64,000 nt of DNA from Candidatus Latescibacterota bacterium (GCA_964291625.2 OZ220090.1:800001-864000); one strand, 5' to 3'; counted from the stretch's first letter, positions 1 through 64,000 are shown. Translations and numbers: made by a program. The notes: a model not told the origin generated them from the sequence alone.

Positions 1-714
1 GCTTGATCGAGCGCAGATCGTGGACCATCGCCGCCATCTTCTCGAAGGCGTTGACGCCCCGCTCGGGGCTGGAGGCGTGAGCCGACCGGCCCGCGACCTC
101 CACCTCCAGCCACAGGACGCCGTTGTGGCCCAGGCCGACGCGGCTGCCCGAGGCGCCTTCGCACTCCACGGCGTAGTCGGCGTCGACGAGCCCCCTCTTC
201 ACGATCCAGCCGGCCCCCAGGGCTCCACCGGTTTCCTCGTCCGCGGTGAAGGAGACCTCGACGTTGACCGCCGGATCGACGCGCGTATGCCGCAGGGACC
301 TCAGGGCGCCGAGCAACGCCGCGATCGACCCTTTCATGTCGCCGGCGCCCCGGCCGTACAGCCAGCCCCCCCGGGAGACCCCCTCGAAGGGGGCCGCCGC
401 CGACCAGTCGGCGGCGGCCACGGGCACGACATCGTAGTGGGCGTTGAAATGGATGGTCTCGTCGGCTCCGGTGTCCCAACGGGCGACGAGATTGTACCGT
501 GGGTAGTCGGAGTCGACGCCGGCGGCCTCCACCTCGGCGTCCGGTACCCGGTGAACCACGGGACCCATGCCCAGAGCGCCCAGGCGGGCCCTCAGGTGCT
601 CGACCATCGGCCGGTAGTCTTCCCCCGGGGGTTCACGGTGGCCATCCTGACCATCTTGCGCAGGTCTCGCGCCAGGGCACCGCGCCGCTGGTCGAGGTGT
701 TCCAGGGGGTTCAC
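1..714 (-). CDS. M20 family metallopeptidase (ArgE/DapE-like), runs off window start; apparent 1-bp frameshift at ~622-631
   Basis: Manual translation of the minus strand gives HFNAHYDVV, GRGAGDMKG, DEETGG and GRSAHAS motifs. GTG start at 714 overlaps the upstream stop (GTGA). The N-terminus (…ATVNP) joins the GEDY frame only if one C is added to the C5/G5 run. Confidence 0.8.
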
Positions 715-1877
715 GTCCTCCCCTCCTCCCGAAGCTGGGTGGAACTCACGTCCAGGCGGAACGCGGACTCGGGGATCTCCTCGAGGAGGCCGGCGAATTC
801 CGCCGGTACGCGAACATCGCCGAGTCCGCGGTATTCTCCCTCCCAGACCCTCCCCGAAACCAGGAAGCGGGCCCCGAGATCGCGGAGCTCTCGCAAGGCC
901 CGGTCCATATGATCGCGGTGGCCGCCGTAGTACGCGGGCTCGAACAGGCGCACCGCCGTGTCGAAGCCGATGGCGAACCAGCAGCCGGGGAAGAGTCTGG
1001 CCTTGCCCAGGAAGGTCGGCTCACGCGTCAGCAGAAGTCTCCTGCTCCCCCGGGCCTGGCCGGCCCGCTCCAGGATCTCGCGGTACGCCAGCGGGCTCTT
1101 GTCCACGTTCTCCACGGAGAGCTCGAAGCAGGCTCGCCGGCCGCTGAGCCGCTCCGCCGCCTCCGCCAGACCGGAGTGACCGGCGTGCAAGGGGTTGAAG
1201 GAGCCCGCCAGCAGAATCCTTCCCTCGCCCGGCACCGCGGGTCGTCCGGAACCGCCGGAGGCCTCCATCTCCACCGCCTCCAGCCGCCCCCCCAGCAAGC
1301 CCTCCAGAGCCTCGTCGACGGCCGCCTCGGAGGCCTCCACCCGGACCCAGGAGGGCAGGACCGGTCCGCCGGCGCCATCCGCGTCGACACCCGAGGCCGC
1401 AGCGCAGCGGGCGACGAGGACGGCGCTGAGGACCTCCTCCTGGGAGAGCCGGTCCGCGGCCCCCGGGTCGAACCGGAGGCTGGCAAAGGAGTAGGCGAGG
1501 GATCCTCGGGTGCACACGAAGGCCCGGTCCCGCCCCTTTCGCACCCGGTCGGTGGCCAGGGCGGCCGTGGCCCCGGCGCCGACGGCCCCGTCACTGCGGG
1601 CCAGAGTCCGGGCGCGGCCCCTGGCCCTTGCGGCCAGAAGCCGGGCGGTCTCCTCCCGGACCCGGTGGGGGCCCGGTCTGCCGAGATAGTCGGCGATCGC
1701 CTCGGCGAGATAGGGTACCTGGGCCTCGACCAGGGCGCGCGATGCTCCGGGATGGTTGAGCAACCAGCTGACCCCCAGAGAACCTCCGCCCGTGACGGCC
1801 ACGGCCAGGGGCTTTCCGGCCCCCAGGATGGCCTCCACCCTGCCCCAGGCCCAGGACTCGAGGGCCGACTCCGTCAC
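711..1877 (-). CDS. CinA/PncC-like domain fused to HIGH-motif nucleotidyltransferase (NMN/NaMN adenylyltransferase-like)
   Basis: ORF 711..2021 has AVAVTGGGS…GASRALVEAQVPY N-terminally, and GSFNPLHAGH plus DVSSTQLR C-terminally. Likely GTG start at 1877. Confidence 0.7.
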   Translation of the reverse strand: MTESALESWAWGRVEAILGAGKPLAVAVTGGGSLGVSWLLNHPGASRALVEAQVPYLAEAIADYLGRPGPHRVREETARLLAARARGRARTLARSDGAVGAGATAALATDRVRKGRDRAFVCTRGSLAYSFASLRFDPGAADRLSQEEVLSAVLVARCAAASGVDADGAGGPVLPSWVRVEASEAAVDEALEGLLGGRLEAVEMEASGGSGRPAVPGEGRILLAGSFNPLHAGHSGLAEAAERLSGRRACFELSVENVDKSPLAYREILERAGQARGSRRLLLTREPTFLGKARLFPGCWFAIGFDTAVRLFEPAYYGGHRDHMDRALRELRDLGARFLVSGRVWEGEYRGLGDVRVPAEFAGLLEEIPESAFRLDVSSTQLREEGRT

Positions 1878-2063
1878 GGGAGGCCGAGGAAGCCGATCAC
1901 GCCGCGCACCCCCCAGGCGGTGAGAAAGAGGCCGCTCAGGACGTTGAGGATCAGCAGATGACGGCACACGCGCAGAGCCGGCAGCCGCGTCCTGTCGGTC
2001 CACACCATCAGCAGGCACCACAGGCCGCAGGTGAGCACCCCGCCGAGATCGCGGCGGGTGTCA
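1874..2063 (-). pseudogene. C-terminal remnant of a membrane transporter (two hydrophobic helices)
   Basis: VTPAAI/[shift]/GGVLTCGLWCLLMVWTDR…LLILNVLSGLFLTAWG is split across two frames and has no N-terminal body. Its stop overlaps the next start (GTGA). Confidence 0.4.
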
Positions 2064-2126
2064 CTCCTCGGGGGGTTCGGGGTAACGGATGTCCACGTGG
2101 GCAACGAAAGACGGGGATGGCGAAGG

Positions 2127-2156
2127 TTGTCAATCGCCCTCGTCCCTCGGCATATT
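2127..2156 (+). promoter_or_regulatory. sigma70-like promoter of galU (probably leaderless)
   Basis: TTGTCA-18bp-CATATT; the ATG is 7 nt after the -10 box and there is no SD. Confidence 0.5.
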
Positions 2157-2163
2157 CCCCGCC

Positions 2164-3120
2164 ATGACCATCGATCGCGCCGTCATACCGGTGGCAGGTC
2201 TCGGCACGCGGCTGCTGCCGACGACCAAGGCCGTGCCCAAGGAGATGCTCCCCGCGGGGCGCCTGCCGATCATCCACCACGTCGTGGAGGAGTTGATCGC
2301 CGCCGGGATCCGGCGGATCCTGTTCGTCAGCAGCCGCCAGAAAGGGGCGATCGAGAACCATTTCGACGACTACTCGTCGCTGCTGATGCACCTGGAGTTG
2401 GACGGCCGGGACGTCCGCGAGATGGGGCGCTTCGACTACCGCCAGCGCGGCATCGAGTTCTTCTTCACCCGGCAGCAGGTACCCCTGGGGGAGACCAAGC
2501 CCCTGGGCACGGGAGACGCCGTCGCCTCGGCCGAGAGTTTCGTCGGCGGCTCCGACTTCGTCGTCGCCTACGGGGACAGCATCATCGCCTCACCGGACCC
2601 TCCCGGCCTCGTGGAACGGATGATCGCCTCCCACGAGGAGCACCGCTCCGCCTGCACCATCGGCGCCTGGGAGGTGAGGCCGGAGATGGTGGGCCACTAC
2701 GGCATCCTGGTGCCCGGACAGACCGGAGAGGACCCGGCGGACATCCGCCTCGCCGACATCATCGAGAAGCCGGCCCCCGGCACCACCGACAGCCGCCTGG
2801 CGGTGAGCGCCCGCTACGTCTTCGCGCCGGAGATCTTCGACAGCATCCGCGCCGTGGCGCCCTCCGAGACGGGGGAGATCTACCTCACCGATGCGATCCA
2901 CCGCCTCATCAAGTGCGGGCGCGAGGTCCGCTCCGTGCGCCTCCGGGAGGACGAGACGCGTTACGACATCGGCAACCACTCCGCCTACTTCCGGACCTTC
3001 ATCGACTTCGCCCTGAAGGACCCGGAATGGGGGGAGGAGATGGCCGCCTACCTGTCCGGGCGGCTGGCCGGAGGGTCCGCCCGGACAGGCGGGCGGGACG
3101 CCTCCGGGGGGGCGGGATGA
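2164..3120 (+). CDS. galU: UTP--glucose-1-phosphate uridylyltransferase
   Basis: AVIPVAGLGTRLLPTTKAVPKEMLP, LGTGDAV, IIEKP, GEIYLTDA motifs. Confidence 0.9.
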   Translation: MTIDRAVIPVAGLGTRLLPTTKAVPKEMLPAGRLPIIHHVVEELIAAGIRRILFVSSRQKGAIENHFDDYSSLLMHLELDGRDVREMGRFDYRQRGIEFFFTRQQVPLGETKPLGTGDAVASAESFVGGSDFVVAYGDSIIASPDPPGLVERMIASHEEHRSACTIGAWEVRPEMVGHYGILVPGQTGEDPADIRLADIIEKPAPGTTDSRLAVSARYVFAPEIFDSIRAVAPSETGEIYLTDAIHRLIKCGREVRSVRLREDETRYDIGNHSAYFRTFIDFALKDPEWGEEMAAYLSGRLAGGSARTGGRDASGGAG

Positions 3121-3195
3121 GCCGGGGCGAGGGACACGGGACGACGCCCTTCGAGATCGTTGCGAACCGGGGTTGCAGGAGGGGGCCCTTCACCG

Positions 3196-3223
3196 TTGAC
3201 AGCAACGGGCCTCGCCGTATCTT
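3196..3223 (+). promoter_or_regulatory. sigma70-like promoter of the siroheme reductase operon
   Basis: TTGACA-16bp-TATCTT followed by an AT-rich patch. Confidence 0.5.
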
Positions 3224-3320
3224 ACGGCAACCTTAACGCACTGATTTATCAAGAGCATAGGCCATCGGGGCCCAATTCCGACGCGGGATCCCGGGGGCGC
3301 ATCCAAAGCAGGTGGCAGAG

Positions 3321-5593
<2,273 letters not shown>

Positions 5594-5594
<1 letters not shown>

Positions 5595-6175
5595 TGACCG
5601 TCGATCTGCAACGCCTGAACGTCAAACTCTATCTGGAACCGGGGTGCCTGCTTTCTCCGGAGGAGACCTTCCGCGTCTTCAGCCAGTGGATTCCCGAGTC
5701 CGAGGACGAGATCCTCATCGACGTCGCCGACTACAGCCACATCGACCGGGGGCCTCGGACGGTGCTCGTCGGGCACGACGCAAACTATGTCCTCGACAAC
5801 ACCGACGGCCGCCTTGGTCTCCTCTACGGCCGCAAGACGGACGCCAACGGCCCGGCGGCCGATCGCCTGCGCCACGCCTTCTCCTCCGCCTTGAAGGCCT
5901 GCCGCCGGCTGGAGGAACATCCCGACCTGTCCGGCAGGGCCCGATTCCGCGGCTCCGAGGCCCTCCTCGTGGTCAACGACCGCCTTCGGGCCCCCAACAC
6001 CGAAGAGACGCTGGAGGCCCTGCGCCCCGATCTCGACGAATTTCTCGCCAGGCTCTATCCGGGCGGACCCGGCCGGGTGCAGCGCGACTCGGACGAGCGC
6101 GAGCGTCTGACCCTTCGGATCGAGGCGCGCGATGTCCTCCCCGTCTGCTCCCTGCTGGATCGTCTCGGTGACTGA
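5594..6175 (+). CDS. hypothetical protein translationally coupled to the reductase
   Basis: 193 aa ORF with TGATG overlap and native codon usage; contains LIDVADYSH and NDRLRAPN. Confidence 0.75.
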
Positions 6176-6306
6176 GAGCGTCCGCACCGCCGGCCCTGTT
6201 CGGCCGCTTCCCGATCGAGTTGACAGTACTCCCGGGCCTCTCTATATACGTCCGGTCGCGCCAGGAGACCGTCGCGACGAGAGCGGATGACCTGGAGAAA
6301 GGATTC

Positions 6307-6561
6307 ATGACCTACATCATCGCCGAACCGTGCATCGACGTGAAGGACAAGGCCTGCGTCGAGGTTTGCCCGGTGGACTGCATCCATCCAGTGGACGGCG
6401 AGGGGGTTCCGATGCTCTACATCGACCCCGACGAGTGCATCGATTGCGGGGCCTGCGAGCCGGAGTGCCCCGTGGAAGCGATCTTTGCCGAAGAAGACCT
6501 GCCGGAAGAGTGGAACAAGTACCTCGAGATCAACGCCGCGTACTTCCGGGACCAGCAGTAG
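6307..6561 (+). CDS. fdxA: 7Fe ([3Fe-4S]/[4Fe-4S]) ferredoxin
   Basis: [26 protein letters not shown]…[22 protein letters not shown] upstream; TTGACA-17-TATATA at 6220-6248. Confidence 0.9.
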
Positions 6562-6641
6562 GAATCGCCGCGGACTCCCACCGAACCTTCCAGCCCCCAA
6601 GGGGCGGCGGCATTCGATGGTCCGCCGCCCCTTGATCTTCC

Positions 6642-7703
6642 ATGGCCAGATCCCGCCCAAAAGGTAAATCCACGCCGAAGCGAGCCCCCGCCCGTTCCCG
6701 CCGCTCGGAGGCCCGGTCGGGATCCACCCGCGCCCCGGAGACACGGCAGGATCCCGACCTGCTGTGGTTCCTGTACCGGAAGATGGTCGAGATCCGCAAG
6801 TTCGAGGAACACGTCTGGGACGTGTACACACGGGGATGGATGCCGGGGCTGGCCCACCTCTACATCGGCGAGGAATCCGTCGCCGCCGGCGCCTGCGCCG
6901 CCCTGCGTGAGGACGACTACATCACCTCGACCCACCGGGGGCACGGCCACTGCCTGGCCAAGGGCGCCCGCCTAGACCGGATGATGGCCGAGATCATGGG
7001 CAAGGAGTCCGGATACTGTCGCGGCAAGGGCGGATCGATGCACATCGCCGATGTCTCCCTGGGGAACCTCGGGGCCAACGGCATCGTCGGCGGCAGCTTC
7101 GGGATCGCCACCGGCGCCGCCCTGTCCTCGAAGCTGCGGGGGGCCGATCAGGTGGCAGTCTGCTTCTTCGGCGACGGAGCGGCGAACCAGGGCATTCTTC
7201 TGGAGACGGCCAACATGGCCGTCATCTGGGACCTGCCGGTGATCTACCTCTGCGAGAACAACCAGTATGGGGAGCACACCCCCTTCGAGGCGGTCACCGG
7301 CGTCCAGGAGATCGTGGAACGCGCAAGTGGTCTGGGCATGGAGGGGGTGCGGCTCGACGGGTCGGACGTCCTCGCCGTCCACCAGGCCGTGGCCAAGGCC
7401 GTGTCCAAGGCCCGGGGCGGCGGCGGTCCGACCTTCATCGAGGCCGTCACCTACCGCTTCCGAGGTCACCACGTCGGCGACGCCGCGCCCTACCGCACGA
7501 AGGCGGAGCTCGACTGGTGGATGGAGAACAAGGATCCCATCCATCTTCTCGGCCGGACGATGAGCGAGGCGGGGCTGGCCGACTCCGCTCAGCTCGACGA
7601 GCTCCAGCAGCTGGTGGAGGAGGAGGTGCTCGCCGCCGTCGAGTTCGCCCGCAACGAGCCCGACCCCGACCCGTCCCAGGCCTTCGAGGACCTGTACGCC
7701 TGA
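6642..7703 (+). CDS. TPP-dependent dehydrogenase E1 alpha subunit (acetoin/pyruvate DH-like)
   Basis: STHRGHGH, GKGGSMH, GDGAANQG…ENNQY, TYRFRGHH motifs. Confidence 0.9.
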   Translation: MARSRPKGKSTPKRAPARSRRSEARSGSTRAPETRQDPDLLWFLYRKMVEIRKFEEHVWDVYTRGWMPGLAHLYIGEESVAAGACAALREDDYITSTHRGHGHCLAKGARLDRMMAEIMGKESGYCRGKGGSMHIADVSLGNLGANGIVGGSFGIATGAALSSKLRGADQVAVCFFGDGAANQGILLETANMAVIWDLPVIYLCENNQYGEHTPFEAVTGVQEIVERASGLGMEGVRLDGSDVLAVHQAVAKAVSKARGGGGPTFIEAVTYRFRGHHVGDAAPYRTKAELDWWMENKDPIHLLGRTMSEAGLADSAQLDELQQLVEEEVLAAVEFARNEPDPDPSQAFEDLYA

Positions 7704-7713
7704 GGGCGCCCCG

Positions 7714-8700
7714 ATGACACGTGAGATCACCTTCCGCGAGGCCGTGTGCGAGGCCATGGCCGAGGAGATGAGGCGCGATCCGAAGGTCATCCTCATCGGC
7801 GAGGATGTGGGCCCGTCCGGGGGAATCTTCAAGTGCAGCGAGGGGCTCTTCGACGAGTTCGGCCCCGAGAGGGTCATCGACGCTCCCATCTCCGAGGCGG
7901 GCTACGTCGGCGTCAGTGTCGGGGCGGCCATGACCGGCCTGCGGCCCATCGCCGAGCTGATGTTCGGGGACTTCTCTCTGCTCACAATGGACCAGCTCGT
8001 CAACCAGGCCGCCAAGATCCGCTACATGACAGGCGGCCAGTGCAAGGTGCCCCTCACCGTACGTCTCACCATGGGAGCGGGCCGGTCGTCGGCGGCCCAG
8101 CACTCCCAGTCCCTGCACGCCCTGTTCTCCCACATACCGGGCCTGAAGGTGGTCATCCCCTCCTGCCCCGCCGACGCCAAGGGGCTTCTCAAGTCGGCGA
8201 TCCGCGACGACAACCCGGTCCTGGTCTTCGAGGACAAGATGATGTACAACGACAACGGCCCCGTTCCGGAGGAGGAGGAGGCGGTCCCCCTCGGCCGGGC
8301 GGAGGTCCGCAGGTCGGGGTCCGACGTCGCCCTGGTGGCCACTTCAAGCATGGTCGGGCTCGCCCTCGAGGCGGCCGAAGTCCTCGCCGGCGAGGGGGTG
8401 CAGGCCGAGGTCGTCGATCTCCGCAGTCTCTTTCCTCTCGACAAGGATGCTCTCGTCGCCGCGGCGAAAAAGACGGGCTACGTGGTCGTCGTGGACGAGG
8501 GCGCGAGACGTTTCGGCGTTACCGGCGAGCTGGCCTCCATCATTCAGGAGCACGCCTTCGACTGGCTCGACGGACCCGTGGTCAGGGTTGCCGCGGCGGA
8601 CGTACCTGTTCCCTTCAGCCCCGCCTTGGAGATGCCCACGATCCCCGATGCGGCTCTCGTCGTGGAGGCCGTGCGCGGCCTCCGGGGTCGAGGCGATTGA
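7714..8700 (+). CDS. TPP-dependent dehydrogenase E1 beta subunit
   Basis: IGEDVG, RVIDAPISE, ELMFGDF, AAQHSQ, DAKGLLKSAIRDDNPV motifs. Confidence 0.9.
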   Translation: MTREITFREAVCEAMAEEMRRDPKVILIGEDVGPSGGIFKCSEGLFDEFGPERVIDAPISEAGYVGVSVGAAMTGLRPIAELMFGDFSLLTMDQLVNQAAKIRYMTGGQCKVPLTVRLTMGAGRSSAAQHSQSLHALFSHIPGLKVVIPSCPADAKGLLKSAIRDDNPVLVFEDKMMYNDNGPVPEEEEAVPLGRAEVRRSGSDVALVATSSMVGLALEAAEVLAGEGVQAEVVDLRSLFPLDKDALVAAAKKTGYVVVVDEGARRFGVTGELASIIQEHAFDWLDGPVVRVAAADVPVPFSPALEMPTIPDAALVVEAVRGLRGRGD

Positions 8701-9614
8701 CCCGCCCTCTCTGTCTCGTCACGGGCTCCTCCAGCGGCATTGGCGCCGCCATCGTCCGCCGCTTCGCCGCCCACGGCTACGACGTGGTGGTCCACTACAA
8801 CTCCGGACAGGACCGCGCCCGGGCGATCGCCGACGAGATCTCCGGCCGGCACCAGGTCACGGCCGGGGTCATCGGCGCCGACCTCTCGCAGAGGGACGAG
8901 GCCTTCCGCCTCGTCGACGAGGCCCGCGAGCGCTTCGGGCGCCTCGACGTGGCGATCAGCAACAGCGGCGTGGCCAACTACGTCCGCGGAGACGACGGCG
9001 AGCTGATCCGGCACCGCTTCCAGGAGTGTCCGCCCGAACATCTCGACCGGGAGATGGCCCGCGTCCTCGACCTCAACCTCATGGGCGCCTACCGCTTCGG
9101 GCAGCGCGCTCTCAAGCACATGATCGAGGCCGCGAGGTCCGAGGCCGGCACGGGACGGCCGTCCCATCGAAGCATCCTCTTCATCACCTCCATCTCGGAC
9201 GCCGCGCCGGAGGCGACCCGCATCCCCTACGGCGTCAGCAAGGCCGGCCTCAACCACGTCGTCCTCGGCGCCGCCTTCGAGGCCGGACCTCACAACATCA
9301 CGGTGAACGCCCTGCGGCCCGGTGTCGTCGACACGCCGCTCACGGCCCGTCCTTCGGGGGTGCAGGATCCGGAATCAGGGCGGGAGTACACGGTGGCGGA
9401 GACCTATGGCCTGATGGCGAAGGGCGGCTCCCAGGCCCTCCCCTGGATCGCCGAGCCCGACGACATCGCGGTGGCCGCCCACGCCTTCACGCAGATCCCC
9501 TACATGACGGGGCAACTGGTCGCCGTGGACGGCGGCTTCACCCTCGCCAACGGCTTCCCGAACCGCGAACTGTTTCTCAACGAGGGACTGCGCAGACGCC
9601 GCGGAGGTGACTGA
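8697..9614 (+). CDS. SDR family NAD(P)-dependent oxidoreductase
   Basis: LVTGSSSGIG, YGVSKAG, VNALRPG, VDGG motifs. TTG start overlaps the E1 beta stop (TTGA). Confidence 0.85.
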   Translation: MTRPLCLVTGSSSGIGAAIVRRFAAHGYDVVVHYNSGQDRARAIADEISGRHQVTAGVIGADLSQRDEAFRLVDEARERFGRLDVAISNSGVANYVRGDDGELIRHRFQECPPEHLDREMARVLDLNLMGAYRFGQRALKHMIEAARSEAGTGRPSHRSILFITSISDAAPEATRIPYGVSKAGLNHVVLGAAFEAGPHNITVNALRPGVVDTPLTARPSGVQDPESGREYTVAETYGLMAKGGSQALPWIAEPDDIAVAAHAFTQIPYMTGQLVAVDGGFTLANGFPNRELFLNEGLRRRRGGD

Positions 9615-9659
9615 AGGGGCGGCCTGGCGGGAGCACGGCCTGGGCGACCGTGCCCCGTG

Positions 9660-10412
9660 CTAGTGTTCCTTGATGCTCCCCATGCGAATGTCGATGTCCT
9701 CGCGGTTGGCTACGCGCTCAAGGGCACCGTCGCGGATCCAGGCCATGCGGTCGCAGGCGCTCAGCATCTTGTCGTCGTGGGTCACCGTGATGATGGTGGA
9801 GCCCATCTCCCCCTGCAGCTTCTTCATGAAATCGATGATCGACTGGCCGGTGTTGCTGTCGAGGTTGCCCGTCGGCTCGTCGGCGAGAATGATCCGCGGG
9901 CTGTTGACGAAGGCCCGGGCGATGGCGACGCGCTGCTGCTGCCCGCCGCTCAGCTCCGAGGGCAGGTGATGGGCGCGGTCGGCGAGCCCGACGATGTCCA
10001 GACACTCCATGGCCCGCTTTTCGCCGTCGGCGGTGCTCATGCCCGCGAAGATCGTCGGCAGGGCGACGTTCATGAGCGCGCTCATCACCGGCAGCAGGTT
10101 GTAGGTCTGGAAGATGTAGCCGAGCTCGAAGCAGCGGACGGCGGCCAGCTTCTGCGGGGACAGGGACGCCAGGTTGACGCCCTCGATCAGGACCTCGCCG
10201 GAGGTCGGCGTCTGGAGCGCCCCGATCTGGTTGAACAAGGTGCTCTTGCCCGAGCCGGAGGGCCCCATGATGGCGAAGAACTCGTTCTCGTAGACCTTGA
10301 CCGTGAGACCCCGCAAGGCGTGGACGTGGGTCGACTCGTCGCGGTTCTTCGCGTTGTACACCATCGTCACGTCGCGGACATCGACGATGACGGAACCACT
10401 CACTTGCGCCAT
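9660..10412 (-). CDS. ABC transporter ATP-binding protein (LolD/MacB-like)
   Basis: [38 protein letters not shown] motifs. Confidence 0.88.
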
Positions 10413-10466
10413 GGACGGATCCGCTCCTGGCCGGAGCTCGGCGGGTTGGACCTGCGTGAGGGGGAA

Positions 10467-10496
10467 AATGTAGTTGCGGCCCCCGGCGGGGGTCAA
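10467..10496 (-). promoter_or_regulatory. sigma70-like promoter of the ABC ATPase
   Basis: Minus strand TTGACC-18bp-TACATT. Confidence 0.5.
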
Positions 10497-10558
10497 TCGA
10501 CCCCGGACAAGCGGGGACGGACGGGACCCGCGCCCCCCCGGCGCCGTCGACCCCGGCC

Positions 10559-12565
10559 TCACCCCGCCCTTCGGTCCTGGCCCTGCTCCTTCAGGCGTGT
10601 GATCTCGTCGCGCAGAGCCGCGGCCTTCTCGAACTCCAGCGCCGTGGCGGCCTCGTTCATCTGGCGCTCGAGCTCGGCCACCATGTCCTCTGCGGCATCC
10701 TCCGCGGCAGCCGCCGAATAGTCCCTCCGCGGCCGCTCCGCCGCCTCGGCCTGCTTGACGCTCTCGAGGACCGATGTGGCCTGCAGGATGTCGGCCCGGG
10801 TCCGCTGAATCGTCTGCGGCGTGATGCCGTGCTCCTCGTTGAAGGCCTGCTGCAGCCGGCGTCGGCGCCCGGTCTCCTCGATCGTCCCCCGCATGGAGTT
10901 CGTCATCTTGTCGCCGTAGAGGATGACCAGGCCGGCCGCGTTGCGGGCGGCGCGGCCCACCGTCTGGATCAGGGCCTGCTCGGAGCGCAGGAACCCCTCC
11001 TTGTCGGCGTCGAGAATCGCCACCAGCGAGACCTCGGGCAGGTCCAGGCCCTCGCGCAGCAGGTTGATCCCCACCAGGACGTCGAACTCCCCCAGGCGCA
11101 GGTCCCGCAGGATGCCGACCCGGTCGAGGGTGTCGATCTCGGAGTGCAGGTAGCGCACGCGGAACCCGAGCTGGGCCAGGTAGTCGGTGAGCTTCTCGGC
11201 CATGCGCTTGGTCAGCACCGTGACCAGGACCCTCTCGCCCCTCTCGGCGCGGGCCCTGATCTCGTCCATGAGGTCGTCGACCTGGTTGCCCAGGGGACGG
11301 ACCTCGATGACCGGATCGACCAGCCCCGTGGGCCGGATCACCTGCTCCACGACGACTCCGCCGGCGCGCTCGAGCTCGTAGGACGCGGGCGTGGCGGAGA
11401 GGAAGATCGTCTGCCCCATGTGCTCCTCGAACTCCTCGAAGTACAGGGGCCGGTTGTCGTACGCCGACGGCAGACGGAAGCCGTGCTCCACGAGCATGTC
11501 CTTGCGCGAGCGGTCGCCCCGCCACATGCCCCGCACCTGGGGGATCGTCATGTGGGACTCGTCGACGAAGAGCAGGAAGTCGTCGGGGAAGTAGTCCATC
11601 AGCACCCACGGCGGCGCCCCCGGTTCTCGGTGGTCCATGTAGCGCGAGTAGTTCTCGATCCCCGGGCAGAAGCCGATCTCGCGGATCATCTCCACGTCGT
11701 AGCGGGTGCGCGTCTCCAGACGATGGGCCTCGACGAGCTTCTCCTGCTCCTGCAACTCCAGCAGCCGCTGCTCCAGCTCGAGGAGGATCGCCTCGCAGGC
11801 GCGCTCGAGCTTGTCCTCGTCGGTGACGTAGGCCTTGGCGGGATAGAGGGTGACGCCCTGGCGCTCGTCGACCTGGCTCCCCGTGACCGCGTCGAGAATG
11901 GTGATCGCCTCCACCTCGTCTCCGAAGAGCTCGATGTGGACCGCGAGATCCTCGGCTGCGGGAACGACTTCGACCACGTCCCCGCGCACGCGGAAGCAGC
12001 CGCGCTTCAACTCGAGGTCGTTGCGGCTGTAGTAGATGTCGATCAGGCGGCGGAGCAGATCGTCCCTCTCGATACGGTCCCCCACCTCGACCGTGAGCCG
12101 CTGGGCCTCGAACTCGCGCGGCGAGCCGATCCCGTAGATGCAGGAGACGGTGGCTACGATGATCGTGTCCCGGCGCTCGAGTAGGGAGCTCATTGCCTTC
12201 AGGCGCAGGCGGTCGATCTCCTCGTTGATATCGACCTCCTTCTCGATGTACGTGTCGGTCGCCGGGCGGTAGGCTTCGGGCTGGTAGTAGTCGTAGTAGC
12301 TGACGAAATACTCCACGGCGTTGTCCGGGAAGTAGCCCCGCAACTCTCCGTAGAGCTGTGCCGCCAGGGTCTTGTTGTGGGAAATGACGAGGGCCGGCCG
12401 GTCGAAGTGGGCGATGACGTTGGCCATGGTGAAGGTCTTGCCGCTGCCCGTCACCCCCAGGAGGGTCTGGCAGGGGGCTCCCCGCTCGATGCCGTCGACG
12501 AGCTCGGCGATGGCCCGCGGTTGGTCTCCCTCGGGCTGGTAGTCGGCGACCAGACGGTATGACAC
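10559..12565 (-). CDS. uvrB: excinuclease ABC subunit B
   Basis: [37 protein letters not shown] motifs; C-terminal UVR domain. Confidence 0.97.
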
Positions 12566-12623
12566 GGACCCAAACCCCTTGTCCCTCAGATGATTAGCCC
12601 CTCTCGCGAGCGGCTGGCCGCCG

Positions 12624-12653
12624 AATCTATGCCCCCCGGCGAATCCCTGTCAA
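12624..12653 (-). promoter_or_regulatory. sigma70-like promoter of uvrB
   Basis: Minus strand TTGACA-18bp-TAGATT. Confidence 0.55.
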
Positions 12654-12809
12654 CGTCCTGCCCCCCCAACATCCCTTCCTGGGTGCCATCATGGCGCCTT
12701 TGCCTGCCTTTTGTGCAGCCTCTCCATCCTGACATACTTTCCATGAATCGTTATGTGATCATTGATATCTTGTTGCAGAAGAAACAAATGCAGATTTTTC
12801 CCAAGTGGA

Positions 12810-12825
12810 TGGTACGAATCCTGCT
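12810..12825 (+). promoter_or_regulatory. sigma54 (-24/-12) promoter upstream of dnaK
   Basis: TGGTACGAATCCTGCT: GG and GC separated by exactly 10 nt, close to TGGCACG-N4-TTGCW, preceded by an AT-rich tract. Confidence 0.6.
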
Positions 12826-12882
12826 CTCTGACGCGTGACTGGAATCATGGAATCCACTTCTCTGGCAAGAGGGAGCTGACAG

Positions 12883-14817
12883 ATGGCCAAGGTGATCGGC
12901 ATCGACCTGGGTACGACGAATTCCTGCGTGGCGGTCATGGAGGGGGAGCCCTCGGTGATCGCCAATTCGGAGGGCGGCCGCACCACGCCGTCCATGGTGG
13001 CTTTCGCCAAGGACGGGGAGCGGCTGGTGGGTCAGACGGCCAAACGCCAGGCGGTGACCAACCCGACGAACACGGTCTTCTCCATCAAGCGCTTCATGGG
13101 CCGCCGCTTCGATGAAGTGGCCCAGGAGATCACCGAGGTGCCCTACGTGGTGAAGAAGGGGCCCCGCGATCTGGCGGTGGTGGAGATCGAGGGAGAGGCG
13201 TCGACGCCGCCGGAGATCGCGGCCATGGTCCTGCAGAAGATGAAGCAGACCGCCGAGGACTACCTCGGAGAGCCGGTGACCCAGGCGGTGATCACGGTGC
13301 CGGCGTACTTCAACGATGCCCAGCGTCAGGCGACCAAGGACGCGGGCACGATCGCCGGGCTGGAGGTGCTGCGCATCGTCAACGAGCCGACGGCGGCGGC
13401 CCTGGCCTACGGGTTGGACAAGGAGACGACTTCGGAGAAGATCGCCGTCTACGACCTGGGAGGAGGCACCTTCGACATCTCCATCCTCGAGCTGGGTGAC
13501 GGCGTCTTCGAGGTGAAGTCCACGAACGGGGACACGCACCTGGGGGGCGACGACTTCGACCAGCGGGTGATCGACTGGATGGCGGAGGCCTTCCAGGCGG
13601 AGGAGGGCATAGATCTCCTCCGGGACCCCATGGCCCTGCAACGCCTGAAAGAGGCGGCGGAGAAAGCCAAGTGCGAGTTGTCGTCGTCGGGATCGACCGA
13701 GATCCACCTGCCCTTCATCACCGCCGACCAGACGGGTCCGAAGCACCTGCAGACCAGCCTCAGCCGGTCGCGGTTCGAGCAACTGGTGGAGGATCTGGTG
13801 CAGCGCACCCGCGGGCCCTGCGAGCAGGCGCTGAAGGACGCGGGACTCGGAGCCGACCAGATCGACGCCGTGATCCTGGTGGGCGGCTCCACCCGCATGC
13901 CGAAGGTCCAGGAGCTGGTGAAGGAGCTCTTCGGCCAGGAGCCCAACCGGGGGGTGAATCCCGACGAGGTCGTGGCCATCGGGGCGGCGATCCAGGCGGG
14001 GGTGCTGTCAGGCGAGGTGGACGACGTCCTTCTGCTCGACGTGACCCCCCTGTCGCTCGGGATCGAGACGATGGGCGGCGTCATGACCAGGCTCATCGAG
14101 CGCAACACGACGATCCCCACCAACAAGAGCCAGATGTTCTCGACGGCGGCCGACAACCAGCCCTCGGTGGAGGTGCACGTCCTTCAGGGCGAGCGGGAGT
14201 TCGCCGCCGACAACCGCACCCTGGGCCGCTTCCACCTGGATGGCATCCCCTCGGCGCCGCGGGGTATGCCGCAGATCGAGGTGAGCTTCGACATCGACGC
14301 CAACGGCATTCTCAACGTGCAGGCTCGCGACAAGGGCACGAGCAAGGAGCAGTCGATCCGCATCGAGTCCTCGAGCGGCCTCGACACCGCGGAGATCGAG
14401 CGGATGCAGAAGGAGGCGGAGGCCAACGCCGAGCAGGACCAGGCGCGCCGTGCCCAGGTGGACAAGCGCAACGAGGCGGACCAGATGGTCTACGCCACCG
14501 AGAAGAGCCTGAAGGAGCACGGCGACAAGCTCGAGGAGGCCGACCGCCAGGCGGTGGAGCAGGCCCTGGGGGAGGCCCGCAAAGCCCTGGAGGGCGACGA
14601 TCCGGAGGCGATCGAGTCGTCGGTGAGCAAGCTGCAGCAGGCTTCCCACAAGCTGGCCGAGGTCGTCTATGCCGAGGCCCAGAAGGAAGAGGAGGCCGCC
14701 TCCGGGACGACCCCTCCACCCCGGCAGCCCGAGGACGCGGGACAGCAGGACCAGGGCACGGGCGCCGTCGACGCCGACTTCGAGGTGGTGGACGAGGAGG
14801 GGAAGAAAAAGGAGTAG
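12883..14817 (+). CDS. dnaK: molecular chaperone DnaK
   Basis: [32 protein letters not shown] motifs. Confidence 0.98.
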
Positions 14818-14823
14818 AGCCGG

Positions 14824-14857
14824 GCTGCGGCCCCGGGGTCAGGCCCCGGGCCGCAGC
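14824..14857. terminator. GC hairpin between convergent dnaK and ADH genes
   Basis: GCTGCGGCCCCGGGG / CCCCGGGCCGCAGC inverted repeat (one bulge); no clear U-tract. Confidence 0.4.
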
Positions 14858-15876
14858 AACAGCTTGAGGCCCTCCTGGCGCTCCATCATCTCGAAACCGC
14901 GGCGCCACTCCGCCAGATCCAGTTGGTGGGAGATCAGCTTCTCGTTGTTCAGGATGCCCGAGTCCATGAGCCGCAGGGCTCGCTCCCAGGCCGCCCGCCG
15001 CTGGCCGATGCCGCCGCTCACCCGGAGTTCCTTGTAGGCGATCTTCTCGAAGTCGACCTCCACCCGGCGGCCGGGGAGTCCCATGAGCGAGACCTTGCCG
15101 CGCTTGCGCACGACCTCGAGAGCCAGATCGATGGCCGCCGCGGCTCCGGCGCACTCGATGACGACATCGGCGCCGTAGCCGCCGCTGAGGCCGGCGATGC
15201 GGGCGGCCGCGTCCCCGGCCTCCACGTCGAGGACTTGGTCCACTCCCAGATCCCTCTCGGCGAACCGCAGGCGATCGCGGTCTCGGGAGGTGCCGCAGAG
15301 CACGACCGAACCCCCTTCGGCGGCCGCCACGAGGGCGCTGAAGAGGCCCACGGGACCGGGGCCGATGACGGCGACCAAGTCACCCGCCGTGACTCCGGTC
15401 TGCTCGATCACGGAGTGCACGCAGCAGGCCAGCAGCTCGGTCAGAGCCCCCGCCTCGAAGCTCACTCCATCCGGCAGCCGGTGCACGAACGTGGCGTTGA
15501 CGCGGGGGGCGAAGCAGCCGTCGTGGAAGTAGCCCATCACGGTCCGAGACGGGCACATGTTGTAGTGGCCGCTACGGCAATAGTCGCAACGGCCGCAGAT
15601 CTCGATGCTCGGCTCGCCGGTGACCCGGTCGCCGATGGCGATCTCGTCGCCTGCGTCGCTCCCCTTCTCCACCACGATGCCGCTGAACTCGTGGCCCATC
15701 ACCACGGGGGTGCGGATCTTGTAGTTGATGGTGTCGTGATAGATGTGCAGGTCCGACCCGCAGATCCCCGCGGCCCTCACCTCGACCTTGACCTGCCGAG
15801 GCCCCGGAGGCGCATCGGCGACCTCGCGCAGCTCGACGAAACCCGGGCCACGCTCGTACTTGACGACGGCCTGCAC
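14839..15876 (-). CDS. Zn-dependent alcohol/polyol dehydrogenase (MDR family)
   Basis: GICGSDLH, GHEFSG, CGRCDYC…C, GPGPVG motifs. Confidence 0.9.
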   Translation of the reverse strand: MQAVVKYERGPGFVELREVADAPPGPRQVKVEVRAAGICGSDLHIYHDTINYKIRTPVVMGHEFSGIVVEKGSDAGDEIAIGDRVTGEPSIEICGRCDYCRSGHYNMCPSRTVMGYFHDGCFAPRVNATFVHRLPDGVSFEAGALTELLACCVHSVIEQTGVTAGDLVAVIGPGPVGLFSALVAAAEGGSVVLCGTSRDRDRLRFAERDLGVDQVLDVEAGDAAARIAGLSGGYGADVVIECAGAAAAIDLALEVVRKRGKVSLMGLPGRRVEVDFEKIAYKELRVSGGIGQRRAAWERALRLMDSGILNNEKLISHQLDLAEWRRGFEMMERQEGLKLLLRPGA

Positions 15877-15884
15877 TCTCCGTC

Positions 15885-17000
15885 CTACTCCGCCCCCGAG
15901 ACGGGCTCCCCCGAACCTTCGTCCGGAGGCTCCGCGTCAACGATCAGCTCGATGCGGTCACCCGCCCGGATCTGCCCGGCCCCCGAGAGGGCGACCACTC
16001 TCGACACCCTCGTGCCGATGATCTCGCGAACCTCGATCACCGCGATCCGCCCCCCGGGGTCCTGGTCGTTGCGGCCGGCAGCCGGAAAGACGGCGAAACG
16101 GTACCCGCGGTGGACCCCGTTCTCGCTGCCCATGTTGATGAACATCTCCTCCCCGGACACGGAGAGGACCTCGGGTGTTGCCGAGCCGATCCGGATCCCC
16201 GTGGGCCGCACCAGGGGCACCGACTGCTCCACCAGGTCCTCCATGGCCTCCACCGTGGCCTGACCGATGGCGGTGCTGCGGAACTCCTCCGATCCGTAGG
16301 CCATCTCCCCGAGGTTCGCGAACTGGTAGTCCTGCTTGCGCGGCTTTCCCAGGAGATCGAGGCCGAGACCCCGGTCGATCGTCTCCCGCCGCGAGTGGGC
16401 CGAGCCGATCCGGCCCAAGTCGGAAACCCGGACCAGTTGGACCTCCATCTCGGCCACACCCTTGTAGGACTTGTAGCCGCCGATCAACGGATCGCCCACA
16501 TGGAGCCGCTCCATGTTGTAGTCGAGGAGGGTGCCGCGCGCGAGCACTTCGGCCTGCAGAACCTCGCCGATCCGGCGCAGTTCCCCGTCCGTCCAGCGGG
16601 GCTTGCCGCCACCCGCGACTTCCGCCACCGCCGCGAAGGGCACCACATGCCAGGCAGAGACCTCCTCCATCTCCGTGCTGAGCATGCGTGGAACCTCGCT
16701 TGCCAGATCCCATACGCCGTCGCGAAAACCGGAATCGTCCTCGAAGGGCAGGACGGCGACCCAGGGCCGATAGGCGGCCTCGTCTCCGCCTCGGGAACGC
16801 TGTTCGAGGTAGGCCTGGAGCTGGGCCTCGGAGGGCGGATCCCCGGGTTCCCCGCCGTTGCTCCCGCCGGGACTCGGACCGCTCAGGACCTTGGGCAGGC
16901 AGCCGGCCAGCGCCAGAACCGCCAGGCTCGACAACAGGGGGACAAGGGTCGGCAGGGACATGTGAGAAGGGGTGACTCGTTTGGGGAAACGCTGTCCCAT
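15885..17000 (-). CDS. putative lipoprotein, CsgG/TolB-N-like core plus FlgT C-terminal-like domain
   Basis: Lipobox LALAGC; VAVLPFED; INMGSENGVHRGYRFAVF. The start may be further in. Confidence 0.6.
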   Translation of the reverse strand: MGQRFPKRVTPSHMSLPTLVPLLSSLAVLALAGCLPKVLSGPSPGGSNGGEPGDPPSEAQLQAYLEQRSRGGDEAAYRPWVAVLPFEDDSGFRDGVWDLASEVPRMLSTEMEEVSAWHVVPFAAVAEVAGGGKPRWTDGELRRIGEVLQAEVLARGTLLDYNMERLHVGDPLIGGYKSYKGVAEMEVQLVRVSDLGRIGSAHSRRETIDRGLGLDLLGKPRKQDYQFANLGEMAYGSEEFRSTAIGQATVEAMEDLVEQSVPLVRPTGIRIGSATPEVLSVSGEEMFINMGSENGVHRGYRFAVFPAAGRNDQDPGGRIAVIEVREIIGTRVSRVVALSGAGQIRAGDRIELIVDAEPPDEGSGEPVSGAE

Positions 17001-17257
17001 GATCTCGGAGGGATCGGCCGGCGCCGGATCCCGTCAGATCAGCTCGCGGAGCCCCTCCATGCCCGCGCGCCGGGCGCGGTTCCTCGCCAGGGCGCCGGGG
17101 CCGCGGGAGACGGCCGACAGCCGGCTGGGGAAGGAAGCAGCTTGCAGAGGGCTCGGATCATCGCGGGGCTTCCGGCCTGGGGCATTCGTGATCCACGTTA
17201 CCTGCCCTGCCCCTCGGGATCAAGCGCCCTTCCGACAGGGAGTGCCGGCGCAAGGCC

Positions 17258-17333
17258 TGGAGCCGCCTCGGGGACTCGAACCCCGAACCGCCTGATTACA
17301 AATCAGGTGCTCTGCCAATTGAGCTAAAGCGGC
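17258..17333 (-). tRNA. tRNA-Thr (UGU)
   Basis: Minus strand GCCGCTTTAGCTCAATTGGCAGAGCACCTGATTTGTAATCAGGCGGTTCGGGGTTCGAGTCCCCGAGGCGGCTCCA: cloverleaf, anticodon TGT, encoded CCA. Confidence 0.97.
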
Positions 17334-17449
17334 CGACTCACCCTAGCCTGCGCCCCGGACCGATTCCCGTCAAGGTGGTCTCTTGTGGCCGAGGCCCCTT
17401 CCGGTCTATCATGGCCGCCACCACCCTCCACCTCCGGGGAGAAGCACGG

Positions 17450-18394
17450 ATGGCTTCCGAGCCCCTCGTCTATCTGAGAGGTCGATTGCAGCCCGCTTCC
17501 GAGGCTCACGTGGCGATCTACGACGCCGCCGTGGTCCTGGGGGCGACGGTGACCGACCTGGTCCGCACCTTCGACCATCAACCCTACCGGTTGGGCGATC
17601 ACCTCGACCGGTTCTTCCGCAGTTGCCGCTACGTCCGGATGGCGCCTCCCATCGACCGCACCGAGACCGAGTCGGTCTGCCGCGACCTGGTGGCGCACAA
17701 CTCCGACCTGCTGCCGCCTGGGGGGGAGCTGGCGCTGGTGCTCTTCCTCTCCCCCGGAGAGCTGGCGGTGTACGCGGGAGGCGCCGGAGGCGAGGAGTCT
17801 GCGCCCACCTTCTGCATCCACACCTTTCCCCTCCCCTTTCCCATGTGGCGCCACTACTTCACCGAGGGCGCCCATGTCGTCACCCCGTCGATCCGCCAGG
17901 TCCCGGTCCAGTGCGTGGACCCCAAGATCAAGTGCCGGAGCCGAATGCACTGGTGGCTGGCGGACCAGGAGAGCCGGCAGGTCGATCCCCGGGCCGTCTC
18001 CCTCTGTCTCGACCTGGCCGGCAACGTCACCGAAACGGCGGGTTCGAACTTCCTGATCTGCCGCGGAGAGACCGTCCTCAGCCCGAGCCCCTCACACATC
18101 CTGCGTGGGATCAGCATGACGACGGTGGCGGAACTCTGCCCCGGCCTCGGACTCGCCTTCGAGGAGCGCGACTTCCAGGTCTACGACGTGATCAACGCCG
18201 ACGAGGCCTTCCTGGCCACCACGCCGTACTGCCTGGCACCGGTGACGCGCATCAACAACACCCCCATCGGCGAGGGGCGGCCGGGGCCCGTATTCCGCAA
18301 GCTGATCGATGCCTGGAGCACATCGGTGGGAGTGGACATCCCGGGGCAGATCCTGGGACCGGGGGCGCCGGAGGGGCAGAGCGGCAGGCGTTGA
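17450..18394 (+). CDS. PLP-dependent aminotransferase class IV (IlvE/DAT/PabC-like)
   Basis: HLDRF, PKIKCRSR, ETAGSNF, ILRGIS, ADEAFL motifs. TTGTGG-18-TATCAT promoter-like element at 17383-17412. Confidence 0.85.
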   Translation: MASEPLVYLRGRLQPASEAHVAIYDAAVVLGATVTDLVRTFDHQPYRLGDHLDRFFRSCRYVRMAPPIDRTETESVCRDLVAHNSDLLPPGGELALVLFLSPGELAVYAGGAGGEESAPTFCIHTFPLPFPMWRHYFTEGAHVVTPSIRQVPVQCVDPKIKCRSRMHWWLADQESRQVDPRAVSLCLDLAGNVTETAGSNFLICRGETVLSPSPSHILRGISMTTVAELCPGLGLAFEERDFQVYDVINADEAFLATTPYCLAPVTRINNTPIGEGRPGPVFRKLIDAWSTSVGVDIPGQILGPGAPEGQSGRR

Positions 18395-18446
18395 AGATCT
18401 CGACCGGGATCCGAGGGGGCCCACGGTACCCCCTGATCCCGTGGGA

Positions 18447-18683
18447 TCAGTTGCCCAGTTGGCGGACGGCTGCTCCCATGACCTCGGCGCGGGCGGCGAA
18501 GGCCAGCAGCTCCTCGCGCAGCTCTTCGGGCAGGCTCTCGAAGGCGGCCTTCTGCGCACCGTCGGGCAAGGACTCCGGCGACGACACCCACTCCTGGCCC
18601 TGCCGGCGCCAGCCCACGCAAGGGATGGCGCCGGCACCGGTCAGGTAGAAGCGGTCGCCGTGGCGGTAGACGCGGGCAGCCAC
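18447..18683 (-). CDS. small hypothetical protein
   Basis: 78 aa, native codon usage, starts 4 nt after the RidA-like stop. Confidence 0.6.
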   Translation of the reverse strand: MAARVYRHGDRFYLTGAGAIPCVGWRRQGQEWVSSPESLPDGAQKAAFESLPEELREELLAFAARAEVMGAAVRQLGN

Positions 18684-18687
18684 CCCA

Positions 18688-19281
18688 CTACCGGTGCGGG
18701 CCCCGGGCCCGGATGATGCGCAGGGCGAGGTCGGGATCGATCTGCACGATCATCTCCGGCTCGATGCGCACGTGCCCGGGAAGATCGAAGCCGGCCACGG
18801 CCGAGCGGGCGTGCCAGCCCGACAGAGAGGCATCCTCGCCGTCGACGGCGGAATCGGAGATGGGGCCGCCGAAGACATCGTGAAAGATCTTGCTGTACCC
18901 ATCGACGACCTGGGGAGACTTGGAGAACGCCCCGCCGCCGGCGGAATTGACCATGCCGATGCACTTGACGCAATACCAGACGTCGTTGAGGCTGCCCTCC
19001 GGATCGAGGGCCCAGTGCAGGGTGCGGATGTGATTCTCACCGGCCTCCCGTCCGGCGGCGAAGCCCTCCTGCACGTCCCCGTCGTCATTTGTCACCGCGC
19101 CGCGGCCCCCCGCCGTGCCCGAGGTAAAGACCAGCCCCGAAGGGGTGATGGTAGCCATGCAGATGCGCCTCCCCTTCGGCGGCGGAAGCACCTCGTCCCG
19201 GCTCTGAAGGTCGATGCCGAGCCGCTCGATCCGTTCGTACACGTCGAAGTCCCGCCGCCATGCCTGCGGAAGGTCGCTCAT
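18688..19281 (-). CDS. RidA/YjgF-like protein (extended)
   Basis: LVFTSG, GMVNS, WHARSAVAG (conserved Arg), IEPEMIV. SD AGGAGGAG upstream. Confidence 0.7.
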   Translation of the reverse strand: MSDLPQAWRRDFDVYERIERLGIDLQSRDEVLPPPKGRRICMATITPSGLVFTSGTAGGRGAVTNDDGDVQEGFAAGREAGENHIRTLHWALDPEGSLNDVWYCVKCIGMVNSAGGGAFSKSPQVVDGYSKIFHDVFGGPISDSAVDGEDASLSGWHARSAVAGFDLPGHVRIEPEMIVQIDPDLALRIIRARGPHR

Positions 19282-19400
19282 CGTCCGTCTCCTCCTGGTT
19301 TGCCGTTCGGGGCGCACCAAGATAGCCCGGCCCGCCCGCGGATCAAGGACCCCGCTCCCGACCCGATGGGGACTCCCGCAGCCACCCGGGGACAGCGCAC

Positions 19401-21128
19401 ATGCCGGTAACCCTGGATCTGTCCACCCTCGGGCCCCTGGAAGAGGCCGTGGCCGCCGCCCGGGAGCGGCTTGGCCGGGAGCGCGTCGCGGCGCGGATTC
19501 GGGACCGCGACCACACACTGTGGGGGCCCCGCCCGGAGGGTATCGTCGATCGTCTGGGATGGCTCGACAGCCCCCTGGAGATGGCCGGCCGGGTTCGCCC
19601 CATCGACGACCTTCTCACCGGCGCCCTGGGGGATGGCCTGACCGATGCCCTCCTGCTGGGCATGGGCGGATCGAGCCTGGCAGCCGAGGTCTACGGCCGC
19701 CTCCTGCCCCTCGCCGGAGGACGGCTGCGGCTCTCCGTCCTCGACAGCACCGATCCGGCCGCCATCGCCGACCTCATGGCCGCCATCGATCCCGCCCGGA
19801 CCCTCTACCTGCCCGCCACCAAGTCCGGCGGCACCGTGGAGACCCTCTCCCTTCTGAAGCACTGCTACAACCTGGCCATCGCAGCCGTGGGCCCGGGGCG
19901 CGCGGGCAAGCACTTCGCGGCCATCACCGACCCGGGGAGCGGCCTGCAGGAACTGGCGGAGTCCCTCGGTTTTCGTGAGCTCTTCCTCAACGATCGGGAA
20001 ATCGGCGGCCGCTACTCCTGTCTCTCCTTCTTCGGCCTCGTACCCGCCCGTCTCGCCGGCGCCGACCCCGGCCGTCTGCTCGCCGGCGCAAGAGCCGCGC
20101 GCGCGGAGATCGTCGACGACGGCGTCGGTCTTCGGCTCGGAGCCGTCCTCGGCGCGGGCGCGGCCTCGGGCCGGGACAAGCTGACCCTGATCCCCTCCCC
20201 TTCCCTGGAACCCCTGGGAGCGTGGATCGAGCAACTCATCGCCGAGAGCACGGGCAAGAACGGAACGGGCATCCTTCCCATCGATGGGGAGCCCGTCGGC
20301 GCGGCCGGGTCCTACGCCGGCGACCGGCTCTTCGTTTCTCTGAAGCTGAGGGGGGAAGAGGACGCTCCGGAAGTGGAGGCCCTGGCCGGGGCGGGATTCC
20401 CCGTGGTTCGGCTGGAGCTTGCCGAGGCGTATGACGTCGGTGCCGTGATGTACGTCTGGAAAGTGGCGACCATCGTCGCCGCCCACCGGATGGGAATCAA
20501 TCCCTTCGACCAGCCGAACGTGGAGTCGGCGAAGGCCCTGGCGCGGTCGATACTCGACGCCCGTCGGAGGGAGGGTGCCCTGCCCGCACCGCCGCCGGAT
20601 CTCGTGGAGGATGGCGTGGCCACCTTCGGCCGCGTCGAGGGCGGAGCTCTCTGGTCGGTGGTCCGCGACTTCCTTGCCCTGCGGGAGGAGGTCCATCCTC
20701 GCCCCTACGTGGCCTTCCACGCGTACCTGCCGCCGCGTCCGCAGGTGGCGCGCGCATTGGCGCGGCTTCGCCGAGGGATCCGGGAGCGCACGAGTCTGGC
20801 CACCACCATCGGCTTCGGACCCCGGTTCCTGCACTCGACGGGTCAGATCCACAAGGGCGACTCGGGACATGGCCGGTTCGTGCAGGTCACCTGCGACGAC
20901 CCGGTCGACCTGCCGATCCCGGATGCGCCCGGCGAGACTGCATCGACCACGACCTTCGGCATGCTGAAAGCCGCCCAGGCTTCGGGGGACCGGCAAGCCC
21001 TGATCGAGGGTGGACGGGCGGTGCTGCGACTGCATCTCGCGGGCGGCCTCACCGAAGGTCTGGAGACTATGGAGAAGGCCTTCGAGAAGGCCCTGGCATC
21101 TGTCCCCGACACCGGAAGCAGGAGGTAG
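19401..21128 (+). CDS. pgi: glucose-6-phosphate isomerase (Tal-Pgi type PGI domain)
   Basis: GMGGSSL, TKSGGTVET, IGGRYS, EQLIAESTGK, NPFDQPNVE, FLHSTGQIHKG motifs. Confidence 0.88.
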   Translation: MPVTLDLSTLGPLEEAVAAARERLGRERVAARIRDRDHTLWGPRPEGIVDRLGWLDSPLEMAGRVRPIDDLLTGALGDGLTDALLLGMGGSSLAAEVYGRLLPLAGGRLRLSVLDSTDPAAIADLMAAIDPARTLYLPATKSGGTVETLSLLKHCYNLAIAAVGPGRAGKHFAAITDPGSGLQELAESLGFRELFLNDREIGGRYSCLSFFGLVPARLAGADPGRLLAGARAARAEIVDDGVGLRLGAVLGAGAASGRDKLTLIPSPSLEPLGAWIEQLIAESTGKNGTGILPIDGEPVGAAGSYAGDRLFVSLKLRGEEDAPEVEALAGAGFPVVRLELAEAYDVGAVMYVWKVATIVAAHRMGINPFDQPNVESAKALARSILDARRREGALPAPPPDLVEDGVATFGRVEGGALWSVVRDFLALREEVHPRPYVAFHAYLPPRPQVARALARLRRGIRERTSLATTIGFGPRFLHSTGQIHKGDSGHGRFVQVTCDDPVDLPIPDAPGETASTTTFGMLKAAQASGDRQALIEGGRAVLRLHLAGGLTEGLETMEKAFEKALASVPDTGSRR

Positions 21129-21132
21129 TGCT

Positions 21133-22053
21133 GTGCAACTGGGCATGATCGGACTCGGGCGCATGGGCGCCAACATGACCACGCGGCTCCTTCTGGACGG
21201 CCACGAACTCGTCGTCCATGACCGCGAAGAGCAGGCCGTGAGGGAGGCGGAAGGGCGAGGCGCAAGAGGCGTGTCGTCGCTGGAGGATCTGGCGGCGCAA
21301 CTCGATTCACCTCGCGCCGTGTGGGTGATGGTGCCCGCGGGCGAGGCCACGCAGGATACCGTGGCCCGCCTCGCCGCCGCCCTGGAGGCCGGCGATACGG
21401 TGATCGACGGAGGCAACAGCAACTACCGTGACACGATGCGCCGGGGGGAGGCCCTCGGAGAGAAGGGGCTGGACTACGTCGACGTCGGCACCAGCGGCGG
21501 CGTCTGGGGCCTCGACGCGGGATACAGCTTGATGATCGGGGGGCCGGAGTCGGCCGTGGACCGCCTGCGGCCGATCTTCGAGAGCCTGGCGCCGTCGTCA
21601 GAAAACGGATGGGGCCGGGTCGGTCCTTGCGGCGCCGGCCACTTCGCCAAGATGATCCACAACGGTATCGAGTACGGCATGATGCAGGCCCTGGCCGAGG
21701 GTTTCGCGATCATGAAGAACAAGACGGAACTCGGTCTCGACTTGCATCAAGTGGCGGAGATCTGGCGCCACGGTTCGGTAGTGCGTTCCTGGCTGCTCGA
21801 CTTGACGACGGCGGTCCTGGAGGAGGATCAGGGACTGTCCCGCATCGCGCCCTACGTTCCGGATTCCGGTGAGGGCCGATGGGCGGTAGCGGAAGCGGTG
21901 GACCTCGACGTCTCGGCCCCCGTCCTCACTCACTCTCTCATGGCGCGACTGCGCTCGAGGGACGAGGAATCGTATGCCGACCGGCTGCTGGCGGCGATGC
22001 GCAACCAGTTCGGAGGCCATGCCATGAAGGCTGCGGAAGAGCCCGCACCGTAG
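21133..22053 (+). CDS. gnd: 6-phosphogluconate dehydrogenase (decarboxylating, short YqeC type)
   Basis: GMIGLGRMG, IDGGNS, DVGTSGG, KMIHNGIEYG, MRNQFGGH motifs. Confidence 0.92.
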   Translation: MQLGMIGLGRMGANMTTRLLLDGHELVVHDREEQAVREAEGRGARGVSSLEDLAAQLDSPRAVWVMVPAGEATQDTVARLAAALEAGDTVIDGGNSNYRDTMRRGEALGEKGLDYVDVGTSGGVWGLDAGYSLMIGGPESAVDRLRPIFESLAPSSENGWGRVGPCGAGHFAKMIHNGIEYGMMQALAEGFAIMKNKTELGLDLHQVAEIWRHGSVVRSWLLDLTTAVLEEDQGLSRIAPYVPDSGEGRWAVAEAVDLDVSAPVLTHSLMARLRSRDEESYADRLLAAMRNQFGGHAMKAAEEPAP

Positions 22054-22193
22054 TTCCAGGGGCGCAACGCAACACGCCGAAGGCCAGGCAGCAACGGTCC
22101 ACTTGAGGGAAAAGCGGATCTCTTCTTAACTTATGTGTCGATTTGGCGCGTTGATTCCACCAACATCACGCAGTCCCATCCGGAGGAGACTAC

Positions 22194-22637
22194 ATGCCGA
22201 ATGTTGCCCAAGTGCTCAAGGAGGAGATCAGCCGATTGGCGCGCAAGGAGATCCGCGCCTCCTGCGATCCCCTGCGCAAGCAGGTTCAGAGCTTGAGACG
22301 CACGGTACGCACCCAGCAGGAGACGATAGACAAACTCGAGAGAGCCTTGTCGAAGATGGTCGAGTTGACCGCCACCGAAACGGGCACCTCCCTCTATGCG
22401 CCCGCGCAAGAGAAGGAACAGAGTTCCCGGGCCCGGGTGACGCCGGCTTCGATCCGGAGACATCGGCTCCGCCTCGGGCTCTCGCAGGCTCAACTCGGTG
22501 GGTTGCTGAATGTCAGCACCAACACCATCGTCCGCTGGGAGCAGGGCAGCTCGAAACCGCGGGTTCAGCACCGCACCGCCCTGTTGCGGCTTCGCGGCCT
22601 GGGCGTTCGCGACGTAAGGCAGATCCTCGAGGAGTAA
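22194..22637 (+). CDS. XRE-family HTH protein with N-terminal coiled coil
   Basis: MPNVAQVLKEEISRLARKE…; RLRLGLSQAQLGGLLNVSTNTIVRWEQG. SD GGAGGAG. Confidence 0.85.
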   Translation: MPNVAQVLKEEISRLARKEIRASCDPLRKQVQSLRRTVRTQQETIDKLERALSKMVELTATETGTSLYAPAQEKEQSSRARVTPASIRRHRLRLGLSQAQLGGLLNVSTNTIVRWEQGSSKPRVQHRTALLRLRGLGVRDVRQILEE

Positions 22638-22654
22638 CGAGCCCCCCGCGACGA

Positions 22655-22686
22655 AGGCCCGCGCCCTCCACCACGGGCGCGGGCCT
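22655..22686. terminator. perfect 12-bp hairpin between convergent genes
   Basis: AGGCCCGCGCCC-N8-GGGCGCGGGCCT. Confidence 0.5.
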
Positions 22687-22710
22687 CTCCTCCACCCTCC
22701 CGAAGGGCCT

Positions 22711-23712
22711 TCAGCCGCCGGCCTTCTCGTAGAGATCGCGCCCCTCCACGAGGGCCTCGATCTTGCGATCGGCGACGAGACGCTTCAGCATCCAGAAACC
22801 GCAGTCGGGGTTGATGCAGGCGATGCGCTCCGGTCCGACTACCGCCACCGTCTCGTCGATCTGGCGGGCGATCTCCTCGGCACTCTCGACGACGTTCGAC
22901 TTGATGTCGATGACGCCGAGCCCCAGACGCACAGAGCCGGAGACCCTCTTCAAAGCGGGCAGCTCCCAGTTGCTGCGGTGAGCCAGTTCCAGCAGAACGT
23001 GGTCGGCGTGCAGCCCGCCCAGGTAGTCGATCAGGTTCTTCCAACTCCCCTGCTGGATGGTCTGTCCGCCGTAGTTGCCGAAACAGAGATGCACCGCCGG
23101 CGTGGTCCGTACCCGGTCGAGGATGCGGTTCATCCCTTCCAGGGCCCACTCCCACTCCTCGGAATGGCCGGGAAGATTGGCCTCGTCCACCTGTACCACA
23201 TCGGCCTCGATGTGGGCGACCTGCTCGGCGAGCACGTCGGCCATGGCCAGGCACAACTCCTGCCGGCTCGCGTAGTGGCGGTCGAGCAGGGTCTTGCACA
23301 GCATGTGCGGTCCCGTGAGGGTGAACTTGAGCTTGTGCGACGTCAGGCTTCGGGCGAGGGAGAAGTCGCCCGGCAGATCGAGTGAACCCGCCCCGATGGC
23401 TCCTTCCACGACCGCGCTCGGACGCCCGCGATAGGCCATCTCCGTCTCGCGGCGGAAGGCCTCCACGTCTTCCCATCCCACATGGCCGCGCACGTTTGCG
23501 AGAGGACGGACGAAGTACTCGATCATCCCGTTCGTCTCGGGATGGTTGACGTCGAATCGTCCCAGCTCGCCATCGGCGAGAATGTCGATGCCGGCGTTCT
23601 CCTGGGTCTTAAGTACAACCGCCATGGCGTCGGCCAGGTTCTGCTCCGAGGGCAGCGCCGCCAGCCAGTCCGGGATCGGATAGCTGCCCACCACCGTCGT
23701 CAGGATTCCCAA
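22711..23712 (-). CDS. cobalamin-independent methionine synthase II family protein (core MetE, single barrel)
   Basis: TTVVGSYP, DGELGR, QVDEA, HLCFGN, LELA, NPDCGF (Zn ligands). About 333 aa; TTG start with GAGGAG SD. Confidence 0.85.
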   Translation of the reverse strand: MGILTTVVGSYPIPDWLAALPSEQNLADAMAVVLKTQENAGIDILADGELGRFDVNHPETNGMIEYFVRPLANVRGHVGWEDVEAFRRETEMAYRGRPSAVVEGAIGAGSLDLPGDFSLARSLTSHKLKFTLTGPHMLCKTLLDRHYASRQELCLAMADVLAEQVAHIEADVVQVDEANLPGHSEEWEWALEGMNRILDRVRTTPAVHLCFGNYGGQTIQQGSWKNLIDYLGGLHADHVLLELAHRSNWELPALKRVSGSVRLGLGVIDIKSNVVESAEEIARQIDETVAVVGPERIACINPDCGFWMLKRLVADRKIEALVEGRDLYEKAGG

Positions 23713-23731
23713 TCCGTGCTCTCCTCTCGGT

Positions 23732-25870
23732 TCATCCACCCCGGGCGCGCTCGAGCCCTTCGAGAACGATTCCCTTGGTGATCACCTCGGGCAGCACGAT
23801 CGGTTCGCGTGGGCGCCCCGCTGGAAAGATCACGTAGAGGGGCACTCCCGAGCGTCCGAAGGCGCGCAGCATGCGGGTGATCTCGGGGTTCCGGTTTGTC
23901 CAGTCCGCCTTCACCAGGACCACCCCCAGCTCCTCGAAGCGGTCCCTCACATCCGGGTCCGACAGCACGACCCGCTCGTTGACCTTGCACGTCCAGCACC
24001 ACTCGGCGGTGAAGTCGATGAAGAGATGGCGGTCCTGCGCCAGCAGCGACTCGAGGCGCTGCACGTCGAACTCCTCCCATCCCTCGGTCTCCAGGGGAGC
24101 GCCGGCCGGGCTCGCGAGAAGGGGGTGGAGGAAGAGGCCGTATCCGCCCAGGGCGACCAGGAAGGAGGCGGCCCAAGCGGCCCTCCGGCGGATCGTCGAG
24201 GTCCGCAGATCGATCCAGGTGCCAAGGATCCAGGCACCCAGGGCCAGGCAGAGCAGGAAGGCGCAGGTCCAGACCACGGCCTCCATCCCCAGCTGCTTGC
24301 CAACCACCCAGAGCAGCCAGAGCACGGTGGCCATGAGCAGGAACCCCATGGCCTGCTTGAAGCGCTCCATCCAGGCGCCGGGGCGAGGCAGGAACCGGAT
24401 CCACCGCGGCTGCCAGGCGAGGACCAGGTAGGGCAGGGAGAGTCCGGCGCCGATGGCGGCGAAGACGGCGAAGACCACCGGAGCCGGCTGGCTGAAGGCG
24501 AAGCCCAGAGCGGTCCCCAGGAAAGGCGCGGTGCAGGGCGTGGCCAGGACCGTGGCGAGGACGCCGTTGAAGAAGCTGTGACCCAGGCCCTCGCCCTGGG
24601 GGCCTCCCCCGAGGGCGCCGACGCTGCCCGGCAGGCGGATGGTGACGAGGCCGAAGAGGCTCAGGGCCAGGACGAAGACCAACCCCGTGAGGAAGAGCAC
24701 GAACCCGGGCGACTGGAACTGGAATCCCCAGCCGATCTGCTCTCCCGCCGCCTTCAGGGCGGTCACCAGGGCCGCCAGAACCATGAAGGTCAGCACCACC
24801 CCGGCGGAGAAGGCCAGGCCGAGCTGACGCACCCGGCGGGGCTCCTCTCCTCCCTGGGAGACGAGGGACAGGGCCTTGAGGGAGATGACCGGCAGCACGC
24901 ACGGCATCAGGTTCAGGATCAGCCCCCCGATGACCGCCATCAGCAGGTACCACCACAGGGACGAGGCGCCGCCCGGCGCCGCCTCGAACTCCGCGGCGAG
25001 GAGGTCGATACCGCTCTCGCGCAGGTCGAAACGGATGGTGCGGAACCGGCGCTCCCCCCCCGCCCCGGGAAAGGCGATGACGCCGGCCAGCTCGCCGGGC
25101 AGCGGCTCTCCCGGGTAGGGCTCGATGCGCAGCTCCGAGCGGGTCCGCTTCGGACCCTGCTCCACGAGGGCGCCGACATCGAGGCTGGCTCTGTCGCCAT
25201 CGGGGAGAGGAAAGAACCCGGGCGGCTCCCCCCCTCCCTCGTGAGCGGCGGTCACCTCCACCGCCACCCGCAGGGCGCCGCCGTCGGCTTTGACCAGCGG
25301 CCGCCAGCTGACGGGGTCCGCCTCGGACAGGGGCGCCGGCACCCGGGCCCGGTAGCGGTCGAAGAGCTCGGCGTGATCCGGCGCCGCCTCCCCGGCCTCG
25401 AGGTCCAGCGACAGGATCGCCCCCCCGGGGATGCAGATCTCCCGGCAGACCAGCCAGCTCACCTCGGCCGTGAACCGCATGGTGTCGGGCAGAACCGCCG
25501 GCGGGCGCACGGGGGCCAGCAGCAGCACCTCATCGGCGTACCCGAAGACGGTCAGGTCGTCCTCCTGGTAGCGGTGCGGTCCCGGCCACTGCAGGGGAGC
25601 GACATCGAAACCCTGCGGGGTCTGCCAGACGACCTCGGTGGCCTGTCCCGCGTCCCCGGGCCAGGCCCAGTAGGTGTGCCATCCGGGGTCTTGCTCGAGG
25701 TGCACTCCGAGGTTGAAGCCACGTCCCGCCTCGACATTGGTCACGTCGGCGAGCAGCCGGGCGCGGACGGGATCGGGGAACTGAGCCTCGGCTTCGGAGG
25801 GCGCAAACGCCGGCAAGAGCACGAGACCCAGGGCGATGGTCATCGTGCAGCCCGAAGGCTGCGCTCTCAT
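23732..25870 (-). CDS. dsbD: thiol:disulfide interchange protein DsbD family
   Basis: GWHTYW, VCREICIPG, LNLMPCVLPV, ATPCTAP, thioredoxin WCWTC. ATGA overlap with aroA. Confidence 0.9.
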   Translation of the reverse strand: MRAQPSGCTMTIALGLVLLPAFAPSEAEAQFPDPVRARLLADVTNVEAGRGFNLGVHLEQDPGWHTYWAWPGDAGQATEVVWQTPQGFDVAPLQWPGPHRYQEDDLTVFGYADEVLLLAPVRPPAVLPDTMRFTAEVSWLVCREICIPGGAILSLDLEAGEAAPDHAELFDRYRARVPAPLSEADPVSWRPLVKADGGALRVAVEVTAAHEGGGEPPGFFPLPDGDRASLDVGALVEQGPKRTRSELRIEPYPGEPLPGELAGVIAFPGAGGERRFRTIRFDLRESGIDLLAAEFEAAPGGASSLWWYLLMAVIGGLILNLMPCVLPVISLKALSLVSQGGEEPRRVRQLGLAFSAGVVLTFMVLAALVTALKAAGEQIGWGFQFQSPGFVLFLTGLVFVLALSLFGLVTIRLPGSVGALGGGPQGEGLGHSFFNGVLATVLATPCTAPFLGTALGFAFSQPAPVVFAVFAAIGAGLSLPYLVLAWQPRWIRFLPRPGAWMERFKQAMGFLLMATVLWLLWVVGKQLGMEAVVWTCAFLLCLALGAWILGTWIDLRTSTIRRRAAWAASFLVALGGYGLFLHPLLASPAGAPLETEGWEEFDVQRLESLLAQDRHLFIDFTAEWCWTCKVNERVVLSDPDVRDRFEELGVVLVKADWTNRNPEITRMLRAFGRSGVPLYVIFPAGRPREPIVLPEVITKGIVLEGLERARGG

Positions 25871-27177
25871 GCCGGATCCTCCTCGAGGTCGATCCTGGCC
25901 CCGAGCCCGATGAGATCCGGGAAGAACCCGGGATAGGACTTGCCCACGGTCTGGGCGTCGCGCACGGCCACGCCCTCGAGGCTGCGGAGTCCCATTATGG
26001 CGAGCATCTGCGCCACCCTGTGGTCGTGGTAGGTGCCGGCCTCGTGACCGCCCTCGTATCCCTCCGGGCGGCCTCGCACGACGATCGCCGCCCGCTCCTC
26101 GTCGCAGTCGACGCCGAAGCGCCGCAGCTCGCGCACGGGGACGGCGATCCGGTCGCACTCCTTGAGCCGCAGGTTGCCGATGCCGTGGAACCGGCTCGTG
26201 CCCCGGGCGTGGGCGGCGACCGGCAGCATGGCCAGCACGGCATCGGTGGCCTGGTCACCGTCGAAGTCGGCCCCGCGAAGCCCGTCGTGGCCCTTCAGGC
26301 GGACCCGCTCGCCGTCGTGGGAGATGGCGGCCCCGGTCCGCGTCAGCCAGTCGAGAACGGCGCGCTCCCCCTGCCGGTCCTCGAAGAGGCGCTCCACGGC
26401 GATGGAGCCGTTGGTGAGGGCGCCCGCCGCCAGGATCGCCGCCGCCGACGGGTAGTCCCCGTTTACGGAGTACTCGCGCGGCTGGTAGCTCTGTCCGCCG
26501 GGGATCCGGAAGCTCAGGAGGTCCTCCGCGGTCTCCACCTCGATCCCGGCGCTTCCGAGGACCTCGAGGGTGGTGAGCACCAGCGGCCTGGAGACCAGCC
26601 CGTCGGTGACCTCGATGGCCAGGTCCTCGCCCACCAGGGGCGCCAGGAACAGCAGCGAGCTCAGGAACTGGGAACTGCGGGCGCCGCTGACGCGCACGGT
26701 GCCGCCGCGCAGGGCGCCTCCCCGAATCGTCGCCGGCAGGCGCCCCCCGGCCGACTCCACGCGGGCGCCGAGCTGGTCGAGAGCGGCGAACAACTCGTCG
26801 TGGGGCCGCCTCCCCAGGGAGTCGGCGAAGGAGGTCTCGAAACGAACCTCCGGGAGCATCGCCCCCACGCCCATGAGGAGGCGCGAGACGGCGCCGGCGT
26901 TGCCCACGTCCAGGACCCCCGGACTTGCGGGGCGCGTTCCGAAGCCGCGCACGCGCAGGTGACGGCCGTCGTCGTCCACCTCCTCCCGGATCCCGGCGCC
27001 GAGGAGACGCAGGCAGCGCACGAGGGCGTCGGCGTCCTCCGAGCGGGCGGGGTGATGGATCAGGCTCTCTCCCTCGGCCAGGGCCGCCGCCAGCAGGTAG
27101 CGGGCGGTGTAGTTCTTCGACGACGGAGGGCTGAGTGTCCCGCTCAGGGACTCCGTGTAGTGGACTCTCGCTCTCAA
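25867..27177 (-). CDS. aroA: 3-phosphoshikimate 1-carboxyvinyltransferase
   Basis: PSSKNYTAR, VGNAGAVSR, SSQFLSSLL, NLRLKECDRI, DHRVA, KSYPGF motifs. Confidence 0.92.
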   Translation of the reverse strand: MRARVHYTESLSGTLSPPSSKNYTARYLLAAALAEGESLIHHPARSEDADALVRCLRLLGAGIREEVDDDGRHLRVRGFGTRPASPGVLDVGNAGAVSRLLMGVGAMLPEVRFETSFADSLGRRPHDELFAALDQLGARVESAGGRLPATIRGGALRGGTVRVSGARSSQFLSSLLFLAPLVGEDLAIEVTDGLVSRPLVLTTLEVLGSAGIEVETAEDLLSFRIPGGQSYQPREYSVNGDYPSAAAILAAGALTNGSIAVERLFEDRQGERAVLDWLTRTGAAISHDGERVRLKGHDGLRGADFDGDQATDAVLAMLPVAAHARGTSRFHGIGNLRLKECDRIAVPVRELRRFGVDCDEERAAIVVRGRPEGYEGGHEAGTYHDHRVAQMLAIMGLRSLEGVAVRDAQTVGKSYPGFFPDLIGLGARIDLEEDPA

Positions 27178-27181
27178 GGGA

Positions 27182-28204
27182 TCAGAAGGCTCCCGTCCGC
27201 GACTCGTAGCGGGTCGGCTTGCCGAGGCTGGCGCCACCGGTCTCGACCCAGCGCGCCATCCACTCGACGACCGTGTCGATGGGGGTATCGGGAGGTCCCA
27301 GCCGCTCCCTGAGGGCGGAGCTGTCGCCGAGGAGAGCGGTCTCGCTCTCGTGGCCGGCGAACCGCGGCTCCCGGTGGAGGAGCTCGCCGAAGCGCTCCGC
27401 CAGGCGGCGCACGGAGAGCACCTCGGAGCCGGTCAGGTTGAGCGTCGTCGGCGGGCTCGTGCACAAGGGAAAGGAACGGGCCAGGTAGGCGTTGGCGTCT
27501 CCCTGCCAGATCTGGTTCACGTGTCCCATGGCCAGCTCCACCGGATCGCCGGACCACACCTTCCAGGCGATGTCGTGGAGGATGCCGTAGCGCAGCTCGG
27601 TGGCATAGAACAGACGCGCCGTGAACAGACGGGCTCCCGAGGTCCGAGCCGCGTGCTCGGCGAGTCTCTCCCCGCCGAGGCGGGACTGGGCGTACTCCCC
27701 CACCGGCCCCGTCGGGTCCGACTCGGAGGCCCCGCGGCCGTCGACGGAGGTGAAGGCGTAGACGTTCCCGGAGCTGACGTAGCAGACTTCGGCGTCGGCG
27801 TAGCGCTCGACGGCGCGGGCGGGCAGAAGCCCGTTCACCGCCCAGGTCGTCCAGGGGTCCCCGCGGGCTCCGAACTTGAAGCCCGCCAGGAGGAAGACGT
27901 GGGCCGCCTCCGGCAGGGAGGCCAGGGAGCCGTCCAGCAGGTCGGCGCGAACGGTGGTGACGCCGAGGTGATCGAGGCGCGCGCGGGCGGCAGCGTCCGA
28001 GAAACGGGCCACGCCGATGACCCGGCGGCCCCCCTCGGCGGCCCCGGCGCGCACCAGGAGCTCCGCCAGGGAGGGTCCCATCTTGCCCCCCGCACCGAGA
28101 AGGACCACGTCGCCGCGGTACTTCGAGACGGCGTCGCGAACGGCGGGCGTGGGCCGGGTCATGACCTCGAGCAGCTCTTCCTCGGTCCGGGGCGGATGCG
28201 CCAT
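27182..28204 (-). CDS. NAD-dependent epimerase/dehydratase family protein
   Basis: LGAGGKMGPS, SSGNVY, GEYAQSRLG, NQIWQGDAN motifs. Confidence 0.8.
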   Translation of the reverse strand: MAHPPRTEEELLEVMTRPTPAVRDAVSKYRGDVVLLGAGGKMGPSLAELLVRAGAAEGGRRVIGVARFSDAAARARLDHLGVTTVRADLLDGSLASLPEAAHVFLLAGFKFGARGDPWTTWAVNGLLPARAVERYADAEVCYVSSGNVYAFTSVDGRGASESDPTGPVGEYAQSRLGGERLAEHAARTSGARLFTARLFYATELRYGILHDIAWKVWSGDPVELAMGHVNQIWQGDANAYLARSFPLCTSPPTTLNLTGSEVLSVRRLAERFGELLHREPRFAGHESETALLGDSSALRERLGPPDTPIDTVVEWMARWVETGGASLGKPTRYESRTGAF

Positions 28205-28286
28205 CCCCTTGCAGCCCTTTGCGTTGTGAGTCTCCTGGGAGGCTTCTATCTTACGGCCCCCCGCCGATGCGGTCGAGTGACTCCCC

Positions 28287-30557
28287 ATGTCGGATCCCCA
28301 GCGACAGCCGCCTTCGCCCAGGTCCCTCGATCTCTTCGAGGCCGGGCGCCGCGACGCCCTCGAGCGCGACCAGCCGCTGGCGGCGCGCCTGCGGCCTCGC
28401 ACCCTCGACGAGTTCGTCGGCCAGGACCACATCCTGGGACCCGGCCGCCTCCTGAAGCGCGCCATCCAGGCCGATCAACTCTCCTCCCTGATCTTCCATG
28501 GCCCGCCGGGGACCGGCAAGACGACGCTGGCCGCGGTCATCGCCAACACGACCAGGTCCCACTTCATCTCCATCAACGCCGTCCTCTCCGGGGTCGCCGA
28601 CATCCGCAGCGCCGTGGAGGAGGCCCAGGAGCGGCGCCGGCTCCACGGCCATCGCACGACCTTGTTCATCGACGAGGTCCACCGCTTCAACAAGGCCCAG
28701 CAGGACGCGCTGCTGCCCTGGGTCGAGAACGGGACGGTAGTACTCATCGGCGCGACGACGGAGAACCCCTACTTCTCGGTCAACCGGCCCCTGGTATCGC
28801 GCAGCCGCCTCTTCCAGTTGCGCGAGCTCGAGGCCGGCGACCTCCACCGCATCGCCCGGCATGCCCTGCAGGACCCCCGGGGGTACGCCGACCTGCGGGT
28901 CGACCTCCACGAGGACGCAGTGGCCCACCTCGTCGATGTCTGCAGCGGTGACGCCCGGGCCCTGCTCAACGCCCTCGAGCTGGCGGTGGAGACGACGCCC
29001 CGGGATGCGGAAGGGGTGGTCCACGTCGATCTGGCCGTGGCCGAGGAGTCGATCCAGCGGCGCGCCGTTCTCTACGACAAGGAGGGCGACTACCACTTCG
29101 ACACGATCTCCGCCCTCATCAAGTCCCTGCGCGGGTCCGACCCCGATGCCGCCGTGTACTGGCTGGCGCGCATGGTCTACGCCGGGGAGGACCCCCACTT
29201 CCTGTTCCGTCGCATGCTGATCTTCGCCAGCGAGGACGTGGGCCTGGCCGACCCCGAGGCCCTGGGGGTGGTCACCGCGGCGGCCGAGGCTTTCGACCGG
29301 GTCGGCCTGCCCGAGGGGCGGTTCCATCTCGCCCACGCCGCCCTCTACCTGGCCACGGCGCCGAAGAGCAACTCCACCTTCGCCTTCTTCGACGCTCTGG
29401 CCGCCGTGGAGGCGGAGGGCGACGGAGAGGTACCGAACCCTCTGAAGGACGCCAGCCGGGACGCTGAGGGGCTCGGCCACGGGGCCGGCTACCTGTACCC
29501 ACACGCCTACCGCGACCACTGGGTGGCGCAGCAGTACCTGCCCGACAGCCTCCACGGACGCCTGTTCTACCAGCCTTCGGACCAGGGCCGGGAGCGCGAC
29601 CTCGGGGACCGCGTGCGGCGGCGCCGGGAACTGCAGCTGGCCGCGGCGGCCGAGGCCGGCCCCAGCGGCGTCGATCCCCTCACCCACTCCCCCGAGGACC
29701 GGTCCCGCGACCAGTGGCTGGTGCGCGCCGGCGGCGAGGTGAGCGCCCAGCTCGACCATGTGCGGCAGCGGCTCTTCGCCTCGGTGAAGCTCGCCCGCCA
29801 CCACGTCGTCCTCGACCTGGACGCGGCCTCGGGGCTGCTCACCTGGGAGGCCCTGCGCCGCGTCCCCGAAGGCGGCGTCTGGTCCCTGTGCACGGACCGC
29901 ACCTCGGCGGTCGCCCTGCGGGAGATGGCCAGCCATTCTCTCCCCGAGCTGAGCCGCCCCGTGGTCCTGGAGGGGCCCCTCATCCGGGCGGCGGACCTGG
30001 TGAGGCTGCAGGACGAGGGACTGCGCTTCGACGCCGTCCTCGGGCGCAACACCCTCGGCAGCGTGAGCGGCCGCGAGAAGGCGGCGCGGCGGATCGTGGA
30101 GCTCCTGGCCCCGGGAGCCGTCCTCTGCCTCGCGGAGACGGTACCCCGGCTCGGTCAGCGGCTGACGGACCTGGTGCCGGTGGCCGAGTTGGGGGAGGAC
30201 ATGGCCGGGCGGCTGCATCGGGCAGAGGAAGAGATCTACCGGGACGAGGACAACCCGCGCGTCTCCTGGGAACCGGGCGACCTGGAGCCCCTGTGGTCGG
30301 AGGCCGGCCTGACCTCGGTGCGAATCGAGACCGAGGTCCTGACCGCCTCCCGGCGGCTCGGCAGCCGGGAGCTGGGGAGGTGGTTCAGCCCCGGCGGGGA
30401 GAAGCACGGCACCTTCGCCGCCTACCTCCGCCGGCACCTCTCCGAGGACGAGGTCCGCCAGGTACGGCGGCTCTTCGAGAGCCAGTTGATGAACCAGGAA
30501 GTCGACTGGTCGACGACCTACGCCTACGTCAGCGGCCGCTCGGCCGCGGAGACCTGA
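28287..30557 (+). CDS. rarA: replication-associated recombination AAA+ ATPase RarA/MgsA with C-terminal methyltransferase-like domain
   Basis: PLAARLRP, GPPGTGKTT, FIDEVHRFNKAQQD, KSLRGSDPDAA, YLYPH motifs; about 300 aa extra C-terminus. Confidence 0.9.
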   Translation: MSDPQRQPPSPRSLDLFEAGRRDALERDQPLAARLRPRTLDEFVGQDHILGPGRLLKRAIQADQLSSLIFHGPPGTGKTTLAAVIANTTRSHFISINAVLSGVADIRSAVEEAQERRRLHGHRTTLFIDEVHRFNKAQQDALLPWVENGTVVLIGATTENPYFSVNRPLVSRSRLFQLRELEAGDLHRIARHALQDPRGYADLRVDLHEDAVAHLVDVCSGDARALLNALELAVETTPRDAEGVVHVDLAVAEESIQRRAVLYDKEGDYHFDTISALIKSLRGSDPDAAVYWLARMVYAGEDPHFLFRRMLIFASEDVGLADPEALGVVTAAAEAFDRVGLPEGRFHLAHAALYLATAPKSNSTFAFFDALAAVEAEGDGEVPNPLKDASRDAEGLGHGAGYLYPHAYRDHWVAQQYLPDSLHGRLFYQPSDQGRERDLGDRVRRRRELQLAAAAEAGPSGVDPLTHSPEDRSRDQWLVRAGGEVSAQLDHVRQRLFASVKLARHHVVLDLDAASGLLTWEALRRVPEGGVWSLCTDRTSAVALREMASHSLPELSRPVVLEGPLIRAADLVRLQDEGLRFDAVLGRNTLGSVSGREKAARRIVELLAPGAVLCLAETVPRLGQRLTDLVPVAELGEDMAGRLHRAEEEIYRDEDNPRVSWEPGDLEPLWSEAGLTSVRIETEVLTASRRLGSRELGRWFSPGGEKHGTFAAYLRRHLSEDEVRQVRRLFESQLMNQEVDWSTTYAYVSGRSAAET

Positions 30558-30575
30558 TCGCGGGCGGCCCCGGCC

Positions 30576-31151
30576 TCAGCCGCCGGCCGGCGCCCGGTCG
30601 ATGAGCGCCCCCGCCTCCTGGCGCAGGCCGTCGAAGCGCCGCAGCAGGTCCGCCGGGCCGGCCCCCTGGTGGTCGAAGAACTCCCGGAAGTGATCGGGCA
30701 GCACCGGCAGCACCCGGTCCAGCAGGGAGTAGAGGAGCGGGGCGGTGCGGGTCCCGGCCAGCCAGCCCGGACCCTCCGGCAGATAGCGGCCCACCAGCAG
30801 CACCAGCACCATCAGCAGCAGCACGCCGGCGAGCGCTCCCAGGAGGGCGCCGAGGACCCGGTCGACCACGCCCAGGAGAATGGCGTAGACGACGCTCCTC
30901 AGGACCCGGGACAGGAGGTTGACCGAGAGGGCCACGGCCACGAAGACGACCGTGAAGGCGGCCACCAGCCGCAGGACGGGATGACCGAAGGAGGGCATCA
31001 TCGCCGCCGCGGCGCTGTGCAGGTAGAGGCCGCCGAGGAGGCCCAGGGCGACCGCCAGCAGGGCCGAGACCTGCTGGATCAGGCCCCGGCCGTAGCCGCG
31101 CACGGCCAGGGCGATCACCAGGACCGCGGCGATTCCGTCGAACCAGTGCAT
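30576..31151 (-). CDS. cvpA: CvpA family membrane protein
   Basis: MHWFD…GYGRGLI…DRVLGALLG; four hydrophobic segments. Confidence 0.8.
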   Translation of the reverse strand: MHWFDGIAAVLVIALAVRGYGRGLIQQVSALLAVALGLLGGLYLHSAAAAMMPSFGHPVLRLVAAFTVVFVAVALSVNLLSRVLRSVVYAILLGVVDRVLGALLGALAGVLLLMVLVLLVGRYLPEGPGWLAGTRTAPLLYSLLDRVLPVLPDHFREFFDHQGAGPADLLRRFDGLRQEAGALIDRAPAGG

Positions 31152-31227
31152 CTCTTGAGAAACGGCCTCCTGCGGGCGCTGCGTGGAGGTTGCCACCTTC
31201 GGCGGGGGCGCAATAGATTAGCCGCCC

Positions 31228-32496
31228 ATGCAGGCTCACCTCGACAAGGTACGCTGCAAAGTGCGCTTCCCCCATTCCCCGGGCCCGAAGTCGTGGAGCC
31301 GTGGTCTGTTCTGGCTGCTGCCCCTCGCCTTGTGCGCCTGCTCGACGACGGAGGAGCAGGTGCGGCGGCACATCGAGGTCACCGCCGCCAACGATGTCCA
31401 CTCCGAGCGCTGGGGCCTAGCCGTGGACGAGCTCGCCGCCATTGGACGCCCCGCCGCGCGCCAGCTCCTGGCCCTCCTCGACCCCGCCCAGTACCGCGGG
31501 GTCGACTACCGCGAGTTCCGCGACGAGATCGAGAGCACGCGCACCGCCGCCGCCGTGGTGCTGGGCCGCATCCGGCACCAGGCGGCCTCCGCCAGCATGC
31601 ACGCCCGCATCACCACCGCCTACCGCTACAACGAGCGCATCGCCTGCCTCCGGGGGGTCGGCGACCTGGGCTTCACCGAAGCGGCCGTGAAGGACCTCCG
31701 GGCCCAGCTCGCCGACGCCGACCCCGTCATCCGGCTGCTGGCCGCCATCTCCCTGGTCAAGCTCGGCGAGCTGGCGGCGCGCGACACGATCACCGCCGCC
31801 GTCGTCGAAGGCGGCGACGAGCTCGCGGAGATGGCGATCGCGGAACTCGAGGGTGCCAACTACCACGGGGTGCCCGTTCTCGTCGATCTCCTTTCACGGC
31901 AGGAGCACCGCCGGGAGCGCCTCGGCCAGGCCCTGGACAAGGTCCGCGAGCAGCTGGTGCGGCAGCTCGATGCCGACGACCCCGAGGTGCGCCGGGAGTC
32001 GGCGGCCGCCCTGGGCGAGATCGCCGATCCCATGGTCGTCGAGGCCCTGGTGGGCATGCTCGCCGATCCGAGCAACTTGGTACGCTTCAACGCCGCCGCC
32101 GCCCTGGTCCGCCTCGGCGACCGGCGCGGCACGGAGTTCCTCTTCGGCGCCCTGGACGATACCGACGCGGTTCTGCGCCTGAACGCGATCAAGTCCCTGG
32201 TCCGATTGCAGCAGTTGTCCGGACAGGTGGAGGACCGGCTCCTGGAGTGCCTGCGTTCGGACAGCCCGCGCCTGCGGTCGGGGGCGGCGCAGATCCTCGG
32301 CCGGGCCGAGGTCGCCTCGGCGGTGGAGGACCTGCTCTCGACGGCGGACGACGCCGACCCGGAGGTGCGCTGCAACGTCGCCATCGCCCTGGGCCACATC
32401 GGCGCTCCGTCCAGCCGCGGCACCCTCGAGCAGCTCGTGGGCGACGCCGACGAGACCGTCGCCTACTACGCCGGATGGGCCCTGGAGCAGTTGTGA
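31228..32496 (+). CDS. HEAT-repeat lipoprotein
   Basis: LCAC lipobox-like; repeated D.D..VR..AA.ALG. TTGCCA-18-TAGATT 8 nt before the ATG. Confidence 0.8.
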   Translation: MQAHLDKVRCKVRFPHSPGPKSWSRGLFWLLPLALCACSTTEEQVRRHIEVTAANDVHSERWGLAVDELAAIGRPAARQLLALLDPAQYRGVDYREFRDEIESTRTAAAVVLGRIRHQAASASMHARITTAYRYNERIACLRGVGDLGFTEAAVKDLRAQLADADPVIRLLAAISLVKLGELAARDTITAAVVEGGDELAEMAIAELEGANYHGVPVLVDLLSRQEHRRERLGQALDKVREQLVRQLDADDPEVRRESAAALGEIADPMVVEALVGMLADPSNLVRFNAAAALVRLGDRRGTEFLFGALDDTDAVLRLNAIKSLVRLQQLSGQVEDRLLECLRSDSPRLRSGAAQILGRAEVASAVEDLLSTADDADPEVRCNVAIALGHIGAPSSRGTLEQLVGDADETVAYYAGWALEQL

Positions 32497-33470
32497 TGGG
32501 CGGGCGCCGGGGCAACCTCCCCCTGTTGGCTGCGGCGGCCGTCCTCGCCCTCTCGCCAACGGCCTTCGTGGCTCCCCTCGCCGCTTCGGAGACGGCGGAG
32601 ACGGTGCTCATCCGGCAGATCCTGGAGAAGGACCGCTTCGGACGCCGCCGGGGAGACGCGGAGATGGTCACCTACGGGTTCGACAAGGACCGCTTCGTCG
32701 CCTACGACGGCGCCGGATCGATCGACGTCCGCGCCTGGACCGTCCGCCACTCCTCCCTGGAGGAGTACCAGGCCGCTCTCGAGACCGACCTGGCGGCCAA
32801 CCGCTACGACATCTCCCGCGCCGTCCTCTTCCTCACCGTCTGGAAGAACCGGGCCTTCGCCGCCACCCTCGATTCCGGCGTGGTCATCGACCGCGCCGGC
32901 GACAGCCGCCGCGGCTTCGTGCAGCGCGCCATGTGGTCCTTCCTCAAGGAGGACGAGGAGTGGAGGGCCACCAGCCTCGTCATCGCCGTCGGAGACACGG
33001 CCGACGGAGGGGCCGCCGGCCGCGTCGAGGATCAGGAGGTCGCCGCCGCCCTGCAGGAGGACGCCCGCAACTGGTCCGAGGGAAGCAAGGGCGACATCCT
33101 GAGCGGGATGCAGGAGGACTTCGTCGGGAACGACTGCTACAACAGCTCGAATCCGGCCTCCTGGCTGACCGTCTTCGCCGGCCGCGAGGAGTTCGGGAAG
33201 TGGCTGGAGCAGCGCCTCGAGCACGTCGACTACGACATCGAGCGCACCGTGCTCCACGCCGTCAGCCGGGGGGACGAAGCCGTGGCCGTCACCCGCGACC
33301 GGATCACGGCGACCTACACGGCCGGGGACGCACGCCTCGAGCAGGACCGCACCTCGGCCTGGCTCCTGACGCGGCGCGCCGGGCGCTGGCGGATCACCTG
33401 CGCGTGGTGGAAGGCCAAGTCCTTCGATCCGGCCGGAGCCCCGGAGGGCGCCCCCACCGCCCGGCGCTGA
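32496..33470 (+). CDS. exported protein with two NTF2/SnoaL-like domains
   Basis: Signal peptide; two similar halves ending WSFLKEDEEWRA and WLLTRRAGRWRI. TGATG coupling. Confidence 0.6.
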   Translation: MGGRRGNLPLLAAAAVLALSPTAFVAPLAASETAETVLIRQILEKDRFGRRRGDAEMVTYGFDKDRFVAYDGAGSIDVRAWTVRHSSLEEYQAALETDLAANRYDISRAVLFLTVWKNRAFAATLDSGVVIDRAGDSRRGFVQRAMWSFLKEDEEWRATSLVIAVGDTADGGAAGRVEDQEVAAALQEDARNWSEGSKGDILSGMQEDFVGNDCYNSSNPASWLTVFAGREEFGKWLEQRLEHVDYDIERTVLHAVSRGDEAVAVTRDRITATYTAGDARLEQDRTSAWLLTRRAGRWRITCAWWKAKSFDPAGAPEGAPTARR

Positions 33471-33506
33471 CCCGCCTTCCCGGTACCTCCGCCGCCCCGG
33501 GAACCC

Positions 33507-34751
33507 GTGCCCCACGGCCTCGACAACTACGAGAACACCAACCGCCTCTTCGACAAGGGCGCCGACGCCGTCGGCCTCGACGAGGATCTCCGCCGGCTGC
33601 TGAAGACGCCCTTCCGCGAGGTCAGGGTGGAGGTGCCGGTGCGCATGTCGAGCGGCCGCATCGAGGTCTTCCTGGGCTACCGGGTGCAGCACAGCGGCGC
33701 GCGCGGGCCGATGAAAGGCGGTCTGCGGTACCACCCCGAGGTCGACCTCGACGAGGTCCGCTCCCTGGCCGCGCTGATGACCTGGAAGACGGCCCTCCTG
33801 GACCTTCCCTTCGGCGGCGCCAAGGGCGGGATCACCTGCGATCCCCTGCGGATGACCGGGGAGGAGCTCGAGCGCATGACGCGCCGGTTCACCTCGCGCA
33901 TCGGGCTCTGCTGGGGGCTGCACCGGGACATTCCCGCCCCGGACCTGAACACCGACGCCCGGGTCATGGCCTGGATCATGGACGAGTACAGCCAGCACTT
34001 CGGGTACACTCCCGGCATCGTCACCGGCAAGCCCCTGGCCCTCGGCGGCTCCCCCGGCCGGGAGGCGGCCACCGGTCGAGGCGTGAGCATCGCCGCCCGC
34101 GAAGCGGCCCGGGACTGCGGGATCGAGCTGAAGGGCGCGCGCGTGGCCATCCAGGGGTTCGGTCAGGTCGGCTCCCATGCGGCCCGGCTCCTGCACGGGA
34201 TGGGAGCCTCCATCGTCGCCGTGAGCGATCTGAGCGGCGGCCTCTTCGCGGGCGACGGCCTTCCCTTCCCCGACCTGTACGAGCACGCCCGGGAGCGCCG
34301 CGGCATCGAGGGCTTCGGCCGGGGGGAGAGCATCTCGAACGCCGATCTGCTCACCCTCGACTGCGACATCCTGATCCCGGCGGCCCTGGGCGGCGCCATC
34401 ACCGAGGAGAACGCCCGCCAGGTCCGCGCTTCCATGATCGTCGAGGCGGCCAACTCACCGGTGACGACCACCGCCGACTCCCTCCTCGAGGAACGGGGCA
34501 TCCACGTCGTTCCGGACATCCTGGCCAACGCCGGCGGCGTCACCGTCTCGTATTTCGAGTGGGTGCAGAACATCCAGGCCCTGACCTGGGAGGAGGAGGA
34601 CGTCAACGCCCGGCTCGAGCGCATGATGACCCGGGCCTACCGGAGCGTGGTGGAGCGCATGCGGTCCCACGACATCCCCATGCGCACCGCCGCCTTCGCC
34701 CTGGCCATCGAGCGCGTGGCGGAGACCGAAACCCTCAGAGGCGGATTCTAA
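33507..34751 (+). CDS. gdhA: Glu/Leu/Phe/Val (glutamate) dehydrogenase
   Basis: RGPMKGGLRY, GGAKGG, DIPAPD, QGFGQVG, PDILANAGGVTVSYFEW motifs. Confidence 0.92.
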   Translation: MPHGLDNYENTNRLFDKGADAVGLDEDLRRLLKTPFREVRVEVPVRMSSGRIEVFLGYRVQHSGARGPMKGGLRYHPEVDLDEVRSLAALMTWKTALLDLPFGGAKGGITCDPLRMTGEELERMTRRFTSRIGLCWGLHRDIPAPDLNTDARVMAWIMDEYSQHFGYTPGIVTGKPLALGGSPGREAATGRGVSIAAREAARDCGIELKGARVAIQGFGQVGSHAARLLHGMGASIVAVSDLSGGLFAGDGLPFPDLYEHARERRGIEGFGRGESISNADLLTLDCDILIPAALGGAITEENARQVRASMIVEAANSPVTTTADSLLEERGIHVVPDILANAGGVTVSYFEWVQNIQALTWEEEDVNARLERMMTRAYRSVVERMRSHDIPMRTAAFALAIERVAETETLRGGF

Positions 34752-34769
34752 GCGGAAGGGCTGACTGCC

Positions 34770-36655
34770 GTGGAAAAGCTCGTATGGCTCGCGGTGTTCA
34801 CACTCGGGTACTGGACCTACTGCATCTACTGGGGGGTCCGCGGAGCGCGCCAGGCGCGCACCGCGAGCGACTACTTCATCGCCGGGCGCACCATCGGCCT
34901 CTGGGTCTTCGTCCTCGCCGCCACGGCCACCTCCTTCTCGGGGTGGACCTTCGTCGGCCACCCGGGCACGATCTTCAACGTCGGTCTGCCCTACGCCTTC
35001 GCCTCCTTCTATGCCATCACCATCCCCTTCACCGGCGTGCTCTTCCTCAAGCGCCAGTGGCTGCTCGGGCGGAGGTACGGATACATCACCCCCGGCGAGA
35101 TGTTCTCCGACTACTACCGTACCGACTCGATGCGCCTGCTCACGGTGCTCGTGGCCATGGTGTTCTCGGTCCCCTATCTCGGTATCCAGCTGCGGGCCTC
35201 GGGCCTCCTCTTCTCCCGCCTGGTGGAGGGCACCCCCCTGCAGCAGACCTTCCTCGGCTCCATCGAGGGCGGCGCCATCCTGCTGTCGGTTGTCGTCTTC
35301 CTGTACGTCGCCTCGGGCGGCCTGCGGTCGGTGGCCTACGTCGACTGCGCCCAGTGCATCCTGCTGGCGCTGGGCATCATCGTCCTCGGCTTCGTCGCCC
35401 TCGACCTGGTGGGCGGGTGGGCCGCCTTCAAGGAAGGACTGGCGGGACTGGCACGCGTCAAGCCGGACATGGTGGCCATCCCCTCCCGGCCGGAGTCGGG
35501 CTCCTTCCTGGAACGGGCCGGCACCCTGTTCTGGGGCGCCTCCGGCGGTCCCTGGACGGCGATGATGATCCTGACCTACATGTTCGCCCTCATGGGCATC
35601 CAGTCGTCTCCCGCCTTCAGCATGTGGGCCTTCTCCAACAAGGACCCCCGGCCTTCCCCTGGCAGCAGGTGGTGGCCTCGTCCCTGGCGATCGGGGGCAT
35701 CATGTTCTTCTTCACCGCCTTCCAGGGTCTCAGCGGCTCCATCCTGTTTCACGAGATCCTGCCGGACACGGAGAAGCTCGGCCTGCCCACCAACGAGGCG
35801 GGCAAGCCGCTGACCGACTACCTCGTGCCGTACCTGATCGGCTCCCTGGAGCGGGCGGCGCCGTGGCTGGTGGGCCTGCTGTGCGTCTGCGCCCTGGCGG
35901 CGATGCAGTCTACGGGCGCCGCCTACATGTCGACGGCCAGCGGCATCGTCACCCGCGACCTCTACCGCCACTTCTTCTCTCGCGATGTCAGCCACCGCGT
36001 GCAGGTCCTCGTCGGCCGCCTCACGGTCTTCGTCATCGTCGCCCTGGCCCTCCTGGTGGGCCTGGCCTCCGGCGATCTGCTGGTGCTCCTCGGCGGGGCC
36101 GCCGTCTCCTACGGGTTCCAGATGTGGCCCGCCCTCCTCGGCATCTGCTACATCCGCTGGTTCACCCCCAAGGGCGTCTCCTGGGGTCTGGCCGCCGGGA
36201 TCGCCGCCGTCACCGTGACCTACGTCACCCAGCTGGGCGGGCTCGTGGGCATCGGCCGCTATCCGCTCACCGTCCACAGCGCCGGATGGGGGATCCTCTG
36301 CAACCTCGGCGTGTGCATCGTCGTCAGCGCCCTGACCCAGAGCTCGAGGGATTCCGGACACCGCGCCGGTTACCACGACTTCCTCAAGGAGCACACCGCC
36401 CTGTCCCCCGGGCGGCAGCGCTGGAGGAAGCCGGTGTGGATCCTCACGGCGGTCTGGTTCCTGTGCGCCATCGGGCCCTTCGCCGTCCTCGGCAACGAGG
36501 CCGACCCGTCCCGCTGGATCATGGGGATCCCCACCCTGTGGATCTGGCAGATCGCGTGGTGGATCATCGGCGTGGGGATGATGTACCTCCTCGCCTTCAA
36601 GCTGGAGATGTCCACCGTGCCGCGGACCGAAGTGAAGGCGCTCGAATCCGACTGA
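34770..36655 (+). CDS. sodium:solute symporter family protein, 1-bp frameshift at ~35651
   Basis: SDYFIAGR, ATSFSGWTFVGHPG in the first frame; LAAMQST…RDLY in the second. The junction NKDPR|PFPWQQV needs one extra C. Confidence 0.85.
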
Positions 36656-38343
36656 CCCGCACACCCCTGCTGCTGCGGCTGCCCGCCACCCTCGTCCTGA
36701 TCGCGGCCGTCAGCGGTTGGCTGCTGCCGGGATACGGGGCGCACGGAGGCTGGAGTCTGTTCCCGCCGCTCTGCGCCATCTCCGTGGCCATCGTAACGGG
36801 GCGCCTGGTCCTCGGCCTGGCCTCCGCCCTCCTGGGGGCGGCCCTCCTCACGACTCCCCTCGAGGGCTGGAACGCTCTCTGGCAGGTCCCGGCAACGGTG
36901 GCCGCCGACTTCATCTGGCGGCCCCTGAGCGACTCCTTCCAGCTCTTCATCCTGGCCTTCACCGTCTCCCTCATCGGCATGGTCCGCGTTGTCGCCGTGG
37001 CCGGCGGCACGCGCGGCATCGCCGAAACCCTGGCCCGCCGGGCCCGGGGGCGGTCGACGGCGCGGCTGGCGACCTGGCTCCTGGGCCTGGCCATCTTCTT
37101 CGACGACTACGCCAACACCCTGGTGGTGGGGACCACCATGCGGCCGGTCTGCGACCGCCTGCGGATCTCCCGGGAGAAGCTGGCCTATCTCGTCGACTCC
37201 ACGGCGGCCCCGGTGGCGGGCCTCGCCGTGATCAGCACCTGGATCGGCTACGAGGTCGGTCTGCTGCAGGACGCCATGGACAGCCTGGGCACGGGAATCT
37301 CCGGGTACGAGCTGTTCTTCCGCGCCCTGACGAGCCGGTTCTACTGCTGGCTCGCCATCCTCTTCGTGGGCGCCACGATCCTGCTGCGCCGGGACGCCGG
37401 TCCCATGCTGGTTGCCGAGCGGCGGGCGGCCACCCGCGGCGAGGTCCTCCGGCCCGGGGCCGTGCAGCTCACGGGGGACGGTGCCGAACGGAATCTCGAG
37501 CCGCCGGAAGGGGTCACGCCCGACTGGCGTCTGGCCGCGGCGCCGGTCCTGGTCGTCGTGATCGGGGTGATCCTCGGCATGCAGTGGGACACCTGGGAGC
37601 ACCCCGAGGTGCGTGGCGCCCGGGAGGAGGGGGTCCTGAGCGCCGGCTACTGGACCGCCGTGCTCGCCAACGCCGCCGGCGCCAAGGTGATGTTCCTCGC
37701 CGCAGGCGCCGGGTCGGTCACCGCCTTCCTCCTGGCCGTGACCCGCCGCCGGGAGGACGGCTCGCGGCCGGTCCGGCCCCGGGCGGCGCTGGGGGCGTGG
37801 ATCGGCGGCGTCACCGGGTTCCACCGGGCCCTGGTGATCCTGGTCCTCGCCTGGGCCATCAAGGAAGCCTGCTCCGCGGTGGACACCAGCGGCTATCTGC
37901 TGGCCGCCCTCGGAGACTCCATGCCGGCGGAGCTGCTTCCCGTGCTCGTCTTCCTGCTGGCGGCGGCCGTCGCCTTCTCCATCGGCACGTCGTGGACGGC
38001 GATGGCGATCCTGCTGCCCACCACCCTGCCCCTGGCCCACGCCCTCGGCGGCCTGCCGACGACGGTCCTCGTGGCCGCCGCGGTCCTCGACGGCGCCATC
38101 TTCGGGGACCACTGCTCGCCGATCAGCGACACCACGGTGCTGTCGAGCGTCGCCGCCGGGTGCGACCACCTAGATCACGTGAAGACCCAGGTCCCCTATG
38201 CTGTCGGCATCATGTCGGTGGCCGCCCTCTGCGGCTACGTGGGCACCGCCGCCGCCTATCCGGCCTGGGTCGGCCTGGGCCTGGGGATCGCGGTCTCCTG
38301 GGGGGGGCTGTGGCTGCTGGGAAAGGACCCGGACGCCCCGTGA
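36652..38343 (+). CDS. Na+/H+ antiporter NhaC family protein
   Basis: WSLFPPL, IFFDDYAN, SREKLAYLVDSTAAP, GTSW, GAIFGDHCSPISDTT, DHVKTQ motifs. Start uncertain (CTG at 36652). Confidence 0.85.
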   Translation: MTRTPLLLRLPATLVLIAAVSGWLLPGYGAHGGWSLFPPLCAISVAIVTGRLVLGLASALLGAALLTTPLEGWNALWQVPATVAADFIWRPLSDSFQLFILAFTVSLIGMVRVVAVAGGTRGIAETLARRARGRSTARLATWLLGLAIFFDDYANTLVVGTTMRPVCDRLRISREKLAYLVDSTAAPVAGLAVISTWIGYEVGLLQDAMDSLGTGISGYELFFRALTSRFYCWLAILFVGATILLRRDAGPMLVAERRAATRGEVLRPGAVQLTGDGAERNLEPPEGVTPDWRLAAAPVLVVVIGVILGMQWDTWEHPEVRGAREEGVLSAGYWTAVLANAAGAKVMFLAAGAGSVTAFLLAVTRRREDGSRPVRPRAALGAWIGGVTGFHRALVILVLAWAIKEACSAVDTSGYLLAALGDSMPAELLPVLVFLLAAAVAFSIGTSWTAMAILLPTTLPLAHALGGLPTTVLVAAAVLDGAIFGDHCSPISDTTVLSSVAAGCDHLDHVKTQVPYAVGIMSVAALCGYVGTAAAYPAWVGLGLGIAVSWGGLWLLGKDPDAP

Positions 38344-38347
38344 GTGG

Positions 38348-38875
38348 CTACCAGGAAGCCGTGGTGCGGTCCACGATCTCCTCGACGAACATGGCCATGG
38401 CCGCCTCGACGGCGGGGTCCCGCCCTTCCTCGTCGGGCAGCGCCGCGTCGTAGGTCCCCCAGCCCACGAGGGATTCGATCTCGAGGAGCTCGCCGCCGTC
38501 GGAGGTGCGCTCGAGCAGGGCGCCGCCGAAGAGGCGGAAGCGGTACTGCTCCGTCACCTCTGCAGCGGTGTGGATGAGGGGCTGGTCCTCGAGCCGGTCG
38601 AGGCGCAGCAGGAGCACGGCGTCGGCCGACTCCTCGTCGACTACCCGCAGGCGTCCGTCCTCGAGGAAGGCCTCGGTGACGCGGTCCGTCAGCCTTTGGG
38701 CGATGTCGACCTCGGGGGTCCCGTTCTCCGCCGTTGGAATGGCGACGGTGCGGATGCCGCCGACGAGGCCGCCGCTCGTGGAGTAGTGGGAGCACGCGCC
38801 GAGGAGCAGGACCAGGAGGATGCGCCGCGGGACCGGCCTCCCGCCCTCAGCCGGGGGCATCCGGCCGCGGGTCAT
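38348..38875 (-). CDS. lptE: LptE family lipoprotein
   Basis: LLGAC lipobox, IRTVAIPTAENGT, ADAVL, C-terminal W. Confidence 0.65.
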   Translation of the reverse strand: MTRGRMPPAEGGRPVPRRILLVLLLGACSHYSTSGGLVGGIRTVAIPTAENGTPEVDIAQRLTDRVTEAFLEDGRLRVVDEESADAVLLLRLDRLEDQPLIHTAAEVTEQYRFRLFGGALLERTSDGGELLEIESLVGWGTYDAALPDEEGRDPAVEAAMAMFVEEIVDRTTASW

Positions 38876-39419
38876 CCGTTCCGGAGGGATCCGCCTGGTC
38901 GGCCGCCGGACCGCCGTCGGCCTGTCCGGTCGACTCGTAGGTCTCGGAGGGCAGATCGGGGACCACCTTCGACGGGGCGGCGTCCATCTCGGCGATCCCT
39001 TCGAGGGAGATGGCCCGCGCCGTGTCGCCCACGCTGATGGGATGGGCCTGGGGGCGTCCCGACAGATCGGAGGACCGCACCGCCAGGCGTTCGCGCTCGC
39101 TGGCGTGATTCCCGTAGAGGCCGAAGGAGTGACGCACCATCATGGCGCTCAGGGTAGCGGTGGCCGCCGGGGCTGCCTCTGCGAGGGGAGACCGGGCCGT
39201 GGCCATCTGTTCCTGCACGTGGGTGACGGCCACCCGCCCCTTCACCGATTCCCAGCGTCCGAGGCTCTCTCCCGAGTCCGGGTCCCGGATGTCGTCGTGC
39301 TCGGCGACGACGGCGAACAACATGCCCTCGTGGACCCCGTGGCGGGCGCCGACGTTCAGCACCAGGGTCGTGTCGTCGACGATGGCGGCCACCTTGCCGG
39401 TGATCGGCTCGCTCATCAC
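38847..39419 (-). CDS. hypothetical protein, FlgT C-terminal-like beta domain
   Basis: GKVAAI…VLNVGARHGVHEGMLFAV…IRDPDSGESLG. SD AGGAG. Confidence 0.6.
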   Translation of the reverse strand: MMSEPITGKVAAIVDDTTLVLNVGARHGVHEGMLFAVVAEHDDIRDPDSGESLGRWESVKGRVAVTHVQEQMATARSPLAEAAPAATATLSAMMVRHSFGLYGNHASERERLAVRSSDLSGRPQAHPISVGDTARAISLEGIAEMDAAPSKVVPDLPSETYESTGQADGGPAADQADPSGTDDPRPDAPG

Positions 39420-39504
39420 AGCCTCTCCTGACTCTCGGGTACTGTTGAAGTCGCTGCCGTGGAAGATAGGGGTCCCGCGGCACGCCGGCAGGCCGGCGGC
39501 GGGG

Positions 39505-40533
39505 TCAGTCCGGGTGCAGGGCGATCGATCCCGTGGGCCGGTCGCCGGGCCTCCAGTCGACGAGGAAGTCCTGCGGATCCCGGTATCCGTTGAGGCCGCC
39601 GCGGCTGCGGACCTGGTAGCGCACGGCGTAGTGGAGGTGAGGCCCGGTGGAACGGCCGGTGCTGCCCATCGTCCCCAGCGTGTCCCCCCGAGCGACTCGC
39701 TGGCCCTTGCGGACGAGGATCTTGTGCAGGTGTCCGTACTCGGTGCGAAGCAGCCCCGGGCGCGAGGTCTCCGTGCCGTCCTCGCCGGTGACCAGCGGGT
39801 CGTGGTTCACCACGACCACCTTTCCGAGGAACCGGTCGGCGTAGGCATAGGCCACCTCGCCGGCGGCGGTGGCCACGATGGGCAGGCCCCGGGGGCCCGC
39901 CAGGTCGATGCCGAGGTGCTTCGACTTCAGTCCGGTGAAGGGGTCATCCCGTTCCCCGAAGCCGGAGGAGATCCAGACCTTGCGGACATCGGCCACCGGC
40001 CAGATCGTCGGTACGTAGAGGAGGTTCTCCTTGTTGGCCTCGAAGGTCTCGATCAGGCTCTGGGAACTGGTCAGCTGGTAGAGGGCTTCCCGCTGGAGGT
40101 TCTGGATGCGCTGGGACAGGTTCTCGATCCGCTCCTCCGCCGGCCGGGCGGTGGAGTAGTGGGGCCGATCGTCGGGGTGCCGGCGCCCTCCGACCCCGGG
40201 GGCCGGGTCATCCGCGCCGACGGAGCCGACGGCCGGATCGTCGAGCCCCTCCTGGCGCGCTAGCTTTCCGACGACCGCCTCGAGCCGGCCCAGGTCGCGG
40301 CGGGCGGAGTCGAGCCTGGCCTCGAGGAGGACGTTTTCGCCGCGGAGGCGGCCGGCCAGGTGCTCCCCCGGATCGGGGCGGGTGTGGAACTGCAACGCGT
40401 AGTAGCCGAACAGGCCGGACAGCAGGAAGAGGGCGATACCGCCGCCCCAGAGCAGGCGGGTGGAGAGCCCGAATTCGCGGACCCTGCCGTCGTTCTGGGG
40501 GATGACGATGAAGTTGATTCGTTTGCCGGGCAT
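39505..40533 (-). CDS. M23 family metallopeptidase
   Basis: TM + coiled coil, HLGIDLA, YGHL, GSTGRSTGPHLHY. Confidence 0.9.
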   Translation of the reverse strand: MPGKRINFIVIPQNDGRVREFGLSTRLLWGGGIALFLLSGLFGYYALQFHTRPDPGEHLAGRLRGENVLLEARLDSARRDLGRLEAVVGKLARQEGLDDPAVGSVGADDPAPGVGGRRHPDDRPHYSTARPAEERIENLSQRIQNLQREALYQLTSSQSLIETFEANKENLLYVPTIWPVADVRKVWISSGFGERDDPFTGLKSKHLGIDLAGPRGLPIVATAAGEVAYAYADRFLGKVVVVNHDPLVTGEDGTETSRPGLLRTEYGHLHKILVRKGQRVARGDTLGTMGSTGRSTGPHLHYAVRYQVRSRGGLNGYRDPQDFLVDWRPGDRPTGSIALHPD

Positions 40534-40679
40534 TGCGGGTAACTATAGGTCGATTCCACCGGATCGCCAACTACCGCCGATGGTTGCGACCCCAATCCGT
40601 GATTCGTAACTTCATTCGTTTCCGTTACTTGCCTTCAGAAGCAAGCGTCAGCTTCCCCGCTCCCGCTCCGGAGATCGCG

Positions 40680-42614
40680 ATGATCCACGGCCCCCGTCGT
40701 ATCGCCGCCCTGGTGCTGCTGACGGCCGCGGCGGCCACCGGGGAGGCGGCCTCCCGGCCCACGATCCAGGACGAGCTCAAGGGCTCCTTCTTCCCCATCG
40801 TCCGCTTCATCAACTCCTACTACATGTATGAGATCTCCCCGGACACTCTGATGCAGGCCGGGCTGAGGGGGACCTTCCGCGCCCTCGATCCGTCCTCCGA
40901 CTTCTCCATCAGCGGACCCGAGGAGGACTGGCAGAGGAACTTTTCCACCTTCGAGCGCGCCGTCCGCGTCGTCGACAGGAAAGCGTTCTACACCGTTGGC
41001 GCCGACACCCTCATCCGCCTCGGGATCGACGGCATGATGTCCGTCCTCGACCCGGACACGGTGTTCATGGAAAAGCTGAGTCTCGACAACTTCCACATCA
41101 ACACCCGCGGCGAGTACGGAGGCCTCGGATTCCGCATCCAGGTCGTCTACCCCGACAGCGCCATCGCCGTGTGGGCGCTGCTGCACGAGGACACCCCGGC
41201 GGCCCGGGCGGGCGTGAAGTCGGGGGACCTGATCCTGGCCATCGACGGCGAGTCGACGCGATCGATGAACGCCAGCGAGGCCGCCACCCGGATGCGCGGC
41301 ACCGTCGACACCGACGTGACCCTGAGCCTGAGCCGGGCGGGCGTGGACGAGCCTTTCGACATCACCGTCACCCGCGAGGTGGTGCACATCAACTCCGTGC
41401 CTTCCCACGTGATGTTCCCGGACTCCACGGGCTACATCAAGCTCACCGGCTTTCAGCACAAGTCCAGTCAGGAGGTGCGCGCCGCCCTGGCCGACCTCCT
41501 CGACCGAGGCATGAAGCGGCTGATCTTCGACCTGCGCGGCAACGGCGGCGGCTACCTGACCGAGGCCGTGCAGGTGGCGGACCTGTTCCTGCCGCGGGGC
41601 CGTCTGGTGGTCTACACCGCCGGACGCGCCTTCGAGGACACGACGCGGTACGTCACCACCGAGGAGCCCATGTTCGGCGAGGGGCCGCTCATGATCCTCG
41701 TCGACGGCGCCTCGGCGAGCGCCTCCGAGATCGTCTCCGGGGCGATTCAGGACTGGGACCGGGGCCTCGTCCTCGGGACCCCGACGGTCGGCAAGGGCTC
41801 GGTTCAGCAGACCGTCAGCATCGGCGAGCGCGCCGAGCTCAAGCTCACCATGGCCGCCTACTTCATCCCCAGCGGCCGCTCCATCGACAAGCGGATGCGC
41901 AAGGACTCCACTCTCGTGGCGATGGCCGACCAGGAGTACCGCACCCGGACCCTCGGCCGCCGGGTGCGGGGCGCCGGCGGCATCACCCCCGACATCGACA
42001 TGGAGCGCCGGCGCTCCTCGCGGCTGTACGCCCAGCTCTCGGGCTGGGGCCGGAGGGGCACGTCATTCTTCAACAACAGCCGGTTCTTCCGGTTCTCGCG
42101 GCAGTATCCCGCCCGCCACCCGGACCTCTCCCCCGACTTCGTGGCGGGAGAGGGCACCCTGCAGGCCTTCCGCGACTTCGTCGAGGCCGACGGCTTCGAG
42201 TACACGAGCGCCCTGGAGACCAAGCTCGACGAGCTGCGGGAAGAGGTGGACGGCGAGGGAGAGCGGGCGATGGCGGCGTTGGACGGCTCCCTGAAGCAGG
42301 TGGAGGACGAGATCGACCAGATCGAGGAGTTCCACTGGAAGGACAGCGCCGAGCTGCTCACCCGGAAGCTGACCTTCGACATCCGCGAAAAGGCCTTCGG
42401 GATCGAGCAGGCCTACGCCTACGACGTCACCGTCGACCCGCAGATCCAGCGGGCCCTGGAGGTCCTCGGATCCGAGGCCGATTACCAGGCCTGGTTCAAG
42501 ATCCCCGCGATCGGCGGCGGGCCGGCCGTCGCGGCGGCCACCGACACCGGGGCCGTCGAGGTCGACGGACTGGTTCGCCTCGACAGCCCGGAGAGGGAGA
42601 CCGGCGGAGACTGA
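40680..42614 (+). CDS. ctpA: S41 family C-terminal processing peptidase (PDZ)
   Basis: GEYGGLG, DLRGNGGG, SASASEIVSGAIQD, GKGSVQ, GGITPD motifs. Confidence 0.9.
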   Translation: MIHGPRRIAALVLLTAAAATGEAASRPTIQDELKGSFFPIVRFINSYYMYEISPDTLMQAGLRGTFRALDPSSDFSISGPEEDWQRNFSTFERAVRVVDRKAFYTVGADTLIRLGIDGMMSVLDPDTVFMEKLSLDNFHINTRGEYGGLGFRIQVVYPDSAIAVWALLHEDTPAARAGVKSGDLILAIDGESTRSMNASEAATRMRGTVDTDVTLSLSRAGVDEPFDITVTREVVHINSVPSHVMFPDSTGYIKLTGFQHKSSQEVRAALADLLDRGMKRLIFDLRGNGGGYLTEAVQVADLFLPRGRLVVYTAGRAFEDTTRYVTTEEPMFGEGPLMILVDGASASASEIVSGAIQDWDRGLVLGTPTVGKGSVQQTVSIGERAELKLTMAAYFIPSGRSIDKRMRKDSTLVAMADQEYRTRTLGRRVRGAGGITPDIDMERRRSSRLYAQLSGWGRRGTSFFNNSRFFRFSRQYPARHPDLSPDFVAGEGTLQAFRDFVEADGFEYTSALETKLDELREEVDGEGERAMAALDGSLKQVEDEIDQIEEFHWKDSAELLTRKLTFDIREKAFGIEQAYAYDVTVDPQIQRALEVLGSEADYQAWFKIPAIGGGPAVAAATDTGAVEVDGLVRLDSPERETGGD

Positions 42615-42619
42615 GGGCG

Positions 42620-43534
42620 ATGACCGAATCCCGCAGCCGGCGCCGCCTGCCGGCCTGGTTGAAGGCGAAGGCGCCCGGCAGCCCCGGCTACCTGAGGCTG
42701 AAGCGCCTGATCAAGGGGCTGGACCTGAACACGGTCTGCGAGAGCGCCCACTGCCCCAACATCGGCGAGTGCTGGTCCGCCGGCACCGCCACCTTCATGA
42801 TCCTCGGAGACGTGTGCACCCGCAGTTGCGGGTTCTGCGCGATCCAGACCGGGCGCCCCACCCACCTGGATCACGAGGAGCCCGAACGCGTGGCCGAGGC
42901 GATCGCGCGGCTGCACCTGCGCCACGCTGTCATCACCTCCGTCAACCGGGACGAGCTGTCCGACGGAGGCGCCTCGATCTTCGCCCGCACGATCCGCGCC
43001 GTTCACCAACGCTGCCCGGAGACCTCGGTGGAGGTGCTGATCCCCGACTTCCAGGGCAACTGGGAGGCCCTCGCCGAGGTCCTCGACGCCGGGCCCGAGA
43101 TCCTCAACCACAACCTCGAGACCGTGCCGCGGCTCTACCGCCGCATGCGGCCCCAGGCGCGATACGAGCGCTCCCTGGAGTTGCTCGACCGGGCCCGCTC
43201 CCTCGGGCCGGCGCCGACCAAGTCGGGCATGATGCTGGGCGCCGGCGAGACCCGAGCGGAGGTGGACCGGTCGATCCGCGACCTGGCCGCCGTCGGCTGC
43301 AGCATCCTGACCCTCGGCCAGTACCTGTCCCCCTCGGAGCAGCACGTGCCCGTGGACCGCTTCGTCCCCCCCGAGGAGTTCGAAGAGCTCGGAGTGTTCG
43401 CCCGGGCCGTAGGCTTCGGCCACGTCGAATCGGGTCCGCTGGTGCGCAGCTCCTACCACGCCGAGCGCCAGGTGGGCGACCTTGCGGCTGCCGGCGGAAG
43501 CTCTCCCGTGGAGATTGCCAGAGGAGGTCCATGA
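42620..43534 (+). CDS. lipA: lipoyl synthase
   Basis: CESAHCPNIGEC, CTRSCGFC, VRSSYHA motifs. Confidence 0.96.
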   Translation: MTESRSRRRLPAWLKAKAPGSPGYLRLKRLIKGLDLNTVCESAHCPNIGECWSAGTATFMILGDVCTRSCGFCAIQTGRPTHLDHEEPERVAEAIARLHLRHAVITSVNRDELSDGGASIFARTIRAVHQRCPETSVEVLIPDFQGNWEALAEVLDAGPEILNHNLETVPRLYRRMRPQARYERSLELLDRARSLGPAPTKSGMMLGAGETRAEVDRSIRDLAAVGCSILTLGQYLSPSEQHVPVDRFVPPEEFEELGVFARAVGFGHVESGPLVRSSYHAERQVGDLAAAGGSSPVEIARGGP

Positions 43535-44538
43535 CCCTCGACGAGAAGTCCCTGGCGGGCTACCTCAAGCGAAAGAAGCTGACCGGCGAGGGCGAGGGCG
43601 TACTCGATGTGCGCCAGGTCGGCGACGGGCTGAAGAACCTGGTCTACGTGGTGGTCACCACCGAGCAGCGGCTGGTGGTCAAGCAGGCCCACTGGCGGGT
43701 GCAGGTGAAGCAGCGGTGGTGGACGGACCGCAAGCGGCTCTTCGCCGAGAAGTCCTGCATCGAAACCCTGGCCAACATCCTGCCGCCCCAGGTGCTCCCC
43801 GAGGTCCTGCTGGAGGACCGGACCAACTTCGTCCTGGTGACCACGGCTCCCCCGCGCGACGCCACGGTCTGGGCCGACGAGCTGGACAGGGGCCGCATCG
43901 ATCTGCAGATCGCATCCCAGGCCGGCGAGCTGCTGGCGGCGGTGCACAACCAGACCGCCGAGATGGGCGATCTGGAGACGCTCTTCAAGGAGACCAAGCC
44001 CTTCGAGCAGCTCCGGGTGGAGCCCCTCTACGGGCAGGTGGCCGCCGCCTTCCCCGAGATCCGGCCGGCGGTCACGGCGCAGGCCCGGGCCCTGATGGAG
44101 GGTGGCCGCTGCCTGGTCCTCGGGGACCTGCGGCCACGCAACATCCTCATCGACAGCGGCGAGCTGTACCTGGTCGACTTCGCCACCGCCCACTTCGGGC
44201 AGCCCTCCTTCGACCTCGGCTTCTACGCCGGCGACATGTGCCTGAAGGCGATGCTCAACCACCCGCAGAAAGCCGCCTACCTCGAGGCGATCAACGTGTT
44301 CTGGGGTGCCTACACCCGCACCGCCGAGTACGGGGGAGCGGAGGCGGTGGGCAAGTCGGCGGTGCGCGACTTCGGCTGCCTGCTCCTGGCCCAGGTCTGC
44401 GGCCGGCGGCCGGTGTACGAGGGCGACGAGGCCTTCCGCGACCTCGCCTTCCGCATTTCGCGGAACCTTCTGTCCACCGAGGCGGAGAAGATCGAGGACA
44501 TTACCGAATCCATCAATCGAACCCTGATCGATGGATGA
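43531..44538 (+). CDS. APH/MtnK-like phosphotransferase
   Basis: VGDGLKNLVY, VVKQA, LGDLRPRNIL, LVDF, FDLGF motifs. SD GAGGAGG. Confidence 0.75.
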   Translation: MTLDEKSLAGYLKRKKLTGEGEGVLDVRQVGDGLKNLVYVVVTTEQRLVVKQAHWRVQVKQRWWTDRKRLFAEKSCIETLANILPPQVLPEVLLEDRTNFVLVTTAPPRDATVWADELDRGRIDLQIASQAGELLAAVHNQTAEMGDLETLFKETKPFEQLRVEPLYGQVAAAFPEIRPAVTAQARALMEGGRCLVLGDLRPRNILIDSGELYLVDFATAHFGQPSFDLGFYAGDMCLKAMLNHPQKAAYLEAINVFWGAYTRTAEYGGAEAVGKSAVRDFGCLLLAQVCGRRPVYEGDEAFRDLAFRISRNLLSTEAEKIEDITESINRTLIDG

Positions 44539-46077
44539 GGCGCGCCCCCGCCGCCATCCTGCTCGCCCTCTCTGGCGTGCGCTCCCGGCCCCGCCTCCGA
44601 CCCCGGTGACCCCCGGGCCGGCGTGCCGCCGCCGGCACGCGAGTTCCGCGCCGTCTGGGTGGCCACCGTCGACAACATCGACTGGCCCTCCAGGCCCGGG
44701 CTGACGTCCGGACGTCAACGGCTCGAGGCGCGGGCGATCCTGGACCGGAGCCGCGACCTCGGGCTCAACGCCGTCGTCCTCCAGGTCCGTCCTCACTGCG
44801 ACGCCCTCTACGTCTCTCCCCTGGAGCCGTGGTCCTACTACCTGAGCGGCCGTCCGGGAGAGCCGCCGGAGCCGCCGTACGATCCCCTGGAGTTCTGGGT
44901 GGAAGAGGCCCACGCCCGCGGGCTCGAGCTGCACGCCTGGCTCAACCCCTACCGTGCCGACCATCCCGCCAACCGGGAAGGACTGGCGCCGGGGTCGATC
45001 GCCAGCCGACGGCCCGACCTCGTGCGCACCCTCGGCGACAGCGGCTACCTGTGGCTCGATCCCGGCTCCGAGGAGGTGCGGGAGCTCACCCTCGCCGTGT
45101 TCCTCGACGTGGCCGGGCGCTACGACGTGGACGGCGTGCACCTGGACGACTACTTCTACCCCTACCCTTCCTACAGCGGCGGCGGCGACTTCCCCGACGA
45201 ACCCACCTGGCAGGCCTACCTGGAGGACGGCGGCGGCCTCGAGAGGGCGGACTGGCGGCGGCAGAACGTCGACCGCTTCGTCGAGAGCCTCTACACCCGC
45301 CTGCGGGACCTGCCGCGGCCGGTGAAGCTCGGCATCAGCCCCTTCGGGATCTGGCGACCGGGGCACCCGCCCTCGGTCCGGGCCGGAGTCGACCAGTACG
45401 GCATGCTCTTCGCCGACCCCCGGCGCTGGCTGCACGAGGGCTGGCTCGATTACTGCGCCCCCCAGCTCTACTGGCCGATCTCCAAGGTGCCCCAGAGCTT
45501 CCCGGTCCTGCTCGCCTGGTGGGCTCGCAACAACCCCCACGGACGCCACGTGTGGCCGGGGTTGTTCACCTCCTCCGTGGCCGAACGGGGATGGGCGGCC
45601 CGGGAGATCGTCGACCAGATCATGGTCACCCGGGGCCTGCTGGACCCCGGCCCGGGGCACATCCACTTCAGCGCCCGCGCCGTTCTCGACTCGGGCCGCG
45701 TGGGGGCCCGGGGGAACCGGCTCAACGCGGCCCTGGCCAAGGGGCCGTACCGGGGCCCGGCGCTGGCCCCGGCCACCCCCTGGCTGGACGACGAGCCTCC
45801 CGGGGCGCCGGCGGTGAAGGCCCGCGTGGACGACGGCGAGCTTCTGCTGGACTGGTCCAGGCCGGAGGGCGAGGCGCCTTTCCTCTACGTGGTCTACACC
45901 AAGGGTCGGGAGACAGGGTGGCGCCACCGCATCGTCCCGGCGGCGCGCACGGAGCTGCGTTTGCCCCACGGGGAAGCCGGGGGGAAGAGCGCGGTGGAGT
46001 CGGTGGCGGTCACCTCCGTGGACCGCATGGGCAACGAGAGCGAGCTGCGCGCTCACAACCTCGAGAGCCTGCTTTGA
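44535..46077 (+). CDS. glycosyl hydrolase-like family 10 (GHL10, YddW/DigH-like) lipoprotein; frameshift in signal peptide near 44571
   Basis: REFRAVWVATVDNIDWPS, HAWLNPYR, DGVHLDDYFYPY, PQLYW motifs. ATGA overlap at 44535; the lipobox LAC lies in the downstream frame. Confidence 0.85.
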
Positions 46078-46091
46078 GGCCGCCGCCGCCG

Positions 46092-46120
46092 TTGCCCCTG
46101 TCCGGGGCATCGGGCATATT
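46092..46120 (+). promoter_or_regulatory. sigma70-like promoter of the corrinoid operon (near-leaderless)
   Basis: TTGCCC-17bp-CATATT; ATG 10 nt downstream, no SD. Confidence 0.45.
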
Positions 46121-46130
46121 TCCCGGGATC

Positions 46131-46787
46131 ATGCCCGCCATCGCCGACATCGGAACACGGATCGAGCTGGTGCCCATGGACGGGCACTTCCACGACATCA
46201 CCGTGGCCCTCTACCGTCAGCCCACCGCGGCCGGCCCCGCCTTCCTCGTGCACACCTACAGCGCCCTCGACGGAGCGGAGAGTCGCCTCGAGGACATCCG
46301 CAGCCTCATGATGACCCTGGGCGGCCTGCAGCCCTCGGTGGAGGCGCCCGGCCTGCTGGCCTTCCCCTGCGGGGCGGAGCACGGGCTGGCCGTCCGCCGC
46401 CTCTTCCTCGAGGCATGCAAGGCCGGCACGGCCGAGGACGCCTCCCCTCCCCCCCTGTCGACGGTGGACCGCAAGTCGGGACTGACCATCGTCGCCGAGC
46501 CCCTGGGAGAGGGTCAGTACCGGGTGGAGGCGGTGGGAGAGGCCGACGAGGCAGACCGCTCCCGCCGAGTGGGCGTGATCGTCAACGGCCTCATGAAGCT
46601 GGGGGAGATGCGGAGGGTCGAGGGCGCCGCCGACTGTGTCGGCTTCGACTGCGGCTACTCCCACGACGAGCTCGTGGGGCTGCTCCTGGTGCGCGCGCCG
46701 AACGTGCGCGCCATCGTCCGCGAACAACAGGCGCTGGCCGCCCGCGGCGTGCTGGCGGCACCGAGCCAACAGGGGGACGCACCATGA
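46131..46787 (+). CDS. hypothetical protein with duplicated F-x-C-G-x-x-H motif, first gene of corrinoid operon
   Basis: 218 aa; FPCGAEH and FDCGYSH within two similar ~45 aa segments. ATGA coupling to the next gene. Confidence 0.75.
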   Translation: MPAIADIGTRIELVPMDGHFHDITVALYRQPTAAGPAFLVHTYSALDGAESRLEDIRSLMMTLGGLQPSVEAPGLLAFPCGAEHGLAVRRLFLEACKAGTAEDASPPPLSTVDRKSGLTIVAEPLGEGQYRVEAVGEADEADRSRRVGVIVNGLMKLGEMRRVEGAADCVGFDCGYSHDELVGLLLVRAPNVRAIVREQQALAARGVLAAPSQQGDAP

Positions 46788-47815
46788 CAACTCCCGCCAT
46801 GAACAGCAGGCAACGGGTCCTGGCGGCCCTGGGGCGCCAGCCCGTGGACCGCACGCCGGTGTGCAATCCGACTTCGGTGGCGACGGTGGAGCTGATGGAC
46901 CTGGTGGACGCGCCCTTCCCCGCCGCCAACCGCGAGGCCGAGCTCATGGCCAGGCTGGCGGCTACCGGGTACACCGAACTCGGCTTCGACAGCATCATGC
47001 CCGTGTTCTCCATCATCCAGGAGTCCGCGGCCCTGGGCTGCAAGATCCAGTGGGAGCAGAAGGACAACTGGCCCACGGTGAAGATGCGCGAGCCGATCTG
47101 GACCTCCGTCGACGACATCGACATCACCCCCGGCCTGCTCACCCACCCGGACACGAAGTGCGTCCTCGACGCCCTCACCATCCTCCGCCGGGAGTACGGC
47201 GACGAGGCCGCCATCATCGGCAAGACCATGGGCCCCTGGTCTCTCGCCTATCACTGCTTCGGCGTGGAGCCCTTCCTGCTCATGTCCCTCGACGACCCGG
47301 ACCAGACGAAGCGCATCCTCGACGTCCTCAAGGAGGTGACCGTCGACTTCGGGATCGCCCAGGTCGAGGCCGGCGCCGACGCCCTCACCCTCCCCGACCA
47401 CGCCACCGGCGACCTGGTGAGCGGCTCCTACTACGAACGTTACCTGCGCGACCTGCACATCGAGTTCGCCGAGCGCATCCCCTGCCCCATCATCCTGCAC
47501 ATCTGCGGCCGCACCGTGGACCGCATGGAGTTCATCGCCCAGACGGGCATGGCCGCCTTCCACTACGACTCCAAGAACGAGCCCGACGAGTCGCGGGAGA
47601 TCGTGGGCGAGCGCATCAGCCTCGTGGGCAACATCAACAACCCCGAGACCTTGTTCTCCAAAGAGCCGGAAGACGTGGCCGCCGAGGTGGTGAAGAACCT
47701 CGATGCCGGCGTGCAGCTCGTCGGGCCGGAGTGCGCCATCCCCCTGCAGACCGCCATCGAGAACCTGCGCGCCATCCCGTCGGCGGTGCAGGAATGGCAT
47801 GCGCTGAACAACTGA
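46784..47815 (+). CDS. MtaA/CmuA family (URO-D fold) Zn methyltransferase
   Basis: SRQRVLAAL…VDRTPV, ESAALGC, GPWSLA, ILHICG (HxC) and GPEC Zn ligands. Confidence 0.88.
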   Translation: MTTPAMNSRQRVLAALGRQPVDRTPVCNPTSVATVELMDLVDAPFPAANREAELMARLAATGYTELGFDSIMPVFSIIQESAALGCKIQWEQKDNWPTVKMREPIWTSVDDIDITPGLLTHPDTKCVLDALTILRREYGDEAAIIGKTMGPWSLAYHCFGVEPFLLMSLDDPDQTKRILDVLKEVTVDFGIAQVEAGADALTLPDHATGDLVSGSYYERYLRDLHIEFAERIPCPIILHICGRTVDRMEFIAQTGMAAFHYDSKNEPDESREIVGERISLVGNINNPETLFSKEPEDVAAEVVKNLDAGVQLVGPECAIPLQTAIENLRAIPSAVQEWHALNN

Positions 47816-47902
47816 CGATGCCTGGTTCCCGCAACAGCCGACAGTGCAGATGGCGCGCCATCCCCGGGACCGTACGCCCGTGGCACCGGCAGGCGAACTG
47901 AC

Positions 47903-48652
47903 TTGCCTGAACTCGCCGACATCCACAACGAGATCCTCCGCTTCGAGATCGAGGAGTACATCGAAAGACCGGAGGAGATCGAGCGCTTCGTGGGGACCTT
48001 CGCCGCGGCGCGGCCGATCAACCAGGACATGGCAGCCGCCCTGATCGAGGGCGACCATCACACCGTCGACGCCCTCGCCGCGCAGGCCCTGGAGGAGGGT
48101 ATCGAGGCGCTGGAGGTGATGGACGACGGACTGATCGCGGGCATGGGCATCGTGGGCGTCAAGTTCCGGGAGAACTTCATCTTCGTGCCCGAGGTACTCG
48201 CCTGCGCCCGGGCCATGAAGGCGGGCATGGCCCACATCGAGCCGATCCTGTCGGCCTCGGGAGCCGAGAAGGCGGGCACGGTGGTGATGGGGACGGTGAA
48301 AGGCGACCTCCACGACATCGGCAAGAACCTGTGCATCATGATGCTCAACGGCGCCGGCTTCGACGTCATCGACCTCGGCGTCGACACCTCGGAAGACGAG
48401 TTCATCGACGCCGTGGAGGAGTCCGGGGCCCGGCTGCTGGGGATGTCGGCGCTGCTGACGACGACCATGCCCAACATGGGCAAGACGATCGAGGCCTTCA
48501 TCGACGCCGACCTGCGCGACGACGTGCAGATCATGGTGGGAGGCGCCCCGGTGACCCAGGAGTTCGCCGAGGACATGGGCGCCGACGGCTACGGCAAGGA
48601 CGCCCTGGCCTGCGTCGAGCTGGCCAAGCAGCTGGCTCAGAACGGGAGCTGA
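47903..48652 (+). CDS. methyltransferase cognate corrinoid protein (MtaC/MtbC-like)
   Basis: GLIAGM…FVPEVL cap domain; GDLHDIGKNL (DxHxxG), GMSALL, MVGGA. Confidence 0.93.
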   Translation: MPELADIHNEILRFEIEEYIERPEEIERFVGTFAAARPINQDMAAALIEGDHHTVDALAAQALEEGIEALEVMDDGLIAGMGIVGVKFRENFIFVPEVLACARAMKAGMAHIEPILSASGAEKAGTVVMGTVKGDLHDIGKNLCIMMLNGAGFDVIDLGVDTSEDEFIDAVEESGARLLGMSALLTTTMPNMGKTIEAFIDADLRDDVQIMVGGAPVTQEFAEDMGADGYGKDALACVELAKQLAQNGS

Positions 48653-49002
48653 TGGCTGGGGTCCGGCCCGAAGAGGTGCAGAAGCGCTTCGACCGCCTCA
48701 CCGAGATTTTCGGCGGCATCGTCGAGCACGCCGACGCCCAGGCGTCGTGGCGGTGCCCGTACCGGAACCGGCACGACCTGTGCACGGCCAAGTTCCACTG
48801 CAGGAACCAGACCCCCGCCGCACCCGACGCCGCCGAGCCGGCCGCCGACGGCGATCTCTACTGCTCCCACGACGGCCGCTTCGACTACCGCAGCGCCTGG
48901 GAGTCCGATCCGCGCACCGGCGAGCGGGCCCGCCAGCGCCTCGAGACCATCCGCGAGCGCGCCGCCGAGGGCCGCCAGGGGCGCCGCGGCCCCCGGCGCT
49001 AG
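48652..49002 (+). CDS. small Cys-rich hypothetical protein
   Basis: 116 aa; RCPYRNRHDLCTAKFHCRNQ…YCSHD; TGATG coupling. Confidence 0.75.
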   Translation: MAGVRPEEVQKRFDRLTEIFGGIVEHADAQASWRCPYRNRHDLCTAKFHCRNQTPAAPDAAEPAADGDLYCSHDGRFDYRSAWESDPRTGERARQRLETIRERAAEGRQGRRGPRR

Positions 49003-49020
49003 ACGGCCGGCCCCCCGGCC

Positions 49021-50667
49021 ATGGCCGTCGTCCGCGCCCCCGGCCTCGAGCCTCGGAGGCTGACACCGGGGCGCACCCTCTTCGACTACGCCGACGACCT
49101 GCGGCTGCGGGTCCCCACCTCGTGCCTGCGCAACGGCTACTGCCACGAGTGCGTGGTCGAGGTCCACGGGGGCATGGAGGCCCTGCGCCCCCGCTCCCCG
49201 GCGGAACAGTTCCTCCGCGATCCCTACCGCCTCGCCTGTCAGGCCCTGGTCGTCGAGGACCTCGACGTCGAGTTCGAGCCCCTCCGGCGGTCGCCGCAGA
49301 TCCTCTCCGACACCCGGCCCCGGCCTGTCGAGCTCGACCCCGTCGTCCGCCGCCGCGGCGACGAGGTCCTCTACGACGGCGAGCCCGTCGACCGCTACCG
49401 GGGGCACCTCTACGGCCTGGCCATCGATCTCGGGACGACGACGATCGCCATGGACCTCGTCGACCTGGAGACGGGCGGCTCGGTCTGCGTCACCTCCTTC
49501 GAGAACCCCCAGCGCTTCGGGGGCTCCGACGTGATGCACCGCATCACCTACGACGGCGGCCCCCACCACGGGGAGCTGCAGAAGGCGGTGGCCACCGCCC
49601 TCAACCACCACATCGCCGACATGGGCCGCCGCCTCGGCTTCGTCCGCCAGGAGATCTACGAGATCGCCGTCGCCGGCAACCCGACCATGCGCGACCTGCT
49701 CTTCCGCCTGGACGTGCAGCCCATCGGCACCCGGCCCTACAAGTCGACGGTGGAGCGCGCCGTCCTCGACGGCGAACGGTCCACCACCGCCTGGGTGGAG
49801 AAGTCGCGGCGCCTGGGGATCCGCGCCAACATCCACACCCGCGTCTACGGCCTGCCCCTGATCGCCAGCCAGGTGGGCGCCGACACCGCCGCCGACCTGG
49901 TCGCCTGCGACCTGCTGGACGCCGAGGGGGACGAGGTGACCCTCCTGGTCGACGTGGGCACCAACACCGAGGTCGTCATCGCCGGGCGGGGGCGCATGGT
50001 GGCCGCCTCCTGTCCGGCGGGCCCGGCCTTCGAGGGCGGCCTCGTGGGCTGCGGCATGCCGGGCTACGAAGGCGCCATCGACTCGGTGCGCATCGACGAG
50101 ACGGGGGACTTCTCCTGGACCACCATCGGCGGCGCCGAGCCCATGGGCATCTGCGGCTCGGGCCTGGTGGACCTGCTCGCCGAGCTGCGGCGCACCGGCC
50201 GCATGTCGGAGAAGGGAGTCCTCGCAGGCGGCCGCCGGCGCAACCCGCGGCTGCAGGTGGCGCCCGAGCAGGGCGTCACCTTCTCCGCCGAGGACGCCAG
50301 CCACCTGGCCCAGGCCAAGGCGGCCAACTACTGCGGCCAGTATCTTCTCCTGCGCGAGTTCGGCATCGATCCCGCCGACGTGTCGCGGCTCTACCTGGCC
50401 GGGGGCTTCGCCAACTACGTCGACGCGGCCAACGCCGTGGCCATCGGCTTCCTGGCGCCGGTGCCGGCGGAGCGCGTCGTCAAGGTCGGCAACGCCGCCC
50501 TCCAGGGTGCCCGCGAGGTCCTGCTCAGCCGCGGCCGGCGCCGGCAGCTGGAAGCGGCGGTGGCCGGCATCGAGCATGTGGAACTGGAGACGGTGCCCGA
50601 GTTCTTCGACGCCTTCGTCGACGGCTGCATGTTCCGGCCCATGCCCCCGCGCGTCCTGAACCGATAG
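49021..50667 (+). CDS. ASKHA-domain reductive activator of corrinoid proteins (RACo/DUF4445) with [2Fe-2S] domain
   Basis: [10 protein letters not shown]…RLACQ; [34 protein letters not shown] motifs. Confidence 0.92.
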
Positions 50668-50675
50668 GAGTGCCC

Positions 50676-51695
50676 TTGCGGAGCTTCTCCGAGAGACTGA
50701 ACGACCCCGAGCCCGTCCTCTTCGACGGCGGTTTCGGCACCCAGCTCTTCGCCCGCGGCGTCGAGCTGCCCAACAGCGCCCTGGCCAACGCCCACCACGC
50801 CGACACCGTGGTAGAGGTCCACCGGGCCTACATCGAGGCCGGATCGGAGATGGTGCAGACCAACACCTTCGTCGCCTCCGCCCTGCACCTGGAGATGGCC
50901 GATGCCGGCGGTCTCTCGGCCGGCCACCTGGCCGGACTCGCAGCCGCCCATGCCCGGCGGGCCGTCGAGGAGAGCGGACGGGAGGTCTACGTGGCCGGCT
51001 CCCTGGGGCCCTCGCCCGGCGCGATCGAGGCCGACGCGGGAGACACCGACTTCGGCATCGCCGACGAGAAGGTCCGCGCCGCCCACCAGGAGGTCGCCGA
51101 GAGCCTGGTCTCCGGCGGCGTCGACCTGTTCCTGGTGGAGACCATGTTCTCGGCCCGGGAGGCGGCGATCGCCGTCGACGTGGCCCGGGGGTTCGGCCTG
51201 CCCGTGGCCGTCTGCCTGACCTACAAGTACACCCGGGACCGCCGCACCAGGCAGGTCGTCTACCGCACCGACTGGGGCCACTCCCCCGCCGACGCCGTGG
51301 AGATCCTCGGCTCCGGGGAGCACTCCGGCGGCGACGACCTGCTGCCCTCCATCCGGCTCCTCGGCCTCAACTGCGGCGCCGAGTCCACCCGCGAGGAGCA
51401 CTCGGGCATGGCCTACGCCATCGAGGGCACGAGGCAGACCGCCGAGGCCCTCGCCGCGCGCGGCCTGAACGGCCTCCGCCTGGCCGCCTACCCGAACGCG
51501 GGCCTGCCGAAGCTGGACCGCCAGACCCGGCAGACCTACTACCAGCAGGGGCCGGAGGTGATGTCCGCGCACCTCCACGAGCTGCGCCAGGCGGGGGGCT
51601 GGCTCATCGGCGGCTGCTGCGGCACCACGCCCGACCACATCCGCGCCTTCCGCGACGGCCTCGCCGCCGGCGCCGGCGGCGCCGACGATGGCTGA
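50676..51695 (+). CDS. homocysteine S-methyltransferase family protein (stand-alone MetH N-terminal domain)
   Basis: [19 protein letters not shown]…[46 protein letters not shown] before TTG. Confidence 0.9.
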
Positions 51696-51957
51696 GTACC
51701 AGGTCCTCTACTGGCGGGACATCCCCGCCCAGGTCCGCGTCTTCGGCGGCCGGCGGCCCCTCTCCCGGCCGCTGCCCGACCGCTTCCAGCAGGCCATCGA
51801 CCGCGTCGCCATGCGCGATGGTCTCGCCGGCACCGACGACTACCTGGCCCAGTGGCAGTGGACGGAGAAGCGCACCGGCGACGGCGAGCCGGAGGAGCTG
51901 CTCCACCGCCTCATCGAGGAACTGGCAGCGGCGTACGACGCCGCCAACCCCGGCTGA
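51688..51957 (+). CDS. 'Virulence_fact' family small protein
   Basis: [13 protein letters not shown]…[14 protein letters not shown]…DDYLAQW signature. Confidence 0.75.
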
Positions 51958-51961
51958 AGCC

Positions 51962-53908
51962 GTGGCCTCCACGTACCCCAAGCGCTACGAGACGATCGTC
52001 GTCGGCGGCGGCCACGCCGGCACCGAGGCGGCCCTGGCGGCGGCGCGCATGGGCGCCGAGACCCTGCTGGTGACGATGAACCTCGACACCATCGGCCAGA
52101 TGTCGTGCAATCCCGCCATCGGCGGCATCGGCAAGGGCCACATGGTCAAGGAGATCGACGCCCTCGGCGGCCAGATGGGGGTGAACACCGACCTCGCCGG
52201 CATCCAGTTCCGGCGCCTGAACACCCGCCGGGGCCCCGCGGTGCGCGCCACCCGGGCCCAGTGCGACAAGAAGGCCTACCAGCTCGAGCTGAAGTACGCC
52301 TGCGAGGGCCAGCCCGGCCTCGACGTGCGCCAGGGCATGATGGAGAGCCTGGTGGTGGAGGACGGCGCCGTGCTCGGCATCGGCGTCAAGGGCGGGATCG
52401 TCTTCGCCGGGCGCACCGTCATCCTGACGACGGGGACCTTCCTGCGCGGCAAGATCCACGTGGGCGACTTCCAGTACGCCGCGGGTCGGGCGGGAGAAGG
52501 TTCCGCCGACCGCGCCGCCGAGGGGCTCGCGGGTCTGGGGTTCCGGATCGGGCGCCTGAAGACGGGGACGCCGCCCCGCGTCAACGGCCGCACCATCGAC
52601 TTCCCGGCCCTGGAGGCGCAGCCGGGGGACGAGCCGCCGCCCACCTTCTCCTGCCGCACCGAGGGCCCCCCCCTGCCACAGGTCCCCTGCTGGATCACGT
52701 ATACCCACGCCGGGACCCACGAGCTGATCCGGGACAACCTCGAGCGCTCCGCCATGTACTCGGGGCGCATCGAGGGGGTGGGCCCTCGCTACTGCCCTTC
52801 CATCGAGGACAAGGTGGTGCGCTTCGCCGACCGCGACCGGCACCAGATCTTCGTCGAGCCCGAGGGTCTGCGCACCCACGAGCACTACATCAACGGCCTC
52901 TCCATGAGCCTGCCCGAGGAGGTGCAGCTGCCCGTCCTGCGCTCCCTGCCCGGCCTGGAGCGGGCCGAGATGATGAGGCCCGCCTACGCCGTCGAGTACG
53001 ACTACGCGGAGCCGACGCAGCTGTATCCCACGCTCGAGACCAAGCGCGTGGAGGGCCTGTTCTTCGCCGGCCAGATCAACGGCACCACCGGCTACGAGGA
53101 GGCCGGCGCCCAGGGGCTGATGGCCGGGATCAACGCCGTCCTCAAGTCCCGCGGCGAGGATGGCTTCGTCCTCGACCGTTCGCAGGCGTACATCGGCGTC
53201 CTCATCGACGACCTGGTGACCAAGGGGACGAGCGAACCCTACCGCATCTTCACGTCGCGGGCCGAGTACCGGCTGCTGCTGCGCGAGGACAACGCCGACG
53301 AGCGACTCATGGAGCACGGCCGCCGCTTCGGCATCGTCGACGACGAGACCTGGCGCAACTACGAGACCAGGCGCGACAGCATCGCCGCCGAGATGGAGCG
53401 CCTGGAATCGCAGCGCATGCCCCTGGGGGAGGGCCTCGACGAGCTGCTGCGACAGCGGCAGACGGCGCCCGTGCGCGAGCCTCCCCTGCTGCGCGACCTG
53501 CTGCGACGGCCGGAGCTGCGCTACGCCGACATCGCCGCCCTGTCGCCGCCGGGGCGGGCGCTGACCCCCGAGGCCGGGGAATGCCTGGAGGCGCGGATCA
53601 AGTACGCGGGGTACGTCGACCGCCAGGCCGAGGAGGTGGCTCGGCTGCGGCGCATGGAGTCCCTGCGCATCCCGGAGGACTTCGACTACGACGAGGAGGC
53701 GCGCCAGCTCTCCTCGGAGGCGCGCCAGAAGCTGGGGCGCGTGCGGCCCCGCTCCCTGGGGCAGGCGTCGCGCATCTCGGGCGTCTCCCCCGCCGACGTG
53801 TCGTCGCTGATGGTGCTCCTCAAGGCGCGGCGGGGGCGGCGGGCGCCGGCGGCGCCGGCTTCTTCACCTTCCGAACCCGCGAGTCCTCGGTCAGCAGCCA
53901 GCGGTTGA
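51962..53908 (+). CDS. mnmG: tRNA uridine-5-carboxymethylaminomethyl synthesis enzyme MnmG/GidA
   Basis: [52 protein letters not shown] motifs. Confidence 0.97.
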
Positions 53909-54974
53909 TGACGCCATCGCCGTGCAGGTCGGCGGCCTCCTCGACCCAGGCCTCGTAGCCGTGCTCGGCCGCCTGGATCACCGGCGGCCAGTGGAAGCCG
54001 TCCACCGTCCGGGGCACCAGGCCGAGGCTCTCGGGCACGGCGGCGTAGGCCAGCCCCTTGCGGGCGCGGACCCGCTGCCGCCAGTAGATCTCCCGCAGCA
54101 GGCGGATCGCCGCGTCCTCGGGCGGCAGCTGGAAGTCGCCGCCCGCGGCCCCGGGACCGACCTCCTCCTGGGCGAAGCGCACATAGCCCCACTGCTCCGG
54201 GAAGTGCATGTTGATCAGGCCCTGGGGCGACCACACCCAGTTGTCCTCGCGCTCGCCCGGGACCTTCACGTATCCCTGCCCGTCCTCGGCGGCCACGACC
54301 CGCCACTGCACCCGGGAGAAGTTGATCCGCCAGATGTGGCCCTCCTCGGGGGGCACGGCGGTGCGGCTGGGACGGCGCAGCCCCTCCCAGGGGAAAGCGA
54401 TCTCGACCGACCAGCCCTCGTCCTCGTCGCGGGGGTCGTTGATCGTGCCGTAGACCCGGACCCCTGTGCGCAGGCCGGGAATGTCCCAGGCGTGGACGGG
54501 GGGCCCGCCGTCGCGGTAGGGCCGCACCAGCAGCAGGTCCCACTCGGTGGCGAAGGCGTTGACCTCGTACTCGTAGTAGTTGTGGGTGTCCCAGTCGGGG
54601 TCGATGAAGACTTCGAAGTCGTTGTCGTGGAAGATGACGGCGTCGCGCTCGGTGAGGGTGGCCCAGACCTCGGGTTCCTCCAGGAAGGCGGCCACGTAGA
54701 AATGCTCGTCGTCCCACAGCATCCTGGCCCGGGTCTGCAGCCGCGGGGCCGGCTTGAGGTCGCCCTCGATGTCGACGAAGAGCTCCGTCCAGGGAGCGTG
54801 CTGCCAGGAGGGCTCGTCGAGGGAGCCGTCGACGACGACCTCCCCGGCGGCGCGGAAAGCGGTGTAGCGCCGCGGCTCGATGCCCGCCAGGTGCTCCGGG
54901 TCCCACGGCGCCCCAAGGGCCGCCGCAGCCACGGCCGGAGTGATCAGCAATGCGCGAAAACCACCCATGGCCAC
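53820..54974 (-). CDS. CBM9-like carbohydrate-binding exported protein
   Basis: Signal peptide; [38 protein letters not shown]…MH.PE.WG. 3' end overlaps mnmG by 89 bp. Confidence 0.8.
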
Positions 54975-55019
54975 CTCGTCTATCTCCAGTCTGCGCCGTC
55001 ACTTGGCCCCGATCTTCAC

Positions 55020-55049
55020 TTGCGGGGACCGGGGGCGGCCCCCTATACT
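55020..55049 (+). promoter_or_regulatory. sigma70-like promoter of adk operon
   Basis: TTGCGG-18bp-TATACT. Confidence 0.5.
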
Positions 55050-55117
55050 ACGCGTTTTCGCCTACCCCCCTCAACGAAGGCGCCCCACGCGTCTCACGCC
55101 ACCCCAGGGCAGACCGC

Positions 55118-55819
55118 GTGCAGTTGATCCTCCTCGGGGCTCCCGGCTCCGGCAAGGGCACCCAGGCCCGCCGGTTGGAGGAAGCCTACGGGGTCGTCCA
55201 CATCTCCACCGGCGACATGCTGCGAGACGCCGTGGCCGAGGGCACCGAGCTGGGCGGCCGGATCGAGGACCGCCTGCGGCGCGGGCACCTGGTCCCCGAT
55301 GCCCACGTCCTGGCGCTGGTGGAGGAACGTCTCGGCCGCGGCGACCTGCACCGCGGCTTCGCCATCGACGGCTATCCCCGCACGCGGCGGCAGGTGGACG
55401 ACTTCGAGAAGCTGATGCAGAGCCTCGGGCTCGGCATCGACGCCGCCCTGAACATCGCCGTCCCCGACGAGATCGTCGTCGAGCGCCTCTCCAGCCGACG
55501 CATCGACCCCGAGACCGGCCGCGTCTACAACCTCGCCCTCGAGGCCCAGCCGCCGCCCGAGATCGCCGGCCGCCTGGCCCGCCGCAACGACGACCGCCCC
55601 GAAATCATCCGCCAGCGCCTCGCGACCTACCACGCCGAGACCCGGCCCGTCATCGATCACTACCGGCGCACCGGGCAGCTCATCGAGGTCGAAGGCGCCT
55701 GCCCCCCGTCCGAGGTGTTCTCCGCCATCGACAAGGAGCTGGAGGTGCGACAGTCGCACATGAAGGCCGGGCCGCCTGACTTCGAAGCCAAAGTGCACGT
55801 CGACTCTCCCGACCACTGA
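55118..55819 (+). CDS. adk: adenylate kinase
   Basis: LGAPGSGKGTQA, HISTGDMLR, DGYPRT, RRNDD motifs. Confidence 0.95.
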   Translation: MQLILLGAPGSGKGTQARRLEEAYGVVHISTGDMLRDAVAEGTELGGRIEDRLRRGHLVPDAHVLALVEERLGRGDLHRGFAIDGYPRTRRQVDDFEKLMQSLGLGIDAALNIAVPDEIVVERLSSRRIDPETGRVYNLALEAQPPPEIAGRLARRNDDRPEIIRQRLATYHAETRPVIDHYRRTGQLIEVEGACPPSEVFSAIDKELEVRQSHMKAGPPDFEAKVHVDSPDH

Positions 55820-55822
55820 CTC

Positions 55823-56155
55823 TTGTCCGCGACCGATCTGATCTCCTTGTACAAGAGCGGCCTGGCCAAGTATTCGGCCCAGGACTTCGCGGGCGCTCGG
55901 GAGGACTTCGAGCAGGCCCTCCGGCTCGACCCGGAGTTCGCCGATGTCCACCACTCCCTGGCCCATGTCCTCGAGAAGCTCGGAGACCTCGACGGCGCCC
56001 TGGCCAGCGCCCGGCGGGCCGTGGAGCTGTCCCCGGACGAGGTTCTGGCCCACACGTCGCTCTCCATCATCTACATGCGCAAGGGCATGATCCCGGAGGC
56101 CGAAGCCGAGAAGGCCCTGGCCGACGAGTTGCAGCGCCGCCAGGACGGGGCCTGA
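55823..56155 (+). CDS. TPR-repeat protein
   Basis: FEQALRLDPEFADVHHSLA; RRAVELSPDEVLAHTSLS. Confidence 0.8.
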   Translation: MSATDLISLYKSGLAKYSAQDFAGAREDFEQALRLDPEFADVHHSLAHVLEKLGDLDGALASARRAVELSPDEVLAHTSLSIIYMRKGMIPEAEAEKALADELQRRQDGA

Positions 56156-56178
56156 GCCTCCCGTTCCTCCGGGCCCCC

Positions 56179-57285
56179 ATGGCCACGGCCGCCGGCCCAA
56201 ACGCCCCCGCCCCAGCCGCGGCACCCCCGCAGGAGCCCGCCTTCCACATCGGTCCGTACCCGCTGCGCCCCCTGCGTCCGGGGATGCCGGTGCTGGCCCT
56301 GGCGCCGCTGGCCGGCGTCGGCAACTGGGTCTTCCGGCTGATCTGCGCCCGCCTCGGGGCGCGCCTCGTGGGCGTGGAGTTCATCAACTGCCGCATCGTG
56401 CACCAGTCCGGCATCCGGGTGCAGCGCCTCCTCGACTTCTCCGACGCCGACGTGTACCGGCGCACGGGGATCAGCCTGCTGGCGGCGCAGATCTACGGCA
56501 ACGACATCCCCCTCATGGCCGAGGGCGCCCGCGAGCTGGAGCGGCGCGGGGCCCAGGTGGTGGACATCAACTTCGGCTGCTCGGTGCCGCAGATCGTGCG
56601 CAAGGGCAGCTGCGCCGCCTTCCTGCGCGACCTGCCCCGGTTCTACGAGGCGGTGGCGGCCACGGTGGAGGCGGTGAGCGTACCGGTCATGGTCAAGACC
56701 CGCATCGGCTGGGACGACGACACCATCAACGTCGTCGAGATCGTCCGCCAGGCCCAGACCGCCGGGGCCCGGGCGATCGCCATCCACGCGCGCACGGTGA
56801 TGCAGAAGTACGACGGCGAGGCCCGCTGGGAGTGGCTGCAACGCGCCTGCGAGGCGGCCGAGGTGCCCGTCTTCGGCAACGGCGACGTGCGCAGCTACGA
56901 GGACGCCCAGGCCATGGTCGAGCGCACCGGCTGCGACGCGGTCATGATCGGCCGGGCGGCGATGGCCAACCCGTGGATCTTCTCCGCCCGACGGGGGGCC
57001 AACCTGGCGGAGCGCATCGAGCTGGCCGCCGACCAGGTGCGCTGGATGGCGCAGTACAAGGGCGAGCACGTGGGCGTCAAGGAGACGCGCAAGCACCTGG
57101 TCCTCTATTTCCGCGACCTCGACCGCGACTCCCCCGAGCGCCTGCGCCTGCTGACCACCGAGTCCCTCGGCGAGCTGCTGGACTTCCTGGAGAGCTGGCG
57201 CCAGGCCCTCGACGGCGACCCGGAGCGGGACCTCGCCCTCACCGCCTCCGAGGCGAACCGCCTCGCCTGGAGCGGCACCGGATGA
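56179..57285 (+). CDS. tRNA-dihydrouridine synthase family protein (DusB-like)
   Basis: LAPLAG, DINFGC, VKTRIGW, IHART, GNGDV, VMIGRAA motifs. Confidence 0.9.
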   Translation: MATAAGPNAPAPAAAPPQEPAFHIGPYPLRPLRPGMPVLALAPLAGVGNWVFRLICARLGARLVGVEFINCRIVHQSGIRVQRLLDFSDADVYRRTGISLLAAQIYGNDIPLMAEGARELERRGAQVVDINFGCSVPQIVRKGSCAAFLRDLPRFYEAVAATVEAVSVPVMVKTRIGWDDDTINVVEIVRQAQTAGARAIAIHARTVMQKYDGEARWEWLQRACEAAEVPVFGNGDVRSYEDAQAMVERTGCDAVMIGRAAMANPWIFSARRGANLAERIELAADQVRWMAQYKGEHVGVKETRKHLVLYFRDLDRDSPERLRLLTTESLGELLDFLESWRQALDGDPERDLALTASEANRLAWSGTG

Positions 57286-57331
57286 GACCGCAAGCGCAAA
57301 CACCCCTACCGTATCGAGGAGAGCACCCACC

Positions 57332-58231
57332 ATGACCGACAAGCTGGCACGCGGGATCCTGCCCGCCCTGTGCACCGCCTTCGACGACGACGGCGCCCAC
57401 CCCGACGACGACCGCCAGCGGGTCCTGGTGCGCGCCCTCCTCGACGCCGGCTCCCAGGGCTTCTTCGTCTGCGGCGGCACCGGCGAGGGACGCGCCATGT
57501 CGGTGCCCGAGCGCCAGCAGGTGGCCGAGGTCGTGGCCCGCGAGGTCGCCGGCCAGGTGCCCCTGATCCTGCAGGTCGGCGCCTGTCCCACGGCGGACGC
57601 CGTCGAGCTGGCCCGCCACGCCGCCGGGGTTCCCGGGATCGACGCCGTCGCCTCGGTGGCGCCCGTGGACCGCCCGAACGACCTGGCCGCCGCCGAGGAG
57701 CACTACGCGGCCATCGGCGCCGCCACCGACCTGCCCTTCTATGTCTACTGGCTGGCCCGAGAAGCCGACCAGGCGGCCACGGCGGACCGCTTCCTCGAGG
57801 CGATGGAGCGGGTGCCCCGCTTCGCCGGGATCAAGTTCACCGACTACAACCTCTTCCTCTTCGGCCAGCTCATCGAGCTCACCGGGGGCCGCATCAACGC
57901 CATCAGCGGCCCCGACGAGATGTGCCTGCCCGCCATGTGCATGGGCGCCGACGCGGCCATCGGCACGACCTACAACATCATGCCGCGCATCTTCCTCGAG
58001 ATGCGCCGCGCCTTCGACGCTGGCGACCTCGACACAGCGCGCCGCTGCCAGCGCAACGCCAACCGGGTCATCCGCATCCTGATGCAGGCCGGGGTCATGG
58101 AGGCGGTGAAGGCGATCCTCGGCTGGCAGGGCACCTCCGCCGGTCCTCCCCGGGTGGTGGAGCCCCTCGACGCGGAGGGGGAGGGACGGCTGCGGCGGGA
58201 GCTCGAGGCGCTGGACTTCGAGGTGGCTTGA
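57332..58231 (+). CDS. dihydrodipicolinate synthase / N-acetylneuraminate lyase family aldolase
   Basis: CGGTGEG, PFYVY, GIKFT, SGPDE, GTTYN motifs. Confidence 0.85.
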   Translation: MTDKLARGILPALCTAFDDDGAHPDDDRQRVLVRALLDAGSQGFFVCGGTGEGRAMSVPERQQVAEVVAREVAGQVPLILQVGACPTADAVELARHAAGVPGIDAVASVAPVDRPNDLAAAEEHYAAIGAATDLPFYVYWLAREADQAATADRFLEAMERVPRFAGIKFTDYNLFLFGQLIELTGGRINAISGPDEMCLPAMCMGADAAIGTTYNIMPRIFLEMRRAFDAGDLDTARRCQRNANRVIRILMQAGVMEAVKAILGWQGTSAGPPRVVEPLDAEGEGRLRRELEALDFEVA

Positions 58232-58277
58232 GAGCGGAGTCGGCGGCGCCGTTGCCCATGGAGCGACCTGGAACGTC

Positions 58278-59165
58278 GTGACTGAAGAAGGACCTCTGCC
58301 CAAGGTCGAGCCCGATTCTCTGCTGCAACCCTTGCGGCAGATCCTTCGTGACCAGAAGGCCGAGCTTCTTCAATGGCGTAACGAGCGGATACACGTTGGC
58401 TCGGTGGGAGAGCTGTATCGTCTCCATGGAACGGCCAGATCCGGTGCCGCGGAGCAAGGTTCGAGGAGGTCTCCGGAACGACGGCGGCGAATTCCGCACG
58501 GAGCACTATTGCCAGGCGGCGAGGCACCTGGGGCAGTCCACGGCAGCTATCTGAGTGGCCATCCCATCCCCGAGTATCCATGGCTCAGCTCCCGCAGGTG
58601 GATGACCACGACCGTGGTGAACTGGGGAACCGCCGCCGTGTCATGGCTCGACAGCCGGGAAGGCTCCGCGTTACCGCGATCCCTCCGCGAGCAAGCCGTC
58701 CAGCTCTGGCATCGGCGCGACACCCTCCTGGACCTCGTCGACGACCTGCCGAGAGCCGTGTGCCATCGAGACTACAATCCCGAAAATCTGTTCATCCCCC
58801 AGCTCCCATCGGGAGGAAGCCGGACGATCGTCATCGACTGGGACTGCCTCGGCATCGGTGTGCTCACCGAGGACCTGGGGGATCTCGTCGGCGAAGCGCT
58901 CGTGTTCCAGGGAGTCGAGCCCGACGGTGCACCAGAGTTCACGGAAGCGGTTCTGACGGCCTACCACGCGGGTCTGGTTCAAGCAGGATACGGGGTGAGC
59001 CCCGAGACCGTCCGGTCTGCTCTCGCGACCCTGATGTCCCTGCAGTGGTGCTTCCGTCTGATCTGCCGATATCGCGACACGGAGGACTCGGCCCTTCGTG
59101 AGCGATACACGCGGATCCTGGAGTTTGTCCTGAGCCAGGGCGATCCTCGCGAACAGGCGAGGTGA
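58278..59165 (+). pseudogene. aminoglycoside-phosphotransferase-like gene, probably decayed (internal deletion plus compensating frameshifts)
   Basis: The C-terminal half has CHRDYNPENLF and VIDWD. The protein-like segment HYCQAARHLGQ-HGSYL is split over two frames. GC is lower than in the neighbours. Confidence 0.55.
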
Positions 59166-59223
59166 AGAGAGGGGCTGTTCGCCGCCGGCCAGGCCAGCCG
59201 GGGCTCGGTGCCCGGACCCCGGG

Positions 59224-60309
59224 CTACCGGGGACGCTCGCGAGCCGGCCGTCTTCGCCGCGGGGGGCCGCCGTCTCCGAGCTCTCCCCTGCGCCAGGCAG
59301 CGATGTAGGCGGCGCAGTGCTCGTCCCGGCCCAGCAGCACGTCCTCGGCCAGCCGGTAGGGGCGTGAGCCGCGGTCGAGGGCGAAGACCTTGTCGGGGCG
59401 GCTGGTCACCGGATCGATGATGCCGCTGTCCGCCCCGGCCTCGACCGCCAGGACCATGAAGACATCGTTGATCCACTTGCGGCTCGGGATGCCGAAAGAG
59501 ACGTTGCTCATCCCCCCGGTGATGTGGATCTCGGGGCCGTACTTCTGGCGCAGACCGGAGATCGCTTCGAAGCTGTGCCGTCCGAAGCGGCCGTCGACCG
59601 AGATCGGGAAGATCAGCGGGTCGATGTAGATGTCGCCGGCGCCGATCCCCTTCTCCAGGGCGGCGTCGACCATGGCGGAGGCATTGGCGATGCGCTCCTC
59701 GGCGCTCTCGGGCATCCCGGAATCACCGGCGGCGGTGACGATGACGTGGGCGTCGTGCTCGACGGCCAGGTCCAGGGCATCGATACGTTCGAGAGAGGCC
59801 GAGTTGAGCATGGGCCGCCCCTTGGACGCGTCCCACGCCCGCAGACCGACGGCGATGGTCTCGGCATTGGAGGAGTCGACGGAGACCGGGAGGCCGGTCA
59901 GGCCCTGCACCGTCGTCACGAGCCAGGCCATGGCCTCCTTCTGCTCTTCGAGCTTCAGCGAGATCTCGTCGACATTGAGGTCGAGGAAATCGGCCCCCGC
60001 CTGTTCCTGGCGCTGAACCATCCGTCTCAGGTAGTGCATCCCCTCGGCCGCGGTCTCCCGGTCGCCGCCCATCGCCGCCTGCACGGCGATCTTGACGTGC
60101 TTGACCCGTCCTTCCTCGTAATCCTGGGTGGCCTTCACCGCTTCCGGAATGACCAGGTGGCGCCCCTCGCCGTCGACCGAGCGGTAGCGCACCGCTTCCC
60201 GGCCGTCGCCGGTGGTCGTGACGAGCTTGCCGCGGCGCATCACCACCCGCGTGGTGTGGATGTTCTCGCCGATGATGACGAAATCGAGATCGGGGTTGTG
60301 CAGCTTCAT
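59224..60309 (-). CDS. methyltetrahydrofolate:corrinoid methyltransferase (pterin-binding, AcsE/MetH-like) with N-terminal insertion
   Basis: IIGENIH, QEQAGADFLDLNV, SVDSS, MLNSA, YIDPL, GGMSNVSFGIP motifs. Confidence 0.85.
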   Translation of the reverse strand: MKLHNPDLDFVIIGENIHTTRVVMRRGKLVTTTGDGREAVRYRSVDGEGRHLVIPEAVKATQDYEEGRVKHVKIAVQAAMGGDRETAAEGMHYLRRMVQRQEQAGADFLDLNVDEISLKLEEQKEAMAWLVTTVQGLTGLPVSVDSSNAETIAVGLRAWDASKGRPMLNSASLERIDALDLAVEHDAHVIVTAAGDSGMPESAEERIANASAMVDAALEKGIGAGDIYIDPLIFPISVDGRFGRHSFEAISGLRQKYGPEIHITGGMSNVSFGIPSRKWINDVFMVLAVEAGADSGIIDPVTSRPDKVFALDRGSRPYRLAEDVLLGRDEHCAAYIAAWRRGELGDGGPPRRRRPARERPR

Positions 60310-60497
60310 GGCAGGTGTTCGGTCGCTTTCGGGGGTGCATCCGAGCGCGGCGTTTCGACGGGCCGACCGGCCTGTCGACATCCAAGGTGGCCCAAGAAGA
60401 GGGAATCTAAGGCCGAAGCCACACACGCGCCTGCGTCGGGCGGAAGGCTGCCGCCGGGTTGCGCATCCTCCACGAAGACGGTTCAGCTCCACCGGCT

Positions 60498-61544
60498 TCA
60501 CCTCACCCGGTAGCGCTCCACCACCTCCATGTCCAGCCTCACCCCCAGCCCGGGCCCTTCCGGGACCGTGAAGTGGCCCTCCGCCAACTCCAGGCTGCCC
60601 CCCAGGACATCGGCCTCGCGCACGAAGGGCAGCTCGTCGCAGGGCAGGGTGGCGTTGGGGATCGTCGCCTGCACGTGCACCGAGTAGGCGGCCAGCACTC
60701 CCAGGCAGACGCCGCCCATCTGCACCCACACCGGCACGTTCCCGGCGGCGGCCACGGCGGCGGCGGCCCTCACCTCCAGCGCCCGGCCCCCGAGGGTCAG
60801 GTAGTCGACGCACTCGGCCTTCAGCGCCGCCAGCACGTCGGCGCCGCGGCAGGGGCGGCGGCCCTGGGGCACGCCGATGTGCATGGCCACGGGGATGTGG
60901 GTCTTCTGCCGCAGCAGCCTGTAGGAATCGAGGCTCTCCTTGGGGATGGGGTCCTCGAGGTTGGCCACCGTGCCGAAGGGCTCCAGCTCCGCCGCCAGGC
61001 GGGCGGCGGTGTGGAGGTGGCCGAAGCTGGTGTTGGGATCGACGCCGACGGTGTACTCCGGCCCCGCCGCCGCCTTCATGAGGCGCACGGTCTCGACGAT
61101 GTTGTGGGTGCGGGCCTTGAGCTTGTGGTTGGTGAAGCCCAGCCGGCGTCCGGCCTCGGCCTCGGCGGCGGTCTCGGCGGCCGGCATGGCGGAGGACCAG
61201 TAGGAGACCGGCACCCGCTCGCGCACCCGGGGGCCGAAGAACCGCCACACGGGCCAACCGAGGGCCTGTCCCTGGAGATCGAGGAAGGCGCACTCGAAGA
61301 GGTCCTCCTGGGCGAAGGGGTCCACGGCGAGGGGGTCCTGCCCCACGTAGCCGGCGGCCTGCGCCTGCAGGCGCGTCCGGACCTCCTCCGACAGGGTGTA
61401 GACCGCCGACTCGCCGAGGCCCTGAAGCCCCTCGTCGGTGCGCACCCGGCAGATGGTGATGTCGTAGATCCTCGGGTTGAGCCGGGCGATCGCCGCGATG
61501 GGCGGGATCTCCACGTGGTACAGGTCGACGCCGGTCACTCTCAT
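60498..61544 (-). CDS. mandelate racemase/muconate lactonizing enzyme family protein
   Basis: VRTDEGLQGLGE, HKLKAR (KxK), VDPN, LEDP, VPEGPGLGV motifs. Confidence 0.85.
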   Translation of the reverse strand: MRVTGVDLYHVEIPPIAAIARLNPRIYDITICRVRTDEGLQGLGESAVYTLSEEVRTRLQAQAAGYVGQDPLAVDPFAQEDLFECAFLDLQGQALGWPVWRFFGPRVRERVPVSYWSSAMPAAETAAEAEAGRRLGFTNHKLKARTHNIVETVRLMKAAAGPEYTVGVDPNTSFGHLHTAARLAAELEPFGTVANLEDPIPKESLDSYRLLRQKTHIPVAMHIGVPQGRRPCRGADVLAALKAECVDYLTLGGRALEVRAAAAVAAAGNVPVWVQMGGVCLGVLAAYSVHVQATIPNATLPCDELPFVREADVLGGSLELAEGHFTVPEGPGLGVRLDMEVVERYRVR

Positions 61545-61662
61545 TTGCAGGCCCTCCGGCCGGCCAAGTTACCGCCTCTCCTTGCATGCCGCGAGACTCC
61601 GGGCTTGAATGAGCCCCCCGCCGGCCCGCAGACGGCGCCGGCCGAATCCCGGGAGCCCGCCC

Positions 61663-62868
61663 ATGTCCCTGCGCGTCGGCGTCGTCGGCTGCGGCGCCTT
61701 CTCCCCCGGCTTCATCATCCTCTTCAAGGCCCATCCCCTGGTGGAGTCGGTGGTCCTCTGCGACGTCGACGCCGACAAGCTCGCCGCCGCCGCCGAGCGA
61801 CACGGGATCGCCGACACCTGCTCCGACCTCGAGCAACTGTGCGCCGACGCCAGCGTCGACGCCGTGGCCCTCTTCACCCAGAACTGGCTCCACGGGCCGC
61901 AGGCGGCCGCCGCCCTGCGCGCCGGCAAGCACGTGTACAGCGCCGTGCCCACGGGGATCGCCGTCGGGGAGGTGACCGACCTCGTCGAGGCCGCGGCCGG
62001 CTCCAACCGCCTCTACATGCTCGGCGAGACCAGCTACTACTACCCGGGGGTGGTCTACTGCCGCGGGCGCTTCCGGGCCGGCGACTTCGGGCGCCCCGTC
62101 TACGCCGAGGCCGAGTATCTCCACGACTTCAGCCACGGCCTCTACGCGGTGATGGAATCGCGCGGCGGCCGCGACTGGAAGCGCTTCGCCGGCAGCCCCC
62201 CCATGCAGTACCCGACCCACTCGACGAGCCAGGTCCTCTCGGTCACCGGGGCGCGCCTGACCCACGTCTCGGGCCACGGATTCGTCGACGACCACGAGGA
62301 CGGCCTCTTCCGCGCCGGCTCGAACCAGTGGGCCAACGAGTTCAGCAACGAGACCGCCTTCTTCCGCCTCTCCGACGGCAGCGCCTGCCGCGTCGCCGAG
62401 TTGCGCCGCGTCGGCCACCCGGGGGGCGTGCGCATGGCCCTCTACGGCACCGCCGGCAGCTTCGAGCAGCACGTCTCCGGGGTCCGCTGGCTCACCGCCA
62501 GCCGCGCCGAGACCGAGGCCCTCGAAGAGCAGCTCACCTGCACGGCGGTCCCCGGTCCGCAGGCCGGAGACGGCGTCTTCGAGACGGTGGCCCCGGTGCA
62601 CCCGGTCCATCGCCTGCCCCGGCAGTTCCGGGGCCTGCCCAACGGTCACCGCGGCTCCCACCAGTTCCTGGTGGACGACTTCGTGCGCGCCGCCGTGGAC
62701 GGCGTGCTGCCGCCCAACAACGCCTGGGCGGCGGCCCGCTACATGCTGCCCGGCCTGGTGGCCCACGAGTCGGCGCTTCGCGGCGGCGAGCTGCTCGAGA
62801 TCCCGGATCTCGGCGATCCCCCATCGACGCCGGTGGAGTACGACGAGCCGGTCCCCGGAGGAGACTGA
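61663..62868 (+). CDS. Gfo/Idh/MocA family oxidoreductase
   Basis: LRVGVVGCG, GKHVYSAVP, AEYLHD, YPTHS, NGHRGSH motifs. Confidence 0.88.
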   Translation: MSLRVGVVGCGAFSPGFIILFKAHPLVESVVLCDVDADKLAAAAERHGIADTCSDLEQLCADASVDAVALFTQNWLHGPQAAAALRAGKHVYSAVPTGIAVGEVTDLVEAAAGSNRLYMLGETSYYYPGVVYCRGRFRAGDFGRPVYAEAEYLHDFSHGLYAVMESRGGRDWKRFAGSPPMQYPTHSTSQVLSVTGARLTHVSGHGFVDDHEDGLFRAGSNQWANEFSNETAFFRLSDGSACRVAELRRVGHPGGVRMALYGTAGSFEQHVSGVRWLTASRAETEALEEQLTCTAVPGPQAGDGVFETVAPVHPVHRLPRQFRGLPNGHRGSHQFLVDDFVRAAVDGVLPPNNAWAAARYMLPGLVAHESALRGGELLEIPDLGDPPSTPVEYDEPVPGGD

Positions 62869-64000
62869 TGACCGATCCCGCCCTCAACCGCACGCGCTCG
62901 GCGCCGGGACGGCTGGAGCTGAGCGTCGGCCCCGGCGGCGACCTGGAGGGCCGCGACGACCGGGTGCTGCAGGCCGGCGCCGACTACCTGGCGCGCCTCG
63001 GCGGCGGGGTGCTGCGGGTCCTGCCCGCCACCTACCAGATGCGCAACGCCCTCTACCTGCGGCCGGGGGTGAGCCTGCGCGGCGCCGGCGAGGCCACGGT
63101 GCTGCGCAAGACAGCGAGCGGCTCCACCCCCCTGAGGCGCGACTCCGACTGGTACGAGAACCGGGTCACCGTCGAGGACCCCTCCCCCTTCCGGCCCGGG
63201 TACGGCATCATGCTGCGCTCGTACGACGACGGCGGCAGCCTGCGCGAGGTGGTGCGCGACACCGTGGTCGACGTGGACGGGTCCGAGCTGACCCTCTCGC
63301 GGCGGCTGCTGAAGAACTACTGGCTCGAGAACCGGGCCACGGCGGCTACCCTCTTCCCCATCGTCACCGCCGAGGAGGGGGTCTGCGACGTCACCGTGGA
63401 GGACGTGGTTCTCGACGGCAACCTCGACGAGAACGAGGAGATCAACGGCAACTACGCCGGCGCCGTCTTCATCCAGCAGTGCCACCGCTGGAGCTTCCGC
63501 GGCGTCACCGCCCGCGGCTACCACGGCGACGGATTCAGCTTCCAGGTCTGCGACGACGTGAGCTTCGAGGACTGCCGCTCCCTCGACAACGCCAACCTCG
63601 GCTTCCACCCCGGATCCGGGTCGCAGCGGCCCCTCTTCCGCAACTGCGAGGCCCGGGGCAACGCCCAGGGGATCTTCTTCTGCTGGGGGGTCACCGACGG
63701 CCGGGTCGAGGGCTGCACCAGCAGCGACAACCGCGACTACGGCATCAGCATCGGCCACCGCGACACCGACAACCGGCTGACGGGCACCCTCTTCGAGGGC
63801 AATCACCGCGTCGGCCTGCTCTTCCGCGAGGGCTCCTCCGGGTACCGCGGCGGCCACCGCAACCTCGTAGAGGAGTGCCGGTTCGTCGACAACGGCTTCG
63901 CCGCCGAGGGCGTGGCCGTGGACATTCGCGGCGAAACCCTCGACACCGGGATCCGGGACTGCCGCTTCGAGGCGGGGGCGGAGGGACGCCAGCGCATCGG
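62868..64000 (+). CDS. right-handed parallel beta-helix repeat protein (pectate-lyase-3-like), truncated by window end
   Basis: Manual translation: LQAGADYLARLGGGVLRVLPATY…LRGAG; repeated NosD-like motifs (GDGFSFQ, GFHPGSG, GIFFCWG, GISIGH). TGATG coupling. Confidence 0.75.
   Translation, partial: MTDPALNRTRSAPGRLELSVGPGGDLEGRDDRVLQAGADYLARLGGGVLRVLPATYQMRNALYLRPGVSLRGAGEATVLRKTASGSTPLRRDSDWYENRVTVEDPSPFRPGYGIMLRSYDDGGSLREVVRDTVVDVDGSELTLSRRLLKNYWLENRATAATLFPIVTAEEGVCDVTVEDVVLDGNLDENEEINGNYAGAVFIQQCHRWSFRGVTARGYHGDGFSFQVCDDVSFEDCRSLDNANLGFHPGSGSQRPLFRNCEARGNAQGIFFCWGVTDGRVEGCTSSDNRDYGISIGHRDTDNRLTGTLFEGNHRVGLLFREGSSGYRGGHRNLVEECRFVDNGFAAEGVAVDIRGETLDTGIRDCRFEAGAEGRQRI

Follow-up and report, generated by a model that had tools for sequence, protein, structure and literature searches.

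What loads a methyl group onto a corrinoid protein, and where does that methyl group go, when the genes around it encode a homocysteine methyltransferase, a corrinoid activator and proteins of no described family? This question is raised by a locus of Candidatus Latescibacterota bacterium, which we analysed within a window of 64,000 nucleotides (GCA_964291625.2, OZ220090.1:800001-864000; positions below are counted from its first letter). The initial annotation had read seven co-oriented genes as a corrinoid methyl-transfer operon with two uncharacterised Cys-containing partners, and as a candidate for a new methyl-capture or split methionine synthase system. The seven ORFs were confirmed on the plus strand, with all of the listed motifs, and are spaced from the first gene U1 to the last gene VirF by -4, 87, -1, 18, 2 and -8 bases (negative values are overlaps). 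In HMM searches of each ORF, five of the seven matched Pfam or NCBIfam families, and U1 and U4, the first and fourth genes, matched none even at E<=10. Both are real conserved genes, with 795 and 33 relatives, respectively, at E<=0.001 among the candidates scored. Comparative genomics supports the view that the gene set encodes one conserved corrinoid methyl-transfer module, with homocysteine and tetrahydrofolate (THF) as its putative alternative methyl exits. The cluster may be a variant of a known corrinoid-hub type, in which U1 and the U4 domain are undescribed.

Corrinoid carrier, activator and putative methyl exits

The corrinoid protein CoP (47903-48652, plus strand, 249 aa) has a B12-binding_2 cap domain (PF02607, 1.2e-21) and a B12-binding domain (PF02310, 3.1e-27) and carries the DxHxxG motif as DLHDIG at residue 135. 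No second B12-binding gene of the methyltransferase type was found in the genome. Unlike the MtgC proteins of MtgBCDE systems, CoP stays below the NCBIfam cut-offs for this family (best MtgC_2, 204.8 bits against 370; MtgC, 176.4 against 310). The activator RACo (49021-50667, plus strand, 548 aa) shows Fer2 (1.4e-06), Raco_middle (3.2e-37) and RACo_C_ter (7e-66), all above cut-offs and in the order of an N-terminal 2Fe-2S ferredoxin, a middle domain and a C-terminal ASKHA ATPase. Between them lies U4 (48652-49002, plus strand, 116 aa), a 4-Cys/1-His module whose cysteines at 35, 44, 50 and 71 are invariant together with H73 across 20 sequences. U4 had been taken as an independent partner, which was not borne out. 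It is fused in frame to RACo, with no stop between them, in 37 of 51 loci, and two such fused proteins of 661 aa bear Fer2, Raco_middle and RACo_C_ter. Because of this fusion, U4 is, as judged from sequence, an N-terminal domain of this RACo subfamily that is split off here, and not a separate partner. Of the two Cys-containing partners first proposed, U1 stands as an undescribed family.

HcyMT (50670-51695, plus strand, 341 aa, GTG start) is one of four genes in the genome with S-methyl_trans (PF02574, here 1.4e-50) and has GLNC at 232 and GGCC at 314. The last gene, VirF (51688-51957, plus strand, 89 aa; Virulence_fact, PF13769, 1.7e-22), is a small protein that travels with homocysteine or pterin modules, lying beside HcyMT or Pterin_bind in 19/80 genome loci and in 29/80 loci of a divergent lineage from marine metagenomes. 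Moreover, a folate module had been overlooked earlier: a stand-alone Pterin_bind methyltransferase is encoded inside the window at 59224-60309 on the minus strand (361 aa; PF00809, 7e-23). Its orthologues lie within the cluster in other genomes (45-53% and 61-63% identity), and it is probably the methyl-THF:corrinoid module of the same system. The only other Pterin_bind gene of the genome is on contig C1 and is presumably folP.

The genome is 95% complete. A search for full-length MetH found no classical MetH and no match to its AdoMet domain (PF02965), and the earlier statement that the window holds no MttB-type module could be extended to this whole genome. Three short Meth_synt_2 genes are also present. 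The hub here probably doubles as a B12-dependent methionine synthase, because classical MetH is absent. The split methionine synthase reading is consistent with this genome, where the four functions of MetH occur as separate genes. These same facts would also suit a narrower explanation, that the cluster is a split methionine synthase only, with MT2 and U1 as built-in parts (an alternative homocysteine-binding module, or corrinoid protection or reloading) and no extra donor or acceptor. In the Phaeobacter system, DUF1638 is described as a required, unexplained factor (PMC5764234). DUF1638 (PF07796) had no match in this genome or in five other carriers of the cluster (6/6), and U1 or U4 could replace it. 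Searches with family profiles and folds gave no link between U1 and DUF1638, neither a Pfam match at E<=10 nor an entry among the fold-search results.

U1 and its constant neighbour MT2

MT2 (46784-47815, plus strand, 343 aa) is a URO-D protein (8.8e-63) that passes the mtaA_cmuA family model TIGR01463 (252.1 bits against a cut-off of 235.4) and PRK06252 (260.3 against 244). It falls under the equivalog cut-offs of MtaA_Meth (235 against 400 bits) and MtbA (195.5 against 600 bits). The structure of MtaA (4ay7) is matched over residues 9-340 (E 9.9e-51). The motifs HIC at 239 and PEC at 315 give a putative zinc triad, His239-x-Cys241...Cys317, which aligns with the corresponding MtaA columns; we take these MtaA residues to be the zinc ligands. 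H239, C241 and C317 are invariant in all of 27 aligned sequences, at a mean column identity of 86%, in agreement with the first assignment of an MtaA/CmuA-type enzyme with an HxC...C site. The genome has just one other URO-D match, on contig C1 (335.5 bits), which is presumably hemE.

U1 (46131-46787, plus strand, 218 aa) carries FPCGAEH at residue 78 and FDCGYSH at 172, two FxCGxxH motifs with C80/H84 and C174/H178. A profile search gave 279 representatives at E<=1e-3 among 1.84 billion. The AF2 model is of good quality (pLDDT 88.9, pTM 0.84), and fold searches of it against the PDB gave no convincing match. The Cys/His motifs, which had been put forward as the mark of this protein, are invariant within the lineage of the window and missing in some members of a divergent U1 lineage that sits within the same gene set in marine metagenomes; a predicted catalytic metal site in U1 is therefore not shared by the whole family. 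Its constant character lies in its position, immediately 5' of MT2 in 79 of 80 genome loci, and the two occur together in 124 of 125 U1-positive genomes of the phylum. U1 is thus a constant partner of MT2, and may contact it physically. In four families of the phylum the pair is present as a single copy in nearly every genome (122/131), a distribution that resembles housekeeping more than accessory catabolism and speaks against the catabolic side of the reading favoured below.

Exchange of modules around a constant core

Comparison of neighbourhoods showed that the set is kept far above chance. Across the 80 genome loci, many of which are truncated at contig borders, U1 was found in 80, MT2 in 79, CoP in 54, U4 in 52 and RACo in 51, each time 3' of CoP. 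The other genes were less frequent there: HcyMT adjoins the core in 28, VirF was counted in 19, an MTHFR-like gene in 13 and Pterin_bind in 12. In 80 loci of the divergent marine-metagenome lineage, the counts were MT2 64, HcyMT 60, CoP 47, U4 38, VirF 29, Pterin_bind 26 and RACo 22; HcyMT lies immediately 5' of U1 in the same 60 loci, and one locus with Pterin_bind has a classical MetF alongside. It is evident that HcyMT, Pterin_bind and the MTHFR-like gene interchange beside a constant core of U1, MT2, CoP and U4/RACo. Loci without adjacent HcyMT have pterin, MTHFR-like and PhyH genes in its place, and five genomes, distinct from the five HcyMT-type genomes described below, combine the pterin module with the MTHFR-like gene. 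In five genomes the U1-MT2 pair stands by itself, with CoP-U4-RACo encoded at a different locus, which points to two sub-modules, a donor pair and a carrier/activator unit.

These patterns bear on the narrower explanation of a split methionine synthase only. It is favoured by one genus in which all 31 genomes have U1 and MT2 and none of the 31 has the MetH activation domain, and by the position of HcyMT directly 5' of U1 in the divergent lineage. On the other hand, the separation of U1-MT2 from CoP-U4-RACo is contrary to a role in reactivation, and the HcyMT-less variants carry the other modules just mentioned. MetH loss had been expected where HcyMT adjoins the core, and this was rejected: the five tested genomes of the type U1-MT2-CoP-U4RACo-HcyMT all retain a classical MetH frame of 1222-1247 aa, which is also a point against the reading favoured below. 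Likewise, the cluster stands alongside full-length MetH in 29/31 genomes of one family. Moreover, the split MetH of Phaeobacter, which is genetically defined, is described as working without a URO-D protein (PMC5764234). We consider this explanation quite unlikely.

In the same five HcyMT-type genomes, a stand-alone pterin module was found in 0/5 with the protein of the window as query (E<=1e-20), which leaves MT2 as the sole candidate enzyme on the donor side. No methyltransferase other than MT2 and HcyMT was found beside CoP in these genomes, which fits a predicted 'methyl capture'.

Direction of methyl flow and relation to known systems

The reading we favour, with about even confidence, is a corrinoid hub like split methionine synthase and MtgBCDE, which U1 and MT2 would charge with methyl taken from an S-methyl (or Se-methyl) donor. 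CoP would be the cobalt-bound methyl carrier, and RACo with its U4 domain would use ATP and an electron to convert Co(II) into active Co(I). MT2 with its constant partner U1 would transfer to Co(I) the methyl group of a methylated sulfur, or possibly selenium, compound, with the His-Cys-Cys zinc site gripping the sulfur of the leaving group. HcyMT would then transfer methyl from CoP to homocysteine to make methionine, and the stand-alone pterin-binding enzyme would exchange it with THF. The operon may be an unrecognised route for using methylated sulfur compounds. Both the direction of flow and the donor class are proposals drawn from sequence comparison; an S- or Se-methyl donor is suggested because the zinc site of MT2 is invariant. 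MtaA-type enzymes usually work from methyl-Co to a thiol, opposite to the proposed entry role. UroD-family methyltransferases with a His-Cys-Cys zinc site are reported to use S or Se, and O-demethylases have the Cys ligands replaced (PMC10418091). MtpA, of the same family as MT2, is an MMPA:cob(I)alamin methyltransferase (10.1101/548461). Precedents for the hub are the split MetH of Phaeobacter (PMC5764234) and MtgBCDE of Ruegeria, where a single corrinoid protein is described to serve betaine demethylation and methionine synthesis (PMC12478193). Thermodynamics disfavour the methylation of Co(I) when the donor is a simple thioether (10.1101/548461). In the pterin and MTHFR-like variants, a methyl group would have to move uphill from such a donor to THF, except where a sulfonium supplies it. 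These points also speak against the favoured reading.

A reverse flow is possible, though somewhat doubtful. Methyl-THF would charge CoP through the pterin module, MT2 and U1 would methylate a thiol other than homocysteine, or sulfide or selenide, and HcyMT would make methionine in parallel. MT2 as a full-length MtaA relative with a zinc triad of the thiol-binding type suits this reading, as do the Pterin_bind (12/80) and MTHFR-like (13/80) genes beside the core, the Pterin_bind genes of the divergent lineage (26/80) and a near-universal single-copy distribution expected of biosynthetic housekeeping. Transfer from methyl-Co to a thiolate is the favourable direction (10.1101/548461), and selenide and sulfide are methylated in vitro by ClMlp2 (PMC10418091). 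However, in the five MT2-CoP-RACo-HcyMT genomes without a detected pterin module, the only other methyl source would be methionine, and the neighbourhoods contain neither a candidate thiol acceptor nor genes for making one. Moreover, a divergently transcribed GntR/FCD regulator stands 5' of the cluster in 28/80 loci; such regulators are common for catabolic operons, and their presence speaks for the favoured reading. Across loci, neither a donor nor a transporter could be read consistently from the neighbouring genes, which counts against that reading.

A methyl halide donor, offered at first by analogy with CmuA, now appears very improbable. MT2 does pass the joint MtaA/CmuA model, and part of the sequencing-run evidence indicates sponge and marine samples. 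However, CmuA is fused to its corrinoid domain, whereas MT2 and CoP are separate genes, and His-Cys-Cys, retained in 27/27 MT2 sequences, is a pattern linked to S/Se substrates. CdmB, a characterised halide methyltransferase, is reported to bind and need no zinc (PMC13222342).

A more specific form of the favoured S-methyl entry, which we regard as rather unlikely, is that U1 and MT2 would together demethylate, in a B12-dependent manner, sulfur compounds that come from DMSP (MMPA, DMS or methanethiol) or DMSP itself in oxygen-respiring marine or sponge-associated bacteria, passing methyl straight to homocysteine or folate. To our knowledge, going by the older DMSP literature, the enzyme for aerobic demethylation of MMPA to mercaptopropionate has never been identified. 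If this form is true, the system would be a candidate for that step and a corrinoid path parallel to DmdA, and MtaA-type enzymes would gain, in U1, a new class of obligate subunit. The genome has a heme-copper oxidase gene (COX1, PF00115, 4.1e-151), which tells of the presence of a gene for aerobic respiration and not of physiology.

Among known systems, the favoured hub resembles the split MetH/MtgBCDE of Phaeobacter inhibens and Ruegeria pomeroyi in its separate PF02574, cap plus B12, and pterin modules with a RamA/RACo-like activase. There too, several methyltransferases share one corrinoid protein, and the set often stands in for classical MetH (PMC5764234, PMC12478193), which the genome of the window likewise lacks. 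In contrast to these systems, the window has an MtaA-like URO-D protein with U1 in place of the MttB-family MtgB (and the genome has no MTTB), lacks DUF1638, and has an activase that bears the U4 domain. The main texts of both papers mention no URO-D or MtaA gene in such clusters (PMC5764234, PMC12478193).

Methanogen MtaA, MtsA and MtpA/MtpC share the URO-D fold and the His-x-Cys...Cys zinc site with MT2. They differ in that MT2 is below the MtaA/MtbA equivalog cut-offs, has an obligate partner in U1, and would serve homocysteine or THF, not coenzyme M, in a host with an oxidase gene that is no methanogen. We know of no U1 from methanogens. MtpA demonstrates that this family is capable of a donor-side role with the thioether MMPA (10.1101/548461).

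The type 1 mlp clusters have the same His-Cys-Cys site, which was argued there to mean methyl-S/methyl-Se metabolism (PMC10418091, Kountz and Balskus preprint). As described, they contain two or three Mlp paralogues and no folate methylases, and their hosts are all obligate anaerobes, for the most part Firmicutes (PMC10418091). Unlike them, the window has one URO-D gene in the cluster and not a set of at least an Mlp2 and an Mlp3 paralogue, adds U1, HcyMT, pterin and VirF modules, and belongs to hosts with an oxidase gene. Finally, the four-component O-demethylase and Cdm systems of acetogens follow the same logic and draw on the same four protein superfamilies, with a URO-D MT I, a corrinoid protein, a pterin MT II and an activating enzyme (PMC13222342). 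Their MT I enzymes, with O-methyl or halide donors, have altered or missing zinc ligands, whereas MT2 keeps His-Cys-Cys, and the homocysteine module, U1 and U4, which those systems lack, are all found in the window.

The gene cluster and its products

The seven genes at 46131-51957 all lie on the plus strand with successive gaps or overlaps of -4, 87, -1, 18, 2 and -8 bases, and all the motifs listed for them in the initial annotation were found in the open reading frames. U1 (46131-46787, +) and U4 (48652-49002, +) have no Pfam or NCBIfam match even at E<=10. MT2 (46784-47815, +) matches the URO-D fold at 8.8e-63 and scores above the MtaA/CmuA family model (252.1 bits vs 235.4) and above the cut-off of PRK06252 (260.3 vs 244), while staying under the equivalog cut-offs of both MtaA and MtbA; the MtaA structure 4ay7 aligns with the full-length MT2 (E 9.9e-51), with the His-x-Cys and the distal Cys in matching columns. 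The corrinoid protein CoP (47903-48652, +) consists of a cap and a B12-binding domain with DLHDIG at residue 135, and the activase RACo (49021-50667, +) of Fer2, Raco_middle and RACo_C_ter. They are followed by the homocysteine methyltransferase HcyMT (50670-51695, +; PF02574, 1.4e-50), which carries the GLNC and GGCC motifs, and by the Virulence_fact protein VirF (51688-51957, +; PF13769, 1.7e-22). By analogy with known systems, CoP would be a corrinoid hub, RACo with U4 its ATP-driven reductive activator and U1 with MT2 a substrate-specific entry module, and HcyMT and a stand-alone pterin-binding methyltransferase (Pterin_bind) would be exits from CoP. The flanking genes (S41 peptidase, lipoyl synthase, APH kinase and GHL10 genes upstream; mnmG, CBM9 and adenylate kinase genes downstream) are housekeeping genes unrelated to the cluster. 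Two APH-family phosphotransferase genes were noticed, one near the cluster (43531-44538, +) and the other near the pterin gene (58278-59165, +).

U1 represents a real, compact protein family. Among the scored candidates, 795 relatives were found at E<=0.001, all of them unnamed or "hypothetical" and without Pfam domains, and the U1 profile gave 279 matches at E<=1e-3 against 1.84 billion representatives, nearly all of 200-230 aa or fragments. C80, H84, C174 and H178 are invariant in 55 sequences from the lineage of the window. In a divergent lineage, which is 24-32% identical and differs in its C-terminal tail, some members do not have the Cys, and therefore these Cys/His sites are not required family-wide. 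The AlphaFold model of U1 is confident (pLDDT 88.9, pTM 0.84) and has a strand-and-helix order that occurs twice; BLAST of one half against the other was not significant (E 1.8 and 19), and a possible internal duplication is suggested only by the repeated secondary-structure order in the model. A Foldseek search of this model against the PDB gave no match at E<=0.001. The wide VIA-align search gave a top Z of 7.5 over 86 residues (urea carboxylase domain), followed by HIT-like and ACT-like folds at Z 4-5; these scores fall in the range usual for unrelated models, and none of the solved structures was a convincing match to the predicted one. The best hit of a PDB sequence-profile search had an E of only 0.08, and the ESM Atlas search for relatives of U1 and U4 returned no usable match. 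The prediction of a U1-MT2 complex, run without controls, scored 0.00 against a mark of 0.32. In three U1 relatives of 257-270 aa (P0085, P0100 and P0110), the two halves of U1 are separated by 40-60 inserted residues of low complexity, with many E, G, R and S.

U4 had been regarded in the initial annotation as a separate partner of the corrinoid genes. It lies in frame with RACo, with no stop codon between them, in 37 of the 51 loci holding both, and the protein collection contains two fused proteins of 661 aa with all three RACo domains. Thus, U4 is instead the N-terminal domain of a RACo subfamily, which is split here. C35, C44, C50, C71 and H73 of U4 are invariant in 20 sequences, and we infer that U4 contains a metal. 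Its model was poor (pLDDT 67.5, pTM 0.31) and below the quality for structure search, and the PDB sequence-profile search with U4 found nothing.

Distribution of the gene set

Scanning bacterial and archaeal genomes, one per species, with a pattern built on the U1 alignment gave 331 confirmed U1 loci, the best 80 of which were kept for gene counts. These best 80 are labelled as Poribacteria (46), Latescibacterota (23), Gemmatimonadota/Gemmatimonadaceae (3), Acidobacteriota (2), Opitutales (1) or unclassified (5). Genes were counted by tblastn with the proteins of the window (>=50% of the query covered), and the counts are lower bounds because many loci are cut by contig edges. U1 is present in 80/80 of the best 80 of 331 loci, and MT2 lies directly downstream of it on the same strand in 79/80; CoP is found in at least 54/80, which bears out the initial grouping of these genes. 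In the same best 80 of 331 loci, U4 occurs in at least 52, RACo in at least 51, HcyMT and an upstream, divergent GntR/FCD regulator in at least 28 each, VirF in at least 19, PhyH in at least 16, a fused MTHFR and DUF5981 gene in at least 13, Pterin_bind in at least 12 and Ldh_2 in at least 4. MT2 is remarkably well conserved: the identity to the proteins of the window is 77-97% for MT2 (mean column identity of 86% over 27 sequences) and 53-95% for U1, and in all but the nearest relatives about 41-52% for U4 and about 62-69% for RACo. In genomes with a lone U1-MT2 pair, an orthologous CoP (76-79% identical) is encoded elsewhere together with U4 and RACo in 5/5 cases; therefore, the system consists of two sub-modules, U1 with MT2 and CoP with U4/RACo.

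Within the Latescibacterota, U1 was found in 125/168 genomes, mostly in a single copy, and is concentrated in four families (122/131 genomes) with a further 2/2 in a fifth. An MT2 orthologue (>=67% identity) accompanies U1 in 124/125 of these genomes, and the U1 of the exception is at a contig edge. Fifteen genomes of the phylum have only a 44-47% identical paralogue of MT2, and all of them are without U1. Such paralogues were rejected as parts of the system: the four checked (L173-L176, in genomes G013, G016, G021 and G099) are lone URO-D genes in unrelated contexts, with no corrinoid gene adjacent and two of them near DUF6786 genes.

The same gene set occurs in the divergent U1 lineage, for which 393 loci were confirmed on metagenome contigs and 80 were kept. 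Among the 80 kept loci, with genes counted at >=40% of each query covered, MT2 (60-69% identical) is present in 64 and HcyMT (28-34% identical), directly upstream of U1, in 60, followed by CoP (47), U4 (38), VirF (29), Pterin_bind (26) and RACo (22), and the usual order is Pterin-VirF-HcyMT-U1-MT2-(Pterin)-CoP-U4-RACo. A classical MetF is near the cluster in one locus. It follows that the set of eight genes is old and has been passed on as one unit. One marine-metagenome locus (L150, 7168-9314) has two MT2 genes in tandem after U1, 65% and 63% identical to that of the window.

Neighbouring genes were considered as a clue to the donor and discarded, since the flanks are variable (PhyH, Ldh_2, GFO_IDH_MocA, 2-oxoacid dehydrogenase, cupins and hydrolases) and none is consistent across loci. 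In four loci labelled as Poribacteria (L033, L046, L051 and L071), VirF and HcyMT are separated by Ldh_2, which resembles malate/L-lactate/sulfolactate dehydrogenases. In L012 the space between MT2 and CoP is taken up by an HNH endonuclease gene and a small unknown ORF (9846-10631), and the Poribacteria-labelled L015, L017, L018, L021 and L049 have gaps of similar size there (~0.9-1 kb). A single contig of an Acidobacteriota-labelled MAG holds two U1-MT2-CoP-U4-RACo cores ~50 kb apart (L026 and L027) with the same percent identities to the proteins of the window.

Putative exit enzymes and methionine synthesis

The initial gene inventory did not include a pterin gene, and we found a stand-alone Pterin_bind gene of 361 aa at 59224-60309 (-), with its family match at 59416-60021 (-). 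The gene lies within a 1219-aa open frame that might be taken for full-length MetH; this frame is an artefact of GC-rich sequence, and a B12-binding match is absent there. The search for full-length MetH was extended to the genome of the window, which is 95% complete, and no classical MetH was found in it (no PF02965 match and no second methyltransferase-type B12 domain). The statement that an MttB-type module is missing holds for this 95% complete genome as a whole, and DUF1638 was not found in it either. The genome has only one URO-D gene besides MT2, which is probably hemE, given its high score with the family model, as well as four PF02574 genes, a heme-copper oxidase gene and three short Meth_synt_2 (MetE C-terminal-like) genes of ~300 residues each, one of them at 22747-23649 (-). 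The last three may be homocysteine methyltransferases, either cobalamin-independent or dependent on methylcobalamin, and they matter for how this organism produces methionine.

Three variants of the exits were distinguished. Variant A (U1-MT2-CoP-U4RACo-HcyMT) comes with a full-length MetH frame of 1222-1247 aa in 5/5 genomes, in which the stand-alone pterin module was not found with the protein of the window at E<=1e-20; no methyltransferase other than MT2 and HcyMT was found around CoP there. Variant B (...RACo-PhyH-MTHFR-like-Pterin) has a pterin orthologue (61-63% identical) in 5/5 genomes. Each of these (G178-G182, with loci L012, L015, L017, L021 and L022) also has a separate PF02965 match of ~250 residues in open frames of 281-386 aa, which are not full-length MetH, beside the RACo-based cluster, and one has a further partial PF02965 match in a 644-aa frame. 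Variant C is that of the window, with both the HcyMT and pterin exits and without MetH. The MetH activation domain is patchy across the phylum (68/168 genomes), and in one genus U1 and MT2 are present in 31/31 genomes and this domain in 0/31. HcyMT adjoining the core was rejected as a marker of MetH loss, as 5/5 such genomes have MetH.

If MT2 and U1 were built-in parts of a methionine synthase, the view of how B12-dependent methionine synthesis is assembled would have to be revised. Against the reading of the cluster as purely a methionine synthase, variant A coexists with full-length MetH in 5/5 genomes and so cannot simply be a MetH replacement there, and we consider this reading improbable.

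Methyl donor, direction of transfer and related systems

The donor is inferred to be an S-methyl or Se-methyl compound from the putative zinc site of MT2. In the superfamily of MT2 the His-Cys-Cys zinc site goes with S or Se substrates (PMC10418091), its family member MtpA is an MMPA:cob(I)alamin methyltransferase (10.1101/548461), and the halide methyltransferase CdmB is described as being without zinc (PMC13222342). Thermodynamics is the weak point of the donor-side reading: methylation of Co(I) by a thioether is uphill (10.1101/548461), methyl transfer to homocysteine is roughly neutral, and transfer from a thioether to THF would require the donor to be a sulfonium, unless the flow is reversed. 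Reversed flow, in which MT2 and U1 use the methyl group of methyl-THF for methylation of a thiol, sulfide or selenide, seems to us unlikely, though less so than a pure methionine synthase; because of the weak point, both are retained beside the preferred reading of U1 and MT2 as an entry module.

Two published systems come closest: the three-part methionine synthase of Phaeobacter, which has a RamA-like activase and DUF1638 (PMC5764234), and the MtgBCDE hub of Ruegeria, where glycine betaine demethylation and methionine synthesis share one corrinoid protein and a bidirectional pterin enzyme (PMC12478193). The main text of the latter does not mention a URO-D or MtaA gene, though its supplementary tables may list such loci. 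In comparison with MtgBCDE, U1 and MT2 are proposed here in the place of MtgB as the substrate-specific entry. Type 1 mlp clusters differ from the present cluster in that they hold several Mlp paralogues and occur in obligate anaerobes (PMC10418091). The cluster appears to belong to an already known kind, the corrinoid hub or split methionine synthase, and what would be new, as judged from sequence, is the MtaA-type entry module, its obligate partner family U1 and the activase domain U4. A search of full texts in an open-access collection found no account of this gene set, U1, U4 or a relation of PF13769 to methionine synthesis, although supplementary tables of the papers cited here may list such loci.

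In abundant marine bacteria, corrinoid hubs were shown only recently to connect methionine synthesis with the demethylation of osmolytes, and MtaA-type enzymes are regarded as typical of methanogens and strict anaerobes. This operon, which is widespread, would bring in a second type of entry module, with an MtaA-type enzyme in bacteria that have an oxidase gene, along with the U1 family and the U4 activase domain as two parts not described before. Should a methylated sulfur compound be the donor, the system would be relevant to marine sulfur and methyl cycling, to B12 demand and to the methionine supply of sponge-associated bacteria.

In one of four runs compared, near-identical RNA-library contigs cover 46440-46909 (the U1/MT2 junction), 49014-49976 and 50502-51133 (the RACo/HcyMT junction), and contigs of the same library also cover the flanking genes. 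They are compatible with transcription of the cluster, of which they are not proof, and their depth is no basis for ranking genes. A share of 0.27 or more of the sampled words was present in 18 sequencing runs, of which eight are labelled as sponge metagenome, one as marine metagenome and nine with coded organism names.
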